Program-made: the position numbers and the translations under genes | Notes under the pieces: generated by a model | Databases searched by the model: none | What the model was told of the DNA's origin: nothing | The model's input: the letters and a program-made list of their open reading frames with translations, nothing else | Virus record (IMG/VR): IMGVR_UViG_3300005340_000038 | Location: 12,362-76,361 of that record | DNA: 64,000 nucleotides | From: a virus | Reading direction: 5' to 3' (one strand) | Part shown: in pieces, positions 1-64,000 of the stretch | Layout: every line of letters starts with the position of its first letter | Position numbering within the stretch: the stretch's first letter is position 1

Positions 1-839
1 TCGCCGTACTTGCGGACTAACCCATCACGGTAGCCGGGCGCACTGAGCGGCGAATCCTGAGACCTAAAATGCAGTGCTGTATATTCTGCTCGGTGCTCTT
101 TATGACTCGCGGCGAAAAACCCACGGTTGCGCGTCGGGTTGCCGATCATCAGAACGCGAGAGTTAGGCGATGCTAGCGCACCTTCTGCCGCCTCATAGAT
201 CGTGTCAGGGATACCCGAGCTTTCGTCGAGGATAAACAGCAACTCAGCCGTAAACTCACTCTCATCACCTACTAGGGCATCACCTGATTCACTAACTTCA
301 ACCTCAGACGCATGAAGGCCTTGCAACGCTTCAGGGTTCTCTTTTCGTGCTGTACGAGCAACCGCATACCATTCTCTCGGTGCGCCCAAATCGTAGAGAC
401 GATCATGCGTCAACTCAAACATGTTGGTGACCCACAATCGCTCGTGGTCGCCTCTCTGTCGTGATAGATCACGTGATCGACGACGCCACTTAGCCAGTTC
501 ACCCCAGAGAATGTCATGGAGCTGATGCCCTGACGGCGCTGTACACGCACACCGAGAGAAATCTCGCGTCTCGATGTGCCAGAGGATGATACCCGCTGCA
601 ATCGCATCTTTCCCGATGTTATGGCCAGAGCGGACGCTGACTTTTGCACCTGGAGGCGTGATAGCATCGAGTATCTGTCGTTGCTGCCATGTTGGGTTGA
701 GACCGAGACGTTGCCGACAATACCGCTCAGGGTCGCCATGCCACAAGCGACGAAGCGTCTTGTACGCTTCGTATTGCTCGGCAAAGCCAGCTGGATAAGC
801 CTCGCTAGTCTTTTTCGTCTTTTTGCTTGCTGCGGTCAT
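1..839 (-). CDS. terL: Terminase large subunit, N-terminal ATPase part (runs off the left edge; absent from the ORF track)
   Basis: Manual translation from ATG at 839: MTAASKKTKK...PTWQQRQILDAI...VSVRSGHNIGKD (Walker A)...CTAPSGHQL...LLFILDESSG (Walker B)...LMIGNPTRNRGFF. Overlaps the 3' end of terS. Confidence 0.93.
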   Translation of the reverse strand, partial: MTAASKKTKKTSEAYPAGFAEQYEAYKTLRRLWHGDPERYCRQRLGLNPTWQQRQILDAITPPGAKVSVRSGHNIGKDAIAAGIILWHIETRDFSRCACTAPSGHQLHDILWGELAKWRRRSRDLSRQRGDHERLWVTNMFELTHDRLYDLGAPREWYAVARTARKENPEALQGLHASEVEVSESGDALVGDESEFTAELLFILDESSGIPDTIYEAAEGALASPNSRVLMIGNPTRNRGFFAASHKEHRAEYTALHFRSQDSPLSAPGYRDGLVRKYG

Positions 840-1176
840 AATCCAATAGCCCGGCCAACCCCTGGCCTGATACAGTCATATCAACCTCGGAACGCTCGAC
901 ATAGCCTCGGTCGCGGCCTATCGTTTTGAGCGTGAGCGAGACAGCCCACCCCTCTCCGCGCATGACCGCGTTATACAGGGCTAATTCTGCAACATCGATA
1001 AACTTCCCACGCTCGGCTTTAAGCGCATCAGCCACGATAGGGTATCTATCTCGGTAATCGTAAATCATCTGCGCTGAACAGCCTAACCGCTCAGCAGCAT
1101 GATAAACGCCGCCCTTCATCTCTATCAATGCCTGAGCGACTTGCTCTGGCTGAAATTTTGGTTTGCTGCCAGCCAT
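805..1176 (-). CDS. terS: Terminase small subunit-like HTH protein
   Basis: N-terminal HTH (AAERLGCSAQMIYDY), then FIDVAELALY...WAVSLTLKTIGRDRGYVER. Lies immediately upstream of terL. Confidence 0.75.
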   Translation of the reverse strand: MAGSKPKFQPEQVAQALIEMKGGVYHAAERLGCSAQMIYDYRDRYPIVADALKAERGKFIDVAELALYNAVMRGEGWAVSLTLKTIGRDRGYVERSEVDMTVSGQGLAGLLDYDRSKQKDEKD

Positions 1177-1231
1177 AAATAACTCTCATGCGCGCATAGA
1201 TAACAAAATGATAAATACGAAACCAGCAATC

Positions 1232-2167
1232 TCACTCGACCTGACCTTGCGCAAAGTCAGATTTTTTATTCTGCGCTGACTCAGAGAGCGACTCAACGAG
1301 AAGATTTTTCACAGCTTGGCTCTTGATCTCAGGCTTAGCTTGGACGAGATGCATCCCGAATTCATTTTTTGAATTCTCTAGTGACGCCCAATCGATATCT
1401 TTTCGCCTAATGAGAGGCGTGTCAAAGTGACCCCAAGTATACCGAATAACATGTTGCGGACGCTTGAACCTACGCTTCGTCTCAACGACATACGGCCACT
1501 CTCTCTCAAGGCTACGTGCCATTCTGAGCCTACCGTCACCTTGATATAGTTCTGTCATATTGCCTCCTTTCATCGTCATCGTCGTCATTTTGTCTATGAG
1601 AAAGATATTCGTTAGTATTGTACATAATCCCATAGATAAGACTTGAAGACACAAATCTGTATCTTCGTTGTATCGCCCTCTCCATCTTACACTCATATTA
1701 TTTAATATCAATAAACATGAATAGACGTGGACATTTAAAGTAAATGCGTTAATGCTAGTTTTATCTTTTGCGAAAAACGTATAATTCATTCCCGCTATGC
1801 CAATATTCTCATATCGATCTACAAACTCTTCTATAGCTGAGAATGCAGGCCCTGATGCACATTCTATTCTCCTTGTTTTGTATCTTCTCCGAATCCTCCT
1901 AATGTTGTCATCTAGAATCCAATGCCTATCATGTCCTGAATCTTTTGAATGCTCCCAAATCCAATTTCTAGCAGGTATTGAACCCAATCCTAAGTTACTA
2001 AATGGCAATGTCAAGATATGATGTTTAGATATAGATTTTCTATACAAATGCTCTTCTTGCGGCTCTACTACAATGTAGAACGGCACATTGTCTTTTTCTA
2101 AAAAATTAGCAGTCAGAGGTTTCTCATACCTCCCTTTCGATACTATATAAATAGGATATTTAGTCAT
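1232..2167 (-). CDS. TAGT/GREB1-like GT-A glycosyltransferase, putative DNA base modification
   Basis: Motifs YPIYIVSKGR, IVVEPQE, HWILDDNI (DxD-like), WRGRYNEDTDLCLQVL, TMKGGN. Sits between ParB and the terminase genes. Confidence 0.75.
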   Translation of the reverse strand: MTKYPIYIVSKGRYEKPLTANFLEKDNVPFYIVVEPQEEHLYRKSISKHHILTLPFSNLGLGSIPARNWIWEHSKDSGHDRHWILDDNIRRIRRRYKTRRIECASGPAFSAIEEFVDRYENIGIAGMNYTFFAKDKTSINAFTLNVHVYSCLLILNNMSVRWRGRYNEDTDLCLQVLSMGLCTILTNIFLIDKMTTMTMKGGNMTELYQGDGRLRMARSLEREWPYVVETKRRFKRPQHVIRYTWGHFDTPLIRRKDIDWASLENSKNEFGMHLVQAKPEIKSQAVKNLLVESLSESAQNKKSDFAQGQVE

Positions 2168-2170
2168 TTT

Positions 2171-3238
2171 TTACTCATTGAATCTTAAAGAAGCTATATC
2201 TTCTCTTTCAGTATAAGGCCACCTCGTACTCCAGGTCTTAGAAGATTTGTAATCTATTATAATGCCATTTTCTTCTACAAATCTTTCTCTGTCTGACTCA
2301 TTATTAAAATTCATGATTATTTTGAAGTATTCTTCGCCTGTATCATAGTCTGGCATCCCCATCCACTCAGCCGCTTCATTCTTATCTCTAATTTCACTCT
2401 CTGGCCTAGTCACCATAAGTAGTGCACTCAATTGCTCTTCATTGAATCCAGAGCCAATAAGCCCATCAGCATCATTGCCGAGAATAGATTTAAGCATCTC
2501 AGTCAATTTTCTATCATCTACTATCGCATAATGAGAAATTTCATTATCACTAACAAGAACTTTTAGAGCGCGAGTATCTAGCGAATCGATGTCGAGTATA
2601 ATAGCCGGAACATATTTTTTACCCATTTTCTTAGATGCCTCAACAACACCGTGCCCAGCTAGTATCGTATAGTCTCTAGAGACAATCACATTTCTATAAT
2701 ATCCGTTTTTCTTTATGCTATGTATGATATGATCAATTTGGTCATCAGGATGCTCTTTATAATTATTAGGATGCTTCTTCAAGTCTGAAATTTTCAATCG
2801 TGCTACCATGAATGGGTCTACAGAAGAAAAATAAACTTGGTCTAAAGTTTCTCGAATGTAACTACTATTTGTTGAGAAATCTTTTAGTAATTTTTCTAAT
2901 TGATCCGAGCTAGATTCTGCTAAAGCCGTAATAGGGTCAAGAGACAATAGAATCAGCTTTTCTTCTTCTTCGCTCAACTCCACATAGACGACAGGGACTT
3001 CTTTGGCTTTTTGCTCTAATGCAAGCGCCACACGGAGATGGCCATCAATGAGATGGTTGGTTGTCTTGTTCACCACGACTTGCTGTACCCACCCTACATC
3101 GCGGAGGACATCGTTGAGTACAGCTTTCTGCGTCTCGGGGTGAACGCGCCAATTGAGCGGGTGCGTCATCTTGCTCAGGTCTTTAGGCGATTCTGCGCCA
3201 TGCCCTACAATGCGGTTCGTATATGATGAGTCGGCCAT
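2171..3238 (-). CDS. Tandem ParB/Srx-like domain protein of the terminase locus
   Basis: Two ParB-like domains: HPLNWRVH...LIDGHLRV and HPNNYKEH...ILAGHGVVEA. Confidence 0.8.
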   Translation of the reverse strand: MADSSYTNRIVGHGAESPKDLSKMTHPLNWRVHPETQKAVLNDVLRDVGWVQQVVVNKTTNHLIDGHLRVALALEQKAKEVPVVYVELSEEEEKLILLSLDPITALAESSSDQLEKLLKDFSTNSSYIRETLDQVYFSSVDPFMVARLKISDLKKHPNNYKEHPDDQIDHIIHSIKKNGYYRNVIVSRDYTILAGHGVVEASKKMGKKYVPAIILDIDSLDTRALKVLVSDNEISHYAIVDDRKLTEMLKSILGNDADGLIGSGFNEEQLSALLMVTRPESEIRDKNEAAEWMGMPDYDTGEEYFKIIMNFNNESDRERFVEENGIIIDYKSSKTWSTRWPYTEREDIASLRFNE

Positions 3239-5674
3239 CTACTTCCCTGTCCCTGGACTGCTTGACATACCACCTGATGCCTTACTCACTAGCACCGTTG
3301 ACGTGTTGCTATATACATATTCACCACCGCTTGTGCGGCCTCTTGCCTGCCACCGGTGTGGGCCATTCGATACAAACTCGGTATTCCATTCGATTGCATA
3401 CGGCGGGTCGATATCCTCATCACCGTAATCCGCATCATCCATCAGAAATGTCACTCCGACAATATCGCCGGTAGCTGTGACCGTGATAGGTATATCCTCA
3501 ACATCATTAAACATCGCACCGTCATGAGGGGCATCGAGTGCAACCGATGGCTGCGAAACTACAACTGGCATCGCTGAGACTTCAGACGAGTTCGTACTCT
3601 CAGCACCGTTATCAGATGATATAACATAATAGTATGTTATATCATTTGATACATCATAATCATTATATAATGTCCCGCCAACTCTAGCAATCTCAGTGTA
3701 TGGGCCGCCCTGGATCGTGCCCCGCTTGACATGATAACTCGTCGAGTCGCCTACTTCTGACCATCCAATCGTAATCACGCCGCCACTTGCCGATGCGGTG
3801 ACGGTTTGAGGTGCTACGGGCAGGTTCGACTGGATCTCTGGCATCGCGCTAACTTGAGAAGAAACAACACTTTCTGCGCCATTGCGTACAGTGATGATGA
3901 CGTAGTAATAGGTCGTGCCGTTGGTGACAGAGCTATTGGTATACTGGTTGATCGAGGGCTGTGCAATCTCGGTGTAAGGGCCACCCGAGACGGTACCGCG
4001 CTTGACACGGTAAAATGTTGCGCCTGCGACGCTGTCCCACGACAGAGCGACCTGGCCGTTACCTGCCATAGCGACAACATTACTAGGAGCGGGAGGTATC
4101 GTCGGCGGGTCACAGGTCGTCGTCACGCTAGTTCCATAGGTCGAGCCGATGCGATCCGTACTACATGCGCTGAGATGAAGCGCGCCTATCGTCGTGCCGT
4201 CGGTAGCCAGAATGCGGGCATTAGAGAGCGTGTCAGGCGTGAGGTCACCACCTGAGTAGAAACGCGGTCGCCAATCCTCATTGAGTGACCCCGCATCACA
4301 GTTGCACAGAGCGCGCCAGGCATCGAGCGTAGAAAAGTCGGCATCGCTCGCTTGCCCCGATTTGTTCCACGCGCCCACGCGATTGGTTGGCGTGACAGAC
4401 GGGCCGACCCAGTAGATGTTACGGTCTACGCCTGTCGCATCGCCAAATGTACTGCGCGTGTGCACCGCGCCATTGCCGTTGTTGACGCTATTGCCGACCA
4501 TGCAGAGGTTGTACTGAGCGGTGAGCGGCGTGCCCTGGTGGAGTAGCATGCATGTGGCGACATCAACGATGGTGTTATGTGTAAAGCTACCGGCGTTGCC
4601 TGATGTCTCAAGGCGATAACCAAGCGGCCAGCCATTGATGACGTTGTAGCGGTAGGTGTTGCCATAGGCGCGAGAGCCGTTATAGATGGCGGCACGGTCT
4701 ATTTCGTCGGAGTTACCGAGCACAGTGAATTCATAGCCGACTGCATCGACGATAGGCTTATTGCTGATGTAGTTGTATTCAGCAATATTACTCTCTGCGC
4801 CGTTTTCGATGTAAATACCATGATTTGACATGCCGCTCAGCGTGCCAAGCGCCGAGCAGGTTTGCGCGTCGAGCGACTCGATGGCGTTTTGCCGAATGGT
4901 GATGCCGGTTGACTCGCCTGAGACGTGGATACCTGTCACGGTCGCCTTGCCATCGCTGCCTACCGCACATATGCCGTTCTGAATGCCGTTGTTCTCAATC
5001 GTGCCGTCCTTGATACCCGCAACGCGAATGCCCTCTACGATATAGCCGTAGATCGTATTGTCCTTGATGACGACATTACGAATCCATTTTTCATCAGGGC
5101 AGGTATTCTGCCCGCTATCGCACTGATTCGCGGTGTTATCGATGTTGATGACGCGCGATTTCTCATAGCTCACGGGGCCGCTCGATGTGCCCCAATTTGT
5201 GAACGTGTTGCCCTGAATGGTGATGTTTCGGCTATTGGTCGCAGACGTCGTATTGATCATCGAGAGCGCGAAATGGCTTGTGGTTTTGCCCGTACAAGCG
5301 AATGTCAGCCCCTGGATGGTGACGTTGTTATTGTTCGCGAGATTGATTGACCCCTGAAAATTCCCCAGGTTGCCGTTGCATAGGATGGGCACATGACCCG
5401 GAGACGGTTCAATCACAATGGGATTGCCGTCGCATCCCGATTTCGTGAGAGTCGCTTGCCCGGAATACTCACCCGTCGAGGACATGATACGGATATGGTC
5501 ACCACATCCTAACGTGCTGAGGTTAAATGCGTTTTGGATGCTGCAAAACGGCGAGGATGCAGAGCCGAGGCCGGGGCAGGCGTTGTCTCGGTCCACATAA
5601 ATATCAGAGGCACGCGCCAGTCCGGTGCAGGCTAGCATCACGATACAGAGGGTGATATAGGCATATCGTTGCAT
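3239..5674 (-). CDS. Exported-type right-handed beta-helix protein with two FN3 domains and a C-terminal Ig-like domain
   Basis: N-terminal signal peptide (..LARA-S), DIYVD/SPFCSIQNA start motif, Asn-rich parallel beta-helix, two FN3 repeats (LSWDSV..YRVKRGT..YYYVI), Big-like C-terminus. Confidence 0.75.
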   Translation of the reverse strand: MQRYAYITLCIVMLACTGLARASDIYVDRDNACPGLGSASSPFCSIQNAFNLSTLGCGDHIRIMSSTGEYSGQATLTKSGCDGNPIVIEPSPGHVPILCNGNLGNFQGSINLANNNNVTIQGLTFACTGKTTSHFALSMINTTSATNSRNITIQGNTFTNWGTSSGPVSYEKSRVINIDNTANQCDSGQNTCPDEKWIRNVVIKDNTIYGYIVEGIRVAGIKDGTIENNGIQNGICAVGSDGKATVTGIHVSGESTGITIRQNAIESLDAQTCSALGTLSGMSNHGIYIENGAESNIAEYNYISNKPIVDAVGYEFTVLGNSDEIDRAAIYNGSRAYGNTYRYNVINGWPLGYRLETSGNAGSFTHNTIVDVATCMLLHQGTPLTAQYNLCMVGNSVNNGNGAVHTRSTFGDATGVDRNIYWVGPSVTPTNRVGAWNKSGQASDADFSTLDAWRALCNCDAGSLNEDWRPRFYSGGDLTPDTLSNARILATDGTTIGALHLSACSTDRIGSTYGTSVTTTCDPPTIPPAPSNVVAMAGNGQVALSWDSVAGATFYRVKRGTVSGGPYTEIAQPSINQYTNSSVTNGTTYYYVIITVRNGAESVVSSQVSAMPEIQSNLPVAPQTVTASASGGVITIGWSEVGDSTSYHVKRGTIQGGPYTEIARVGGTLYNDYDVSNDITYYYVISSDNGAESTNSSEVSAMPVVVSQPSVALDAPHDGAMFNDVEDIPITVTATGDIVGVTFLMDDADYGDEDIDPPYAIEWNTEFVSNGPHRWQARGRTSGGEYVYSNTSTVLVSKASGGMSSSPGTGK

Positions 5675-5684
5675 CGCTGTGCCT

Positions 5685-8600
5685 CTAGTTGGGGATATGG
5701 TTCCAGATAAATTGACTGGTAGTCGCAGTCGGTGATATGACCGGCGTGCCCCACCCCGCGATAATGACCTTGTTTACTGTCGGTGCAACGGTCGTATAGT
5801 TCACTCTAAAGCCATCGTCTGTGTAGGCGTTAAGCGTCCCGCTGACGATGACAGTCCCGCTATCGTTGAGTATCTCGTAGAAGCGATCCGCCACACGCGA
5901 CCGCGTAACGGTAGGGGATACATCGTCTTTTTCAAGGAATGATGCGGTGGTATTCGTCCCGGAGGCATCGCTGAACATCAGGCTATACGCACCCGCATTG
6001 CTATTGTCGATCACGTTCGCCGTGGTCATCGATGCGCCAATGCCCCGGATGGCTAGGGGCTTAAAGCTGAACCCGCCATGATTGGAAAGACCTGTCGTCG
6101 TTGGCGTATCAATGATTTGTATCTCAGGGGTGGATGTCGGTGCCATGTCAAAGGCGAGGAAATAGAGCGAGTGGTCCTGGCTCACGACATTAGACCGCAC
6201 AGAGAACCCCTGCGAGGTAAACGACTCGACTGAGGCTCTCAGGATATAGCTATAACACCCCGATGTCGGCACGGTCCAGGCATTACTAGTATCGATAACC
6301 CCATAGATGTCTGTGGGGTTAGAGGCCAGCGTAGACCTGACGCCATAGGCTGATTGTGTAACGTTGGCTCCGTCATTCGCTGCGAACCCGAGCGATTGCC
6401 GGTAGTTCGTTTGTGACAGTGGCCCCAGCGTGCTTTGCAGCGATGCGCTCGCGGCGATGAGGAAGTTGGCTTCAAAGCCCACGTTGTTGACGAGGGTCGT
6501 GCCGCCGGTCGTCGTATTCATGATCAAGCCACCAGCGAATGTAGCTTTGATGTCAGTGCCGCCATAGAAATCGACGATCATTTGATACGGCGCGGCTGCG
6601 GCTTGCGACCAACTAAGCTCAATGCCGTCTGTCACGTATCTCGACACAGCCGCAATGCCCTGCGTCGTAGCATCAACGGCGGCATTCTCCATGCGGATGA
6701 TGGCATTGTCGCCAGAGGCGCGGCGTGTAGCAACAGTGGCACTGGCGTCTTTGCTCGCTGCCCCGATGTACCACTGGTGCCCCTGGTTGTCAGCACATCC
6801 ATACGATATGCGGAACGGAGCTACTGTAGAATTGGTGGACGTAGCCGACGATACCGTGATACATACGGCTGATGGCGTACCTATACCGGGGATAGTAATC
6901 GACTGCGTACCCACCACGGTAGATGCGGATTGCCGTTTATGCTGCACGACCAGAGGCGATGGAGGTGCAACAACGGGCTGTGCCTCAATCGCGCCGATGT
7001 CGCATGCGCCGCCGGACGGCTTGGGACGATATCCACCGGTAAAATCCGTGGAGTAGCCCGTAACGCACGTACCCGCGTCACGCGCTGGGCTGAGCGCACC
7101 CAGGCCGAAGTTGCCGCTCGAAGGGCTAAGCCAGAGCGGGTTAGCCGTCAGGTTATGGTCTTGCGTAATGCCAGAGCCAGTAATGGCCCCGCTGCTGTTT
7201 CCGTACATGATGGTATTAGACACAGTAGTAGACGTGACGCCAGAGCCGACGAATATGCCCCACTGACTATTGTTGCCGATGGAGTTGTAGTAGAGTTGTT
7301 GCGTGCTCACGCCTGAATCAACGAGGTTGACACCGGATAATGTATTGGCATAGATGAGATTGTTATAGAAAATGTTGTTCGAGCCCTCGTCGATGAGAAT
7401 ACCATTTTGCCCGTTATTACTAATCCGGTTGCGGAAATAAACGCCGTTGCTGGGTGATGATGTGGCCTCATTGAACAGATAGAGGCCGTTTTGGGTATTG
7501 GATTGAATCGTGTTGTCAAAAATCGTGTTATTGACACCACTTACGCCTATACCCGTGCGATTGTGATGGATATAGAGGCTCGATAGTGTATTGTCGCTAG
7601 ACCCTGCCCGCAGATGAACGCCGCCACCTAGAGCTGCGTTGGCAACCTCAAAATTCTCCAAGATGAGATGGTCTGCTGAACTACCGGTCGTGCCTTCATA
7701 CCCCTCGGCCACGACATTATCACCCGTTACGTGAGCGCCATCGAACAGCAGATAGCCGCCGCTGCCGCTCACGCGCACATAGATCGAGTTGTCCGTGATC
7801 GTCAGAACATGCAACCCCGAGTTGGGGCGCACGATAACATTGGCGTTGTCTGCTACCAGAAGCGAGTAAATACCTGAGTCGGTGGCATCGTTACCAAATT
7901 TGCTAGCAATCGTGAGATTTTCGGCATACGTACCAGAATTGATAATGCATTTGTCGCCTGGAGATGCGAGGGCATTGATGCAATGCTGGATCGTAAGGAA
8001 AGGGGTTCCCACATCGCCATTATTACTATCGCTACTGCCCGTTTTGGCAACATAAAAGGTGTGGATGGTTGGTCCGCCGCCGCCTCCACCGCCACCACCC
8101 CCACCTCCTGTAGAGCCTCGCTCATAGGCACCTGCGTCATACTTGGAGCCGACAGGGCGTGCACCGCCTGTAATATCAGTAGTGATGCCACCGACCTGAT
8201 TGTAGGCATCAACCGCCGCATTAGTCCCAGACTTGAGGGAAAAGTCGTTGCCTGCTGCGTTGTTGAACATTGCTGATGAGCCTGTGATATTCCCTGATAC
8301 ACAGCTCCCACTTTGGCAGATATTGTTTTGAACAAGGTCCGACAAAGTCGTGTTCTTGTCGCATGCTGCTATACCAGCGCAGCCGTTCGGGTTAGCGAAA
8401 CCTTCAGAGTTGTTATAGCACGTATTATGGTAAGCGCGCGATGTATCATCATGCAGAGATAGACACCACGAAGTATTTCCAGCTATGACGTTATTATATG
8501 CCGTTACGCCCCTGCCAATAGAGAGCGCGTCGCCTCTGACGATGCACCCGTTAGGGTCTGTGCACCCATAACACTTATCGGGGTGCGTGACCTTGCTAGT

Positions 8601-9551
8601 TAAAATGAGATTGTTGCGGATAATGCCATTCGCTAATCCGCCAGGCCCATTCACCCCATCATCGCGGCCATTAGAGAAAGCTCCTAAATCATCATTCATC
8701 GGGTTGTCGTGGATATAATTGCCATCGACAATAAAATCGTGGGCACGTTCCTTGATGTCAATCGCCTCTTTGCGTGTACCCTTAATCTCATTGCGGAGAA
8801 TCTGGAAATTATAGCTCCCCATCTTTGATTCAGTAGAGTCAGAGATGTAGATACCCTCGCCCGACCCACCATCTGGGCAGTCAGGAACCTCACCACTATC
8901 CTGAATCAGATTGTCCGAAATTTCAAAGTCGTGGGGCTCAGCCCCTGAAACTGTCCCGCTATCGTCGCTATTGGCCCTATCAACTTTAATGCCATTCCAG
9001 TCATTCTTTTCGATCCAATTCCATCTAAAGATAAAATGGTCAGCCCCATTGCGGAGACGAATGCGGAACAATCTTTTGAAATGAATGTGCTCAACAATGA
9101 ACCAATCTCGATTGTCCCAGTTTGGGTCTAATTTGCCTTGATATGTGCAGCAAAAATCCCACTGAATAATCGGCATTGCACCGGAACCAAATGACCCAAA
9201 TATCGTATAGTTGCCAGATGTGCCAGAGGGCATAATAGTGAACTTGGGGTCTGAGTTGGTCCAAACAGACCCGCGCTCAAAGAGCATGCAATCGCCAGGT
9301 CCCCACTTAGTCCGCATTTTAGTGAACGTACTACATTTCTGAGATGCGCTATCGCAAGAATTATTATCACTCGCACCCGATAGCGTCGAAAAATACCACT
9401 TATCGCCATGGCACTGAGATAAATCCGTATTTTGCCCATTGTCGGCCCAGGCGCTGAATGGTGGAGCAGCATGAGTTTTAATGGCACAAATGCAGAGCGC
9501 GAGTATAGCGAGAAAGATAAACTGTGAGATGACGACAATGCGGCGCGGCAT
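5685..9551 (-). CDS. Large exported-type protein with two beta-helix modules joined by a poly-Gly linker, plus a virion-like C-terminal domain
   Basis: Signal peptide (..KTHA-A). Two beta-helix modules, each ending in a D(A/I)GA(Y/I)E motif, with a run of glycines between them. Confidence 0.75.
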   Translation of the reverse strand: MPRRIVVISQFIFLAILALCICAIKTHAAPPFSAWADNGQNTDLSQCHGDKWYFSTLSGASDNNSCDSASQKCSTFTKMRTKWGPGDCMLFERGSVWTNSDPKFTIMPSGTSGNYTIFGSFGSGAMPIIQWDFCCTYQGKLDPNWDNRDWFIVEHIHFKRLFRIRLRNGADHFIFRWNWIEKNDWNGIKVDRANSDDSGTVSGAEPHDFEISDNLIQDSGEVPDCPDGGSGEGIYISDSTESKMGSYNFQILRNEIKGTRKEAIDIKERAHDFIVDGNYIHDNPMNDDLGAFSNGRDDGVNGPGGLANGIIRNNLILTSKVTHPDKCYGCTDPNGCIVRGDALSIGRGVTAYNNVIAGNTSWCLSLHDDTSRAYHNTCYNNSEGFANPNGCAGIAACDKNTTLSDLVQNNICQSGSCVSGNITGSSAMFNNAAGNDFSLKSGTNAAVDAYNQVGGITTDITGGARPVGSKYDAGAYERGSTGGGGGGGGGGGGPTIHTFYVAKTGSSDSNNGDVGTPFLTIQHCINALASPGDKCIINSGTYAENLTIASKFGNDATDSGIYSLLVADNANVIVRPNSGLHVLTITDNSIYVRVSGSGGYLLFDGAHVTGDNVVAEGYEGTTGSSADHLILENFEVANAALGGGVHLRAGSSDNTLSSLYIHHNRTGIGVSGVNNTIFDNTIQSNTQNGLYLFNEATSSPSNGVYFRNRISNNGQNGILIDEGSNNIFYNNLIYANTLSGVNLVDSGVSTQQLYYNSIGNNSQWGIFVGSGVTSTTVSNTIMYGNSSGAITGSGITQDHNLTANPLWLSPSSGNFGLGALSPARDAGTCVTGYSTDFTGGYRPKPSGGACDIGAIEAQPVVAPPSPLVVQHKRQSASTVVGTQSITIPGIGTPSAVCITVSSATSTNSTVAPFRISYGCADNQGHQWYIGAASKDASATVATRRASGDNAIIRMENAAVDATTQGIAAVSRYVTDGIELSWSQAAAAPYQMIVDFYGGTDIKATFAGGLIMNTTTGGTTLVNNVGFEANFLIAASASLQSTLGPLSQTNYRQSLGFAANDGANVTQSAYGVRSTLASNPTDIYGVIDTSNAWTVPTSGCYSYILRASVESFTSQGFSVRSNVVSQDHSLYFLAFDMAPTSTPEIQIIDTPTTTGLSNHGGFSFKPLAIRGIGASMTTANVIDNSNAGAYSLMFSDASGTNTTASFLEKDDVSPTVTRSRVADRFYEILNDSGTVIVSGTLNAYTDDGFRVNYTTVAPTVNKVIIAGWGTPVISPTATTSQFIWNHIPN

Positions 9552-10666
9552 TACTGGTCACTCCACGAGTCATGAAGCACCTCGGCCACGGCGCTGATAA
9601 GCTGGACATGAGAGGTATCTGCTGTGGTACCCGAGCCCTGCACCGCGCGGACGTAGAGCATGTCCCCCTTAGCGCACGGGCCATTGGGTAGAAACGCGGC
9701 AGTTGTGAACTTAAAATGCTGGTTCTGGCTCACGGGAAAGGAGACAAAACTGACTGTGATAGTCGGAGCCGCAGCCCACAGCGAATTGTATACATCGCCT
9801 GACCCTCGGCACTGCGCTGCGATATCCCAAACCATTGTCGTCGATGTGAGTGCGATATCCGATTTAGCATGTATCGTAATGGTCATGGGCTGATTGGGCG
9901 CAATCGATTGACGGAGCGGCGAATTGAAATGGAAATGTGAATTGATCGACGTTGGGCATGTCACAATGATCGACTCAGGGCCTCCCGAAGCCAGCGCAAT
10001 CTCAGACCGCGCGCATGCAGAACTCGCGATGTACCATGACCCCGCTGGGAATATATAGGGGTGATACTCACGCGCGCCGAGGAATAGCGTGGTTTGGCCT
10101 GTGGAGGTCGTTGTGCGAAGCGGTGCCCCTGCACCGAGAATGTTCCCAACCTGGCCATTAGGTATGTTGAGGTTAAATCCCCCATCTCGACCCCCGGTGA
10201 TGCTACTAATCGTGCAACCATTCGTCGGATCAAACCAAAATCGGCACTCATTCTCTTCGTTTGGGCCGATAGCAAAATAATTGGCAGAGTCTACCGCAGT
10301 TGATATGCGGGGATTGACGAGGAAATTCTCTTCCAACCCTTGAGCCGGTGCACCTCCACTACCCCCACCACTCTCTAATACCCATGCGCTATTGATGCAT
10401 AGATAGCTCTGCGCCACACCCGCATTGTTGACCTTGCGAGACGTACCCGTCGTGCACGCACCGGTAGGCACAGCGCTATACATCGGCGGGACTTTGCTGG
10501 AGCCGTCTGTGTTCCACACGTCGCCGCCCTGAACATTCGCGCCCTGCTTAGGCGGGGTAAACGTCTGAGCGTAAGCCGTATTAGGGAATCGTAGTACGAC
10601 CGCCAAACTCAATAATATCAGTACCCGTATGCCAGAGCATAAGGCTGGAGAATCGCGTAATTTCAA
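9551..10666 (-). CDS. Hypothetical protein with signal peptide, possibly a fibre or structural protein
   Basis: Hydrophobic N-terminus ending AYA-Q; Gly/Thr/Ser-rich; stop overlaps the next start. Start uncertain (86-nt overlap with the upstream ORF). Confidence 0.55.
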   Translation of the reverse strand: MKLRDSPALCSGIRVLILLSLAVVLRFPNTAYAQTFTPPKQGANVQGGDVWNTDGSSKVPPMYSAVPTGACTTGTSRKVNNAGVAQSYLCINSAWVLESGGGSGGAPAQGLEENFLVNPRISTAVDSANYFAIGPNEENECRFWFDPTNGCTISSITGGRDGGFNLNIPNGQVGNILGAGAPLRTTTSTGQTTLFLGAREYHPYIFPAGSWYIASSACARSEIALASGGPESIIVTCPTSINSHFHFNSPLRQSIAPNQPMTITIHAKSDIALTSTTMVWDIAAQCRGSGDVYNSLWAAAPTITVSFVSFPVSQNQHFKFTTAAFLPNGPCAKGDMLYVRAVQGSGTTADTSHVQLISAVAEVLHDSWSDQ

Positions 10667-11006
10667 AATCTCTACCGCCCGCTAGGCGTATATTGCCCGG
10701 TGAGTGTTTGACTGTGATGGTGTGGCCCGTCGCGCCTAGGACGACGATCACGTCACCCTGTTGCATGCCCAGAATAGAGGACAAATTGTCAGTTGTGCCA
10801 GTCTGTGCCGACAGGATGTAAAACTGCCACGCCACAGACCGGATGGATTTATCTACGTCAGCCGCACTCAAATCACCGGCGCTGATCGTAGATGTCCCAC
10901 CCGGTTGTATGCCGTCAATGGCGAGCGTCCGCAAATAGACCTGATACCGCGTTACGGTAAACTGGTCATTTTGTAGCGTCACCGATTTGGGCGCGAAATG
11001 AGGCAT
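10581..11006 (-). CDS. Hypothetical virion-associated protein
   Basis: Co-oriented in a tight operon. TDNLSSILGMQQGDVIVV..TITVKHSPGNIRL resembles tail-fibre C-terminal modules. Confidence 0.5.
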   Translation of the reverse strand: MPHFAPKSVTLQNDQFTVTRYQVYLRTLAIDGIQPGGTSTISAGDLSAADVDKSIRSVAWQFYILSAQTGTTDNLSSILGMQQGDVIVVLGATGHTITVKHSPGNIRLAGGRDFEITRFSSLMLWHTGTDIIEFGGRTTIP

Positions 11007-11016
11007 AGATATCTAT

Positions 11017-11343
11017 CTACGGCAGCGAACCCTCGACCACGCGAACGGCCTTAAGCCATTGCCGATGAAAGCCCTCGCCGCCATTGAAAACGAGCTTGAG
11101 GTCCAGCAGATCATCTACCCCCACATCTAGCGAGTAGTCGATCTGCCCGTGATAATCGCCATCGCTGCCGATGACGTGGAACAGGTAAACAGGCCACGCC
11201 TGGCCCGTCACCTCGGTCGTCGTGCCACGCCGGTACAGCGTCGCCTGAACAGTCGCATCATTGATCGGGTCGCCCGTCGACGCCGAGCGGGCATTGGTGA
11301 TTTTGAGCAGATGGTCACTGCCGTAAAGATAGGCTTCCATCAC
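11017..11343 (-). CDS. Small beta-rich phage structural or adaptor protein
   Basis: GDPINDATVQATL..DGDYHG pattern; operon context. Confidence 0.45.
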   Translation of the reverse strand: MMEAYLYGSDHLLKITNARSASTGDPINDATVQATLYRRGTTTEVTGQAWPVYLFHVIGSDGDYHGQIDYSLDVGVDDLLDLKLVFNGGEGFHRQWLKAVRVVEGSLP

Positions 11344-11359
11344 AGTATCTCAGTTCAGG

Positions 11360-11797
11360 TTACGCGCTAATCTGGATAAGGCCCTCAGTATTGACGACGA
11401 ACGTCACGTTTGTTCCCTGTGCAGTGAACGGCATATTGTCATCAATAAACGCGATGGGATAGGAATCAGAGTCATTTGTAACATGGACATAAATGACATG
11501 GCCGGCCATCTGCCGTGTGCCCGCGCCCAACGCTGTATAAGCGATATCCTCGGTGTCTAGCTCAGTGCGATCATTGGCGTTGTCTTGCGTCACGGTCTGC
11601 GTAGCAAATGTCGTGCGGGCATAGTTCGCGCCGTTAAACTCGTCCAGAGTCGTGAAGTCAGCAATGAAGTTCACATCTTTTTCGGTGTCAGCGGTCGTAT
11701 TGGTCATGACGGCAAGTGCGCGAATATCAGCCGTGCTCATATTGAGGGCAGCGGTAGCGAGCTTATTCGTCACTTTGGTATAGGCAAAGTTGGCCAT
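11360..11797 (-). CDS. Conserved phage virion (minor tail-type) protein
   Basis: Start reassigned to ATG 11797 after an AGGAGA RBS. MANFAY..DIRALAV..NYARTT..PIAFID..NTEGLIQI pattern is common in phage tail regions. Confidence 0.6.
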   Translation of the reverse strand: MANFAYTKVTNKLATAALNMSTADIRALAVMTNTTADTEKDVNFIADFTTLDEFNGANYARTTFATQTVTQDNANDRTELDTEDIAYTALGAGTRQMAGHVIYVHVTNDSDSYPIAFIDDNMPFTAQGTNVTFVVNTEGLIQISA

Positions 11798-11809
11798 GTC
11801 ATATCTCCT

Positions 11810-11890
11810 AAAATAAAAAAGGGCCAGCAACATCCCCATTAGAGGTATTGCTGGCCCAAGGGGTCTACCCTGTCACAAAGGACAAGGCGA
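11810..11890 (-). terminator. Structured leader: small hairpin followed by an intrinsic terminator, upstream of the 11797 gene
   Basis: GGGCCAGCAATACC...GTTGCTGGCCC followed by TTTTTTATTTT on the - strand. Paralogous to 20466-20545. Confidence 0.7.
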
Positions 11891-11949
11891 TCTCGATACC
11901 AGAGTTATTTAGTTTTGCACCGACACAAATGTAATAGTCTTACCTCCTG

Positions 11950-14391
11950 CTACGCATCGGGTTCAATTAGCTCAATGTTAGTAACGAGGACGGTCGGTGT
12001 AAATATAATGCTATCGATCAGTACCCCTCCATATTGGGCAGGAGGTGTTAGCCCAATAAACATCGTAGGAGGTATAACCCTGATCCTGGCAAACCCCATC
12101 GCAACAATTTCATCTATCGTCATGAATGGCGAGCTGACACCAATCACGGCAGGCGATAGGGGCACCTGCTCGATGAGATTGAGTGCCTGAGTAGGCGCGC
12201 CTATGGAGATGTTGACAGGCGTGAGGTAGATGGGCCGATGATACGTCATTTCAGGGACGATAAGAGATATCGTCGCAGGCGACAAGTCTACTGTCTCGGC
12301 AATAGAGACAGATGGCGCTGACAGGCTAATCAGTACAGGCGTGAGGAAAAACTCGAATAGTTCCTCGAATGACAGCGGCGGGACAGCCAGAGATATAACG
12401 ATAGGTGATAGGCCAATTGTGCAGAGGACAGTAGTGGGTGGCGCGATGAGACTGATTGGAACGGGAGACAAATCAATCGTCTCATTGAGCCCAAAATTGC
12501 GCGCGTAAACGCCAATAGTTACCGGGTCACACTCGATATATTCGTCAAGGCTCACCATACTAGGAACAGAGAGGGAAACAGAGGCGGGCGCTAGGCTCAT
12601 AGTCTCAGAAACAGTTACTGTCGGGCTCGTCACACTGATCGGAATAGGAGATATGTCAATCATCTCATAGCGATCTGTGCTCGGGATAGTCAGCGATAGC
12701 ATGACAGGCGTTAAATGAAACAGGAGTCCGGCCAGCATGCCAAGCGTCGGAATATTGACGGTTATGACCGCGGGGGTGAGATCAATCGCTTCAGACACAT
12801 GAGTAGTCGGCAAGATCAGGTCAATAGAGACAGGTACGAGATCGATTGTTTCATAGTAGTCTGTTGCAGGCACGCCTAGAGAGATAACCGGGGGTGTTAG
12901 GTAAAATACCTCACTAAACGGCATGGCGGGAACAGACAGGGATATCGTAGTCGTATTGAGTGAGATCGTCTCGTTAACATGCGTTGCTGGCGAAGACAGA
13001 TTGATCCTGACCGGCGTCATCGTAAACGCTTGCAGAGGCCTGAACCCAGGAACGCTGACATATATGGACGCTGGCCCCAGATTCATGGACTCGAAAAATG
13101 TCGTCTGCAACGGAGAGACAGAAAGATTAGCGGGGCCAAACCCGAGAGACTCGGAAATGCTCGTAGACGGGGCCGATAACGAGATGACAACTGGGTTCAG
13201 TTGGAACACAGAGGATGTGAGCAGCCCAGGGACATTGACAATAATATTGACAGGCGTGAGGGGTATCGCCTCGCTGATGCCTACGGCTGGGCTGTCAACT
13301 GTGATTACTGCCGGAGCCATCAGCACTTGTTCAGCTCGCCCAAGCGTCGGGACAGTCAAATTAATGTCTGCGGGGCTTAGCGTGATGGACTCAGAAATGC
13401 TCACAGCGGGCGGCGTTAGCGAGATTACAACAGGCGTCAAATTGATGCTGACAGGCTGCTCAGGCTCGTCAAACCCGATGTCCCAGGTTGCAAACGTCTC
13501 GCCGTCTACGTCGTCATCGAAGGGGTAAATCGAGTCGCCGCTGAGATTGGTACCATACCCTAACGCGCCGGTATCGGAAAGACTTAGATGGTAGTTTTTA
13601 TTGCTGACATCGACGAACGTGAAAGTCTGGCTGTGCCTACTATGCGCGCCTGGAGCTGTTGTATCGCCCGAGGAATTGTAGTCGCCATTCGTTCCGGTAA
13701 CTAGGAATCCACCATTCGTATTGCTAACCCCGATACAGTTATAGCAATACATCGACGACGTATTTGACGCAGCAAACCCATAGTCGCCATTGCTAGCTGA
13801 GACGCTGTTGTAGATATAGGCAACATGCCCTGAACTGGCGTGGAACCCGCGCTTCTCATTATTGTGGGCTAGGCAATCTACGAAAACATAAGTCGCGGTG
13901 CCCGCACATGAGAACCCGTGGTTTTTTTCCGTCCCAGAATTAACGCAATTATTGGCAATACAACCAATAACCCTATTACCAGTCCCTGCACATCTATAGC
14001 CATGGCGCTCGTTTGTCGAGTTATTTGTAAGCTTAACATCCAGGTCTTCAGCAGCGGCATAGCTCTCATTGCCGAGGTTGACAACATCGGAGTCGCCCGT
14101 GTAGTAGAGCGCGAATCCGGTGCCATAGACGCCAGTGTGCTTATGGCCTACGGCTGCTCGAATTTTGCGGAAGTGGGTTGCGTCTGTGGTTCCACCGATA
14201 GGGAGCCAGCGCTGATTATAGCTTGCTGAATCTGTATACCCCTCAATGGTATACGAGACATTATTGCTAACCATGTTGACATCGGTATCAGACTCGTAGA
14301 CAGCGAGGTCTGTGTAGTCGCGACCGTGGCCACTCGCGCCAAATGTGTTGACGACCTCATTGACGCCATTTTTACGGGCTGATACCATCAC
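11950..14391 (-). CDS. Beta-helix head plus about 23 x 20-aa Pro/Ile/Ser repeats (fibre or spike-like)
   Basis: N-terminal beta-helix ending WDIGFDE, then repeats of consensus (I/F)xL(T/S)Pxx(I)S(L)xxPxxxxxEx. Confidence 0.7.
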   Translation of the reverse strand: MMVSARKNGVNEVVNTFGASGHGRDYTDLAVYESDTDVNMVSNNVSYTIEGYTDSASYNQRWLPIGGTTDATHFRKIRAAVGHKHTGVYGTGFALYYTGDSDVVNLGNESYAAAEDLDVKLTNNSTNERHGYRCAGTGNRVIGCIANNCVNSGTEKNHGFSCAGTATYVFVDCLAHNNEKRGFHASSGHVAYIYNSVSASNGDYGFAASNTSSMYCYNCIGVSNTNGGFLVTGTNGDYNSSGDTTAPGAHSRHSQTFTFVDVSNKNYHLSLSDTGALGYGTNLSGDSIYPFDDDVDGETFATWDIGFDEPEQPVSINLTPVVISLTPPAVSISESITLSPADINLTVPTLGRAEQVLMAPAVITVDSPAVGISEAIPLTPVNIIVNVPGLLTSSVFQLNPVVISLSAPSTSISESLGFGPANLSVSPLQTTFFESMNLGPASIYVSVPGFRPLQAFTMTPVRINLSSPATHVNETISLNTTTISLSVPAMPFSEVFYLTPPVISLGVPATDYYETIDLVPVSIDLILPTTHVSEAIDLTPAVITVNIPTLGMLAGLLFHLTPVMLSLTIPSTDRYEMIDISPIPISVTSPTVTVSETMSLAPASVSLSVPSMVSLDEYIECDPVTIGVYARNFGLNETIDLSPVPISLIAPPTTVLCTIGLSPIVISLAVPPLSFEELFEFFLTPVLISLSAPSVSIAETVDLSPATISLIVPEMTYHRPIYLTPVNISIGAPTQALNLIEQVPLSPAVIGVSSPFMTIDEIVAMGFARIRVIPPTMFIGLTPPAQYGGVLIDSIIFTPTVLVTNIELIEPDA

Positions 14392-14397
14392 ATCATC

Positions 14398-14832
14398 CTA
14401 GATGTAAGTCTGCGTCATTTTGTCAAACACGAGCCCATCGACATCGAACACATGCGCATCGAAGAGGTACAGCCCTGTCTCCGAATCAACATGGAGGAAC
14501 GGCTGATAGACATCGCTCACGTCATAGAGCCGGTCAAAATCGAGCGGGTGGAGTTCATTGAGCCGCTCAAACGGGATGCAATAGCGGCGCTTGTCGTACC
14601 ACGTCTCGCCCTCATAGAGCGGCTCCATCAGGGCTTGCATGTCGTAGTCGTCCAGCCCATCGATGCGGAGGTAGAGCAAATGCCCCATCTCGCGGAGACC
14701 TACGCCATTCGTTGGCTCACGCACGGTGATGATGTCGCCTGATAGCCCTCGTTCGCCACCCGCGTCACCCGCATAGCTTGGGATGAGCAACCCCGCTTCC
14801 CAGACTCTAAATTGTTGATAGGTCTGAGGCAT
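14398..14832 (-). CDS. Hypothetical protein
   Basis: Tightly coupled ORF in the operon. Confidence 0.55.
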   Translation of the reverse strand: MPQTYQQFRVWEAGLLIPSYAGDAGGERGLSGDIITVREPTNGVGLREMGHLLYLRIDGLDDYDMQALMEPLYEGETWYDKRRYCIPFERLNELHPLDFDRLYDVSDVYQPFLHVDSETGLYLFDAHVFDVDGLVFDKMTQTYI

Positions 14833-14835
14833 AGG

Positions 14836-15030
14836 TCACCTTAGCTGCAAATGGCCAGATGGCAATAAGCCCACCCACGACAGCAGATAAACGATCATAA
14901 TGATGACCACAACGGCAATCGCAACCGTGCGCAACCATAGCAACGATGGGGGCAAGGGTATCTGCGTCATTAGCCACGCGATCAGGCCCATGACCAGAAT
15001 GAGAACCAGAATTTGGATGAGTGGCAACAT
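14836..15030 (-). CDS. Small two-TM membrane protein (Thivi_2564-like, holin-like)
   Basis: MLPLIQILVLILVMGLIAWL..IPLP..AIAVVVIIMIVYLL. Start reassigned to ATG 15030. Confidence 0.6.
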   Translation of the reverse strand: MLPLIQILVLILVMGLIAWLMTQIPLPPSLLWLRTVAIAVVVIIMIVYLLSWVGLLPSGHLQLR

Positions 15031-15037
15031 ATAATCT

Positions 15038-15607
15038 CTAATCGCTCGATGACACATCGTTTTGCAATGCGTCAATTGCGTTCTGGAGCGTCAAACTGTC
15101 GGGCAGATTCGGGTTGATATGAGAGTATCCATTCACTGCGGTTTTGATTGCCGCTAAACTTCCAGCCGCAGCTAAGTCAGTCTTATATTGCTCCCACTGT
15201 GTAATCATCGCATTCGTTTTGCCATTCGTCGCATTAAACAAACTGATTAGGCGCTTGAGTAACGCTTTAAACACTTTGCGCCACCTCGGATGGTTATTGA
15301 TAGAAGTCAGAGCCTGTGTTGCGTCAAGAGCATCGCGCCAGGCGGCCTCTGCTGGGGCAAAGGCGTCAATCTCGCCCTGCGTCGCGTTGCGGATGGTGTT
15401 GCTGCCAGGTAGGGCAATCTTGGCAAACCCGAGTACGCGCATCGGACCAAGTACGCCGTCTACGACCTCGGTAACATCGGGCCCATCGGTTAGTGTTGGG
15501 TCTACTAAAACACCGAAGTAGGTAGGGTCGGACTCAGAGAACGATTGCCCCGCCACTGATATTTTGAGGACTTCGCCGCCATCGATGCGATAGAGTGCCG
15601 TGGGCAT
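15038..15607 (-). CDS. Hypothetical protein
   Basis: Start reassigned to ATG 15607 (MPTALYR) after a GAAGGAG RBS. Confidence 0.55.
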   Translation of the reverse strand: MPTALYRIDGGEVLKISVAGQSFSESDPTYFGVLVDPTLTDGPDVTEVVDGVLGPMRVLGFAKIALPGSNTIRNATQGEIDAFAPAEAAWRDALDATQALTSINNHPRWRKVFKALLKRLISLFNATNGKTNAMITQWEQYKTDLAAAGSLAAIKTAVNGYSHINPNLPDSLTLQNAIDALQNDVSSSD

Positions 15608-15608
15608 G

Positions 15609-15842
15609 CTAACTCCTTCCACAAACGCGGATACGGTCGCCGACTTGGCATTCGTTGGGGAACGGGCCGTCATGGTCTGTCGATCCCGCGAGATGAATGC
15701 GGTAAACCGATGACCCTGCATAGGTTTCGATGATTTTAGGAAGCCCCGCATTGGGGCCATCAAACTGCCCATCTGTATCTTTGCTCCCATCACAGCCTGT
15801 AAAATTAATAGTAAAATTGCCCAAATAGAGAGGTGTATACAT
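15609..15842 (-). CDS. Hypothetical protein
   Basis: Fills the gap in the operon; its stop abuts the next start. Confidence 0.4.
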   Translation of the reverse strand: MYTPLYLGNFTINFTGCDGSKDTDGQFDGPNAGLPKIIETYAGSSVYRIHLAGSTDHDGPFPNECQVGDRIRVCGRS

Positions 15843-15853
15843 ATATTATCCTG

Positions 15854-18800
15854 CTATTGCTCAAAGACACCGATATCAGGAGCCGAGCCCAAATAGATAT
15901 ATGAGATGCCCTCGCCCTGTGTCCATGTGATGGCAGGGCTTACTGTAATAGTCCTTGTCGATATATCGATATTGGTAATCCTGGCCGTTTTTTTCCCGGT
16001 CTGCGTCATGATGAGGTCGCCCTTGTACCCCGGTATACCATACCCATCAGAAAAACACCGCGCATCGCTGACCACAAACGTTGATGTCGGGCTTGAGGCT
16101 GTCGCAGATGTAATGGTCGCCAAAAACACTCCTGCATTGAGCTGAGCAGAGGACGTCAGGTGAAAGTCGCTATCGTTGACAGAGGCAAACGTTACGGCTG
16201 AGGTGATATTATTTGACCAGTTATTGGGGAGGCTGGACTGCAAAGAAGAAACAGAAAGCACAGTACCGAGATTGGTTGGGTTTGGATCAGGGTCGCCGCC
16301 ATACCTAACATCATCTATGATGTCATTCCCGCGCCAGACATTCTCGGAGCGTCCGTTGATTTCCTGACCTCCAAACCAGATATCGCTCTTCCCCAACGAA
16401 TTGTATATATTGTTCAGAAAAATATTATTCAATACATCAAGATAAGCGGGGGAAGAACTGTTCCTATACATACCATTCTGGTCAGTATTATAAATAACAT
16501 TATGTGCCCAGCACTGTTCCTTAGTGCCTTGGTCAAAAGAAATTTGGCCATTATTATTGAGTGAATTTCGGCGAATGATATTACCGAGTGCTAAAACATA
16601 CTGAGTAGAAGATTGCGCACCAGATGCATTACCTGTTCCAGTCTGAATGCCTGACTGATCCCCAGCGGCTCTAGAGGCATTGGTCCCATAGAGCCAGCCA
16701 TTTTGCGTGGCAATAATTCCTGAATCGAGAATTATATTATCTTCCAAGACATCAAATTGAGATGAATACAGAGCCACATTTGAATGCCACGTATTGCGAA
16801 TTTTATTTCGTCTGTAAATATTATGATGAGTTGGGTTGCCTACGCTAGAAGCTGCGTTAAGAGCGACATGCCTGCAATTGCCAATATCATTATCCTCAAC
16901 TAAATTGTGATCAGCGCCACCAAGTGGGCGAAAACAATCCTGGTACCCCTTGCAATTATTTGTGCAGGATTGTGTTGTGATGTCGTTAGCAACCGACTGA
17001 TTACCACGGATCAAATTATAATCACCGCTCCAGCGTATAGCGTTGCCGCCACCAGTGATATTTGTTTGGGTGAGCACGTTATCGCGTATGATATTGCGAT
17101 TGCCTGAATCAATCAGCACTGCCGTTCCACTCACATTATTGATATGCATGCCCGCAATGACGATATATGATTTTCCAGTCAGGTCTGCCCCATTGCCGCT
17201 TGTTCCGGCCCCTCCGCTGCCATCTCTCAGGATGATGGCGGTCTCTCCAGGATACGCTAAGTAGGAAATATACGCGCTGGCATTGCCGTTGTTGGTGGGT
17301 TGAATTTGCTGATAATAAGTACCGCCTCTAATCCACACCGTCTGCCCGGCTTGGAGTGCGCCATTCGCCTTGCTGATCGTTTTCCAGGGCTGGCTGATCG
17401 TTCCGGGATTGCTATCACTGGCTGATGCCGATGTCGAAACGTAATACTGAGTGCCCGTGTTGACGACGACAGTCGTAGAATCGCTAAAGGGTACACCCGT
17501 ATCTCCCTGGCAGGTAATGATGTAATTGGTTGTACTAGTTGGAGATACCGCAAACGATCCGTTCGTTGACTTAGCCCCTGTCCATGCACCCGCCGTGGTC
17601 GCCGCACAAGAACTAGCGTACATCGATGACCATGTCAGGGTTGTACTTTGGCCTGTTGTAATAACGCTAGGATTAGATCCAATCGTAGCAACGGCATTAA
17701 CCGTGCCGCCACCACTTGGCGATGACTGGGTGACAGTAGAAGTACGGAAGGAGGGCGTTGTAGATATATTCCCAGATGTGTCATATGTCCACATGCGATA
17801 GCAGTAAGATGTATTCGGGGTCAGCCCAGAATCTGTAAATGTAGTTAGCGAGGTATCGCCTATAAATATCCACGGAGAACAGGAATCTGTCGACCCACTG
17901 CAAACACCCAAACAATGCTGAACATGATAATGATCGACTGCCACATTATCGGTGGCTGCGCTCCAATTGAGATCGATGGCTGTAGAGGGAGACGTAGAGT
18001 TTGGCGCTGCCGATATGGTCGTGACAATACCAGGGGGCTGCGTGTCGGGGGCAATAATATTATTTATCGTAAGCGAAACGCCGGCAGAGGTCGCAGTGAG
18101 TCCAGAGCCATTATACGCCTTAGCCGTCAAGAGGGCGGTGCCATTCGCCCTTTGGGTAGTATTGAATGATAGAGCCCAGGGAGCTATTGTCACCTCGCCA
18201 AGCAGGGCAGTCCCCCAATAATATTCAACCGCGACAATGCCAGAGACGGTGTCCGCTGGATTAGACGTGAGATTAATGGTACCGCTATACGTTCCGGCGC
18301 TAGGCGATGTGATGGATACCGTAGGGGCCGAATTGTCTACAGTTATGGCTACAGGTTCGGCAAAAACACTATTGCCGACATTATCGAGCAATTTGATCTT
18401 CGCCTGGAGTACCGTACCATCTGCCTGAGTGAGTGGATAGGTGCCCTCAAACGGGCTTGTACTATCTATTATGCCAACCGCACTATCGTTTATATAGAGT
18501 TGGGCTCCCGACACGCCAGAATTCTCATCAGACATCTCAACACTCCATGGTAGTGTGTTGGAGACATATTGGTCAGATTCTGGCGAGGAGCTATCAATAG
18601 ATGGCGGAGTGACATCTATCATGACCATTTGTGCTGATGAGTCTGTATAATGATTATCTACATCTAGGCAACGGACCTTCACCGTCACGCTGGCATCAGA
18701 GGTATAGGGTGCGGTCCAAGTACCAGAAAATGGGGGTATAGTATCAGGCGTTCCCACGGGAGACCCATCAGCCAAGAGTTGCATGGATTGGATCGGCACA

Positions 18801-19042
18801 GATGAATCACACGTCGCATTCCAGTCCACAGTACCGCCTAGATAGTAGGGGTTTGACCCCACCTTGTCCGGTAAAGTCAGAACCACGTTGCCCGGCGTAG
18901 GTACGATCGTCATGACCGACGGGTAGCTTATAGCAGGCATTCCACCCGGGAAACTGGGAGTCGCAGCATTAGCCCTGGCGTAATAATCTACGCAGCACAA
19001 AATGAATAATGCGACAGCCAACGTGGCGCTGAACACTCTCAT
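15854..19042 (-). CDS. Exported-type protein with three Ig-like domains, FN3 and a C-terminal beta-helix
   Basis: Signal peptide (..ANA-A), Ig repeats (D.TPP, APTVSITSP), FN3 (LNWSAATDNVAV), YYVSTS..SDSNPGTISQPWKTI..GGTY motif, ends PDIGVFE. Confidence 0.8.
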   Translation of the reverse strand: MRVFSATLAVALFILCCVDYYARANAATPSFPGGMPAISYPSVMTIVPTPGNVVLTLPDKVGSNPYYLGGTVDWNATCDSSVPIQSMQLLADGSPVGTPDTIPPFSGTWTAPYTSDASVTVKVRCLDVDNHYTDSSAQMVMIDVTPPSIDSSSPESDQYVSNTLPWSVEMSDENSGVSGAQLYINDSAVGIIDSTSPFEGTYPLTQADGTVLQAKIKLLDNVGNSVFAEPVAITVDNSAPTVSITSPSAGTYSGTINLTSNPADTVSGIVAVEYYWGTALLGEVTIAPWALSFNTTQRANGTALLTAKAYNGSGLTATSAGVSLTINNIIAPDTQPPGIVTTISAAPNSTSPSTAIDLNWSAATDNVAVDHYHVQHCLGVCSGSTDSCSPWIFIGDTSLTTFTDSGLTPNTSYCYRMWTYDTSGNISTTPSFRTSTVTQSSPSGGGTVNAVATIGSNPSVITTGQSTTLTWSSMYASSCAATTAGAWTGAKSTNGSFAVSPTSTTNYIITCQGDTGVPFSDSTTVVVNTGTQYYVSTSASASDSNPGTISQPWKTISKANGALQAGQTVWIRGGTYYQQIQPTNNGNASAYISYLAYPGETAIILRDGSGGAGTSGNGADLTGKSYIVIAGMHINNVSGTAVLIDSGNRNIIRDNVLTQTNITGGGNAIRWSGDYNLIRGNQSVANDITTQSCTNNCKGYQDCFRPLGGADHNLVEDNDIGNCRHVALNAASSVGNPTHHNIYRRNKIRNTWHSNVALYSSQFDVLEDNIILDSGIIATQNGWLYGTNASRAAGDQSGIQTGTGNASGAQSSTQYVLALGNIIRRNSLNNNGQISFDQGTKEQCWAHNVIYNTDQNGMYRNSSSPAYLDVLNNIFLNNIYNSLGKSDIWFGGQEINGRSENVWRGNDIIDDVRYGGDPDPNPTNLGTVLSVSSLQSSLPNNWSNNITSAVTFASVNDSDFHLTSSAQLNAGVFLATITSATASSPTSTFVVSDARCFSDGYGIPGYKGDLIMTQTGKKTARITNIDISTRTITVSPAITWTQGEGISYIYLGSAPDIGVFEQ

Positions 19043-19059
19043 ACAGATCTCATGTGAGG

Positions 19060-19389
19060 TTAGAATCCGTGCTGCCAGACGTAATCCCAGAATTTTTCCT
19101 TGAGATCGCTAGAAAACTTATGCACCCAGTCGTCGGCGCTTTTATCGATATCGTCTGAGCTTTCAATATCGTGGTCTGTAATCTCGTTGGTCACCGGAAA
19201 ATGAAAGGTTTGTTGAGGATTGGAACGATATACCATCTCAGCCCGCACCTCGGTTTTGATGGGGCCGCGTTCATAAAGGACCGATGTCACTACCGCATTA
19301 CCGCGAAGCAATTGTAGGTTCAGGTTATACATGAAGTCCTGTACCTTGCCGCTTGGCCACTCGGGTTCCATCTCATCAAACGGTCGCAT
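19060..19389 (-). CDS. Hypothetical protein
   Basis: ORF with a GAGG RBS in the operon. Confidence 0.5.
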   Translation of the reverse strand: MRPFDEMEPEWPSGKVQDFMYNLNLQLLRGNAVVTSVLYERGPIKTEVRAEMVYRSNPQQTFHFPVTNEITDHDIESSDDIDKSADDWVHKFSSDLKEKFWDYVWQHGF

Positions 19390-19399
19390 AAACTACCTC

Positions 19400-19990
19400 T
19401 TAACCTAAATTCTCAAGGCCAAGACTCAGCACGGCCTGTGCCCACACTTGGCGTTCTACTTCGAGTTCATTCTCAGATGCGTCGATCTCGACCCACCCCG
19501 GCATTGTGCTCATCGAGCGGTATATCTCGCGGACTCTTTCGAGGTATCCAGCAGAGCGCGTAAATTCAGAATGACGGTGCCTATCCTGCCTTTTGATGGA
19601 TAGGTCAGGCTCCAAATCGAGATAAATCAGAAGGTCAGGACGCAGCGCCCATGCCTGGTGGAGCTGATAAATCACTTGAATATCGACCCCCTTCGCACCC
19701 TGATAGGCCATCGTCGAGTAGTAGTAACGGTCCTGTATGGCAATGTCGCACGGGGTATAGTCCTGTATCCCTGCCTGCGCCGCTCGGTCGGCCATATACA
19801 GCCCCGTCTCCACCCACGGGTCGAGGCCCTCAGCATATTTAGCGAGGCGACCGAAGTAACTCCAGCTCGGCTCTTTGTGCAACACGACACGTAGCCCAGA
19901 CTGACGCAACCGCTGCATGAGGCGCCTGGCCTGCGAGGTCTTGCCGGAGCCGTTGAGCCCCTCAAATACGATGAGCCGTTGATTGGTCAT
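19400..19990 (-). CDS. tmk: Thymidylate (dTMP) kinase
   Basis: LIVFEGLNGSGKTSQ P-loop, KEP, QDRYYYSTMAYQG, PDLLIYLDL. Start reassigned to ATG 19990. Confidence 0.9.
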   Translation of the reverse strand: MTNQRLIVFEGLNGSGKTSQARRLMQRLRQSGLRVVLHKEPSWSYFGRLAKYAEGLDPWVETGLYMADRAAQAGIQDYTPCDIAIQDRYYYSTMAYQGAKGVDIQVIYQLHQAWALRPDLLIYLDLEPDLSIKRQDRHRHSEFTRSAGYLERVREIYRSMSTMPGWVEIDASENELEVERQVWAQAVLSLGLENLG

Positions 19991-19994
19991 AGCC

Positions 19995-20192
19995 CTACTC
20001 TGATGCCCTAGTGCCAGTCCCGGGATGCGAATAGAATCCCACAGCCGTCGCACCTGCCAAGACAGCGCCCACAAGGAGCCGTGCCCATTCAGGGGTATCT
20101 GCTGGCATATTGGCAGAGAAGAACCCCAGCACGGCTAGAACAAACCCGATCAGCGTCAACACCCACGATGGAATGCCTGTTTGCTCTGCCAT
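19995..20192 (-). CDS. Putative holin (two TM segments)
   Basis: 65 aa with two hydrophobic helices. Confidence 0.5.
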   Translation of the reverse strand: MAEQTGIPSWVLTLIGFVLAVLGFFSANMPADTPEWARLLVGAVLAGATAVGFYSHPGTGTRASE

Positions 20193-20449
20193 TACGCCAC
20201 CATGCTCGCATTTTTAATCGCTACCGTATTGTCAATAACCGTGCTGGCCACAGCCATCAACTTGCCACGGTCTACGGCGGCGAATTGAGGGTCACTTTGT
20301 TGGCACGTATCAATGCAAGACTCAACCGCATCCATCACTAGCTTCTTTTTCTCGGGGCCTGCGCCTTGCTGGTCAATAATGTCGACTACGCTTTTGACAG
20401 ACGAAACTAACGCAGGGAGAATTTGCAGAATCAACAGAAAAACACCCAT
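20192..20449 (-). CDS. Small phage protein, holin-associated type
   Basis: Hydrophobic N-terminus and GAGPEKKKLV motif; coupled to the putative holin. Confidence 0.45.
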   Translation of the reverse strand: MGVFLLILQILPALVSSVKSVVDIIDQQGAGPEKKKLVMDAVESCIDTCQQSDPQFAAVDRGKLMAVASTVIDNTVAIKNASMVA

Positions 20450-20465
20450 TTGTATGCTGCCTCAC

Positions 20466-20545
20466 AAAATAAAAAAGGCCGGAGCACCCCTAATCTGGGG
20501 TATTGCTCCGGCCTGAGTGGGCTAGCCCTGCATGGGAGGGCCGCT
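20466..20545 (-). terminator. Structured leader: small hairpin followed by an intrinsic terminator, upstream of the 20449 gene
   Basis: AGGCCGGAGCAATACC...GCTCCGGCC followed by TTTTTTATTTT on the - strand. Paralogous to 11810-11890. Confidence 0.7.
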
Positions 20546-20634
20546 CTAAGTACCGCGTATTTTGTTTTCTGATGCGTCGAGAGATGTCAACTAATTATGA
20601 CACATTGCGCTTTAAAATGCATCAAATTGCGAAC

Positions 20635-22680
20635 TTATGGCGATACAGTTGCAAGCGCCTGAATGTCCGAATTCGATAGCGACGTGTTATATATCCGCAC
20701 ATCATCAATGAGGCCATCGAATTGCCCCACTGTCGTCGAGACATTCGCGCCGATAATCAGCGAGTTGGTATTCGTAATCGCCTGCGCGGTCGTCGTATTC
20801 GATGCCACGCTAACCCCGTTGACAAATATCGCATGGCCGCTTGAGCTGGCTCTGCACGCGATGTGATACCACTGGTTGGGATTGAAATTGCTTGAGGCAT
20901 AAGTCAGCGTGGCATTCCAAGCCCGGCCCATCCCGCACCGAAGACTATTCTGGTAGAACACGAGGAAATAGCTATTGCTGAAATTCCAATCGCCCTTCAT
21001 CAGAATCGTGTCGCCAAAGCTGGTATTGGTGTCGAGGGTATCCATCTTCACCCATGCCGAGATCGTCATAGCTGTCGAGGGATTCAGCGCGGAGGCATGA
21101 GGAATCTGGGCATAGTCATGTGACCCATCGAGCGATATCGCCTGGCCAATCTTGCCCGTAGTGAATAGCGGGCATCCAAGCAAATCTCCGTTGTAGTTGC
21201 CGAATGCGTCATCTGCCGAATTGTCAAACTCGTATTTAGCGACAGGGGTAGGCACTGAAACCGTAGGCACGGTATCGCCAGCTAATTCATTGAGATAGTT
21301 CTCTAAATTGCTGTAGCCGTTCGAAGCTATTTTGGGGCCATCAAGGTCATTAACAGGGCTATTAGGGTTGAGACCATGCTGTGTTTCCCACGTATCCGGG
21401 ATGCCGTCATTGTCAGAGTCAGCAGGAGCCGCAGCACTTGCGTAGGGAGGGAACTGTACACAGCTCTCAATCGTTATCGGCGGCGGGTTTCCCGTGCCAC
21501 AGATGCCACCCGTGTTATTATTGACGTACCCGAGGACTTTATTATCAATGGGATCGCGCTTAGGCACCGTTGCGCCAGCCCGAGCAATGACTTGGGCTTT
21601 AGAGGCTACAGCAGTGGTCTCAGTAGGAATAACCGGACCACCAGATACACGGTTCGTCGACTGCATCGTGTAGGCCTGTCCCCCGATATCTACCATGGCA
21701 AACTCTGACCCCGTCGATGCATCCGGGCGCCTAACCGTATGCACATTCCCCTTGATGAAATAATCCGATGCTGCCTGGTCCTCTGGCTTGCATTCCCAAC
21801 TGCTAGCATATCCACAGCCGACGGTCAGGATATTGGATGCGCCCCGGTTGAGCCAGTTATATGCAATATCAGCGTGGATAGCATCGTATTCTGCCCAGGC
21901 GTAGATGCACTGCGACTCACACATATAGACCACGTTGTTGATAATCTGCGTGTAATCTGCGCCTACCGTCGGTGTACGCTTGGCGATATTGCTAAACAAA
22001 TTGTGCAAATACGAGGTGTGTATATCCGACGTCTGCCCACCTCCAACCCAACTACCACCTGCCGACCCCGCACCGCCTGCTGAAACCTGTTTGAGCGTCT
22101 CCGAGATAAATGACCACTGGAGCGTACAGTTGATATTGGCTCCGTCGGTTAGCGACGAGCAAGACCAAAAGTCGTCTGTGCTCCAGCCACCCGAGATATG
22201 ATCGAAGATGACATAGTTTATCCCTGGCCCCTGCCCCGCAGAAACCCCGTTGGTATTGTCCGTGATGGGAGACGTTCGTCCAGGCCCCCGTATGCGACAA
22301 TGCCTCACAATGACATTATTTGTGGCCTGAAACCCGAGCGCCCCGCTGACTGGCGGTCCCTTGATCATAATTCCATCGCCCGGTGCTGTCTGGCATGCTA
22401 GCGTCACATTGCTCTTTATGCTACCAATCTGCGAGCTTAGCGTTATCGTCCCGCCAACTGTAAAGATAATCGTGCGCGTACCCGTCTGCTGTAAACAACT
22501 CCGCAAGCTACCCGTACCGCTGTCATTGAGGTTCGTCACTTTACAGACAACACCACCACGACCCCCAGATGCAAACCGGCCAAATCCCTCAGCCGTAGGG
22601 AACGCGAGTTGCTGTGCTTGAGCCGGAACCCATACTGCCAGGAGACATATCGCCAATATTAAGCCAGAAAAATACCGCAT
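20635..22680 (-). CDS. Pectate-lyase (PL1)-like protein with C-terminal LamG domain and signal peptide
   Basis: AFPTAEGFGRFASGGRGG..VTNLNDSGTGSLR..QTAPGDGI, DSDNDGIPDTWE, LamG (TISAWVK..WYHIA..FDGLIDDVRIYN). Confidence 0.85.
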   Translation of the reverse strand: MRYFSGLILAICLLAVWVPAQAQQLAFPTAEGFGRFASGGRGGVVCKVTNLNDSGTGSLRSCLQQTGTRTIIFTVGGTITLSSQIGSIKSNVTLACQTAPGDGIMIKGPPVSGALGFQATNNVIVRHCRIRGPGRTSPITDNTNGVSAGQGPGINYVIFDHISGGWSTDDFWSCSSLTDGANINCTLQWSFISETLKQVSAGGAGSAGGSWVGGGQTSDIHTSYLHNLFSNIAKRTPTVGADYTQIINNVVYMCESQCIYAWAEYDAIHADIAYNWLNRGASNILTVGCGYASSWECKPEDQAASDYFIKGNVHTVRRPDASTGSEFAMVDIGGQAYTMQSTNRVSGGPVIPTETTAVASKAQVIARAGATVPKRDPIDNKVLGYVNNNTGGICGTGNPPPITIESCVQFPPYASAAAPADSDNDGIPDTWETQHGLNPNSPVNDLDGPKIASNGYSNLENYLNELAGDTVPTVSVPTPVAKYEFDNSADDAFGNYNGDLLGCPLFTTGKIGQAISLDGSHDYAQIPHASALNPSTAMTISAWVKMDTLDTNTSFGDTILMKGDWNFSNSYFLVFYQNSLRCGMGRAWNATLTYASSNFNPNQWYHIACRASSSGHAIFVNGVSVASNTTTAQAITNTNSLIIGANVSTTVGQFDGLIDDVRIYNTSLSNSDIQALATVSP

Positions 22681-23184
22681 CTACTCGTCATCCATCTCGT
22701 CGTCGGTTACTGCACTCGGGTCGTATAGCGAGTGCAACCATGCGTTGGGGGCCATTGAGTATACCAAATGCTGCACGAGCGCGTCGCGGCCTGGGAAGCC
22801 CCACTTGCTGCCCCGCCTACGCCTGCGAGCAATCTGCCCTGCCTGCGCTTTCTCGCCCGCCTTGATGACTGTAGGCCCCTCGTTGTTGCCTTTGTAGCGC
22901 AGCCCTCTCAGGGGCCGCATGTAGACCCAATCGATGCCGTAGCGGTCCATCAGGTCATTCATGCGATGCTCACCGATGCGAGCCGTTCTCGCTGCCATGC
23001 GCTTGGTGACATTCGGGTCTGCTGCGAGTTTACGAATGATCTCTACGCGAGGATCAATGGGGCGAGTGGTGTCTACCTCGTCGGGGAGATCATCAAGGTC
23101 ATATTCGCTCGGGTTATAGCCGACATAATCGAGTTGATTCATGCGGATCGAATGCCTCTCAATTCCTGTGCTTCCAAGACTCAT
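22681..23184 (-). CDS. Hypothetical protein, possible HTH
   Basis: Likely start MSLGSTG at 23184; TKRMAARTARIGEHRM segment. Confidence 0.4.
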   Translation of the reverse strand: MSLGSTGIERHSIRMNQLDYVGYNPSEYDLDDLPDEVDTTRPIDPRVEIIRKLAADPNVTKRMAARTARIGEHRMNDLMDRYGIDWVYMRPLRGLRYKGNNEGPTVIKAGEKAQAGQIARRRRRGSKWGFPGRDALVQHLVYSMAPNAWLHSLYDPSAVTDDEMDDE

Positions 23185-23389
23185 GATATTCGTCGTCGTA
23201 GCCCTCGTCATCCCCAGCATGCGCCGCCTCACATGCCTCGCATTCGGCATAGCACAGCGCCACGTATGCCGCTGAGCATAGATAAATCCGGTAGGCATAA
23301 AACGCGATGGCGACCATTGCCCCTGCAACAATGGCACCGATCAGAACATAGGCGAGAGGTGCATAGGCGGTCAGCGTGGCGATGGGCAT
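23159..23389 (-). CDS. Small membrane protein
   Basis: Hydrophobic helix followed by an acidic tail. Confidence 0.4.
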   Translation of the reverse strand: MPIATLTAYAPLAYVLIGAIVAGAMVAIAFYAYRIYLCSAAYVALCYAECEACEAAHAGDDEGYDDEYHESWKHRN

Positions 23390-23550
23390 GGGTTACCCTT
23401 TCGGCGCGGGATAGAGTTGTCGAGCGAGATGCCAGATTGACCACGATTCGCAATCATCACAGCAATCTCGATACCACGGGATACGCGACCATTCATGGCA
23501 GATGATACAGCGCGAGTGCAAAGACTGAACCTCCTACCCAAAAGTATACC

Positions 23551-23916
23551 CTACAACCCCATCTCGTTCGCAAATATGACCGTAAGCCCGCGCTTCTTCG
23601 CCTTCCTCACCATGTCCGCCGTGCCGTTGTTCCCAGGGAACGCAATACATATCGCATCGTCTGAGACGTATGCAGCCATCTCAGTGTTTCGCCTGATCGG
23701 AGCCATCCGGTCGGGGTATTCGCCATAGGTCGGCAGCATCACTTTGACCGGGATGCCCTTGCTCTTAGCCCAGGCGTGCGCGTCTCGGTCAACGCCACGC
23801 GCACCACCATGAACGACCTCGGTGAAGTGATACTTGGCGTGCAAGGCGTTGAGGATCGCTATGCCACGGGGGTCGATAAACTCGTCTCTGCCGCCGCATA
23901 TGATTGCTTGCACCAT
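23551..23916 (-). CDS. SLOG/YspA-like (DUF2493) protein
   Basis: IICGGRD, VVHGGARGVD, APIRRNTEM, IAFPGNNGTADM. Confidence 0.85.
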   Translation of the reverse strand: MVQAIICGGRDEFIDPRGIAILNALHAKYHFTEVVHGGARGVDRDAHAWAKSKGIPVKVMLPTYGEYPDRMAPIRRNTEMAAYVSDDAICIAFPGNNGTADMVRKAKKRGLTVIFANEMGL

Positions 23917-24325
23917 GCCTATACAGCTCCGATGAATGCAATGCATACAGCCGATGGATCCATCTGTTTCTGGCGAAGACATGCCTCTAGCTCGCCTATT
24001 GTTGGCTGCGACGCAACCATTCCATCATCAGTGGCAGCAACCCAAGTATTCTTGGGCAGATGATTACGGTTATCCTGAATCCACAACCATCCGCCAACGC
24101 CTAGATGTGATGCGGCCGTTTTCGTAGCGTCCTGGCGATCATAAGTCACTGTTATAGGCTCCTCACTTCCCTAACGCTCATGGCGGAACTGTGTACGCTT
24201 ACGCTTCTCGACACGTCGATTCGCCGCCCGCAGTTTATCGCCATAGGCACTGCGCCCGTTGGCAATAATATCGAGATACGCTGCCCATCTGATCCTATCT
24301 CTCTGTCTCTTTGTGGCAGCCACAA

Positions 24326-24673
24326 CTAGCCCAAACCAGGAAGACAAGCAACTTTAATAGCGGCTTCATAATTCCTGATTGCATCACATAGAGGACTCTC
24401 TTTCGAGATAGACTTGCTCCTAAGGGCAATGACATCTTCATCAATCTGTGCAATATCTAATGCCATTGCAATATGTAAAAGTTCTGCCAATATGGCAGGC
24501 TGCTCATCGGCATCTTTAATTATCTCTTTTATAGCTCCAATAATTTCATCACGACTACAGCCTCTCGCCATCCTATACATTAGGAGGATTTTGCTAGAAC
24601 CTTCCCAATTCTTATTATGACTCGCATCTAATTCTGATAGCATTCGGTATTTATATTCAACCAAATCAGTCAC
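24326..24673 (-). CDS. Hypothetical protein
   Basis: GGAGG RBS, GTG start. Confidence 0.5.
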   Translation of the reverse strand: MTDLVEYKYRMLSELDASHNKNWEGSSKILLMYRMARGCSRDEIIGAIKEIIKDADEQPAILAELLHIAMALDIAQIDEDVIALRSKSISKESPLCDAIRNYEAAIKVACLPGLG

Positions 24674-24723
24674 TGCCTACCTCCATTCATGTCGGTCTTT
24701 CTGTCGCTTGCTCATTGCCACGG

Positions 24724-25068
24724 CTACTTCGCCCCCCTGCCCTTGCCCCACGCAATCAGCTCTTCCATACCATCGGCGCAGATGTCTAGCAGGTCGGTGC
24801 CGATCTTGCGCCAACGAGTTAGAGCATCTATCTCAGGCTCTGCATGAGCATCCTTGGCTCTACCTTCCTCTTTGCCAGTAGGTAGAGGGTCAATAGAGAG
24901 AATAATTTTCTTATAGGTGTGATTAAAATCTACAGATTTAACAGTACGCCAATGCCTTAGCATATCTCCAAATATAACAATATCATATCCATTCATGTCA
25001 CAAATAAGGTCATTTACAGACTCAGGCTTTGATGCTTTGAACTTCTCTATCATCGTATGCAGAATCAT
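24724..25068 (-). CDS. Hypothetical protein
   Basis: GGGAG RBS; operon context. Confidence 0.5.
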   Translation of the reverse strand: MILHTMIEKFKASKPESVNDLICDMNGYDIVIFGDMLRHWRTVKSVDFNHTYKKIILSIDPLPTGKEEGRAKDAHAEPEIDALTRWRKIGTDLLDICADGMEELIAWGKGRGAK

Positions 25069-25077
25069 ATCAACTCC

Positions 25078-25365
25078 CTATTCCTTAGCTACCCAGATCG
25101 GTAAATCTATATCCTCATCACTCTGCAAATACCCTACTACATACCACTCGCGTCCCTCATCCATCTCGGCCATCAAGAGAGCCGTTCCGTCTTCCAGCCC
25201 CTCTGGTCTCGCTAAACTGAAGCGATAGAACGGCGGCGCGATGTCTTCTGCCCACGCTCTCACGCAGGGCAGTTCCAGAAGAGCATCAAGGCTGCCTATA
25301 ACGTATGGCTCTGGCTGTAGTCCATCAACAAATCCTGGGACATGCGGACGAATCGTGATTGCCAT
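25078..25365 (-). CDS. Hypothetical phage protein
   Basis: Coupled ORF. Confidence 0.55.
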   Translation of the reverse strand: MAITIRPHVPGFVDGLQPEPYVIGSLDALLELPCVRAWAEDIAPPFYRFSLARPEGLEDGTALLMAEMDEGREWYVVGYLQSDEDIDLPIWVAKE

Positions 25366-25575
25366 TTAACCCCCTGTTGTCTCATCTAAATCAAACACAT
25401 CAACCTGCCCATTCCGTCTCAGCCATCGCACGAGATTATCTAGCGGCTGGCCTACGAATCGTCGCGTGATCGGTGCTGTATCGCGTATGACCTCCCTGCC
25501 GCCAACCGACTCTGTGCGGACGTAGACGGCTATCGGCTGACGACGAGGGAGATAGCCAGCAACTTGCAGGCGCAT
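25366..25575 (-). CDS. Hypothetical phage protein
   Basis: Coupled ORF. Confidence 0.5.
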   Translation of the reverse strand: MRLQVAGYLPRRQPIAVYVRTESVGGREVIRDTAPITRRFVGQPLDNLVRWLRRNGQVDVFDLDETTGG

Positions 25576-25578
25576 GGA

Positions 25579-27855
25579 CTACAGAAGACTCATCTGCTTC
25601 ACATTGGCAAGTGCTCGGTCCATGTTCTTCAGAGATGTCTCGACATAGCTAGGTTTTAGCTCATAGCCCACATATCGCCTCTTAAGCTGCAATGCCTTGT
25701 ATCCTGTGCTGCCGATGCCGTTAAATGGGTCCAGTACTAAATCACCAGGGTTAGACCAGAGTTTTATAGCTCTTTCAATCACCCCTAACTGTAATGGGCA
25801 CACGTGTCTTTCGTCATTTACTTCTTTTGCCTCTAGCGTGTTAAGCACATCGGTCTCAGAGATACCACCAGGATAGTGCGCTGTCTTTTTATACCAGACA
25901 GGCGCGGCCCATTCGATCCATTCTTCAGGCGTAATCCAGCCATCCTCGTTCTTGTATCTCTTGGATATGCCCGCTTTTATAGGGGCAGGACTCTCTCCGG
26001 GCTTGCGGAACTGCAAGAGATAATCGGCTAAAGCCATGTGCATGTGCTCGGCATTACTCGCTAGGGTCTTAAAGAGCAACCCCCGATCCTTCGTTCGTAT
26101 AGCCCTCAACTGAGGGTCTTTGTCAATCAAAACCTCACCGTAATATATCCATCCTTCATCTTCCATTATACTAATGACCTTGCCACGGAAGTCTCTAATG
26201 CCCACATGCCCGTCAAGATACTTAAATATTGGCGTCTGGGTAAGGTGGATGCAACAACTTCTGCCTGGCATCATTGCCCTTAGAAGCTTATCTTCGCTCA
26301 CAAGGTAACGGAATTGATCCAGCATTTGCTGCATATTGGTCGTATTACCCATATCGTGAGGCGAGTTAGTGTAAGCATACATCGCGGGGAACGGCGGCGA
26401 GAATACAGCCAGACCTACAGCGTCGTCGTCCATCGTGTCAATTAAGTCAACGCAATCGCCCTGCCGGATCATCCATCCTGGGCCCTCGAATATCTTCGAT
26501 TCCATCTTCATCTCCTCCCGGACAGCGTGAAATTCCAAAGATAGACCGCGCATTTTGCCAATAATCTCGTCAATCATCTGCGTCGATTCGGTCTCTTTTC
26601 GTCTGATATTCTCAAGTACCGCAACTTCTGTATCCGCGCTAAAGATGTGGACATTGACTTTGTGCTGCTGAAAAAATCTATAGAATCGGCGTATCGCTTG
26701 GTAGAGCATTTCATAGGAATCGTTTAATCCTACAAACGCTGTATTGTGGCAGTGCTGCATATTGATGCCGTATCCCGTAATGCTCGGCTTGCTGATCAAG
26801 ATCGGCTTTTCGCCCCGTAGCCACGCAATCAAACGCTCTTCTTTTTGCTCCGGCTTGAGTGACCCATAGATCGAGATGGCTTTATCGCCCAATGCCCGCT
26901 CTAGCGCCCGTTGTTCATCGTCGAGATGACACCATACCGCCCACGGCTCATCGAGGCTCTTGACGACATCCACGCATGCCTCAACGCGCCCAAAGATACT
27001 GGCCCGCTTTGCCCCTAATCGTTCTTGCTGCGTGTGTGCGGCTACGGGCAAAAGCGTATCACGGCTCCGAGGGTCTGTCTTGATCTCGTGCATGTGGTAT
27101 TCAATCTCAGGCAGTATAAGCGGCCCATCGTCGTAGCCGAGATCGCTTGGCTTGCGGAAAGCAACCGCCCACGTTGCTACCCACTTCCAGAAGTCGTCAA
27201 CAGCATGGCGACGCAACCGGAATTTATTCGAGCTATTGCCGTCCTGCTTGAAGAAATTAGCAATCACCTCTTTGTACAGCATCACCCCTAAAAACTCGCT
27301 ATGCATAAGCAATTCAGGCAAGTCATTAGGGGCTGGCGTGGCAGTACAAGCCAACCGATAAGGAATAAAGCTCGCAAACTCCGTTATCTGCCGACGCATC
27401 TTGCCCATGAGGTTTTTGAGTAAACTCGACTCATCCGCAACGATGCCGCCATATAACTCTGGGTCAATATAGTGCATGCGATCATAATTGATGATGTGGA
27501 TCATGGATGTATGATCGCCATCAGCCCGGCAAGCCTCGATGCCGAATTTCTCACCCTCGCGTATCGTCTGGTGCGATACGGCTAGAGGGGCTAGGATAAT
27601 CACTGGCTTACCCGTATGGCGGGCAACCTGATCGGCCCATGCAAGCTGCATCGGCGTCTTCCCGCAACCACAATCTGCAAACACAGCCGCTCGGCCCTTA
27701 AAGACGGCCCATCGCACAACCTTGCGCTGCCAATCAAATAACGCCTGCGGGAACGTGTCCATATCACACTCAAACCCCGCATGGTCAAATGCTAACCGTT
27801 TCGACTCCAAGAATGACTCGTAGTCCATCGCTACCTGTATCGCCATTTGCCTCAC
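25579..27855 (-). CDS. SNF2-type SF2 helicase fused to a beta-class N4-C/N6-A DNA methyltransferase
   Basis: DCGCGKT, ADESS, TATPAPND, GINMQ, QAIRRFYRF; then GDCVD..FSPPF (motif IV)..VLDPFNGIGST (motif I). Confidence 0.9.
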   Translation of the reverse strand: MRQMAIQVAMDYESFLESKRLAFDHAGFECDMDTFPQALFDWQRKVVRWAVFKGRAAVFADCGCGKTPMQLAWADQVARHTGKPVIILAPLAVSHQTIREGEKFGIEACRADGDHTSMIHIINYDRMHYIDPELYGGIVADESSLLKNLMGKMRRQITEFASFIPYRLACTATPAPNDLPELLMHSEFLGVMLYKEVIANFFKQDGNSSNKFRLRRHAVDDFWKWVATWAVAFRKPSDLGYDDGPLILPEIEYHMHEIKTDPRSRDTLLPVAAHTQQERLGAKRASIFGRVEACVDVVKSLDEPWAVWCHLDDEQRALERALGDKAISIYGSLKPEQKEERLIAWLRGEKPILISKPSITGYGINMQHCHNTAFVGLNDSYEMLYQAIRRFYRFFQQHKVNVHIFSADTEVAVLENIRRKETESTQMIDEIIGKMRGLSLEFHAVREEMKMESKIFEGPGWMIRQGDCVDLIDTMDDDAVGLAVFSPPFPAMYAYTNSPHDMGNTTNMQQMLDQFRYLVSEDKLLRAMMPGRSCCIHLTQTPIFKYLDGHVGIRDFRGKVISIMEDEGWIYYGEVLIDKDPQLRAIRTKDRGLLFKTLASNAEHMHMALADYLLQFRKPGESPAPIKAGISKRYKNEDGWITPEEWIEWAAPVWYKKTAHYPGGISETDVLNTLEAKEVNDERHVCPLQLGVIERAIKLWSNPGDLVLDPFNGIGSTGYKALQLKRRYVGYELKPSYVETSLKNMDRALANVKQMSLL

Positions 27856-27869
27856 CCTTCACCATCGCA

Positions 27870-28094
27870 TCACACGTATTGCAGCCCCACCTCGATCAGT
27901 TCCCGTACCGCCTGCGCCTCGCTCACGTGCCCCTCGTGGCCTTCCGCCCGGCGCTCGGCCAAGTACGCTTTAATCTCCGCCCTCATCGCGTCGGGGATGC
28001 GTAGCGTGAAATTATCGCCTACGGTGCAGGGCTTGGGTGGCCTGCCGAGTTTCTTCTTTACCCGAGTCTCAGTCTGATGCTGCATATCGTTCAC
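27870..28094 (-). CDS. Ribbon-helix-helix regulator
   Basis: GRPPK..FTLRIPDAMRAEI..SEAQAVRELIE. Upstream TTGCAT-N16-TATACT on the - strand. Confidence 0.65.
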   Translation of the reverse strand: MNDMQHQTETRVKKKLGRPPKPCTVGDNFTLRIPDAMRAEIKAYLAERRAEGHEGHVSEAQAVRELIEVGLQYV

Positions 28095-28154
28095 GGCTCC
28101 TTTCTGACAGAGTATATCAGCTACGCATATTTATGCAAGCAAAAATATAGTGCT

Positions 28155-28409
28155 CTAGCGATTGAGGTTGTATTTCTCTGAAAAGAACTTATGTGCAGCC
28201 TCTAGGTCTCGCCTTTCCTTGTAATGATTATCCGATGTGTTCCTATGCCACATAGCCAAGTAGGTATATATCCCAGATATACCCTCGCTGATCATGTTCT
28301 CTAGCTCACCTATGCGGACCTGTAACGCCATCACGTCATATTGCAGGCGCATAATGTCAGCGTCAGTGATCTGGCCGTCTGAGTCAGCACCGAGCGGGGG
28401 AATTGGCAT
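28155..28409 (-). CDS. Hypothetical protein
   Basis: AGGAG RBS; coiled-coil-like. Confidence 0.45.
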   Translation of the reverse strand: MPIPPLGADSDGQITDADIMRLQYDVMALQVRIGELENMISEGISGIYTYLAMWHRNTSDNHYKERRDLEAAHKFFSEKYNLNR

Positions 28410-28430
28410 AGTATAGCTCCTGTGTAGTGC

Positions 28431-29000
28431 CTAGCGTGGCCGATCCGGCGGGATATCGCGGTTGCGGCCACGCTCGTATGCTGCTAGCAACTCTTTGGTT
28501 TCTTCGTAAGCTCCGCTTTTTCTTGTGTGATACCTCGGACAGCCGTAAACGTGTCTGTTGCGGGGCCATCTCCCCTCGAATTGCATCTCGACAGCCCCGC
28601 ATCCTGGGCATTGACACCACAAATGCGTGTCGTCCATCTCCTTGCCGGGGTAGAAGTGGAAAGCCCGGTAGGGAGGCACGCCGATACTCGCGCGGCCTGG
28701 TAGACCGTGGATCAAGATGGCATCGCATTCTGTGTAATCAGATAGCATCATTAGCCTGCTAATATAGCTATGAGAGACACCTTCACCATCAGCCAGTGGA
28801 GGCTTGATCTCTATCCAATAGCTCTGGTTAGGAAGCCAGAAATCAGGTAAATACCATATCCCGGCGAGATCATAGCCCTCCATCTCATATTTCCACGGCA
28901 TCCCTAACGCATCGAAGAACATTGCCCATCTGGCTTCGAGACGACTTCTAAAATCATCACCGCCATATCGCGTAGGAATTGGTCTGATCTCATCGCTCAT
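28431..29000 (-). CDS. PD-(D/E)XK nuclease-like protein
   Basis: FRSRLEARWAMFFD..WKYEMEG..YLPDFWL..WIEIKP. Confidence 0.8.
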   Translation of the reverse strand: MSDEIRPIPTRYGGDDFRSRLEARWAMFFDALGMPWKYEMEGYDLAGIWYLPDFWLPNQSYWIEIKPPLADGEGVSHSYISRLMMLSDYTECDAILIHGLPGRASIGVPPYRAFHFYPGKEMDDTHLWCQCPGCGAVEMQFEGRWPRNRHVYGCPRYHTRKSGAYEETKELLAAYERGRNRDIPPDRPR

Positions 29001-30736
29001 GCAATGAAATCCTCATCGCTGTCGCTATAATTTGGCTCTTCGGGTTCGCATGGGCTGAACCGTGCCGAATTGTAGTCGAAAAGTAGCTGTGTCGCGCCAA
29101 TATGGCCGATCTCTGGGAACTTAACCTTTTGCACATGGACTTCTACAACCTTGCTATCACTATCCGTATCACGCCAAACAGTTAGTATGTTAGTACTTTT
29201 GTTTCTAAAGTTCGCACCGCCAGAGAAGTCATATGCTGTAGGTGGAGGGTATTTTCCTGCATACTTTCCAGATTGCGCCTTCTGCAACTTTGTTGGGTGA
29301 GCGATGATCCAGATATGGACACCATGATTCTGGGCGAATCTCCGTATATTCCTGTAATGCTTAGCAACAAACTCTGTCTCAGTCATGCCTTTTTCTCTGG
29401 CGCTATCTATCTCGTTCCAAGGGTCAATCACAAATCCCTTAATCCCCTTGCGGTAAACCTCTATTTTCGCAAGTGAAAGGAGGTAATCGACTGTTGGATC
29501 TTCATCCTCTCCAAGTATCCACGTAAAGCTATCTGCGCTTTCGTAGTAAGCTCTCGCAAGCTCTTGTTGCGACATGCTATAAGGGCCTCCGAAAGGTTTT
29601 CCTGCCCATTGCTGAATGATCGTTGCCGCCATACGATCCTGTGGATGCTCTGGGGAATAAACTAAGAATCGCCATTGATAGGTTTTGGCTAGATGCACCA
29701 TCATGGCAGACATGACGGTTGACTTCATGTGACCGGGGACGCCTCCAATCGTGGTCACTTCTCCCGGCCTAATCGTGTAGAGCTTATCCAGATTTGGCCA
29801 ACCGGTTGATAGCCCGCGAGAGATACCGTTGTTAAACATGTCCCATAGACGCTGCTCGATATCCCTAATCGATGAGAGACCGTTTATAGGCCAGGGCTTA
29901 GCGTCCTCGATACATTCTTTGATCTTTTCAGGGCCATAGGCAACGAGAACGTCGTTGGCGTCTTTGCATCCTTGTGGCCAATCGACAAGCCAACATCGCT
30001 CAGCCCCAAAGCGACGAACAAGTTCCTCAGTCAGCCGACGACCAGGCGTATCGTTATCCCCTGCCATAATGATCTTTTTCATCGGCATGAAAAGCGACTC
30101 GGCTGCGTTGATGAAATCCAGCGCGGCATCATAGTTCTTAGTATCTGGCGGAGGTGCCCCGTTAGGAACAGACGTCACAGAGTCATACCCTGCCAACTCA
30201 ACCGACAATGCGTCAATCTCACCCTCGACGATGATGATGTGATCGCTTGCAAAGCTATCCAGGCGATAGGGGATAAGCTGTGCGCCGGTGTGCATGCAGA
30301 ACTTTTTGTCATGGGTGCGATATTTGACGTTGACAACCTCGCCGTATCGCATGTATGGGAACTGAATCGCCTGCTTTTCTTTCGGGGCCAATGGGAAAGG
30401 GCCATAACTGATGGAATTTTTAGCCAGAATAGATTCAGGTATGCCACGCTTAGCAAACCACTTCACTACGTTCTCAGGCAGTGGTGTCAACCGATAAACG
30501 GGCTTCTTGTGCGATTTTTGAGGTTTCGGCAAGTCGACAAAGCCGTTTGGCCTAGCATCAAGTTTGCCTGTCCACCCACAATTATGGCATCGCCAACACC
30601 CCTCGGCCAGATTGACGGCAAGGTCGGGTTGCCCGGGGTGCGCCCTGACAAGATCGCACCTCGCACATGGCATCTTTTTCCAATCCCCGCCGCCCTTAGC
30701 CTTTGAAATATCAATACCTATGTCGAGCCAATCCAT
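28997..30736 (-). CDS. Primase-helicase (Zn finger + TOPRIM + DnaB/RecA-fold; Twinkle/T7 gp4-like)
   Basis: CARC..CHNC, IIIVEGEIDALS, AGDND, CKDAND, GLSTGW, GVPGHMKST, VIDPWN, IAHPTK, QKVKF. Confidence 0.9.
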   Translation of the reverse strand: MDWLDIGIDISKAKGGGDWKKMPCARCDLVRAHPGQPDLAVNLAEGCWRCHNCGWTGKLDARPNGFVDLPKPQKSHKKPVYRLTPLPENVVKWFAKRGIPESILAKNSISYGPFPLAPKEKQAIQFPYMRYGEVVNVKYRTHDKKFCMHTGAQLIPYRLDSFASDHIIIVEGEIDALSVELAGYDSVTSVPNGAPPPDTKNYDAALDFINAAESLFMPMKKIIMAGDNDTPGRRLTEELVRRFGAERCWLVDWPQGCKDANDVLVAYGPEKIKECIEDAKPWPINGLSSIRDIEQRLWDMFNNGISRGLSTGWPNLDKLYTIRPGEVTTIGGVPGHMKSTVMSAMMVHLAKTYQWRFLVYSPEHPQDRMAATIIQQWAGKPFGGPYSMSQQELARAYYESADSFTWILGEDEDPTVDYLLSLAKIEVYRKGIKGFVIDPWNEIDSAREKGMTETEFVAKHYRNIRRFAQNHGVHIWIIAHPTKLQKAQSGKYAGKYPPPTAYDFSGGANFRNKSTNILTVWRDTDSDSKVVEVHVQKVKFPEIGHIGATQLLFDYNSARFSPCEPEEPNYSDSDEDFIA

Positions 30737-30752
30737 TGCCTCTGCCCCTCTG

Positions 30753-31823
30753 CTATGTCACAACCGGGATATCGGATGTCCGCTGTTGCCGTTGCAATCT
30801 CATCTGCTGACACCTCTCGCGCCATTCCATGCAACGAACGCGATGGTCCTCGACGTTTTTGCAGATACTGAACGGCGCGAGCATGTTAGAAGCCAATGGG
30901 GTAGGGCTACCGTCATCGGTGCGTACCTTGGTACTCTTGGCACGGCGCAGATACAGGCATATGTTGAGCATGAGTGGAAGGCCGTACTCGTGGATCGTTT
31001 CAAACACAATCGGGTCAATCCGGCGGGATTCGGCAAATGTGGACTTAGTGCCCAACACATCGCCCCGGGCTTCATCCACAGCAGAGAGAAATTTACGAGC
31101 CATGTTGATTTGCTCTTGGTCGAATGAAGTAGCGAAGGGGTCATAGGCGGGGGCAAGAGGGTGATGAGTTGAAGCCGGGGTTTCTGTCTTGGTAGGGATA
31201 GGTGCAGGCTCGGGGGTGGCGATGGGCTCAGGGTCGATGTCAACCTCTTTCCCATCCTGGCTTACTTCGTCAGAATCTCCAGTATATATATTCTTATTCT
31301 TATTCTTTGTTTTAGTCTTAAAACGCGCGCACGCGCGCGCGGGTACATTATATGCGTCGTCCGAAAATGAGGTGCAATCTTTGCACCCAATCTCGGAATG
31401 AGGTGCAATCTTTGCACCCGATTCTTCGGATGAGGTGCAATCTTTGCACCCTATTTTTTGATCGAGTGCAATCTTTGCACATGATCCATTTTCATCATTA
31501 TGTCGTTCTTCTATGATCTTTTTTGATGATATGAGCTTGCGGGGAGGGGTGCAGGGTAGATGATCTATGGCCAGCCTGTAGCGATTATAGGAACCCTTTT
31601 TCGACTTTCTGACGATCTCGATGGCTTCGTATGGTGGCTTACTGAGTTCGTCGATTATCTTTACGAGATTTCTTTTGCAATATCCTGTCTTAGATGAGAG
31701 TGCGTTGATTCCCTCTTCGCTAAATCCAGCATCGTTTGATGCGTCGGCAATTGCTAGGAGGACTAGCTTATGCCGAGGTTCGACTTTAAGGCGCCAAACT
31801 TGACCTTTTGTACTATCTGACAT
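30753..31823 (-). CDS. Phage replication initiator (N-terminal wHTH, lambda O-like)
   Basis: KLVLLAIADASN..LSSKTGYCKRNLVKIIDEL..NRYRL. Contains internal iterons followed by a KTKTKNKNKN AT-rich tract. Confidence 0.75.
   Translation of the reverse strand: MSDSTKGQVWRLKVEPRHKLVLLAIADASNDAGFSEEGINALSSKTGYCKRNLVKIIDELSKPPYEAIEIVRKSKKGSYNRYRLAIDHLPCTPPRKLISSKKIIEERHNDENGSCAKIALDQKIGCKDCTSSEESGAKIAPHSEIGCKDCTSFSDDAYNVPARACARFKTKTKNKNKNIYTGDSDEVSQDGKEVDIDPEPIATPEPAPIPTKTETPASTHHPLAPAYDPFATSFDQEQINMARKFLSAVDEARGDVLGTKSTFAESRRIDPIVFETIHEYGLPLMLNICLYLRRAKSTKVRTDDGSPTPLASNMLAPFSICKNVEDHRVRCMEWRERCQQMRLQRQQRTSDIPVVT
31371..31481. repeat. Four palindromic iterons GGTGCAATCTTTGCACC; putative replication origin
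   Basis: Copies at 31371, 31402, 31434 and 31465 (the last AGTGCAATCTTTGCACA), spaced 31-32 bp. AT-rich tract at about 31282-31323. Confidence 0.8.
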
Positions 31824-32157
31824 GGCTTGCCCTATCCATGCAAAGTTACAACGTTGTTCACATGGCATACGGGCAAAATCAGCATGGCCATCATGGTATG
31901 CTGAGATACTCGGCCAGTAATAGACTGATGGACTCCTTGTCTCATCATCTTATTCATGCTAAAATCCTCATTAGGATTGTTTGGATTTGACGCAAAGAGG
32001 CTGCGTCATGACAAATTATTGATTTGCCATCTCTTTCGCACCCGCACAGGCTTGGCAGCTTCACTCGCGGGCGCTACCCAATTTTCTCGCTATCCATAGC
32101 AGGGCCGGACGGCCATCCGGCCTTTTGCTATTTCAGGGCACCGGCGCTAGTCATAGG

Positions 32158-32394
32158 TCATTCGCTCTTCTCGCTTATCCATTGCCGATGTTGGGTTTCG
32201 AGATTGATCCATAGCCGCTCATCTATGCCAAGTACAGATTCCAGCGCGGTAGCTATCGAATCGTCCATCTTGACTCTGCCATGCATGATTGAGCTGACGA
32301 TCAATGATCCTAGTCCGGCAGGCGTCATACAACGGGTTTTTAATTCGTCCGCTAATATCTCACAAGGCGGGTATAATTCGGCGGGGCGCCTCAT
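32158..32394 (-). CDS. HigA-like XRE antitoxin or regulator (orphan)
   Basis: PPCEILADEL..SIMHGRVKM..IATALESVLGIDERLWINLETQH. Confidence 0.7.
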   Translation of the reverse strand: MRRPAELYPPCEILADELKTRCMTPAGLGSLIVSSIMHGRVKMDDSIATALESVLGIDERLWINLETQHRQWISEKSE

Positions 32395-32582
32395 TTCACC
32401 ACCTCCCACTCCCCATCCGTTCCCAACCTCTGGTCGTCGCCGTACCATACGTCGAGGCATGTGCCGTTGCTCCATAGCCGTATCTCGCCGCTTGTCGGGT
32501 CCAGGCACATCCCTTCTGGCCATGCACATTTACGGATGATGTGGCCCGCATCGAGTTGTTGTTTGGCCTCCTCGTAGGTCAT
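32391..32582 (-). CDS. Small phage protein (DUF2829-like pattern)
   Basis: MTYEEAK..GHIIRKCAW..DGEWEVV. Confidence 0.45.
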   Translation of the reverse strand: MTYEEAKQQLDAGHIIRKCAWPEGMCLDPTSGEIRLWSNGTCLDVWYGDDQRLGTDGEWEVVK

Positions 32583-33034
32583 GCCCGGCTACCGCCTTGT
32601 CCCTTCGTCACTACAGGCGGCACGATGCGCGTTTTCTTATCCTGGCAATCTCGGCACAAATCCCAATAGATCGGGTGCGCCTGAATCATCTTGGTGATGG
32701 GGTTGCGGATCACGGTATTGCACTTGTAGCACTGGATAATCATGTTATCTGTATTGGGTCTGATCATGCCTGCCCTCCCACGTCTGCCGCCGTTGTATCT
32801 CACGGTCGCACGCATCGGCCATCGCTCGCGCTGCGTACTGCACCGCCCGTATCCTGCCCGTCTCTAGCCGCTGAATGATCGCCTTGAGCGCCATCCCGTC
32901 AAGCGCCGTCATTTCAATGAGGGCATCCAGGGATATACTCATGCCTCCAAACCGCCTACGATTGATTTTAAGGCCATATCATTTTGCCTCTTCGTTTGCT
33001 ACGTCCAGAATCATGAAATCAAAATAAGGCCATC

Positions 33035-33472
33035 CTAGGACGTTATGGGGGTATATTCCGCATGTAGGTGGTTGTCGTGCCCCGCCGCATGCCGAGTTAG
33101 CCCCGCATTGATCAGTGCATCATCGTTGAACAGGAACTGCCTGAACCCGGCGCACCGCAACTCGACAATGAAGCTCACCATCGCGGCGCGGTCGTAGACG
33201 GGGTAGGTGACGTAGCAGGCGTCGTGAGCGCGATCTTTGCGGATGGGCCGAAAGTCGATCTCGACGCCTAGCTTGTGCTGCTTGTGCGGGTCGACAGGCC
33301 CGCCGTGTTCGAGTGAGCAATTACCCACGCCGATCTCGATGCCGTAGCGGCAGAGCATCCGCGCACAGGCAATGCCCGCCGCCGCGATCACCTCGGGCTT
33401 GCCCCAACGCTTTTCATCTGGGCAGTAGCCGTAATAGCCAATCCCGCTCTCCGGCATGTGGATAAAGCTCAT
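33035..33472 (-). CDS. MepA-like (LAS family) Zn murein endopeptidase; candidate endolysin
   Basis: GNCSLEHGG..HKQHKLGVEIDFR..GHDNHLH. Confidence 0.75.
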   Translation of the reverse strand: MSFIHMPESGIGYYGYCPDEKRWGKPEVIAAAGIACARMLCRYGIEIGVGNCSLEHGGPVDPHKQHKLGVEIDFRPIRKDRAHDACYVTYPVYDRAAMVSFIVELRCAGFRQFLFNDDALINAGLTRHAAGHDNHLHAEYTPITS

Positions 33473-33693
33473 AGCGTGCCACTCTCGCCGAATTTCGATA
33501 GTTCAACGGCATTCTTCTCAATGATCTTCTGATATTGAGCATGGAGTATGCCGTTATCTAGCAGGGTCATCAGCATTTCAATCGTGTAATCAACGAGAAT
33601 GGGGTCGTTAGTAAATTTAGAGCAGGATGTATCGATCCATATGGGGTGCATAGGATCGTAGGCTCCATCCTGCCATGTGTTGAATATTTTCAT
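33469..33693 (-). CDS. Hypothetical protein
   Basis: Coupled ORF. Confidence 0.45.
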   Translation of the reverse strand: MKIFNTWQDGAYDPMHPIWIDTSCSKFTNDPILVDYTIEMLMTLLDNGILHAQYQKIIEKNAVELSKFGESGTL

Positions 33694-33700
33694 ACTGCCC

Positions 33701-34711
33701 TTAGTTGTCGAGCGGTTCAGCTCTTTTCTTCCTGCTCGCCCGAGTCGTCTTTTTGGCTGTTTTCTTCTTAGGTCGTGTCGGCGGCTCTATCGGCTCAGAC
33801 TCGGTGGTGATGGCGGTATAGCTGATGCGCTGTTTGCAAACGGTGCAATGCGTCGGTCGCTCTTTATTGATGACCGCGCTTGCTCCGCATCCGTCATGGA
33901 CTAAGAGGTGGAAATCTCGGCTTTGCTTGAGTCCGGCATAGGGCTCCTTTGTAGCCGCATGCGTTCGTATCCGAGTGACATACGTCATGTCTGCCGATCC
34001 TGCCGATAGAGATAATGGATTTTCACTGAAAAGGTAATTGACAGAGACCAAAATATCATCTACTCTTTCAGAAGTCAATTTATTTCTTATTTCTTCCTGA
34101 AATACACTCATAACCGATTGATTTATTAGGTTGTTATGTTCTCTATCTATGTAATTGCTGGTTACAGAATTGAGGAAAAACAGCTTTAACGCTTTCTTAA
34201 TATCAGCCATAGAGATAATCGAATAGGTATCCATATCGTGAGGAATCGGTATATCAAGGATATGCGGGGCGTTATGGTTAGGGTCTACCGGGTAAAGTCG
34301 TGTCCAATAATAGGTGTAATCCCCGAAGAAAAGCACATTAACCAATTTGGTTACTGGCCTTATAGTCCCATCAGCCATAACGATAGGGCTAATATACGTC
34401 CGTTGAACTTGATTAATACCTGCCCTTTCACCGATAGCGCGCGATAGGCCGAGCAAAGAGCTATGCATATTCACCATCGGCGTCATTGTGTAGGACTGAA
34501 ATTCGAATCCAGGGCTTCCAAGGTCGGATTTAAACATCTGTTTGGCGGGCGGCGTCGAGTGAATATACGTCGCATCCCGCACGATGACGCCAGATGGCAT
34601 TTCTTCTTCGACATATCGCGTGATTGTGCACGCATCAACGAGTGGGTCTATCTGTTGAAGCACAACCTTAATTGCTGTAGAATCTTCGGGTACTGTAGGG
34701 GTTGCTTGCAT
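33701..34711 (-). CDS. Hypothetical protein (possible PAS-like N-terminus, C-terminal Zn ribbon, basic tail)
   Basis: ATG 34711 after an AGGAGA RBS; PSGVIVRD..STPPAKQMF; HDGC..HCTVC. Confidence 0.5.
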   Translation of the reverse strand: MQATPTVPEDSTAIKVVLQQIDPLVDACTITRYVEEEMPSGVIVRDATYIHSTPPAKQMFKSDLGSPGFEFQSYTMTPMVNMHSSLLGLSRAIGERAGINQVQRTYISPIVMADGTIRPVTKLVNVLFFGDYTYYWTRLYPVDPNHNAPHILDIPIPHDMDTYSIISMADIKKALKLFFLNSVTSNYIDREHNNLINQSVMSVFQEEIRNKLTSERVDDILVSVNYLFSENPLSLSAGSADMTYVTRIRTHAATKEPYAGLKQSRDFHLLVHDGCGASAVINKERPTHCTVCKQRISYTAITTESEPIEPPTRPKKKTAKKTTRASRKKRAEPLDN

Positions 34712-34816
34712 CGATTGATATCTCCTCTTGGATATACTTACAGTGCTCTTGCCCTGCTGTCCTTGGCGGGGGTAGGGCAAGATAAAAAATGTATCTTCCG
34801 ATTACATTATGCTTGT

Positions 34817-35068
34817 CTAACTGCCGCTAGATGCCGCGTATCTTTTTCGTTTTTTCGATCTAGCCTCCTGAATCATATTTTCCAATGCCTCAAATGGATC
34901 AATGCCCACTTCATCGCATCGACGCATGAGGTCCAATACCTCCTCAAAAAAATCCGCTATGAGCCTATTTGTCTCCGTGCAATAGACGCGCGCCCATATA
35001 AAGGTGGGGTCAGTGATCCTCATTGTCCGGCGTTGAGCACCTGGGTTTTTTATCTTCCGTCTTGCCAT
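34817..35068 (-). CDS. Ribbon-helix-helix-like regulator
   Basis: RRTMRITDPTFIWAR..IADFFEEVL. GAGGAGG RBS; first gene of the leftward arm. Confidence 0.55.
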   Translation of the reverse strand: MARRKIKNPGAQRRTMRITDPTFIWARVYCTETNRLIADFFEEVLDLMRRCDEVGIDPFEALENMIQEARSKKRKRYAASSGS

Positions 35069-35100
35069 AATCCGCCTCCTCTGAGTACCTCATCATCGGC

Positions 35101-35189
35101 CTGTCTAGTCTGCCCAGACAGACTTATAATATTCTTGCTTGACGTATTTGTCAATGAGAAGTATAGTCTGTCTAGACAGTCTAGACTGC
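35101..35189. promoter_or_regulatory. Overlapping divergent sigma70-type promoters with flanking GTCT/AGAC operator-like repeats
   Basis: + strand TTGACG(35139)-N17-TATAGT(35162); - strand TTGACA(35154)-N17-TATTAT. Flanked by CTGTCTAGTCTG..CAGACAGAC and CTGTCTAGACAGTCTAGACTG. Confidence 0.7.
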
Positions 35190-35275
35190 TTAATGAAACA
35201 GGCGCAGAAATGGCATTGGCGTGAGGCTAAGGACTGATTTCTCAGAGCCTTAGCCCGTGGGCAGCGATGGAGTAG

Positions 35276-35941
35276 TTAAGATGAGAGTGTGGCGGCGGGG
35301 TAATCGAACGAGGCAAGGAAGCGGTTTTTATCGGCCCGAAGATACGCTTGCCGTTCACACTCGGCGGTATCTTCTGGGCGAAGCGTGTGGACGTGGGCAG
35401 CGTCCCATTCACCATCCCATTGCGCGAATTTGGGCACCTCCGCGACCCACTCAAAGCCCGATTTGGCGATTGACTTTTTCGCTACCAAATTGGTCCTCCG
35501 GCATGCGGCAAAAATCGAGTAGATACCGAGTTGTGATGCCCAAACGAACATCCCCTGCTGATCTCGCACGCCGAGATGAGATGTGCTGCGAAACTCCGGC
35601 AGGTGATATAGCGCCATCCATGCCGTGGGGCTGCCCTGGTAGGTGGAGAGGTCGTGCAACCAACTCGCTCCGGCAACTTGCCCCCGATAGTAGATCAGGC
35701 AGAAGTGCATCTGGCCTGTCGCTGTTTTGTCTAAAAATGTTTCGAGTGAGCGAGGTAGTGGATCAACGTACTTCCCAATGCAGGCATCATCACGGTGGAA
35801 TCGGCTCCAGAATTGGCTTAACTCCGAGGCCGAAAAGTCAGAAGAAACAAATACTTCCACTTGTGAAGCCATGGACTTTGTGGACTGGATACGCGGGTGC
35901 TGGACCCAAACACCATCGGGTAGGCAAAGAAGGGTTGGCAA
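35276..35941 (-). CDS. GNAT-family N-acetyltransferase
   Basis: LIYYRGQVAGASWL..LYHLPEFRS..GIYSIFAACRRTNLVAKKSIAKSGFE. Confidence 0.7.
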   Translation of the reverse strand: MPTLLCLPDGVWVQHPRIQSTKSMASQVEVFVSSDFSASELSQFWSRFHRDDACIGKYVDPLPRSLETFLDKTATGQMHFCLIYYRGQVAGASWLHDLSTYQGSPTAWMALYHLPEFRSTSHLGVRDQQGMFVWASQLGIYSIFAACRRTNLVAKKSIAKSGFEWVAEVPKFAQWDGEWDAAHVHTLRPEDTAECERQAYLRADKNRFLASFDYPAATLSS

Positions 35942-36233
35942 GCGTTACCTCCTTTCAACGAATTGGCATCTAGAGATAAGGGTATCCCTTAATGATCAAT
36001 TATGTCCATGGATATAGAAATCAATTTAATGGCTATACACATGAATATATCATTGATCATTTAAATGATACGGCCTCTAGAGACTGCTGCCCAAGGATAT
36101 CGTACAACATGAATATCGAGATGACTAGAGCGATGAGGCTATTTTTTAGACATAGCGGGCGGGTGAAATGCCCCTCTAGTTATTTCCCTGAAAAGGGAAT
36201 CTGGGACAATATGACCGAGAATTGGTTAGAAAC

Positions 36234-36407
36234 ATGACATTGTGTCACTCGCAGCGGCAAAGCGGCGAAGTCGCTTGTCTCATCCGCAAGCGCGCCCCAT
36301 CGAAACCTCTGGGGTTCCTCCAACGTCGCGTATCGTACCCCGTGCAACCCGATGCTGCCAGAGGTATCGAGTGCCGCTGCGAGAGATGGATTGGTTTTGA
36401 TGAGTAG
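36234..36407 (+). CDS. Small Cys-containing protein (possible Com-like Zn ribbon)
   Basis: MTLCH..VAC..KPLG..GIECRCERW. Ends just before the first pentamer tract. Confidence 0.35.
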   Translation: MTLCHSQRQSGEVACLIRKRAPSKPLGFLQRRVSYPVQPDAARGIECRCERWIGFDE

Positions 36408-36409
36408 CA

Positions 36410-37018
36410 GGCGCAGAGGAGCTAGGACAGGTGTGGCATCGCCTTGCGTGGACGGGCAAGGCAGGGCATTACAAGGCGAGGCAATTATCATAGTAGTGGC
36501 AGAGCCCGGAATAGATTGGTAACGCGCGAGAAGCCGTGACAAAGCAGGATATATTATCGCTATCTCTATCAATGCGGCATGGCGTGGCCAGGCGATGCGC
36601 AGCGCTGTGAGGCCAGGCGGGGTAAAGCGAGGCAAGGGTAGCTTAGTCGCGGTTGAATAATAAGACCAGGCTAGTCCCGGCTCGGCTAGGATGGGCGCAG
36701 AGAGGCAGGGCGTGGCCGCGCAAGGCGAAGCAAAGATTCATATCATCCGCAATCATATTTGTTAACAAGGCAAGCTATAGTAGGTCTATCAATGGAGCAG
36801 GAGGCATTATAGATAGCTGGGCAATGCATGGACAGGTTAGGCTCGGCACGGAGAGGCTGGGCGCAGCAAGGCACAGCAAGGCGAGGCTAGATAGCACCAT
36901 ATAGCACAGAATATAAATATTAATCATAAGTTATAGATTAAAATTTCAATGTTCATCAGATGAGGCGTGGCATGGGGCGGCACTGCCTGGCAAGGATGCG
37001 CGCAGCACAGCAAGGCAA
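36410..37018 (+). ncRNA. Upstream array of six GGC-NN pentamer tracts (putative guide RNAs)
   Basis: Tracts at 36410-36484, 36498-36547 (degenerate), 36576-36640, 36664-36738, 36815-36889 and 36964-37018, in 5-nt register (e.g. GGCAT GGCGT GGCCA GGCGA TGCGC AGCGC...), with AT-rich linkers. Expression as RNA is inferred. Confidence 0.75.
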
Positions 37019-37035
37019 TCTAATGGAGGCAACCA

Positions 37036-37650
37036 ATGAGTGTATTAAGTGCGTTACGCAAGGGTACTAGTGGATTAATCAAACGTCAGGTCGTCGTCGT
37101 CGGGCAGACAGATATCATGTTTGACCGATATGCGGGTGACAATAATACGGAGTTGCAACCTTGGGACCGAGCCTATTACGCTCCAGACGGAAAGACGTTC
37201 GTGCTCCCTTCACTAAATATCATGAGTTTTTTATCGGGCATGAACACCAGTTCGGCACCCAAGCGACTTTTGGACCCTCGAAAATACAAGAAGATTGCGG
37301 CGGCATGCCTGAGCTACATCCAGATAAGCCCAATGATCATCCCATTTATGAGGGATGGGAAGCCGATTATTCTTGGTACCCCTGATGGCGACAGAGATGA
37401 ACAGAGCGGAGCCTTTATTACCTATGGTGTAGCGCGGCTCGAAAAAGGCATCCCCAATCCGAAGGCTCGTCCTACGCTGCCTGTCCCGTGGTCGCTCATG
37501 TTCAACCTTGATATTTTCCCTAATGACGAAATCCAAGAGCAGCAGATATGCGATCTCTTCGTCAGGGGCGGGCTAGCGCTGGGATTTGGTACTTACCGCG
37601 GGGTGTATGGCAAATTCGTCGTTGAGTCATGGGATGAGCGCATAGATTAA
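37036..37650 (+). CDS. Stand-alone RAMP/Cas7-like protein (Vipr-like), putative RNA-guided effector
   Basis: GGAGG RBS. RQVVVVGQTDIMFD (first strand), FVLPSLNIMSFL (IPgSslKG-like), RPTLPVPWSLMFNLDI, and C-terminal Gly-rich loop GGLALGFGTYRGVYGKFVV. Confidence 0.75.
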   Translation: MSVLSALRKGTSGLIKRQVVVVGQTDIMFDRYAGDNNTELQPWDRAYYAPDGKTFVLPSLNIMSFLSGMNTSSAPKRLLDPRKYKKIAAACLSYIQISPMIIPFMRDGKPIILGTPDGDRDEQSGAFITYGVARLEKGIPNPKARPTLPVPWSLMFNLDIFPNDEIQEQQICDLFVRGGLALGFGTYRGVYGKFVVESWDERID

Positions 37651-37672
37651 CGATTAACAACATAACTAACCT

Positions 37673-38058
37673 GGCGGGGCTAGGCGATGTGCAGCACGGC
37701 TCTGCGGGGCGCTGACGGGCAAGGAAAGGCGAGTGTACTTAAGTCGGATGGATAAGCATAAGCTAGAGCTTGTATAGAAATAAGATAGGTTAATCACGGC
37801 CCGGCAGGGTGGGGCGGGGCAATGCTCTGCACCGCCAGGCCTGGCATGGCTAGGCAAGTCGGGGGTCCATAGAAAAGCCACACATATCTGTTTATTAAGA
37901 TGAGTCAGGGCAAGGCACTGCACTGCGCTGCAAGGCGTTGCAAGGCAGCGCAAGGCAAGGCAAGGGTTATAAGGGTGAAAGTAAGGCGCGAATGACGTAG
38001 CTCTGCATGGATGGGAAGGGAAGTGCACGGCAATGCATTGAGGGGCGAATCAAGGCAA
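37673..38058 (+). ncRNA. Downstream array of four GGC-NN pentamer tracts (putative guide RNAs)
   Basis: Tracts at 37673-37732, 37798-37857, 37904-37968 and 37994-38058, with the same periodicity, strand and GGCAA/GGCGA ends as the upstream tracts. Confidence 0.75.
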
Positions 38059-38178
38059 ATAATCATGCGAACATCATTTAAGCTCAAAACGAGGATGGAT
38101 AAACCCAAATACGAAGAATATCAGCATCAGTTGTGGTCAAATCGTATGAGTCAACTCGGGCATCATGGAGGCAAGGCA

Positions 38179-39240
38179 ATGGCGAAACGTGCATCAACAG
38201 TGGCAATTATGAGCAATGGGCACATGGACGAAGCAGAGGTAGAGGAAATGACACCTATCATCGAGAGCGACATTGACAATGCAGGGCGAGATGGCAACTA
38301 CACGATTAAGTCTAGAGAAGAGGTATGCAGCGTTGATCGATGCCGCCTCTATCTGACCTACAACACCTACGAGCATCAGCGCCCGATTCGTGGGCATCAC
38401 GTCGCGGGGCTCAATGTTGAGATGCGGCAAGGAACGTTCCGGCAGAGCACCGACATCTGCCTCGGAGTCGTGCGCGGCAAGAAAATGCTGATGGATGGGC
38501 AACATCGCCTACTAGCCGCATGCATGTGCGATATCCCTCAGCAATTTACGATCAAAGAATACCATCTTGACTCAATGGCCCAATTTGCCTCGCTCTATGC
38601 GACATTTGACCGGCACCTCATCAGGAGCCATATGGATGCGATGGGCGCATTTGGCGCAGCAGAAGAGGCGGGGGTGACGAAGAGTTTTATCCGCCGAGCT
38701 ATTAGCGCGTTCCCCCTGTTGTCTACAGGTTTTGGACCGCGCATCCAGCATTGGTCTCAACCGATCATGCGAAGCTCCAATATCCGGTACAAGATGCTAC
38801 TAGATTGGAAACGGGAGATTCATTTTTATTCTGATGATTTAACTGGCAGTAAAGATGCCGGATCTGTTAAAGGCAACATGATGCTGCGGCAAGCCGTCAT
38901 GGCGCTAGCTTTTGTAACATACCGATACCAACAGGAAAAAGCGCATGAGTTTTGGAGCGGGATTGCTCGTGATGATGGACTCAAAGTAGGCGACCCGCGC
39001 AAGGTAGCGTTGAATTTTCTTTTTAACAATGATACGCACGCATACTCTCCGTCTATGTATTGCCGTTTCCTTGCCTCGGCCTGGAATTCGTTCTACGCCA
39101 GCAAGGAGCGTAATAATATGCGGTCGGGCAATGCCGGGAACCCGATTCATATTGCCGGGACGCCGCATACAAGCAGGCAAGTCATGGTCTACGTAACGAG
39201 AGGTGGAGACGTTTTGCATGACCCAATTCCGTTTGAATAA
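38179..39240 (+). CDS. ParB/DndB-like DGQHR-domain protein
   Basis: NTYEHQRPI..V..EMRQGTF..LMDGQHRLLA. Start reassigned to ATG 38179 after GGAGG, because the longer ORF overlaps the repeat tract. Confidence 0.75.
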   Translation: MAKRASTVAIMSNGHMDEAEVEEMTPIIESDIDNAGRDGNYTIKSREEVCSVDRCRLYLTYNTYEHQRPIRGHHVAGLNVEMRQGTFRQSTDICLGVVRGKKMLMDGQHRLLAACMCDIPQQFTIKEYHLDSMAQFASLYATFDRHLIRSHMDAMGAFGAAEEAGVTKSFIRRAISAFPLLSTGFGPRIQHWSQPIMRSSNIRYKMLLDWKREIHFYSDDLTGSKDAGSVKGNMMLRQAVMALAFVTYRYQQEKAHEFWSGIARDDGLKVGDPRKVALNFLFNNDTHAYSPSMYCRFLASAWNSFYASKERNNMRSGNAGNPIHIAGTPHTSRQVMVYVTRGGDVLHDPIPFE

Positions 39241-39253
39241 AGGAGGCCGAATA

Positions 39254-39514
39254 ATGAGCAACATCATGGGACTCGACGCATCAGTGATGCCGGATATGAT
39301 CCTTATGCTTCTGCGTAACCCTGAAGTCACCGCTCACATGAAGCATCAGGAGATTGACGAGGCGATAGAGCTACTCGTCAGAGCCGACGCGATAAAGGCG
39401 AGCGGCAGTCTCAATCGCCAGGCCGAGAGGCATCACACACCAGCCGCGAGGGCATTGGGCGACCTAATGGCGATGTCTAGTATGGAGCCAGAGATCATGG
39501 ATTGCGATTCATGA
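39254..39514 (+). CDS. Hypothetical protein
   Basis: AGGAGG RBS before MSNIMG. Confidence 0.5.
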   Translation: MSNIMGLDASVMPDMILMLLRNPEVTAHMKHQEIDEAIELLVRADAIKASGSLNRQAERHHTPAARALGDLMAMSSMEPEIMDCDS

Positions 39515-39521
39515 GCATCAT

Positions 39522-39810
39522 ATGATCAAGATATTACTAGGTGTAGCATTTATACTTTGGGTATATACTATATATGTTCTACTGAGAGATATTAACTAAC
39601 AGGGAGGGATATGAATAGATGAGTCTTCTAGGTGTCGTCATAGTCGCATTGTTGTCTATATTGATCTACAAGTATTTTACTGAGCATGGCAATCCGGGAG
39701 AATGAGAGAACGTTATGGTGCGGGAAGCAGTACTCCTAGCCGTCACTATCGTCCTTATAATGGCGACATGGGGCGTATATGTGTGGCTGATGTACAACAA
39801 AGATGAATAA
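39522..39810 (+). CDS. Three tandem single-TM microproteins (39522-39599, 39619-39705, 39715-39810)
   Basis: MIKILLGVAFILWVYTIYVLLRDIN; MSLLGVVIVALLSILIYKYFTEHGNPGE; MVREAVLLAVTIVLIMATWGVYVWLMYNKDE. Confidence 0.5.
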
Positions 39811-39914
39811 GTGTGGATTGTGCAGGGTCAGTAGATGAGAGGGGCGGGGCAGGTGAAGGGTGAGAAATGCCCCGCCAAGGCACCCTAATTAATCATACAA
39901 GGACGGGAAGAATT

Positions 39915-41174
39915 ATGCAACGACCGATGGCGATTAGCGAACGTCGCATGCCGGAATTGGGGCGCATCCGTATGGGCGCCAAGCGCACGACCAAGAATAA
40001 GGCGGGGAAAGAGATCACATTCCCCACCTCGCTCGAAACATGGCGTCTCACAAGCCCAAGCCGAGAACGCCTGCTTGCCGCCGTTCAGCTTGGGTGGGGC
40101 GAGGAAGTCCAGCCTTGGCAATCCCCCGGCGGGCCACAGTGGGAACTCTATACCACGCTATCTGAGATCAATGTAGTTGTGCCGCCGTGGTCATCATTCA
40201 GCCGATTCTATGAGCAATGGGGCAGCAATCTCCTGGCGCGGCGTTGCGATGGCATGAATATTCTGGAGTCTAGCGAGGAGTCGGATATAGGTAGGCCCTG
40301 CATATGCATGGACCCTGACCAGAACGTGCCTGATAAATGCCCGTTGGTCACCCGGCTTCAAGTCATCATTCCTGAGCTGCCCGGTTTTGGCGTATGGCGC
40401 TTCGAGACGCATGGGATTAATAGCAGCATTGAGATGGCCGCCATCGTGCCATTTCTCGAAAAGCTGAGCTGCGAACGCACAATGGTCAACTGCGTACTCT
40501 CTATCGTGTCGCAGTCCAGCCGAGATAAGACGACAGGGCAGACGCGGCGATACAAGGTGGGCACGATCCAGCCGCGCCACGCTACCATGCTAGAGCTTGT
40601 GGCAGGGATGGTGCCCGATTCAGCCCTAGCGATACCACGCACTCCAGACCGCAAGCAGATACAGGCAGCGATGGGCGACCTGGGCTACGGAGATGAAGAT
40701 ATCCCTGTCCAGCACCACTCTATGATTGGGGATAGGATGCGAGAGTCGGAACCAAACCCGTTTGCCCCAGGGGGTGAATACGAGCATATTTCCGCTCCGG
40801 CGCAGGGCAGGCCGGAGGCTACGATTGTCCCTGAGGTAGATGACCCTGACGGCAGCCTTGCCGAGATGCTGCGCCAATGCGATTCGTTGTTGTCGTTCGT
40901 GGGTGACGAGAGGTTTGTATCCGACCTCCTGACGCAGATATTCCACGGCAAGCCCGCTACCCGTGAATCGCTCGCCAAGGTGCCCGTAGCCGGTCGCGCT
41001 CGCGTGCTGCGCGTGTTGCGCCACTGCGTACAGGAGATCAAGCGCACGCATATGCCCCCGGCTGGCCGACTGCCCGAGTGGGTGCAGGAGGAGCGGAAGC
41101 GGATCGAGTCGATGACGGTACCGGCTGGCGATGGGGATAAGGCAAAGACTGAGGCGCTGAGCCTGGAGGGCTAA
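39915..41174 (+). CDS. Gp3-like (recombination directionality factor-like) phage recombination protein
   Basis: RRMPELGRIRMG..P..LETWRLTS..RRCDG..C.C..C..TRLQVIIPELPGFGVWRFETHG. Confidence 0.7.
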   Translation: MQRPMAISERRMPELGRIRMGAKRTTKNKAGKEITFPTSLETWRLTSPSRERLLAAVQLGWGEEVQPWQSPGGPQWELYTTLSEINVVVPPWSSFSRFYEQWGSNLLARRCDGMNILESSEESDIGRPCICMDPDQNVPDKCPLVTRLQVIIPELPGFGVWRFETHGINSSIEMAAIVPFLEKLSCERTMVNCVLSIVSQSSRDKTTGQTRRYKVGTIQPRHATMLELVAGMVPDSALAIPRTPDRKQIQAAMGDLGYGDEDIPVQHHSMIGDRMRESEPNPFAPGGEYEHISAPAQGRPEATIVPEVDDPDGSLAEMLRQCDSLLSFVGDERFVSDLLTQIFHGKPATRESLAKVPVAGRARVLRVLRHCVQEIKRTHMPPAGRLPEWVQEERKRIESMTVPAGDGDKAKTEALSLEG

Positions 41175-41177
41175 GTA

Positions 41178-41381
41178 ATGCCGAAATGCAAGGGGTGTGC
41201 TGATCTCGGGATAGAGTCGGGGGCAGATTGCGTATCCGATGGTGAGTTTTACTGTGATATGTGCTTCGCATTCCACGAAGTCTACAAGAAAGTCAACGCT
41301 ATGATTAAGGCGTTAGACGATCTCAAAGAGGTAGCTGAGGAGCTACCAGGGCAAGTGAGACGACTACTCAACGAGGCATAA
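41178..41381 (+). CDS. Small Zn-finger protein
   Basis: CKGC..CDMC. Confidence 0.5.
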   Translation: MPKCKGCADLGIESGADCVSDGEFYCDMCFAFHEVYKKVNAMIKALDDLKEVAEELPGQVRRLLNEA

Positions 41382-41386
41382 ACGCG

Positions 41387-41884
41387 ATGTCGAAAGCCTA
41401 TCCAGAGAGCAAGTTTATTCGGGAAACAATGGACCTCTTATATAAGAGCCATTGGCACGGGTTCCATGATTGGGCCGTCAATTTCAAGCATATCAATATC
41501 CCTGGCTATCCCGATATACAGGCTCTTTGGGCAGGCTCCTCACGCGCGACATCTTTTATCGTCGATCTGAAGGTTGATGGCAGGCAATTGACGCCTGAGC
41601 AAGACTCGTGGCTCATGCATTTCCATATGTGCGGATATAATACCTTTGTCTGGCGTGAAGAACATTGGGACATGATGATTCATCACATCACTAATCATAT
41701 ATTGCCACCAATGGAATCCAGACACGGTTGGTACGCTCTGAATGAAGGGTATAGACGCACCATCAAAGATGTTATGACCATCGATGAGATATTGGAGGCA
41801 AGAGAAAAACGTAGACTCAAGACAATAGGTAAACGACGGGGAAAAGCGCCAACATCGAAAACCACCCGAACCAAGGATAGCTAG
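41387..41884 (+). CDS. VRR-NUC-like nuclease
   Basis: ESKF..PGYPDI..IVDLKVDGRQLTPEQDSW. Confidence 0.7.
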   Translation: MSKAYPESKFIRETMDLLYKSHWHGFHDWAVNFKHINIPGYPDIQALWAGSSRATSFIVDLKVDGRQLTPEQDSWLMHFHMCGYNTFVWREEHWDMMIHHITNHILPPMESRHGWYALNEGYRRTIKDVMTIDEILEAREKRRLKTIGKRRGKAPTSKTTRTKDS

Positions 41885-41896
41885 AGGGAGTCAACC

Positions 41897-42931
41897 ATGG
41901 CTCAGGTCCTTATGATTACGAACGATGAGCAGGAATCGCAGCATGCATTGTCCATAGGCCCCGTAATCAGCCAGAATCCCAGGATGCGAGCCATCTATGA
42001 TATGGTGTCTCGCGTGGCGCAGACGAACGCTACCGTGCTCATTACGGGCGAGACGGGCACGGGCAAAGAACTGATCGCCAACTCGCTGCACGCGCAAAGC
42101 CCCAGGCGCAAGGGACCATTTGTCGCTGTCAACTGCGCCGCATTGCCCAACGATCTCATCGAGAGCGAGCTATTCGGGCACGAGCGGGGCACATTCACAG
42201 GCGCATATCAACGCCACATCGGCAAATTTGAGCAGGCGGATGGCGGGACGCTATTCCTTGATGAGATTGGTAGCCTGCCCGTTCATCAGCAAGCCAAACT
42301 CCTGCGCGTCATCCAATCACGTCTCGTAGACCGCATCGGCAGCATCAGACCCACGCCCGTAGATATCCGCATCGTTGCCGCTACAAATGAACCCATCTCG
42401 GCACTCGTGCAGAAAAAGCTATTCAGGGAAGACCTATACTACCGGCTCAATGTCGTCTCGGTCGATCTGCCACCCCTAAGAGAACGCAGGGGCGATATCC
42501 CCCTACTCGCTAATTACTTTTTGGCGAACCTATCCGCTACAGTCGGCAGGCACCTGGAACTGACGGATGAGGCAATGGCATGCCTCGTACAATATGAGTG
42601 GCCTGGCAATGTCAGGGAGTTAGAGAACCTGATAGATCGGCTGATCGTGGTCATTCACCGTAAGCTGAAGAAAATAGGGATTTGCCACCTACGTAAAATA
42701 AACTTCAATGTACATAATGTCAAAGACGAATCTTCGCGTGACGTAGGATCATTGTTCGATATTAGTGATATCAATGAGGCAAAAAACGCATTCGAGGAAC
42801 GATTTATAATAAATGCCTTGAAGCGTAATAATTGGAATCACACAAAGACAGCTAAGGACATTTGTATACATCGCAACACACTCATTATGAAGATTGAAAA
42901 ATTCAACATAAGGGGCGCTAGCGATGAATGA
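41897..42931 (+). CDS. Sigma54-dependent enhancer-binding activator (AAA+ plus Fis HTH) without a receiver domain
   Basis: VLITGETGTGKE, ESELFGHERGTFTGA, GGTLFLDEIG, FREDLYYRLNV, WPGNVRELEN, C-terminal HTH. Confidence 0.93.
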   Translation: MAQVLMITNDEQESQHALSIGPVISQNPRMRAIYDMVSRVAQTNATVLITGETGTGKELIANSLHAQSPRRKGPFVAVNCAALPNDLIESELFGHERGTFTGAYQRHIGKFEQADGGTLFLDEIGSLPVHQQAKLLRVIQSRLVDRIGSIRPTPVDIRIVAATNEPISALVQKKLFREDLYYRLNVVSVDLPPLRERRGDIPLLANYFLANLSATVGRHLELTDEAMACLVQYEWPGNVRELENLIDRLIVVIHRKLKKIGICHLRKINFNVHNVKDESSRDVGSLFDISDINEAKNAFEERFIINALKRNNWNHTKTAKDICIHRNTLIMKIEKFNIRGASDE

Positions 42932-43860
42932 TCATAGCCCCCTGCTCCTTTGCTCTGTCTGTGGCAAGCCAGTCCGTGGCACGGATTATAATCTCATCTA
43001 CCACGAGATCGTCCACACCGATTGGTCATGCTCAGGGCGAGTCATCAACAGACTCGCTATACCCTGCTCCTATCGCCTCAGATGGGTCGCTAGCGGCATG
43101 ACACTAGGTGCGGCTCTGACGATTATCGGACTGGCTTTGTACGGCCATCTCCGCATCGCATGGGGGTGGTAGGCATGAACGGAAGTAGTTAGGCCGCCAT
43201 AAGATCGCCTGTAAGAGCCTTCAGTCTACCATCCGGCACCTCAACCGAGATGCGGATGTTCAGCGCATTATTCTGGGCGAGGCGAGAAGCTTCCGCCACT
43301 GTCGCACCCCAGGGGCTATTGAAATCACAGACATTGACGCGGGCGGCGTGCGAATTGTTGCCTATGATGAATACGGCAAACGAGAATTGTATATCAAGAC
43401 AAGCCAGCCGCTACGCATTGCAGACTTTCTGAGCGGGGGAAAATGACATGGCTATTGCAACCACAACAACTACGTGTTGGCATTGCGGGCGCATCTTTTA
43501 CGCTGACGCGATGGGGATCAACCATACATGCTGCGAGTGCCAGGAGAAAGGCCACGCTGACCGCATGCCGGGGTTCTGGCCTTATGCCTGCGAGCAATGC
43601 CACCGCGACGAGATGAGTGATACAGAATCAAACGGAGTTGATTTCGATGATTGACGAGATTGAGTATCCAGGCGAGAAATATTGCGACCAGTTCGACTGT
43701 AGGGAGAAGGCAAAGATTCACTTGGAGTGTTGGCGGCTTGATGCGCCACAAAAGCCGCACAGAGTGGTATACTTATGCTACCGACATTTTCAGCGGGTGG
43801 TCAATATAGGCGAGTTCATGGATATCGCGGGAATGCGTAATCTAGATGCGATGGGGTAGG

Positions 43861-44415
43861 CTATTGCTGCTCTGCGCGAGGGGAGATATAATCCCGGCTG
43901 ATGACCTGGAGCCTCCCTTTCATGTCGTCTAAAGACCGCTCTAGTGACCTTATACGCTCGTCCCAACGCAGGCTGAAAGACTCAATGCGAGTGAACATAT
44001 CCTTGATGTCCTGCCCGCGTGATTCTAGCGTCTCGATGCGGAGTTGGGTCACAGCCATCTCTTTGTTGATCGCGCCCTGTTCTTTGTTAAGTGATTGAAT
44101 ATTATCGAATAAAGTCTGCACGGACTGTTGGTATTTGCTGGTAATATCTTTATTTAACTCGACAGCGGCTTGTATTGTCTGGCTATTGCGCTCGATGGAG
44201 TTCCATATCTTGATGCGATCCTCTCGGCTACCCTGCCAGTCAAGCCATACCGACGCAGATACAGCGAAGATGGCAGCGAGCACGGGGCTAATAATGCCGA
44301 TAAATAGGGGGTTCTCCCATACTCGTTTTAAGCTGGTCTCACCAGGGGGCGGCGACAGTGGCATGGGTTCCCCTTTGTGGTCTAATAATGTAGGCTCGGG
44401 GAACATATATATCAC
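43861..44415 (-). CDS. Membrane-anchored coiled-coil protein
   Basis: One TM segment followed by a long heptad-rich region. Confidence 0.6.
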   Translation of the reverse strand: MIYMFPEPTLLDHKGEPMPLSPPPGETSLKRVWENPLFIGIISPVLAAIFAVSASVWLDWQGSREDRIKIWNSIERNSQTIQAAVELNKDITSKYQQSVQTLFDNIQSLNKEQGAINKEMAVTQLRIETLESRGQDIKDMFTRIESFSLRWDERIRSLERSLDDMKGRLQVISRDYISPRAEQQ

Positions 44416-44809
44416 TCCATGTTGCCATCATATAGTGCCCTTATCTCAGGTTGCATCCGTGCTAGGTCGGTTGGCGCTTGCCTAGCACGGTACTCGGTGG
44501 GTGGATTGGTTACCCACCCACCGGGGCGCGTATTCATAAATCACATTTTTACATTATAGTATAGCGGATTTGTCATTGACTTTCTATATTTTGACTTTTA
44601 AATGGTTAAAATAAAGTCACCTTGTCCCTGTAGATTACAGAATAGACGTGAGATATAGCAGAGATGACGTGATTACGCGCATAGGACACAAATCAGAATA
44701 GGGGTATGAGGGGGCAGGCTCTTACATAACGCGCATATAAGGGGAGGCCAGTCTTTACAGTGATTCGTGTGGCTGGCAGACCCGCGTGGGGCCTGCCCCT
44801 TGGGGTGGG

Positions 44810-45499
44810 TTAGTAGCGTTTATTCCCGTGCCGTATCGGGCGAGACTTGTTGTACTCGTGCTTGGCGACGATGGCTTCGGCGAGGGGGTAGCCGCGTAGT
44901 TGGGCTATGGCCATGATGCTTAATGCTAAATTAGCCAAGTTTGATACAAAATTCGCCCCTCGCCAGTCACCAATATAGCCTGATGTTATCATGCAATGAT
45001 TGAGACGAATTATTAATGTTGCCTGCACATCAAGATCATCCTGATAATCTAGGCTCGGCATATAGACAGGCTCATTTAGAAAATGGAATAAATCTACCGT
45101 GTCGGTTAGCCTGCTGTAAGCTTCGATGAATGGGCAGAGATCACGCGAGACTAGCTCTTCATCTTCTAAGTTCCTGCCAGCATCCCATCCAAATGTAAGG
45201 TTAGCCATTTTTCTACTGAGATCAATGCCGAGATGCGCCGCCATGTCCATAATGCGGATTATCGTATCCGCTAGCTCTTCGTGTATTCCCTGAAAATCGG
45301 GTATATGCTCAGACGGCCCAGGCTTACGTATCGCCTCCACTCCCTCGCCTAAACACTCGCTAGCGATCAGCATCAGCAGCCCATAAACCGAACGAGGTTG
45401 ATCCCACCACCCCTTAGCTTTAGCTAGCTCGTGTACATCATGGCTCATACGGTCAAACGCTACGGCGAAATCGACACAGACTTGGAGCAGATCAGTCAT
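44810..45499 (-). CDS. MazG-like NTP pyrophosphohydrolase with internal insertion
   Basis: AKAKGWW..LIASECLGEGVEAIRK..EELADTIIRIMD and C-terminal AIVAKHEYNKSRPIRHG. Confidence 0.8.
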   Translation of the reverse strand: MTDLLQVCVDFAVAFDRMSHDVHELAKAKGWWDQPRSVYGLLMLIASECLGEGVEAIRKPGPSEHIPDFQGIHEELADTIIRIMDMAAHLGIDLSRKMANLTFGWDAGRNLEDEELVSRDLCPFIEAYSRLTDTVDLFHFLNEPVYMPSLDYQDDLDVQATLIIRLNHCMITSGYIGDWRGANFVSNLANLALSIMAIAQLRGYPLAEAIVAKHEYNKSRPIRHGNKRY

Positions 45500-45524
45500 T
45501 GAGTACCTCCTATTTATAGCAAAC

Positions 45525-45553
45525 TTGACATAAATCTGATATTTGACTACTAT
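45525..45553 (+). promoter_or_regulatory. Sigma70-type promoter for the mucR-like gene
   Basis: TTGACA-N17-TACTAT. Confidence 0.55.
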
Positions 45554-45620
45554 TCTACACTATCATATAGACTAGATCAATCGTGTATATGCTATTAGTT
45601 AACACTAAGGAGGCTCACTT

Positions 45621-46127
45621 ATGTCTCAGTCCGTTCTTGAAATGGCAAAAGACTTGACCGCAGCGCTTATCAACTCAGGTCAATTGACATGCGATACGAT
45701 GCCAGGGAGTTTACAATCCACCTACATCATATTGGCCGAGATCGATTACAGAGAGAAGAACCCCGCACCAAAGGCTGAAGCCGTGGCGCCTCAAGCCTCG
45801 GCGCAGAGTTGGCGGCAAAGCATTCATAAGCACACCATTACCTGCCTCGTGTGTGGGCAGGACTTTAAACAGCTATCCGTGAGGCACCTAGAGACTCATG
45901 GCCTCGATAGCAAGAGTTACCGCGACCAGTTTGGCATCCCCCGCACGCAACATCTGGCGGCGAGAGCCACGACGCAGAGGCGCCAGGAAGTAGCGCAGGC
46001 GATACAGCCCTGGAAGCGAACCCCGAGATACATCCAGTCCCTCCGTAATAGAGACAACGGCACGGTAGCGGCAGAAGACGAACGTGCTACACCGCGGCGG
46101 CGCGGGCGTAAGGCGGTTGCGGTGTAA
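45621..46127 (+). CDS. mucR: MucR/Ros family zinc-finger transcriptional regulator
   Basis: SIHKHTITCLVCGQDFKQLSVRHLETHGL..SYRDQFGIP..L.A. Confidence 0.85.
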   Translation: MSQSVLEMAKDLTAALINSGQLTCDTMPGSLQSTYIILAEIDYREKNPAPKAEAVAPQASAQSWRQSIHKHTITCLVCGQDFKQLSVRHLETHGLDSKSYRDQFGIPRTQHLAARATTQRRQEVAQAIQPWKRTPRYIQSLRNRDNGTVAAEDERATPRRRGRKAVAV

Positions 46128-46157
46128 GTCGTATTGGCAGAAAGAGCGGAGGTGGAT

Positions 46158-46442
46158 ATGCCTGAGAAGGACGAATTGGTTAATCTCGTTCAAGTCATTA
46201 GAGACAATCCCGGATGTATCGCGACTATTGATAATGATTGTTGGTGGATAAATCCAGCTCCTCCGAAGCCTACAGAAGAAATGGATGATGAGGAATTTGA
46301 GCAGTGGCATGGAAACATCATTGCCCATTCTGATGGAATAATTCCACTAGGGGATGATGGATATGGCTCTGGCCGATGTTACGGCGGTGATATATTACAA
46401 GCCCTGGCAATGATCGTCGGCATTGAAATACGTAGCGTTTAA
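46158..46442 (+). CDS. Hypothetical phage protein
   Basis: GGAGG RBS; IDNDCWW..YGGDILQALA. Confidence 0.55.
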   Translation: MPEKDELVNLVQVIRDNPGCIATIDNDCWWINPAPPKPTEEMDDEEFEQWHGNIIAHSDGIIPLGDDGYGSGRCYGGDILQALAMIVGIEIRSV

Positions 46443-46492
46443 TTACAAACGGGCGTATAATCTGAGTCGGGTTCTGTATGGTTGGCAGGGTT

Positions 46493-46528
46493 AAAACCCC
46501 GAGTTGCCGTTTGGTGATTCGGGGTTTT
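46493..46528. terminator. Bidirectional intrinsic terminator between convergent genes
   Basis: AAAACCCCGAGT..ATTCGGGGTTTT. Confidence 0.65.
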
Positions 46529-46657
46529 GTATTGGAGCTAGTAACGCTTCTGGAAAATGTTTCCTACTAGATCAACAGCGCAAGCTCCTATTATGCCTAG
46601 CAGGATCACAGTACCTAGCCAAATCCAGAATGAGCTAAAAAATGAATTGTAATACGC

Positions 46658-47005
46658 CTAGCATACCTCTCTCCTGATTCCTATCAACTCCTGAGTCACT
46701 AGCCGCACGATGTCTCTATGCCCCTGCTCGGCGTCCTCCCATGTCGAATACCGGCGCGTGTATTGCTCGTCAATCTCGGTGATAAACTCGGCCGCATCTC
46801 GCCTATCCTGGTGCCTAAATACGTCAGTGCGGAAGATATCAGGCGACACACCGACGAACACGGTACTGACCTCGACCTTGCCGAATATGTAATGCTTGGC
46901 GACGATGAGGTGCTTAATGTGCGTCTCGCTGCGCCAGGTTAGATGGCGATCCATATCCGGCTCTTCTAGCACGGTGCGCCCGTCAGGGGCGAGGATGTAG
47001 TACAT
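46658..47005 (-). CDS. Conserved hypothetical phage protein
   Basis: EVSTVFVG..F.T.VF..RRYSTWEDAEQGH. Confidence 0.6.
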   Translation of the reverse strand: MYYILAPDGRTVLEEPDMDRHLTWRSETHIKHLIVAKHYIFGKVEVSTVFVGVSPDIFRTDVFRHQDRRDAAEFITEIDEQYTRRYSTWEDAEQGHRDIVRLVTQELIGIRREVC

Positions 47006-47302
47006 AGATTGCTCCTATAGGCCAAGCTGATGGCCGCACGTCACCCACCACCCATGGAACATGGACTTAAACGCCTCCGTGAAGTCGAGTGACCCATCTT
47101 CCCAGGGCGGACATTCCAGTTGTGACGCATCGCGGAGATAGGCGTATGCCGAGAGCTGCGGATTGTCGTCTAGGAACCGGGCGAGGATAGCCTTCTGTCG
47201 GTCGTCGTAGAACTGCGAGAGTCGCAAGGCGCGGCGAGTGTCTTCTAGGGTCATGGCGTGGTTCCTTTGTATAGTAGGTACGGATAAAGACATTTATCGG
47301 GA

Positions 47303-47623
47303 CTAATTATCGCGTGTGGGTTCTTCCAGATCGTCAATGAGCCTGATCGTTTCTTCGATGCACTCGATATTGTGAGCATAGTTTTGCTCGATGTCTTCAC
47401 GCTGTACCATAGCCTCATGGTGGAGTATCGCCCTAGCGGACTTGAACGAATCACAGAAGACATGCCCCATCTTGTAGAGCCGCGTATATACGCCGCGTTG
47501 GTGGCTAATGCTCTCGACTAGAAATTTCTCATTGTCTTCATCGATGACACGGTAAACGCGGACTTGAGGATCGCTACTAAGCAGTATTGGTACATATATG
47601 ATACGGGCCGTGGATTGGGTCAT
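47303..47623 (-). CDS. Hypothetical protein
   Basis: Coupled to the XRE gene. Confidence 0.5.
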   Translation of the reverse strand: MTQSTARIIYVPILLSSDPQVRVYRVIDEDNEKFLVESISHQRGVYTRLYKMGHVFCDSFKSARAILHHEAMVQREDIEQNYAHNIECIEETIRLIDDLEEPTRDN

Positions 47624-47862
47624 AGTTTGTTGTCCTTAAATTCATCGCTATTCCCAGCCAGATAATCCAGGGAGACATCTAGAGCCTTTGCTATCTGGCA
47701 TATTATAGAGAACCCTGGGTCTTTTGTCTTCCCTCGCATAATAGAGCTTAGACTTGTGCGAGAAATATGGATTTGTGACGCTAAATCCTGTTGCTTGATG
47801 CCCTTCTCGAACATAGCTAACCTAATCCTATACCCCAAATTGGGGATGCTGTTTTCTGTCAT
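47620..47862 (-). CDS. XRE-family HTH repressor
   Basis: LGYRIR..GIKQQDLASQIHISRTSLSSIMRG..IAKALDVSLDYL. Divergent from 48051. Confidence 0.85.
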   Translation of the reverse strand: MTENSIPNLGYRIRLAMFEKGIKQQDLASQIHISRTSLSSIMRGKTKDPGFSIICQIAKALDVSLDYLAGNSDEFKDNKL

Positions 47863-48050
47863 TATTCTCTTTCTATGTAACGCCATAGAGCACCAATCTA
47901 TCACAGGCATGATGATAACAGAAAAATAATGTAATCGCAACATATGAGATGCAGGATTTATTTTTGTCTTGTATTCTTGTCCCAATGTGCTATGCTTAGG
48001 TCACTCATGGGCAAGAGCGGGATGAGGAAACCAAAAGAGGAGCTACTCAG

Positions 48051-48266
48051 ATGGCCGACCAAACTCAAAAGACCGACGCGCAGAAGATGTTCGATTCGCG
48101 TATGAACGTTGTCCGCAATACGTTAGAAGATATCGCCATTGCGCTAGATGCCCTAGAAGAAGAGCAATACGACAACCCGCAGAATTGGGGTATCGTGGCG
48201 ATGCTGAACCGCCTGCAAGAGAAACTCGCAGAAGTATGCGATGAGGCTGATGGGTTTCTGGGGTAA
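48051..48266 (+). CDS. Hypothetical protein
   Basis: GAGGAG RBS; first gene of a rightward unit. Confidence 0.55.
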   Translation: MADQTQKTDAQKMFDSRMNVVRNTLEDIAIALDALEEEQYDNPQNWGIVAMLNRLQEKLAEVCDEADGFLG

Positions 48267-48530
48267 TCATAACGTCAAGATAGGAGACACCACAATGGCA
48301 CACGCAGCGCACGCAGAACAAAAACTCGACGCGATCATAGCGAGCCGTAGCGCCGCGCAGCTTAAAGAGATGGCGCGGCTACTCAATACGAACTATGCGA
48401 CAGATGCCGATATCGTCATGGAGAAAGTGCTAGAGGCACTAGAGGGACGGATGGATGAGGCGGCGTATGTAGCGTTCTGTGATGGGCTATAATTGATCTG
48501 GCGCGATAGCAAAACACGGGAGAATGAGCT

Positions 48531-49055
48531 ATGGGTTTAGACATGTATCTCAATAGAAGAATATTCCTATGGGGCGACGAGAGGAAAAATCTAAAAATAA
48601 CAGGCTTAAGAAGAGAAATACGGACTGATAAGGTCAGCTATATAATTGAGGAGATAGGCTATTGGAGAAAAGCTAATGCTATCCACAAATGGTTTGTCGA
48701 CAATGTCCAGGGAGGCAATGACGATTGCGAGAGATATAACGTATCAGCGAGGGATATGAGAGGACTATTAGAAACTGTAAATAGGGTTTTGGAAAGTTCA
48801 GAATTAGTAGATGGTGATGTTCACACTGGCACAAGGTATCATGCATCAGGTGAAGTGGAGGAACTTATTGAGAAGGGTAAGATCATAAAAGACCCAACAG
48901 TCGCTAAAGTATTGCTACCTAGCTCTAGCGGGTTCTTCTTCGGTAGCGATGATTATGATGAATATTACTATGAGCAACTTATAAAAACGAAGGAAATTCT
49001 AGAGCAGGCGTTGGAAAATGATGAGGATTACTATGAGTATCATTCAGACTGGTAG
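48531..49055 (+). CDS. Conserved phage protein (MGLDMY/YWRKAN family)
   Basis: MGLDMYL..IGYWRKANAIHKWF..LPSSSGFFFGS. Confidence 0.7.
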   Translation: MGLDMYLNRRIFLWGDERKNLKITGLRREIRTDKVSYIIEEIGYWRKANAIHKWFVDNVQGGNDDCERYNVSARDMRGLLETVNRVLESSELVDGDVHTGTRYHASGEVEELIEKGKIIKDPTVAKVLLPSSSGFFFGSDDYDEYYYEQLIKTKEILEQALENDEDYYEYHSDW

Positions 49056-49556
49056 AGACTCACGATATTACCGGATTCAGACTATGGATATACATTATGA
49101 TAAATAGACATGTTAAGGATATACTAGAATCAAATAATACTAGTGAAATTGATAGTATATTACTAGAATATGTTTATACTCATCATAACGTTTCTATGAA
49201 AAAAGAGGAGAATAGACGGTACACTTCTTTGGCAAAAGATATTAACGATGGTGTTTTGGATGAAATGATTAGGGCAGCGAGAGCAAGAATTAGTGATCTA
49301 AAAAGAGAGATACAAGCATTTGCTGATGGACTATAGGAGACAACTCATGCGACAACTCACCCTAGACCACCTAAATTGCCTGCCGAATTGGATGTCGGCT
49401 GATGATATCGCTAGCCTATTGCGCATCGGCAAGTTACGCACCCGTCTCATCATGTGGCGGAATTTCGATGGATGCGAGAGAGTCTCTAGGCCGACATTCG
49501 CCAAATGGGTGATGCGGAGTCGGTACTTTCAGCCAATTCAATACTAAGGAAGCAAA

Positions 49557-50216
49557 ATGAAAGAGTATCATAAAATCCAAACTCTTTGGGCGCGAGAGAG
49601 TGCTAAGCCACACAATATGATCCTGGGTGAATTTGCCTTACCTGAGTTTGAGGCATTACAAAACATCACATGGGTTGCCACTGAGAAGATTGATGGGACA
49701 AATGTCCGCGTATTCTGGGACGGCCATAACGTGTCATTTGGTGGCAAAACAGACGATGCACAGATGCCTGTATTCCTTTTCGATAGGCTACAGGAGCTAT
49801 TTGGTGGCGAGGCTAATGCCCAAGTCTTTGAACAGGCATTTGGCGAGAGTCAGGTATGTCTTTACGGCGAGGGGTATGGACACAAGATTCAGAAGGTCGG
49901 GCATCTCTACGGCGACGTTGACTTTATCCTGTTTGATGTGCGCGTTGGCGATTGGTGGCTAGAGCGCCGGAACATAGAGGATGTGGCAGGCAAGTTTGAT
50001 ATCGACATTGTACCGATTGTCGAAGAAGGGACATTATACGAGCTGAGTGATCTCGTTAAGCACGGGTTCCCGTCAATGTATGGCGACTTGCTCGCAGAGG
50101 GAATTGTAGCCAAGCCGAAAGTTGAGTTATTTAATCGCAAAGGAGAACGGATTATCACAAAGCTGAAACATAGGGATTTTGTTAAGCTGGAACGCCAACA
50201 GAAGCATAATGGGTAG
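49557..50216 (+). CDS. ATP-dependent RNA ligase (Rnl2-like nucleotidyltransferase domain)
   Basis: TEKIDGTN (motif I), LYGEGYG, FILFDV, EGIVAKP, TKLK. Confidence 0.8.
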   Translation: MKEYHKIQTLWARESAKPHNMILGEFALPEFEALQNITWVATEKIDGTNVRVFWDGHNVSFGGKTDDAQMPVFLFDRLQELFGGEANAQVFEQAFGESQVCLYGEGYGHKIQKVGHLYGDVDFILFDVRVGDWWLERRNIEDVAGKFDIDIVPIVEEGTLYELSDLVKHGFPSMYGDLLAEGIVAKPKVELFNRKGERIITKLKHRDFVKLERQQKHNG

Positions 50217-51251
50217 ATAAGAGGGGCTCTATGCTTTGGGCTATGATAGTAATAGACATACTACTAATTATGTTGTCTGTGATATTTGGGGTGTTTACCT
50301 ATTATGAGATAAGATTCCATAGGGCAGTTTGCAGGGTAATAGATTCTATCGACGAAATACTAGGTGATATGTATAAAAGCGTAGACAAGATAGAGATGGA
50401 TGATAAGGGCAAGGAGAATCAAGATGCCTAACCCAACCACCGCCCCCGATGCGATGGACGCATGGTTTAGCCACCCGTCAGCCCAACCCAACGCACCCAT
50501 GCCGCAAACGCGCGGCTGCGATCTCGGTGGCGAGCGGTACTTTCGCCCGTACAACCGACGCGAGGTCCGTGATATGCACCTCATGCAGGGCGATAATACC
50601 CACGGATGGCGCATCCTCGACACCAACCGCGTGCTGATAGCCCAGGATGAGCGGAGAGATGGAAGGGGGATGAAGCGTTTGTATAGGTATCCCGCGACTG
50701 AGACAAGGAAGCAAAGTTGGAGTATTATGGGGGATGACGATAGGCTAATCTCGTGCGTGGCGTGGGATGAGGCGCAGGCGATTGGGTGGTTCGAGAGGGC
50801 ATAGGAGAGCGAGCGATGCAAGATGAATACTATGACAACCGGCTGGCGATACTGATTGCGGTACTTGTGGTGATTGGGGTAGCGATGATGATCGTTTCGT
50901 GGTAGGAGGCAATCATGGCCGTATTTATCGAATTGACGTTGGCTGAGGACATCGGGCTAATGGATTTTAAGGGCGGATCACCTATCACCGTCAATGCTGA
51001 ATACGTGATGTATGTGCATATCGACAGCAAGAATAGGACGCATGTCACGATGCAGGACGGCTATCTTCTGATCGTGCAGGAGCGATATGACCATGTGTGC
51101 CGGTTGGTTTGTGGGGCAGTACAGCATAGAGTGGACTAGGGTGCCAAAATGTTGGCAGGGGTGAGGGCTTTTTTATTTGCCGTGCGTTGGTATTATTTTA
51201 GGGCTATAATAGTATTAAGGTCTATGGATAATGCATGGATGGGAGGAAGCC

Positions 51252-51905
51252 ATGATCATTGTCTGCGGCGGAACGAAAGGGGGTAGCGGGAAGACAACCG
51301 TATGCACGAATCTTGCCGTCATGCGAGCAATTGACGGCAGAGATGTGCTGCTTGTAGACGCAGATGAACAAGGGAGCAGTACCCTATTCAGCACCCAGAG
51401 GAGGCAGGACTATGGGGATAAGGCAGGGTATACGTCCATCGTACTGAGTGAAGAGAGGGTACGTACTGAAGTCTTGGCCATGCGTCATAAGTTTGACGAC
51501 ATCTTGATTGACACGGGCGGTAGGGATTCAAAGTCACAGAGGGCTGCAATTTCGATAGCTGACCTGTTAGTCATTCCGTTCAAGCCGAGTTCACTTGATA
51601 TATGGACGCTCGAGAATAATCAGAAGGTCATAGACGACATGCGCCCTTACAATCCAAGTCTGCGAGTCGTGGCATTTGTTAATCAGGCTGACGCACAGGG
51701 CAACGATAATGCCGATGCGGGTGCAGTTTTGGCTGAGATTGAATGGTTGCAATTCCTTGAAACTCCTGTTGTTTATCGAAGAGCGATACGTCGAGCAACA
51801 TCCTGGGGACTTGCCGTATGCGAATCAAAGCCTGCTGACCGGAAGGCTATAGATGAGGTCAATGCACTATATAATGTCGTTTTTGGTATTAACTCAACCC
51901 CATAA
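51252..51905 (+). CDS. parA: ParA-family partition ATPase
   Basis: KGGSGKTT deviant Walker A, LVDADEQ, ILIDTGG. Confidence 0.9.
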   Translation: MIIVCGGTKGGSGKTTVCTNLAVMRAIDGRDVLLVDADEQGSSTLFSTQRRQDYGDKAGYTSIVLSEERVRTEVLAMRHKFDDILIDTGGRDSKSQRAAISIADLLVIPFKPSSLDIWTLENNQKVIDDMRPYNPSLRVVAFVNQADAQGNDNADAGAVLAEIEWLQFLETPVVYRRAIRRATSWGLAVCESKPADRKAIDEVNALYNVVFGINSTP

Positions 51906-51928
51906 TAATATTACTAGAGTATTAAGAC

Positions 51929-52204
51929 ATGCCTAAATCATCCATTAATCGGAGACCGGTAGATGTAAAAGCCATGATCAATAAAGGAGGGTCTGCACCG
52001 GCGTCTGAGGACGAAATAGACGATAGCAGAGTCCAAGTCTTTAATTTGAGGATGCCGTGGTCAGTCTATAAAAAAATAGACGCACTCCGGGCGAAATCTC
52101 CCGTCTGGATATCCCGTAATACGTGGATAGCGATGGCGATAGAGGACAAACTGGAAATAGATGGGGCCGAGACTGAATATGAAAAATGTCAATATCTATA
52201 CTGA
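51929..52204 (+). CDS. ParG-like ribbon-helix-helix partner
   Basis: FNLRMPWSVYKKID..SRNTWIAMAIEDKL; directly follows parA. Confidence 0.7.
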   Translation: MPKSSINRRPVDVKAMINKGGSAPASEDEIDDSRVQVFNLRMPWSVYKKIDALRAKSPVWISRNTWIAMAIEDKLEIDGAETEYEKCQYLY

Positions 52205-52739
52205 ATCAGATGAAAATGAAGATGTAGATGATGAGCCGCGACTTGATCCAGAGTCGGTAGAGGTAGGTAATATAACAGAGAAAAATCTTGATAAGTTTAT
52301 AGGACTTTTCCTGAAACGCACACTAGGGAGAGAAATCTTAAAGATTTTTCAGACATTAGTTATAAACATCCATGACAATGTTGGCCCTCAGAATTATTAT
52401 ATAGGTTTTGATCACGGGCGTGAAGAAGGATATTCTGCGGGATACAAACATGGAGCCAGGGATGCCAAAGAAAAGTTTGGCAGTATGCCATCTCTAAGCA
52501 GGAAAGAGAAACTAGCGGCTATATGGGATAAAACAGGCGGGAAATGTTCATATTGCGGGGTTCTTCTAAACCCGTTCAGGACGCTAGAGATAGACCATAT
52601 AGTCGCTCGGGCAAATGGAGGAACAAACAATATTATTAATTTAGTACCTTCGTGCCAAGATTGCAACCGGGCCAAAGGAGACAAAGACTTAGAGGATTTT
52701 AGATTCTACTTTGAGAAGAAAATGCTTAGAAAGCCATAG
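52179..52739 (+). CDS. HNH endonuclease
   Basis: CSYCG..IDHIVARANGGTN..NLVPSCQDCNRAK. Confidence 0.85.
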   Translation: MKNVNIYTESDENEDVDDEPRLDPESVEVGNITEKNLDKFIGLFLKRTLGREILKIFQTLVINIHDNVGPQNYYIGFDHGREEGYSAGYKHGARDAKEKFGSMPSLSRKEKLAAIWDKTGGKCSYCGVLLNPFRTLEIDHIVARANGGTNNIINLVPSCQDCNRAKGDKDLEDFRFYFEKKMLRKP

Positions 52740-53445
52740 GTAGATTGCATCACATCGGGCGCAGGCGATTGAGGATAGGCTAGAACGCGAGGGGTTTTTG
52801 ATGGCATGTAGCGCAGTGTGCACGGGCGGGTCACGACTCCCGCCCGTTTGCGACGACATGCCGCAAGCACTGCTCTTGGGGTAAGTATAGCATAGAGGAG
52901 ATACCGCGGCATGGACGCACTACACGACCTACTAGGGCATGCTGCCGACGAGATTGTCAAGGTCAACCGAGATAATCTTATCCGGCGCATCCTAGACGAT
53001 ATGTACCGATCTGATTCCGAGATGGCAGCTAAGTCGAGCCTATTTTGGGTCTACGAGAAAATGATTAGTCTGGCCGATTCGGGAGATATTGAGGGGGCTG
53101 AGGCATTTTATAATGACGAGACGACTCAGTATATTCTGGGCAGGGCAAGAGAGGCAGCAAATGAGGGGCAAAGATGACTGACAAAGAGCTATACGACTTC
53201 ATGGACGCATCTATCCATGTAAACGCCATATCTCTCTCTGATCATATAGATCAGATATGTATCATAATCAATACCTATATCGGCATAAAAGGTCTTGGGC
53301 GCGGCATGGCTGGTGCATCCTATGGTGAGATAGCGGCGGAGGCAGGAGATGAAACGCTACGAGAGATGGTGTCTGCCGCGATTAAGCGGGCGATGGACTT
53401 GAGAGGGCAGATTGATAGGTTTATTGAAAATATAGGGATACCCGT

Positions 53446-53850
53446 ATGACCAAGCAAGAATACTACGACTTGTTGGTGAAGTCGGCGCAGGATGGGACGT
53501 TCCCGAGTGCAGTCATACATGACAATATGGCTATGCAGTGCTTATATCGTGCTGATCAGACTCCGCATTCGCTCAAGCGGTGTGCAGGAGGTCTGTTAAT
53601 TGATGATGAGAAATATTCGCCTGATTTAGAGACGGTGCGTGTCACGATGTTAGCACTGAGTCATCCAGGCATATTCAACTTACCGGAAGGGCTAAGTGTA
53701 TCTGATATAAACGCAATCCAAAGAGAGCATGATGAGGCATGTGATTGGAAAAATAAATCCATCGTATGGTATAAAGAGCAATTCATTGATTGCATTAATG
53801 CTCTGTCCTGTTTCGCCGACGTCGTCAAGGTATCCCCCGATGCAGCCTAA
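53446..53850 (+). CDS. Hypothetical phage protein
   Basis: CLYR..RCAGGLLI..IQREHD; coupled ORF. Confidence 0.55.
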   Translation: MTKQEYYDLLVKSAQDGTFPSAVIHDNMAMQCLYRADQTPHSLKRCAGGLLIDDEKYSPDLETVRVTMLALSHPGIFNLPEGLSVSDINAIQREHDEACDWKNKSIVWYKEQFIDCINALSCFADVVKVSPDAA

Positions 53851-54025
53851 CGCGCCCAAACCCCTACTCGTCTGCGAAGTCTGTGGCGCTACCGATCTCT
53901 GGCCGGTCAGCGGGGGCAAGTACCGCTGCCTGCGCTGCGGGCACGTCCCCTCTTGACACGATGGATGCGCCTAGCCCGTGGGGTTAGTATAATTAGGAAT
54001 TATCTAACATTCTGAAAGAGAGATC

Positions 54026-54592
54026 ATGATGAGTCGTATCAGTTTTGATGTAAGCAGTTATGGCACAGGGACCAAACGCATGCTGAATTTAGATGGGACG
54101 CGAATTGCGGCCACATTTATTGACGATCATCCACGGAGGGCTGACTATTTCAATATATGCTGGAATCTAAACGAACAATTTGACTTGCGAGAGGGTATCG
54201 AATACTGGTTTACGCAAGTCTTACAGCAGAATGAAGGCAGACAAAACTCTTCTCCAGTTATACTTGTAGTTTGGAAATCTGAAATACCACATTACATAGA
54301 GATTCAATCGCTTTCATCAGGAGATATGGTCTGTGAAGAACTAGATGACATGAGCCGCCGTGGCAATGTTATTGAGCACGTATCACTGAGAAGGGAAGAC
54401 TGCGAAGTTAATTTTATGTTTAAGCCAGGTAAACCAATGTCATGTTCTTGCAAATTTAATAGGCCTTTTCTATCTCGGATAAGCCCATTCTTTGCGAAAT
54501 ATAACGAGAATATCAGCGCACAGTCGCAGGATAATTTATTAAAACTAGCAGACGCTGAGCTTGGATTTTTCGAACTAACCCCCGTGGGTTAG
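54026..54592 (+). CDS. Hypothetical protein
   Basis: AT-richer ORF with an upstream TATAAT. Confidence 0.5.
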   Translation: MMSRISFDVSSYGTGTKRMLNLDGTRIAATFIDDHPRRADYFNICWNLNEQFDLREGIEYWFTQVLQQNEGRQNSSPVILVVWKSEIPHYIEIQSLSSGDMVCEELDDMSRRGNVIEHVSLRREDCEVNFMFKPGKPMSCSCKFNRPFLSRISPFFAKYNENISAQSQDNLLKLADAELGFFELTPVG

Positions 54593-55812
54593 CGCTCGGT
54601 GTAGCATACGTTGCCGTAAGCGATGCTGCTTTTCGACATCGAAAGACATGGGTTAGGGTCATCTGGAGTGGCTATAATGTTATACGATATCTCGTAGTCA
54701 TGAGCACCCTCACCCACGTGAAAAGCGGGGCGCTCGCGTGCCGAGATAATATGCATATGCGATATCTTGACGTCATGCACCCCGCGCCACAGTATCTCTC
54801 GATGCAGCTTGAGTATCGGCAACACGCCATCGCCAAACGCATCGAGTACGGTGGGGTGGCCTGGCGTACCGTTAGGCAGGGCGTCAAATATCGCATTGCC
54901 GTCCTGCCACACCGAGCCGCGTTGCAATAGTACTGTGTCGCCAGGCTTAATGAGTCCCAGGAAATTATGGATCTTTTCGAGGCTATCAGTGCAAGTCATG
55001 AGTCCAGCGACATTTGCTTGATGATCCGGTCCCTTGCCAGCCAAGGGACAATCGTCACGCGGGGCGATGTAGTAAGTATCGCCGCTAGAGATTTGTGGCG
55101 CTGGCGTCTCTCCAGTTTCTTCTATTTTCTTCTCTATATCTTTTATTTTCATATCTATACTTTTTGCTTTCTTATCTATATTCTCTAATCTTGATATATT
55201 ACTGTTTATCTTATTTTCGGATTCTTCTAGATTATATTTGGTCTTTACAGGGATATCTTGTTTAGGCATATTAAAATAAGACATCACTAGCATGCCTATA
55301 AAGCCGATGAAAATTACCGCGATCCATATGGCAGGGGCAATATCTGCTTTAAACGAGTCGGATAGTGCATAGCGATGTTTATAGCCACTGTGCCTCGCCC
55401 GCTCAATTAAACACCCCGTCTCTTCCGCCCGCTCAAACTCGTAGTCACCCCGCTCCATCGCTGCCGTTGCCACCGCATCCAATCCTATACGGCTAGCGAC
55501 CTGCCTGACCTCTTGGCGCGTTAGGTGCGTGATGGGGTAATGTGGCACGACGCGCAGCCCTGACGCCTCGCAGAAGGGGCACAGCGGCTCTAGCTGTGCG
55601 GGTAGCTTGATCTCGGCTAGGCGGGCCGAGATTGGGCTAGGGTCGCAGTAGGGCGGGGGTTTGAGACGGTCTGATGGTGATGGGATAGGCTTCGGGCTCA
55701 AATGCGCCATTAGGGCAATCAGAGCCGCGTTGTTCTGCATTTCTGCCTCCTCTATATACCACCGTTTCCGAGAGAATCCGGTGCTATTCAGTCGTTCCCG
55801 TATGGCGAGCAC
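54589..55812 (-). CDS. Membrane-anchored protein: TM, coiled coil, then a short beta-helix domain paralogous to the N-module of 5685-9551
   Basis: PGDTVLLQRGSVW..PNGTPG..AFGDGVLPIL versus PGDCMLFERGSVW..PSGTSG..SFGSGAMPII. Confidence 0.6.
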   Translation of the reverse strand: MLAIRERLNSTGFSRKRWYIEEAEMQNNAALIALMAHLSPKPIPSPSDRLKPPPYCDPSPISARLAEIKLPAQLEPLCPFCEASGLRVVPHYPITHLTRQEVRQVASRIGLDAVATAAMERGDYEFERAEETGCLIERARHSGYKHRYALSDSFKADIAPAIWIAVIFIGFIGMLVMSYFNMPKQDIPVKTKYNLEESENKINSNISRLENIDKKAKSIDMKIKDIEKKIEETGETPAPQISSGDTYYIAPRDDCPLAGKGPDHQANVAGLMTCTDSLEKIHNFLGLIKPGDTVLLQRGSVWQDGNAIFDALPNGTPGHPTVLDAFGDGVLPILKLHREILWRGVHDVKISHMHIISARERPAFHVGEGAHDYEISYNIIATPDDPNPCLSMSKSSIAYGNVCYTER

Positions 55813-56902
55813 TCCATTCGCTCGTAGACGCGCCGGAAGAACGCCTCAATCTCGTCGGGTGCCATAGTTAGCCGATTCGTGCAAGGCAACGAGACGCTAA
55901 ACATGGGTTTGGTGCTGCCCGTGACATTAAAATCGCACTTGACCTCATAGACCAATTCGCCCCAATTATGCAGGCGTATGCTGATGAAAAATAAGCGTAA
56001 TCCATTGTCATATATGGGCTTTTGGATCAGATTCACATCGAGATTGAAATAGTCTTTATACCCCGCATCCAAGAACGCTTGGTACTGTGCGCCGCCTAAT
56101 TGCCGGATGTGGGCAAATTTGTCTTCCATAGCGTGCGTTCTCCTGGGTAAGTATGGGGCCAATCTAGTCGAGAATGTTCTCGGCTACCACTAAACTCTAC
56201 CGATTGGAAAGAATCACCGTCACTATCCACCATCTGCCCTTCCTCTGTCTCGTGGCTATATTCTTGTATCGGCCTTACTCCTTGCAGAGCATCTACCATC
56301 AAATCCCGGAAGTCTTGAGGTGACATATGGTCCATATCGTCTAGTATCCTTCGCAGAGCCTCTAAGTTGTTGGTGATGTCGTCGTTGGGGATGTCGTTCC
56401 TATCCATCGTTCCGCACCTCATTCATCAGGGTATCCCACCGCGCGAATATTTCGTCTAGCGTCTCGTGGGTCTCGACCTCGCGAATGACCGAGTCTGCTT
56501 CGTGCCCGGCTCTCGTTGGTGATTCTTCTGATACGCCTATAGCATTGAGTGTCACGTTGCTGCCGTCTCCGCTAAAATTCCATTCATCCATTTTTATCCA
56601 ATTATTATCTATCAGTAGGTACCGATATATTTTGACTAGTTTGTATGCAGAACCCATCATCCCGTTTATTGTCAGTGAATTGATAGGATAAACAGTGTCT
56701 CCTTCTATGTATGACTGCACATCGTAGTACTTTATGAGGGATTTCATAACCCCCTCATAGCAGGCTTTGACAACGAATCGGCAATCGTGCTCGTCAAGGT
56801 CCATAGCCAGATATGTATTGCCATCATCGTCTGTCCCAACTGTGCCCCATCCGCTATTGGCGAGATAGTCATACATTGAGCGGTAAACTCCGCCGGACAT
56901 GC

Positions 56903-57415
56903 CTATTCTCCTCTCGTTTCCACAACGATATCATCCCACCGCTGCAACACTTGCGTGATAGGCTTATTAGGCCCGAGGACGTCAATTACGTTCTGCGCCT
57001 CAAAGTATACGGCGTATTCATCGCCGTCTGTGCCGCCCAAGGAAACATGAGCACGAGCCTCGCTAGGGAATTTCAAGCCCGTCTCGTTCAGAATGCTCAT
57101 GCACTCGTAGGCTTTCTGCCGGTGGCCCTGTTTGACTGCATTTTTGACCATCGCGTTGAATTTCTCGTTTTTTATCTCTCGTTTCTTATTTTCTATATGC
57201 GCCAATACGCCAGACTCTTGATGCGTCCTGCGTATGGCTTTATAGGTCTGATCAAGCAATACGCCCATCGTGTCGTCAAATTCTGCCTTGTTTCTAGCAG
57301 AATCGCACCGTTCTTGCTCGATGCGCGCCAACACCCACGGATGGAGCCGTGGCGCAAACGTTTCCAACACGATGGGGTAGGTGGGGATTAGGGATTGCAG
57401 TTTGATCAGCATCAA
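56903..57415 (-). CDS. Hypothetical protein
   Basis: Member of the leftward small-gene string at 55.8-60.7 kb. Confidence 0.5.
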   Translation of the reverse strand: MMLIKLQSLIPTYPIVLETFAPRLHPWVLARIEQERCDSARNKAEFDDTMGVLLDQTYKAIRRTHQESGVLAHIENKKREIKNEKFNAMVKNAVKQGHRQKAYECMSILNETGLKFPSEARAHVSLGGTDGDEYAVYFEAQNVIDVLGPNKPITQVLQRWDDIVVETRGE

Positions 57416-57636
57416 TATACCTCACCCTCGAAATAGACATAGTTAGACGATCTACCGACCAAGGTATACCTAATCTGATTCATCGAAGACGGCGCGTCAG
57501 GATGATTAGGCGAGATGGGCACCATCCGCACCCCTAGTTTAAGTGGCGCTGCAAAGCCTATAGACATATAGTCCTCGTAGGGTACGACCTTGATCATGCC
57601 GTGGAAATTGAGAACGGCGTGGATGACTGGCATGGG

Positions 57637-57852
57637 CTATTCTCCTTCTGATACACCTGCTATTGCCCTGCACGTCTCGCATTCGCATGGCATGCAATCT
57701 ACGATCTCGCCAGTATCAACGATCCTGTTCAGGCAGGCAAAACAGAGAGCCACCCGCACTTTGCCCTCCTCAAATGCCATATCCTCAGTCCATACGGATA
57801 TCTCGACGATAGTACGAGGTGGTCTGTCGCAGTCGCGTGCGTTACATTTCAT
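57637..57852 (-). CDS. Cys-rich small protein, copy A
   Basis: Paralog of 58982-59197 (CDRPPRTIVEIS.WTEDMAFE). Confidence 0.6.
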   Translation of the reverse strand: MKCNARDCDRPPRTIVEISVWTEDMAFEEGKVRVALCFACLNRIVDTGEIVDCMPCECETCRAIAGVSEGE

Positions 57853-58981
57853 TGAAGATTACTCATTTTGTAAAAAGCATAATTACGCGATACCCTATGT
57901 AAAATATGGATATCCAATACGATGTCTTCAAAATTCGAAATGCCATTTTTGCGATGAATATAAGCCTTGCTATTTTCTTAATAGATCCCTTTTCAGCTTC
58001 ACTATATGGGCGCTGTCTATCAAGTGGTTCTCCTTGGTAATCAAGATAATCGCAATCTACGCATTTATGTAGCCAATACTCTTGTTGCCCATCATAGACA
58101 TGATATCCTCGTTTCAAGCATGTGATACGTCCTGTTTTGAGCAACGTAACAGCATCTTGTATATCATATACCATTGCTATTCTCCATCATCTCGGCCCTA
58201 AACCGCATCAGCTCATCTAGTCTCAATTCGTCCCTGAATCGCACGATCTCGTCCAGCTCTGCTACTCCGATAATGAATGGCGCGGATTTACCCATATAGA
58301 AATAATCAGAGCAGAAATAGACGGCTCCATCTGACGCTACCCCAGCGTGGCATCTTCCATCGACCTTGAGAGCTAACTTGACCTTTCTGAATCTCGAACC
58401 GTCTGAGTTGGAGACCATCATGTCTTCATCTATGCGCCAATACACTAGCCCTGCGTTATCCATTATTTGCGCTCTCCTTCATATTCCGCCATCATCTCTG
58501 CCTGCACGCCACTTGTTGACGGCATCGATATGGATAGACAGCGAACCAGATATAATTTCCGTACAATCAATGTAGTCGGACATGGGTTATTTTCCTATAA
58601 AGATGACTCTAGGGGTTCGCCTTCCTCTGCCAGCGTAATCGTGACCTCATGCTCTGTCGCTTTGCCGTCTTTGATGTGTAGAGCCCCAATCTGCCCGCCG
58701 TCCCATTTGATCAGGACATACGCCTCACCTTTTATGTCCGAAATAACAAGCGACAAAAAATTGCGGTATGCATATTCCGAGTATAGCCCGTGCCACGAGA
58801 ATGTATATATTTGGCATAGACCATCCTGGCCTGGCTCGCTGAGATCGTCACCACGAAGAAAGCAGAATTCAGGGAAATATATCCTGGCGTCTTTGTTTTC
58901 ATGCCACTTATCTACATCATCAACATGTATATAGAGATACCCAGATAAAATGCAGGTCGATTCGATGTTGTTTGACATGGG

Positions 58982-59197
58982 CTATTCTCCTTCTGATGTG
59001 CCAGTTATTGCTTTGTACTTCACCCATTCACAAGGCACACAGTCTACGATCTCGCCAGTGTCAACGATTCTGTTTAGGCAGGCAAAGCAAAGAGTTCCCC
59101 TCACCTTGCCATCCTCAAATGCCATATCTTCAGTCCATATGGATATCTCGACAATGGTACGAGGTGGCCTGTCACAGCCGACTACATTACATTTCAT
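58982..59197 (-). CDS. Cys-rich small protein, copy B
   Basis: Paralog of 57637-57852. Confidence 0.6.
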   Translation of the reverse strand: MKCNVVGCDRPPRTIVEISIWTEDMAFEDGKVRGTLCFACLNRIVDTGEIVDCVPCEWVKYKAITGTSEGE

Positions 59198-59458
59198 CGA
59201 GGGCCTTCCTCCCTTCATATTCCGCCATCATCTCAGCCCTAACCCGTATTAGCTCATCTAGTTCAGGGCCAGCGAAAGAAGTTCCGCACTCATCGCCTTC
59301 CTCTAGCTCGGATGATCTCGTTATATCAGGGCGATGAGTGATCATCATATTCCCATCCGTATAGACATAGACACGCATAAGTCCATTTATGTTTGTTAAT
59401 GCGATGCGGTCGCATCCTGATCCATAGAGATGTGTTTTATGCATAAGACGCCAATATC

Positions 59459-59983
59459 TTAGCTCTGGGTATTCCATGGCGGCTCCTCACTGTACTCTAG
59501 CATGTGGTCAACGTAGCCTGTGTCAATGCCAACTCGAAACATAACGGCCATGATTTGGAGATCAGAGAGGCTATATGGCCCTTCCATCAGCCCGAAGAAA
59601 TACGGCATATGCTCTGACTTGAGGGCTGAGAGGAACAGCATGACGCGTTCGATCACATCTTTAGCGCACCAATAGACCTCAAATCCATCAGGATTCTGCG
59701 GCGTTTTATATGCAGTGCCCATGCCTAAGCTGTTGATATTTATCCCCAGATCGTAATCGAGCGCATGCCACCAGACCGTGACGCTACCATCTGGCTCTGG
59801 CACAATCGAGGGCTCCGGCATCTCGCGGAATATGGGCATGCCTAGCATATGCAACATATCCCTCGCAAATTCAGGGGCAACGGGTTTGCCTTGGTGCCCG
59901 TCCCATCCTGGCTCTAATCGCGTCAGGTTTTCGAGTCGGTCAGCGACTTTGATGGACCAATGGCCATAGTAATATTTCGTCAT
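59459..59983 (-). CDS. Hypothetical phage protein
   Basis: LEPGWDGHQG..PSIVPEPDGSVTVWW motif. Confidence 0.55.
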   Translation of the reverse strand: MTKYYYGHWSIKVADRLENLTRLEPGWDGHQGKPVAPEFARDMLHMLGMPIFREMPEPSIVPEPDGSVTVWWHALDYDLGININSLGMGTAYKTPQNPDGFEVYWCAKDVIERVMLFLSALKSEHMPYFFGLMEGPYSLSDLQIMAVMFRVGIDTGYVDHMLEYSEEPPWNTQS

Positions 59984-59994
59984 AGCGATAGCTC

Positions 59995-60243
59995 CTATAC
60001 ATTCTCCCGATATTTCATAAGCCAGGCGTCTAAATCCTCGATCAAGTACCGCACAGAGCGACCGAGTTTGACGAACGTCGGCCCTGGCGACATGTTTTGG
60101 CGCGGAACCTTCAGCCGAGATTGGCGAAGGAACGAACGGCTCATGCTGATATACGATGCCGCTTCTCGCTCTGTGAGTACGCGCTTGGGTAACCCTGTAG
60201 TCTGGGGTTGAGGTTTCGAGCTGGCGGATGATTTTGTTTTCAT
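59995..60243 (-). CDS. Excisionase/AlpA-like HTH DNA-binding protein
   Basis: LTEREAASYISMSRSFL..GPTFVKLGRSVRYLIEDLDAWL. Confidence 0.8.
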   Translation of the reverse strand: MKTKSSASSKPQPQTTGLPKRVLTEREAASYISMSRSFLRQSRLKVPRQNMSPGPTFVKLGRSVRYLIEDLDAWLMKYRENV

Positions 60244-60345
60244 ACTCTCATCTCCCTATGTGATTGATTATCTCGCTGTGATACGCCGGTACCCCGTGCC
60301 CGACTCTAGCCCTAGCGGGATTTGGCGCTGCGCTTCGTTGTAGGC

Positions 60346-60726
60346 TTATGAATAGACAATGTTACCACTCTTGTAGAATACTCCATCCGGTGATATCCAT
60401 CCTTTTACAGAAAAACTTCTAAACCCGCTTGGATAGGCATCTCCGGAATATTCTCTTATCTGTTTCCATCCCTTCCGGGCTCTGAGCTTTAACGATCTAT
60501 CTCTTTGATTATCTCTGCATGTGCCTATCCATAGATGATTTGGATTGCAGCATGGCGGGTTGTCGCATCTGTGGCATACATAGAACTCTCTACCTAACAA
60601 TATCGCCCCTGAACTATATTCATGCGCTTTTCTTGCATCGAGACCCATAGATTCCCAGCAGCATTTTCTGCAATCGTCTCCGTGTTCGCACATCTTAACT
60701 TTTTTCCAGAAATCTGACTCAGTCAT
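60346..60726 (-). CDS. HNH endonuclease (homing type)
   Basis: FWKKV..CWE..VCHRCDNPPCCNPNHLWIGT..DN. Confidence 0.8.
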   Translation of the reverse strand: MTESDFWKKVKMCEHGDDCRKCCWESMGLDARKAHEYSSGAILLGREFYVCHRCDNPPCCNPNHLWIGTCRDNQRDRSLKLRARKGWKQIREYSGDAYPSGFRSFSVKGWISPDGVFYKSGNIVYS

Positions 60727-60768
60727 TGACTATATTCCTTGCAGGACCCCAGGCTTTTAGTATGCGCG

Positions 60769-61014
60769 TCATTTTTCGGGGTTCTTCTTCTTTGGTTTTT
60801 CCTCGTCTACCCCTTCCATTAACTTCTCGGCCGTCACGCCCAGAGATCGAGCTAATCGCAACCCCTCATGAAAACGGATTGTGATATGCAACCCATCTTC
60901 AAGGCGTTTGATTGTGTTGTACTGCACTCCAGAAGCCCGTTCGAGTTGGGCACGAGTCCACCCCATTTGCGTCCTAAGTGCTTTTACCTTATCGCCCAAC
61001 GTCAAAATTATCAC
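60769..61014 (-). CDS. XRE-family HTH regulator
   Basis: LGDKVKALR..WTRAQLERASGV..IKRLEDG..LARSLGV. Confidence 0.85.
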   Translation of the reverse strand: MIILTLGDKVKALRTQMGWTRAQLERASGVQYNTIKRLEDGLHITIRFHEGLRLARSLGVTAEKLMEGVDEEKPKKKNPEK

Positions 61015-61041
61015 CCCCTTTCAATTTTGGAATACGCATAT

Positions 61042-61117
61042 ATTTTACGTTTTATCAGATAAAAAGTCAAATAAGCGTCAAAAATAGATTGACGCCACGG
61101 TCTATTTGACGTATAGT
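61042..61117. promoter_or_regulatory. Back-to-back sigma70-type promoters with operator-like palindromes
   Basis: - strand TTGACT(61070)-N17-TAAAAT; + strand TTGACG(61089)-N17-TATAGT. Palindromes TTTTATC-A-GATAAAA and CGTCAA-N7-TTGACG. Confidence 0.7.
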
Positions 61118-62017
61118 TATATTCAGATAGAGCGAACGAGGCAGGCACCCAAAGGAGACGCATCATGGCTTCTTGCGAAATATTGTACCCTGGCAACATC
61201 GCCATTGAGACCCATGCCTGGACGCTGAGTATTGCCGAAGCGAAGGCCGTGCAGGCATTTCTCGGCTGCGGCAAGGGCGGGTTCTGGGAACGCCACCTTG
61301 TCAAGCCCTATCGCCAAGCGCGTCGCGCCAAGGCCAATTTTGTTAAGGTCTACACGGCGGGATTCGCGAGTGGCGAATTGAGCAACGCACTGGCTTGCTG
61401 TGAGTAAACTGAAGGGGGTCTACGGACCCCTCGCTCACTGGAGATGCATCATGATACAGAAGAAGCTAGACGCGAGTTGGATTGCGAGCGATGGCAGATG
61501 CCCGAGGCACAAGACGCCCATGCGGCACATATACAACTGTGGCAGGCAGGTTGCAGCTAGAATATATCTGTTCCGCAATTGCCGATGCTCTGTATTTCAC
61601 TACTGCGATACTGATGGCGAGATAGACGGTAAGCCCGTATACACTACATCATTTGAGAACGCCGCGAAGATTATCAGAGAAAAAGCAGAAAAAGTTAAAA
61701 AATATAGTCCAAAAGTGTATTCTTGAGTGACATATCTATTGAAAGCGAGATGGTAAAGCAGTAAACTCTAAGTCAAGGAGTAGATGAGATGCAGCCGAGA
61801 ATCACACTAGAATATGCTGATCCAATGAGATTCGCAGTGTACAATGGTAGGCTGTATGATCTAGAGGATGCAGAGGAGATGCAGGAGTATTGCACGCTAA
61901 CTATGATGATGCTGCTGAACGTAACAGACGACAATCTCTAATAGCCGATAGCCCGGCACCCTACCGCCAAGTAATGAACCGGGCTATCAGAAGACCCTGA
62001 ACCATAAGGATCGAGCC

Positions 62018-62371
62018 ATGATAGCACAATCCAAACCGACCCGCAACGCCGACCTCCGACACGCTCAATCTCTTGGACGCCAACGCCGCAATGCCAAACA
62101 CGACCCTATCGGCCAAGCCATTGCAATCGCGAGCATTGCCCGTAAGTGCATCGATGATGGCAGGGAGTTTGACGCGATCTATGTCAAAGACCTCGCGGAT
62201 GATGTCTGGGCTGAGTTGGTCTGCGCGGCAACGCCAAATGAGCTGCGTGTGATCGAAGAAGCGTGCAGCAGGAGAGAGGCGAGAATGGTTGCTGAGCGTG
62301 CGGCACGCGAGCAATGCGATGCGATCACTGATCGGCGATGGGCGCAGATTTACCCACACTTGGCAGCGTAA
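62018..62371 (+). CDS. Hypothetical protein
   Basis: AAGGA RBS. Confidence 0.5.
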   Translation: MIAQSKPTRNADLRHAQSLGRQRRNAKHDPIGQAIAIASIARKCIDDGREFDAIYVKDLADDVWAELVCAATPNELRVIEEACSRREARMVAERAAREQCDAITDRRWAQIYPHLAA

Positions 62372-62378
62372 ACCACGG

Positions 62379-62398
62379 GCGGGGTCGAGAGGCCCCGC
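62379..62398 (+). repeat. GNRA-loop hairpin GCGGGGTC-GAGA-GGCCCCGC, copy 1
   Basis: Identical copy at 63060-63079; each lies between a stop codon and the next RBS. Confidence 0.7.
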
Positions 62399-62413
62399 GA
62401 TATGGAGGCAACT

Positions 62414-63052
62414 ATGAGCGATACCAAAGTTATGTTTCAGATTAAATCCATCTTCGGCGAACTACTTTTCGAGTATGAGTGCAGTAGTCAGAAAGAATGC
62501 GTAGGGCAAGCTGTAAAGTCTGGGGCTAACCTGTATAGGGCTAACCTGTCTGGGGCTGACCTGTATAGGGCTGACCTGTCTGGGGCTGACCTGTCTGGGG
62601 CTAACCTGTCTGGGGCTGACCTGTCTGGGGCTGACCTGTATAGGGCTGACCTGTCTGGGGCTAACCTGTATAGGGCTAACCTGTCTGGGGCTGACCTGTC
62701 TGGGGCTGACCTGTCTGGGGCTGACCTGTCTGGGGCTGACCTGTCTGGGGCTGGGCTCCCAGATGGCGACCTCCAGGTGTGGGGTAAGAAAAATGGCGTT
62801 TTAGTACGGCTACGCATCCCATACAGGGCAAAGCGCAATAGTTGTCTGATCAACAAAAAATGCCGCGCAGAATTTGCATTTTGCGAATGGACTGAGACAG
62901 GTGGGGATGTCGTAGTCGAAAATGAATACGGCAAGACTATTTATTCGCCTGGAAATTGGGTATATCCGCATGCGTATGATGATGATATTCGTATCGATTG
63001 TGCGCCAGGGATACACTTTTTTCTGACAAGAGCAGAAGCAGAGGCTTGGTAA
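62414..63052 (+). CDS. Pentapeptide-repeat protein with DUF5758-like C-terminal domain
   Basis: About 16 A(D/N)L(S/Y)(G/R) repeats; [19 protein letters not shown]. Confidence 0.9.
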
Positions 63053-63059
63053 ACACACG

Positions 63060-63079
63060 GCGGGGTCGAGAGGCCCCGC
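63060..63079 (+). repeat. GNRA-loop hairpin, copy 2
   Basis: Identical to 62379-62398. Confidence 0.7.
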
Positions 63080-63483
63080 GATAAGGAACACAGATATGGA
63101 CTGGGAAGAAAATGATCACGATATAGCCTGCCGTCTCTATAGTTGGCTTCAAGATAACTTTGGAAGTTCTGTAATTAGAATGCTGGCTACGCATTTTGAC
63201 TTCCAATGGGCTTTCGAATTTTCAAGAGATTTATCTGGGGACCATTGCGATTCTCTGTATGTAAATGCAGAATCTGCGGTCCGCGATTTATGCCGTTTAT
63301 TAGGTCATAGGAGTGCTAACATGGATGCACTAAAGTCTCTTCCGAGTGGAAGTAAGGTTATGATATGCGCTGCACGAATGCTCAAAATAGCGGAGATGAG
63401 TGGGAAGGGGAATTTAGGCGTTGACCCTAATATATCTTTTGTTTTAAACGCGATATTATAAGTCTTCATAGAGGGAGGTTATT

Positions 63484-63771
63484 ATGAGACAAGACATATC
63501 AGAAAACGAATTTATCCGTCTCGCTGTAACAAATGAATCTGTGTTCCGTTATGAGGCCTATCGCATCGCCCAGTTGATTCACGATTACGAGCTAGACGAG
63601 GATGATTTGCATAAGTATACCACTCGTCTTATGCAAATGAGCGGCATCTGCGATAACTGCCACGGGAGCGGTGAGGATGGCGACCCGCCAGATGCTGCGG
63701 GGGATGGTGGATGGATCGGAGATTGCCGCAAGTGTAATGGTACAGGGAGAAAGGCAATCGATGAACACTAA
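63484..63771 (+). CDS. Small protein with DnaJ-type Zn-finger motifs
   Basis: CDNCHGSG..CRKCNGTG. Confidence 0.55.
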   Translation: MRQDISENEFIRLAVTNESVFRYEAYRIAQLIHDYELDEDDLHKYTTRLMQMSGICDNCHGSGEDGDPPDAAGDGGWIGDCRKCNGTGRKAIDEH

Positions 63772-64000
63772 CCCGCTATACGTCGAAACGCAACCAGCCC
63801 CGTACAGTTCGGTCGAGATTACGACGGACAGCAAGGGCATCCCCAAGCCGACCATCAAGGTCTACCACGCGGACCCTGACGAGGCAGCACGCACGGCATT
63901 GCGGCTGTACAACGAGATATGCGGGCAATTGACGCAGATGGAGGAATAATGATGAAGCCTATATTCTTAAGACTCAACAAGATATCAGATGATTATGACG

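What the first reader, a model, noticed from the sequence alone, without database searches (positions are those of the whole stretch)
37036..37650. Minimal stand-alone RAMP-fold protein outside any cas operon
SEEN: 204 aa with motifs in RAMP order: an N-terminal strand plus G.T.I(M)F, LPSLNIMSFL (equivalent to IPGSSLKG), a possible thumb hairpin (ARLEKGIPNPKARP), WSLMFNLDI, and a terminal Gly-rich loop GGLALGFGTYRGVYGKFVV. No nuclease domain is evident. INFERRED: a single-subunit filament effector that acts by binding or silencing rather than cutting. It could bear on the ancestry of class 1 CRISPR backbones and be a very compact programmable tool.
Basis: partly seen in the sequence, partly recalled or inferred. 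Interest (0 to 1): 0.8.

Follow-up and report, generated by a model that had tools for sequence, protein, structure and literature searches.

The report
Phage VIPR system: Vipr plus guide RNAs
This 204-aa gene encodes a Vipr protein, the Cas7-like subunit of the recently described phage VIPR RNA-guided DNA-silencing systems.

Summary

Nine period-5 tracts of (G)GC-NN units flank the gene on the same strand, five upstream and four downstream. They occur nowhere else in the 76-kb phage genome. All 80 related IMG/VR loci examined carry the same kind of tract within about 150 nt of their vipr gene.

This matches the VIPR systems described in three 2026 preprints: Vipr forms a filament on a GGY/NN vrRNA and silences DNA targets read with a one-base skip. 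The locus is therefore a new member of a known kind.

- **Differences from SUSP1:** no conserved accessory (vap) gene, C rather than T at the Y position, and a short GGCRA-GGCRA 3' end instead of a pseudoknot tail.
- **Not found:** no natural target in any collection, and no self-target.
- **Not shown:** function at this locus is inferred by homology.

The parts
37036..37650 (+). vipr gene: 204-aa Vipr protein with a single RAMP/Cas7-like domain (RRM core, thumb hairpin 127-148, G-loop 182-193)
36410..36484 (+). vrRNA tract T1: 15 pentamer units (G)G(C)-NN, the most degenerate of the upstream tracts
36576..36640 (+). vrRNA tract T2: 12 units plus a terminal GGGTA
36669..36733 (+). vrRNA tract T3: 13 units
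36820..36889 (+). vrRNA tract T4: 14 units
   Evidence: A 191-nt metatranscriptome contig covers 36826-37016 (weak).
36964..37018 (+). vrRNA tract T5: 11 units; it ends 17 nt before the vipr start codon
37673..37732 (+). vrRNA tract T6: 12 units; it begins 22 nt after the vipr stop codon
   Evidence: A metatranscriptome contig covers 37572-37784 (weak).
37788..37857 (+). vrRNA tract T7: 14 units
37909..37968 (+). vrRNA tract T8: 11 units plus a terminal GGGTT
37999..38058 (+). vrRNA tract T9: 12 units. It is the weakest tract, below the scanner's threshold and visible only in register.
   Evidence: Homologues of the next ORF start about 100 residues later, so this stretch is probably intergenic.
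38011..39240 (+). Downstream same-strand ORF with a ParB/Srx-like N-terminal domain and a helical C-terminal part. The true start is probably near 38179. It is a possible but unproven accessory gene.
   Evidence: Conserved QRP...GTF...DGQHRL motifs. Best Foldseek hits are KorB/ParB/Noc, only E 4.5e-3, and the model has pLDDT 70. It is not found next to vipr in 81 related loci.
36248..36383 (+). Structured stretch closed by a perfect 12-bp long-range stem, just 5' of T1. Whether it belongs to the system is unknown.
   Evidence: MFE -68.9 kcal/mol, z -1.97. No Rfam match.

Best explanation
This is the core of a phage-encoded VIPR (Viral Interference Programmable Repeat) system. The nine intergenic tracts are most likely transcribed from the + strand into vrRNAs of 11-15 pentamer units.

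By homology, one Vipr protomer binds each unit. The thumb arginine (R145) and the G-loop aromatic and arginine (Y187, R188) would hold the flipped-out (G)GC bases. The protomers would stack head to tail into a helical filament that displays the variable NN dinucleotides.

The filament would then recognise double-stranded DNA whose sequence reads NN-x-NN-x (one base skipped per unit) and block transcription of the bound gene. The probable target is a competing phage, satellite or prophage in the same unknown soil or rhizosphere host.

- **Shown here:** the fold, the homology to a solved Vipr, the tract anatomy, and the strict co-occurrence of gene and tracts in relatives.
- **Inferred from the published SUSP1 and P. 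fulva work:** RNA loading, filament formation, the one-base skip rule, silencing rather than cleavage, and the biological role.

For: 2. **Homology.** The 89-sequence family profile hits only SUSP1 Vipr in the PDB, E 4.1e-10. hhalign gives 97.2%, E 4.4e-11, over the thumb tip through the last strand. The functionally tested SUSP1 residue R138 aligns with invariant R145. SUSP1 R179 aligns with invariant R188 and W178 with Y187 (residues from 10.64898/2026.04.26.720927).

3. **Tracts.** There are nine, all on the + strand, and none elsewhere in the 76-kb genome on either strand. Shuffled genomes gave one tract in 20 trials. Over 114 units G1 is 67%, G2 96% and C3 81% (87% pyrimidine), while N4 and N5 carry only 0.19 and 0.14 bits. 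The same scanner recovers exactly the four published SUSP1 vrRNAs.

4. **Co-occurrence.** All 80 related IMG/VR loci have a same-strand tract within about 150 nt of vipr: 57 upstream, 56 downstream, 33 both. Burkholderia phage vB_E436 has one too.

5. **Context.** The window is an IMG/VR virus record with no cas genes or CRISPR array. The nearest ESM Atlas clusters are all viral.

6. **No self-target** under skip 0, 1 or 2, as the authors report for their own systems (paper section read).

7. **Self-association.** The three-copy model scored ipSAE 0.53 against 0.00 for the best of 3 controls. That mark was reached by 20 of 30 proteins solved as pairs of one chain and by 1 of 23 solved as single chains. 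The runs agree in at least 94% of contacts, and the partner pLDDT is at least 84. The interface is head to tail: helix 168-182 plus the G-loop side of one copy touches residues 2-8, 60-63, 89-96 and 161-165 of the next. Csm3 and Vipr filaments are already solved, so this pass may only reflect likeness to them.
Against: - **No target.** No natural target was found, so the biological role is unconfirmed.
- **Partial sequence homology.** The match to SUSP1 Vipr covers only the C-terminal 60-115 residues. The N-terminal contacts (SUSP1 H17, K33, E71/M72) could not be aligned.
- **One contact differs.** SUSP1 D177, whose alanine substitution abolished silencing, corresponds to T186 here.
- **No SUSP1-like tail.** The sequences after the tracts share no motif and do not fold better than shuffles, z -1.5 to +1.3.
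- **No conserved vap gene**.
- **No promoter call.** The sigma-70 consensus scan called no + strand promoter.
- **Weak RNA evidence.** It consists only of short metatranscriptome contigs that could derive from DNA in the libraries.
Confidence: 0.88

Rival explanations
1. It is a VIPR system that destroys its targets rather than silencing them. Vipr-vrRNA would recruit a nuclease or a DNA-clamping partner, for example the ParB/Srx-like protein encoded just downstream, as proposed for VIPR types III-V.
For: A same-strand ParB/Srx-like ORF follows the last tract. The paper says all vap genes appear to act on DNA and that some types carry nucleases.
Against: The ORF is not conserved beside vipr in any of 81 related loci. 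Its fold matches are weak (E 4.5e-3) and no nuclease motif was identified. ParB-like genes are common in phages for other reasons (my knowledge).
Confidence: 0.08
2. The protein is an orphan Cas7/Csm3-like subunit that interferes with or borrows a host CRISPR system, for instance as a decoy that soaks up host crRNA. On this reading the GGC-NN tracts are unrelated DNA repeats.
For: The best solved structural matches are type III Csm3 subunits.
Against: It gets no Pfam RAMPs hit. The profile hits Vipr and no Cas protein in the PDB by sequence. The tracts accompany the gene on the same strand in 80 of 80 relatives, which an unrelated repeat would not do.
Confidence: 0.02
3. The tracts act as DNA, as iterons, protein-binding arrays or non-B-DNA elements at a divergent control region. 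The 204-aa protein would be a regulator that binds them.
For: The locus lies at the switch between leftward replication genes and rightward genes. No + strand promoter was called.
Against: Strict strand bias, random NN beside fixed GGC, and a period of 5 match the experimentally sequenced vrRNAs of SUSP1. The phage has separate iteron-like 31-nt repeats in its initiator gene. The protein has an RNA-binding RAMP fold.
Confidence: 0.02

Closest known systems
VIPR system of Escherichia phage SUSP1 (type II; Vipr structure PDB 36pp; bioRxiv 10.64898/2026.04.26.720920, 10.64898/2026.04.26.720927, 10.64898/2026.10.15.759431)
   Same: - A single small RAMP protein of about 200 aa in a phage.
- The thumb Arg and the G-loop Trp/Tyr-Arg-x-x-x-Gly are conserved.
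- Period-5 GGY-NN tracts of 11-15 units lie on the same strand, both upstream and downstream of the gene.
- G2 is nearly invariant and G1 is looser in both: 67% here, 78% in SUSP1 by the same caller.
- Neither system targets itself.
   Different: - Sequence similarity is confined to the C-terminal part, and the N-terminal half does not align.
- Y3 is C here (81%) and T in SUSP1 (84%).
- SUSP1 D177 corresponds to T186 here.
- There are nine tracts rather than four.
- There is no vap1 homologue and no conserved partner gene at all.
- No conserved hairpin or pseudoknot tail is present. Instead most tracts end in two units with NN = GA/AA (GGCRA-GGCRA, sometimes followed by GGG), a feature shared by the 80 relatives.
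Csm3/Cmr4/Cas7 backbone subunits of type III and type VII CRISPR-Cas effectors
   Different: Identity is 9-12% and there is no Pfam RAMPs hit. The genome has no CRISPR array, Cas10, Cas1 or other cas gene. The guide is a pentamer-repeat RNA rather than a spacer with a repeat handle. The published target is dsDNA read with gaps, not contiguous RNA.
Vipr homologue of Burkholderia phage vB_E436 (PQ789831.1, XRX04321.1, annotated as a hypothetical protein)
   Same: 52% identity over the full length. A same-strand GGC-NN tract lies immediately upstream and ends in GGCGA-GGCGA-GGG.
   Different: Only one tract was detected. The neighbouring genes are unrelated.

Membership tests
VIPR system (Vipr + vrRNA) | Vipr protein with a RAMP fold: RRM core, thumb, glycine-rich loop | tested here: met
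VIPR system (Vipr + vrRNA) | Sequence homology to an experimentally characterised Vipr | tested here: met
   The family profile against the PDB hits only SUSP1 Vipr, E 4.1e-10. hhalign 97.2%. The single sequence gives only E 1.4. The match covers the C-terminal part only.
VIPR system (Vipr + vrRNA) | Residues that hold the GGY bases (SUSP1 H17, R138, D177, W178, R179) | tested here: inconclusive
   R138 aligns with R145 and R179 with R188, both invariant. W178 aligns with Y187. D177 aligns with T186, so it is not conserved. H17 could not be aligned.
VIPR system (Vipr + vrRNA) | At least 4 tandem YNNGG/GGYNN units in the intergenic DNA flanking vipr, on its strand | tested here: met
   Nine tracts of 11-15 units, found only here in 76 kb. 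Shuffled genomes gave one tract in 20 trials.
VIPR system (Vipr + vrRNA) | Conserved GGY scaffold with hypervariable NN | tested here: met
   Information per position is 0.61, 1.75, 1.07, 0.19 and 0.14 bits. The clade of 80 loci gives 1.31, 1.65, 1.07, 0.10 and 0.04 bits (the caller biases positions 1-3).
VIPR system (Vipr + vrRNA) | Invariable structured 3' tail after the repeat tract (described for type II) | tested here: not met
   No shared sequence or stable fold follows the tracts. Only a short GGCRA-GGCRA(-GGG) end is conserved. The paper describes the tail and its pseudoknot for the SUSP1 clade and says array architecture varies between types, so this argues against type II rather than against VIPR.
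VIPR system (Vipr + vrRNA) | Accessory vap gene next to vipr (typical, not universal; the authors also report stand-alone genes) | tested here: not met
   Only vipr is shared among 82 loci, and the next commonest neighbour family occurs in 9. The ParB-like ORF is unique to this phage.
VIPR system (Vipr + vrRNA) | Viral or proviral context without a CRISPR array or cas genes | tested here: met
VIPR system (Vipr + vrRNA) | vrRNAs are expressed and co-purify with Vipr | not testable with these tools
   The only data are short contigs from three metatranscriptome runs over 36826-37016, 37572-37784 and 38387-38580. They could derive from DNA in the libraries.
VIPR system (Vipr + vrRNA) | Natural targets that match the NN-x (one-base skip) code | tested here: inconclusive
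   Exact-pattern scans of three collections gave only chance-level hits. The tools allowed no mismatches.
VIPR type (I-VII) | Position on the authors' Vipr tree, vap family and array architecture | not testable with these tools
   The tree and the type table (fig. S16, data S4) are not held as text. The lack of a tail or vap1 and the weak similarity to SUSP1 argue against type II.
CRISPR-Cas class 1 effector (Cas7/Csm3) | RAMP subunit encoded with other cas genes and a CRISPR array | tested here: not met
   No array. No Cas1 or Pfam RAMPs match in the genome. No PADLOC hit.

The most novel reading that the evidence does not exclude
This locus and its 170-odd IMG/VR relatives may form a distinct minimal VIPR lineage. 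It would consist of vipr plus vrRNAs only, with no accessory gene. The vrRNAs would end in a short conserved GGCRA-GGCRA(-GGG) handle rather than a structured tail. That would imply a different way of defining vrRNA 3' ends and capping the filament than in the solved SUSP1 system. If the published seven-type scheme does not already cover this lineage, it would be a new subtype.
Probability: 0.25. Interest if true: 0.45.

Novelty: new member of a known kind. Interest (0 to 1): 0.3.

Why it matters
VIPR is a newly described way of RNA-guided DNA recognition and is proposed to be older than CRISPR. This locus adds a well-resolved example from an uncultivated rhizosphere and soil phage, with nine guides.

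Together with 80 relatives it shows that a vipr gene and its tracts can travel without any fixed partner gene and without the SUSP1-type RNA tail. That helps define the minimal requirements of the system and is relevant to anyone wanting a compact programmable DNA binder. It does not change the current picture of VIPR.

Tried and rejected
**Target search with the NN-x code**
- Five viral-contig scans found nothing: T4 (11 units), T3 (10), T6 (9), T7 (9) and T5 (9).
- The T2 9-unit seed hit two contigs, L006 and L007. About two hits are expected by chance. The hits did not extend into the last three units, and the two proteins are unrelated (an amidoligase-like protein and one of unknown family). 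Both were in frame with x at the wobble position, but G/A-rich first positions make that likely anyway. I count these as chance.
- The genome-contig scan (T4) and two metagenome-contig scans (T7, T6) found nothing.
- These scans accept exact matches only, so targets with even one mismatch were missed.
- Our guides against all 510 kb of fetched loci, and 2,580 guide windows from relatives against this phage, scored no better than shuffled or reversed guides.

**Other searches that gave nothing useful**
- No self-target under skip 0, 1 or 2.
- No Rfam family, including hammerhead ribozymes, in 35900-38300.
- No + strand sigma-70 promoter or terminator call.
- Pfam, NCBIfam and PADLOC gave nothing for Vipr. 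PHROGs gave one weak hit to phrog_4652, of unknown function.
- Genome contigs held no close relative of the protein. The first attempt with the wide alignment failed for lack of a conserved block.
- The host could not be inferred.

**An idea I dropped**
- I considered that the D177-to-T186 change explains the loose G1. Relatives with the same Thr have G1 near 89%, and SUSP1 itself has 78%.

**Metatranscriptome contigs**
- The parts of the stretch without contig cover say nothing about expression.

Full report
The ORF at 37036-37650 (+) encodes 204 aa and has a GGAGG ribosome-binding site 6 nt upstream of its ATG. Pfam, NCBIfam and PADLOC give no hit, and PHROGs gives one weak C-terminal hit to a family of unknown function. 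A search of 1.8 billion representative proteins found 249 relatives at E<=1e-3, mostly 180-220 aa long. In an 89-sequence alignment R145, R188 and G192 are invariant, and the IMFDRY, thumb (VARLxxGIPNPKxRP), PW..F and G-loop (GGxxxGLGTFR) blocks are conserved.

**The fold is RAMP.**

**The family is Vipr.**
By sequence the single protein gives only a marginal PDB hit, to 'SUSP1 Vipr protein' 36pp (E 1.4). The family profile hits that chain alone at E 4.1e-10. hhalign against the SUSP1 gene product, read from NC_028808, gives 97.2% probability.

Three 2026 preprints describe VIPR. One Vipr protomer binds each GGY-NN pentamer of a vrRNA. The protomers form a helical filament. The NN bases pair with dsDNA while skipping every third target base, and binding silences transcription. 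Natural targets are competing satellites and prophages.

The SUSP1 residues that hold the GGY bases map as follows:
- R138 (thumb) aligns with R145, which is invariant.
- R179 aligns with R188, which is invariant.
- W178 aligns with Y187.
- D177 aligns with T186, so this contact is not conserved.
- H17 and K33 lie in the N-terminal part, which sequence methods did not align.

**The guide RNAs.**
A scan for nine-unit GGY-NN windows finds eight tracts, all on the + strand and all between 36420 and 37968. Read in register, a ninth and weaker tract follows at 37999-38058. The whole 76-kb phage record has no other tract on either strand, and twenty shuffled genomes gave one in total. Five tracts lie upstream of vipr and four downstream.

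Over 114 units G1 is 67%, G2 96% and C3 81% (87% pyrimidine), while N4 and N5 are close to random at 0.19 and 0.14 bits. The same scanner applied to phage SUSP1 returns exactly its four published vrRNAs, one upstream and three downstream of vipr-vap1. This serves as a positive control.

**Relatives.**
IMG/VR holds 174 loci that encode relatives, of which 80 were fetched. All 80 carry a same-strand tract within about 150 nt of vipr: 57 upstream, 56 downstream and 33 on both sides. So does Burkholderia phage vB_E436, the only relative among 50,697 deposited phage genomes. Clustering the ORFs of 82 loci shows that vipr is the only shared gene, and the next commonest neighbour family occurs in nine loci. 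This clade therefore has no fixed accessory gene. The authors note that some Vipr genes stand alone.

**Differences from SUSP1.**
- Y3 is C here and T in SUSP1.
- The sequences after the tracts share no motif and do not fold better than shuffles, whereas SUSP1 tails show their conserved hairpin.
- Most tracts here, and tracts across the 80 relatives, instead end in two units whose NN is GA or AA, sometimes followed by GGG.
- The VIPR type could not be assigned because the authors' tree and type table are not available as text.

**Context.**
The window is an IMG/VR virus record, linear and 82% complete by CheckV. Near-identical DNA occurs in rhizosphere and soil metagenomes from many studies. 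Leftward replication genes (primase-helicase, O-like initiator) end before the locus. Rightward genes follow it: a ParB/Srx-like protein, a Gp3-like protein and a sigma-54 activator. The genome has no Cas1 or Pfam RAMPs match and no CRISPR array.

The ParB-like ORF is modelled only moderately well (pLDDT 70). Its best matches are KorB, ParB and Noc at E 4.5e-3. It could assist VIPR, but nothing ties it to the system.

**Targets.**
No self-target exists under skip 0, 1 or 2. Exact NN-x scans of viral, genomic and metagenomic collections gave nothing beyond two chance-level hits for T2. Cross-checks between this phage and the relatives' guides were at control level. The scans could not tolerate mismatches, so this result is inconclusive.

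**Oligomer.**
A three-copy model scored ipSAE 0.53 against 0.00 for the best of three controls. That mark was reached by 20 of 30 proteins solved as pairs of one chain and by 1 of 23 solved as single chains. The runs agree in at least 94% of contacts, and the partner pLDDT is at least 84. The copies join head to tail through two different surfaces, as a filament needs. Similar filaments are already solved, so the pass may only reflect likeness to them.

**Expression.**
Three metatranscriptome runs from three studies each hold one short, identical contig over part of the locus. This is a weak hint at best.

**Verdict.**
However, the system is a member of the VIPR family published in 2026, so it is a new member of a known kind and of modest interest. 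I reached the same reading independently from the PDB hit.

Noticed in passing
window 31366-31480: A 31-nt unit repeated 3.7 times inside the O-like replication-initiator ORF (30753-31868, minus strand). It looks like iterons, so this is probably the phage replication origin.
   Followed up: no
window 62518-62753: A 15-nt unit repeated 15.7 times at 90% identity inside ORF 62402-63052 (+), which would encode a five-residue protein repeat.
   Followed up: no
window 36248-36383: A perfect 12-bp long-range stem encloses a multi-stem fold just 5' of the first vrRNA tract (MFE -68.9 kcal/mol, z -1.97, no Rfam match). It could be a leader of the vrRNA transcript or belong to the upstream gene.
   Followed up: partly
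window 41897-42931: A phage-encoded sigma-54 activator with AAA+ and Fis-type HTH domains but no N-terminal receiver or sensor domain (Pfam Sigma54_activat, E 1e-70).
   Followed up: partly
window 38011-39240: An ORF with a ParB/Srx-like N-domain and an invariant DDGLK.GDPRK motif, in a small family of 8 proteins. Homologues begin about 100 residues later, so the listed start is probably too early.
   Followed up: partly
L021 (= L003) 1284-1588 and 2271-2640; L036 3088-3557: Some relatives carry uninterrupted arrays of 60-94 pentamer units, punctuated only by the GGCRA-GGCRA motif. This recalls the 'staggered arrays' mentioned in the VIPR preprint.
   Followed up: no
L001 (Burkholderia phage vB_E436, PQ789831.1) 3497-4210: A cultured, deposited phage carries a Vipr homologue (52% identity, annotated as hypothetical) with an upstream GGC-NN tract. 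It would be a convenient laboratory model for this clade.
   Followed up: partly
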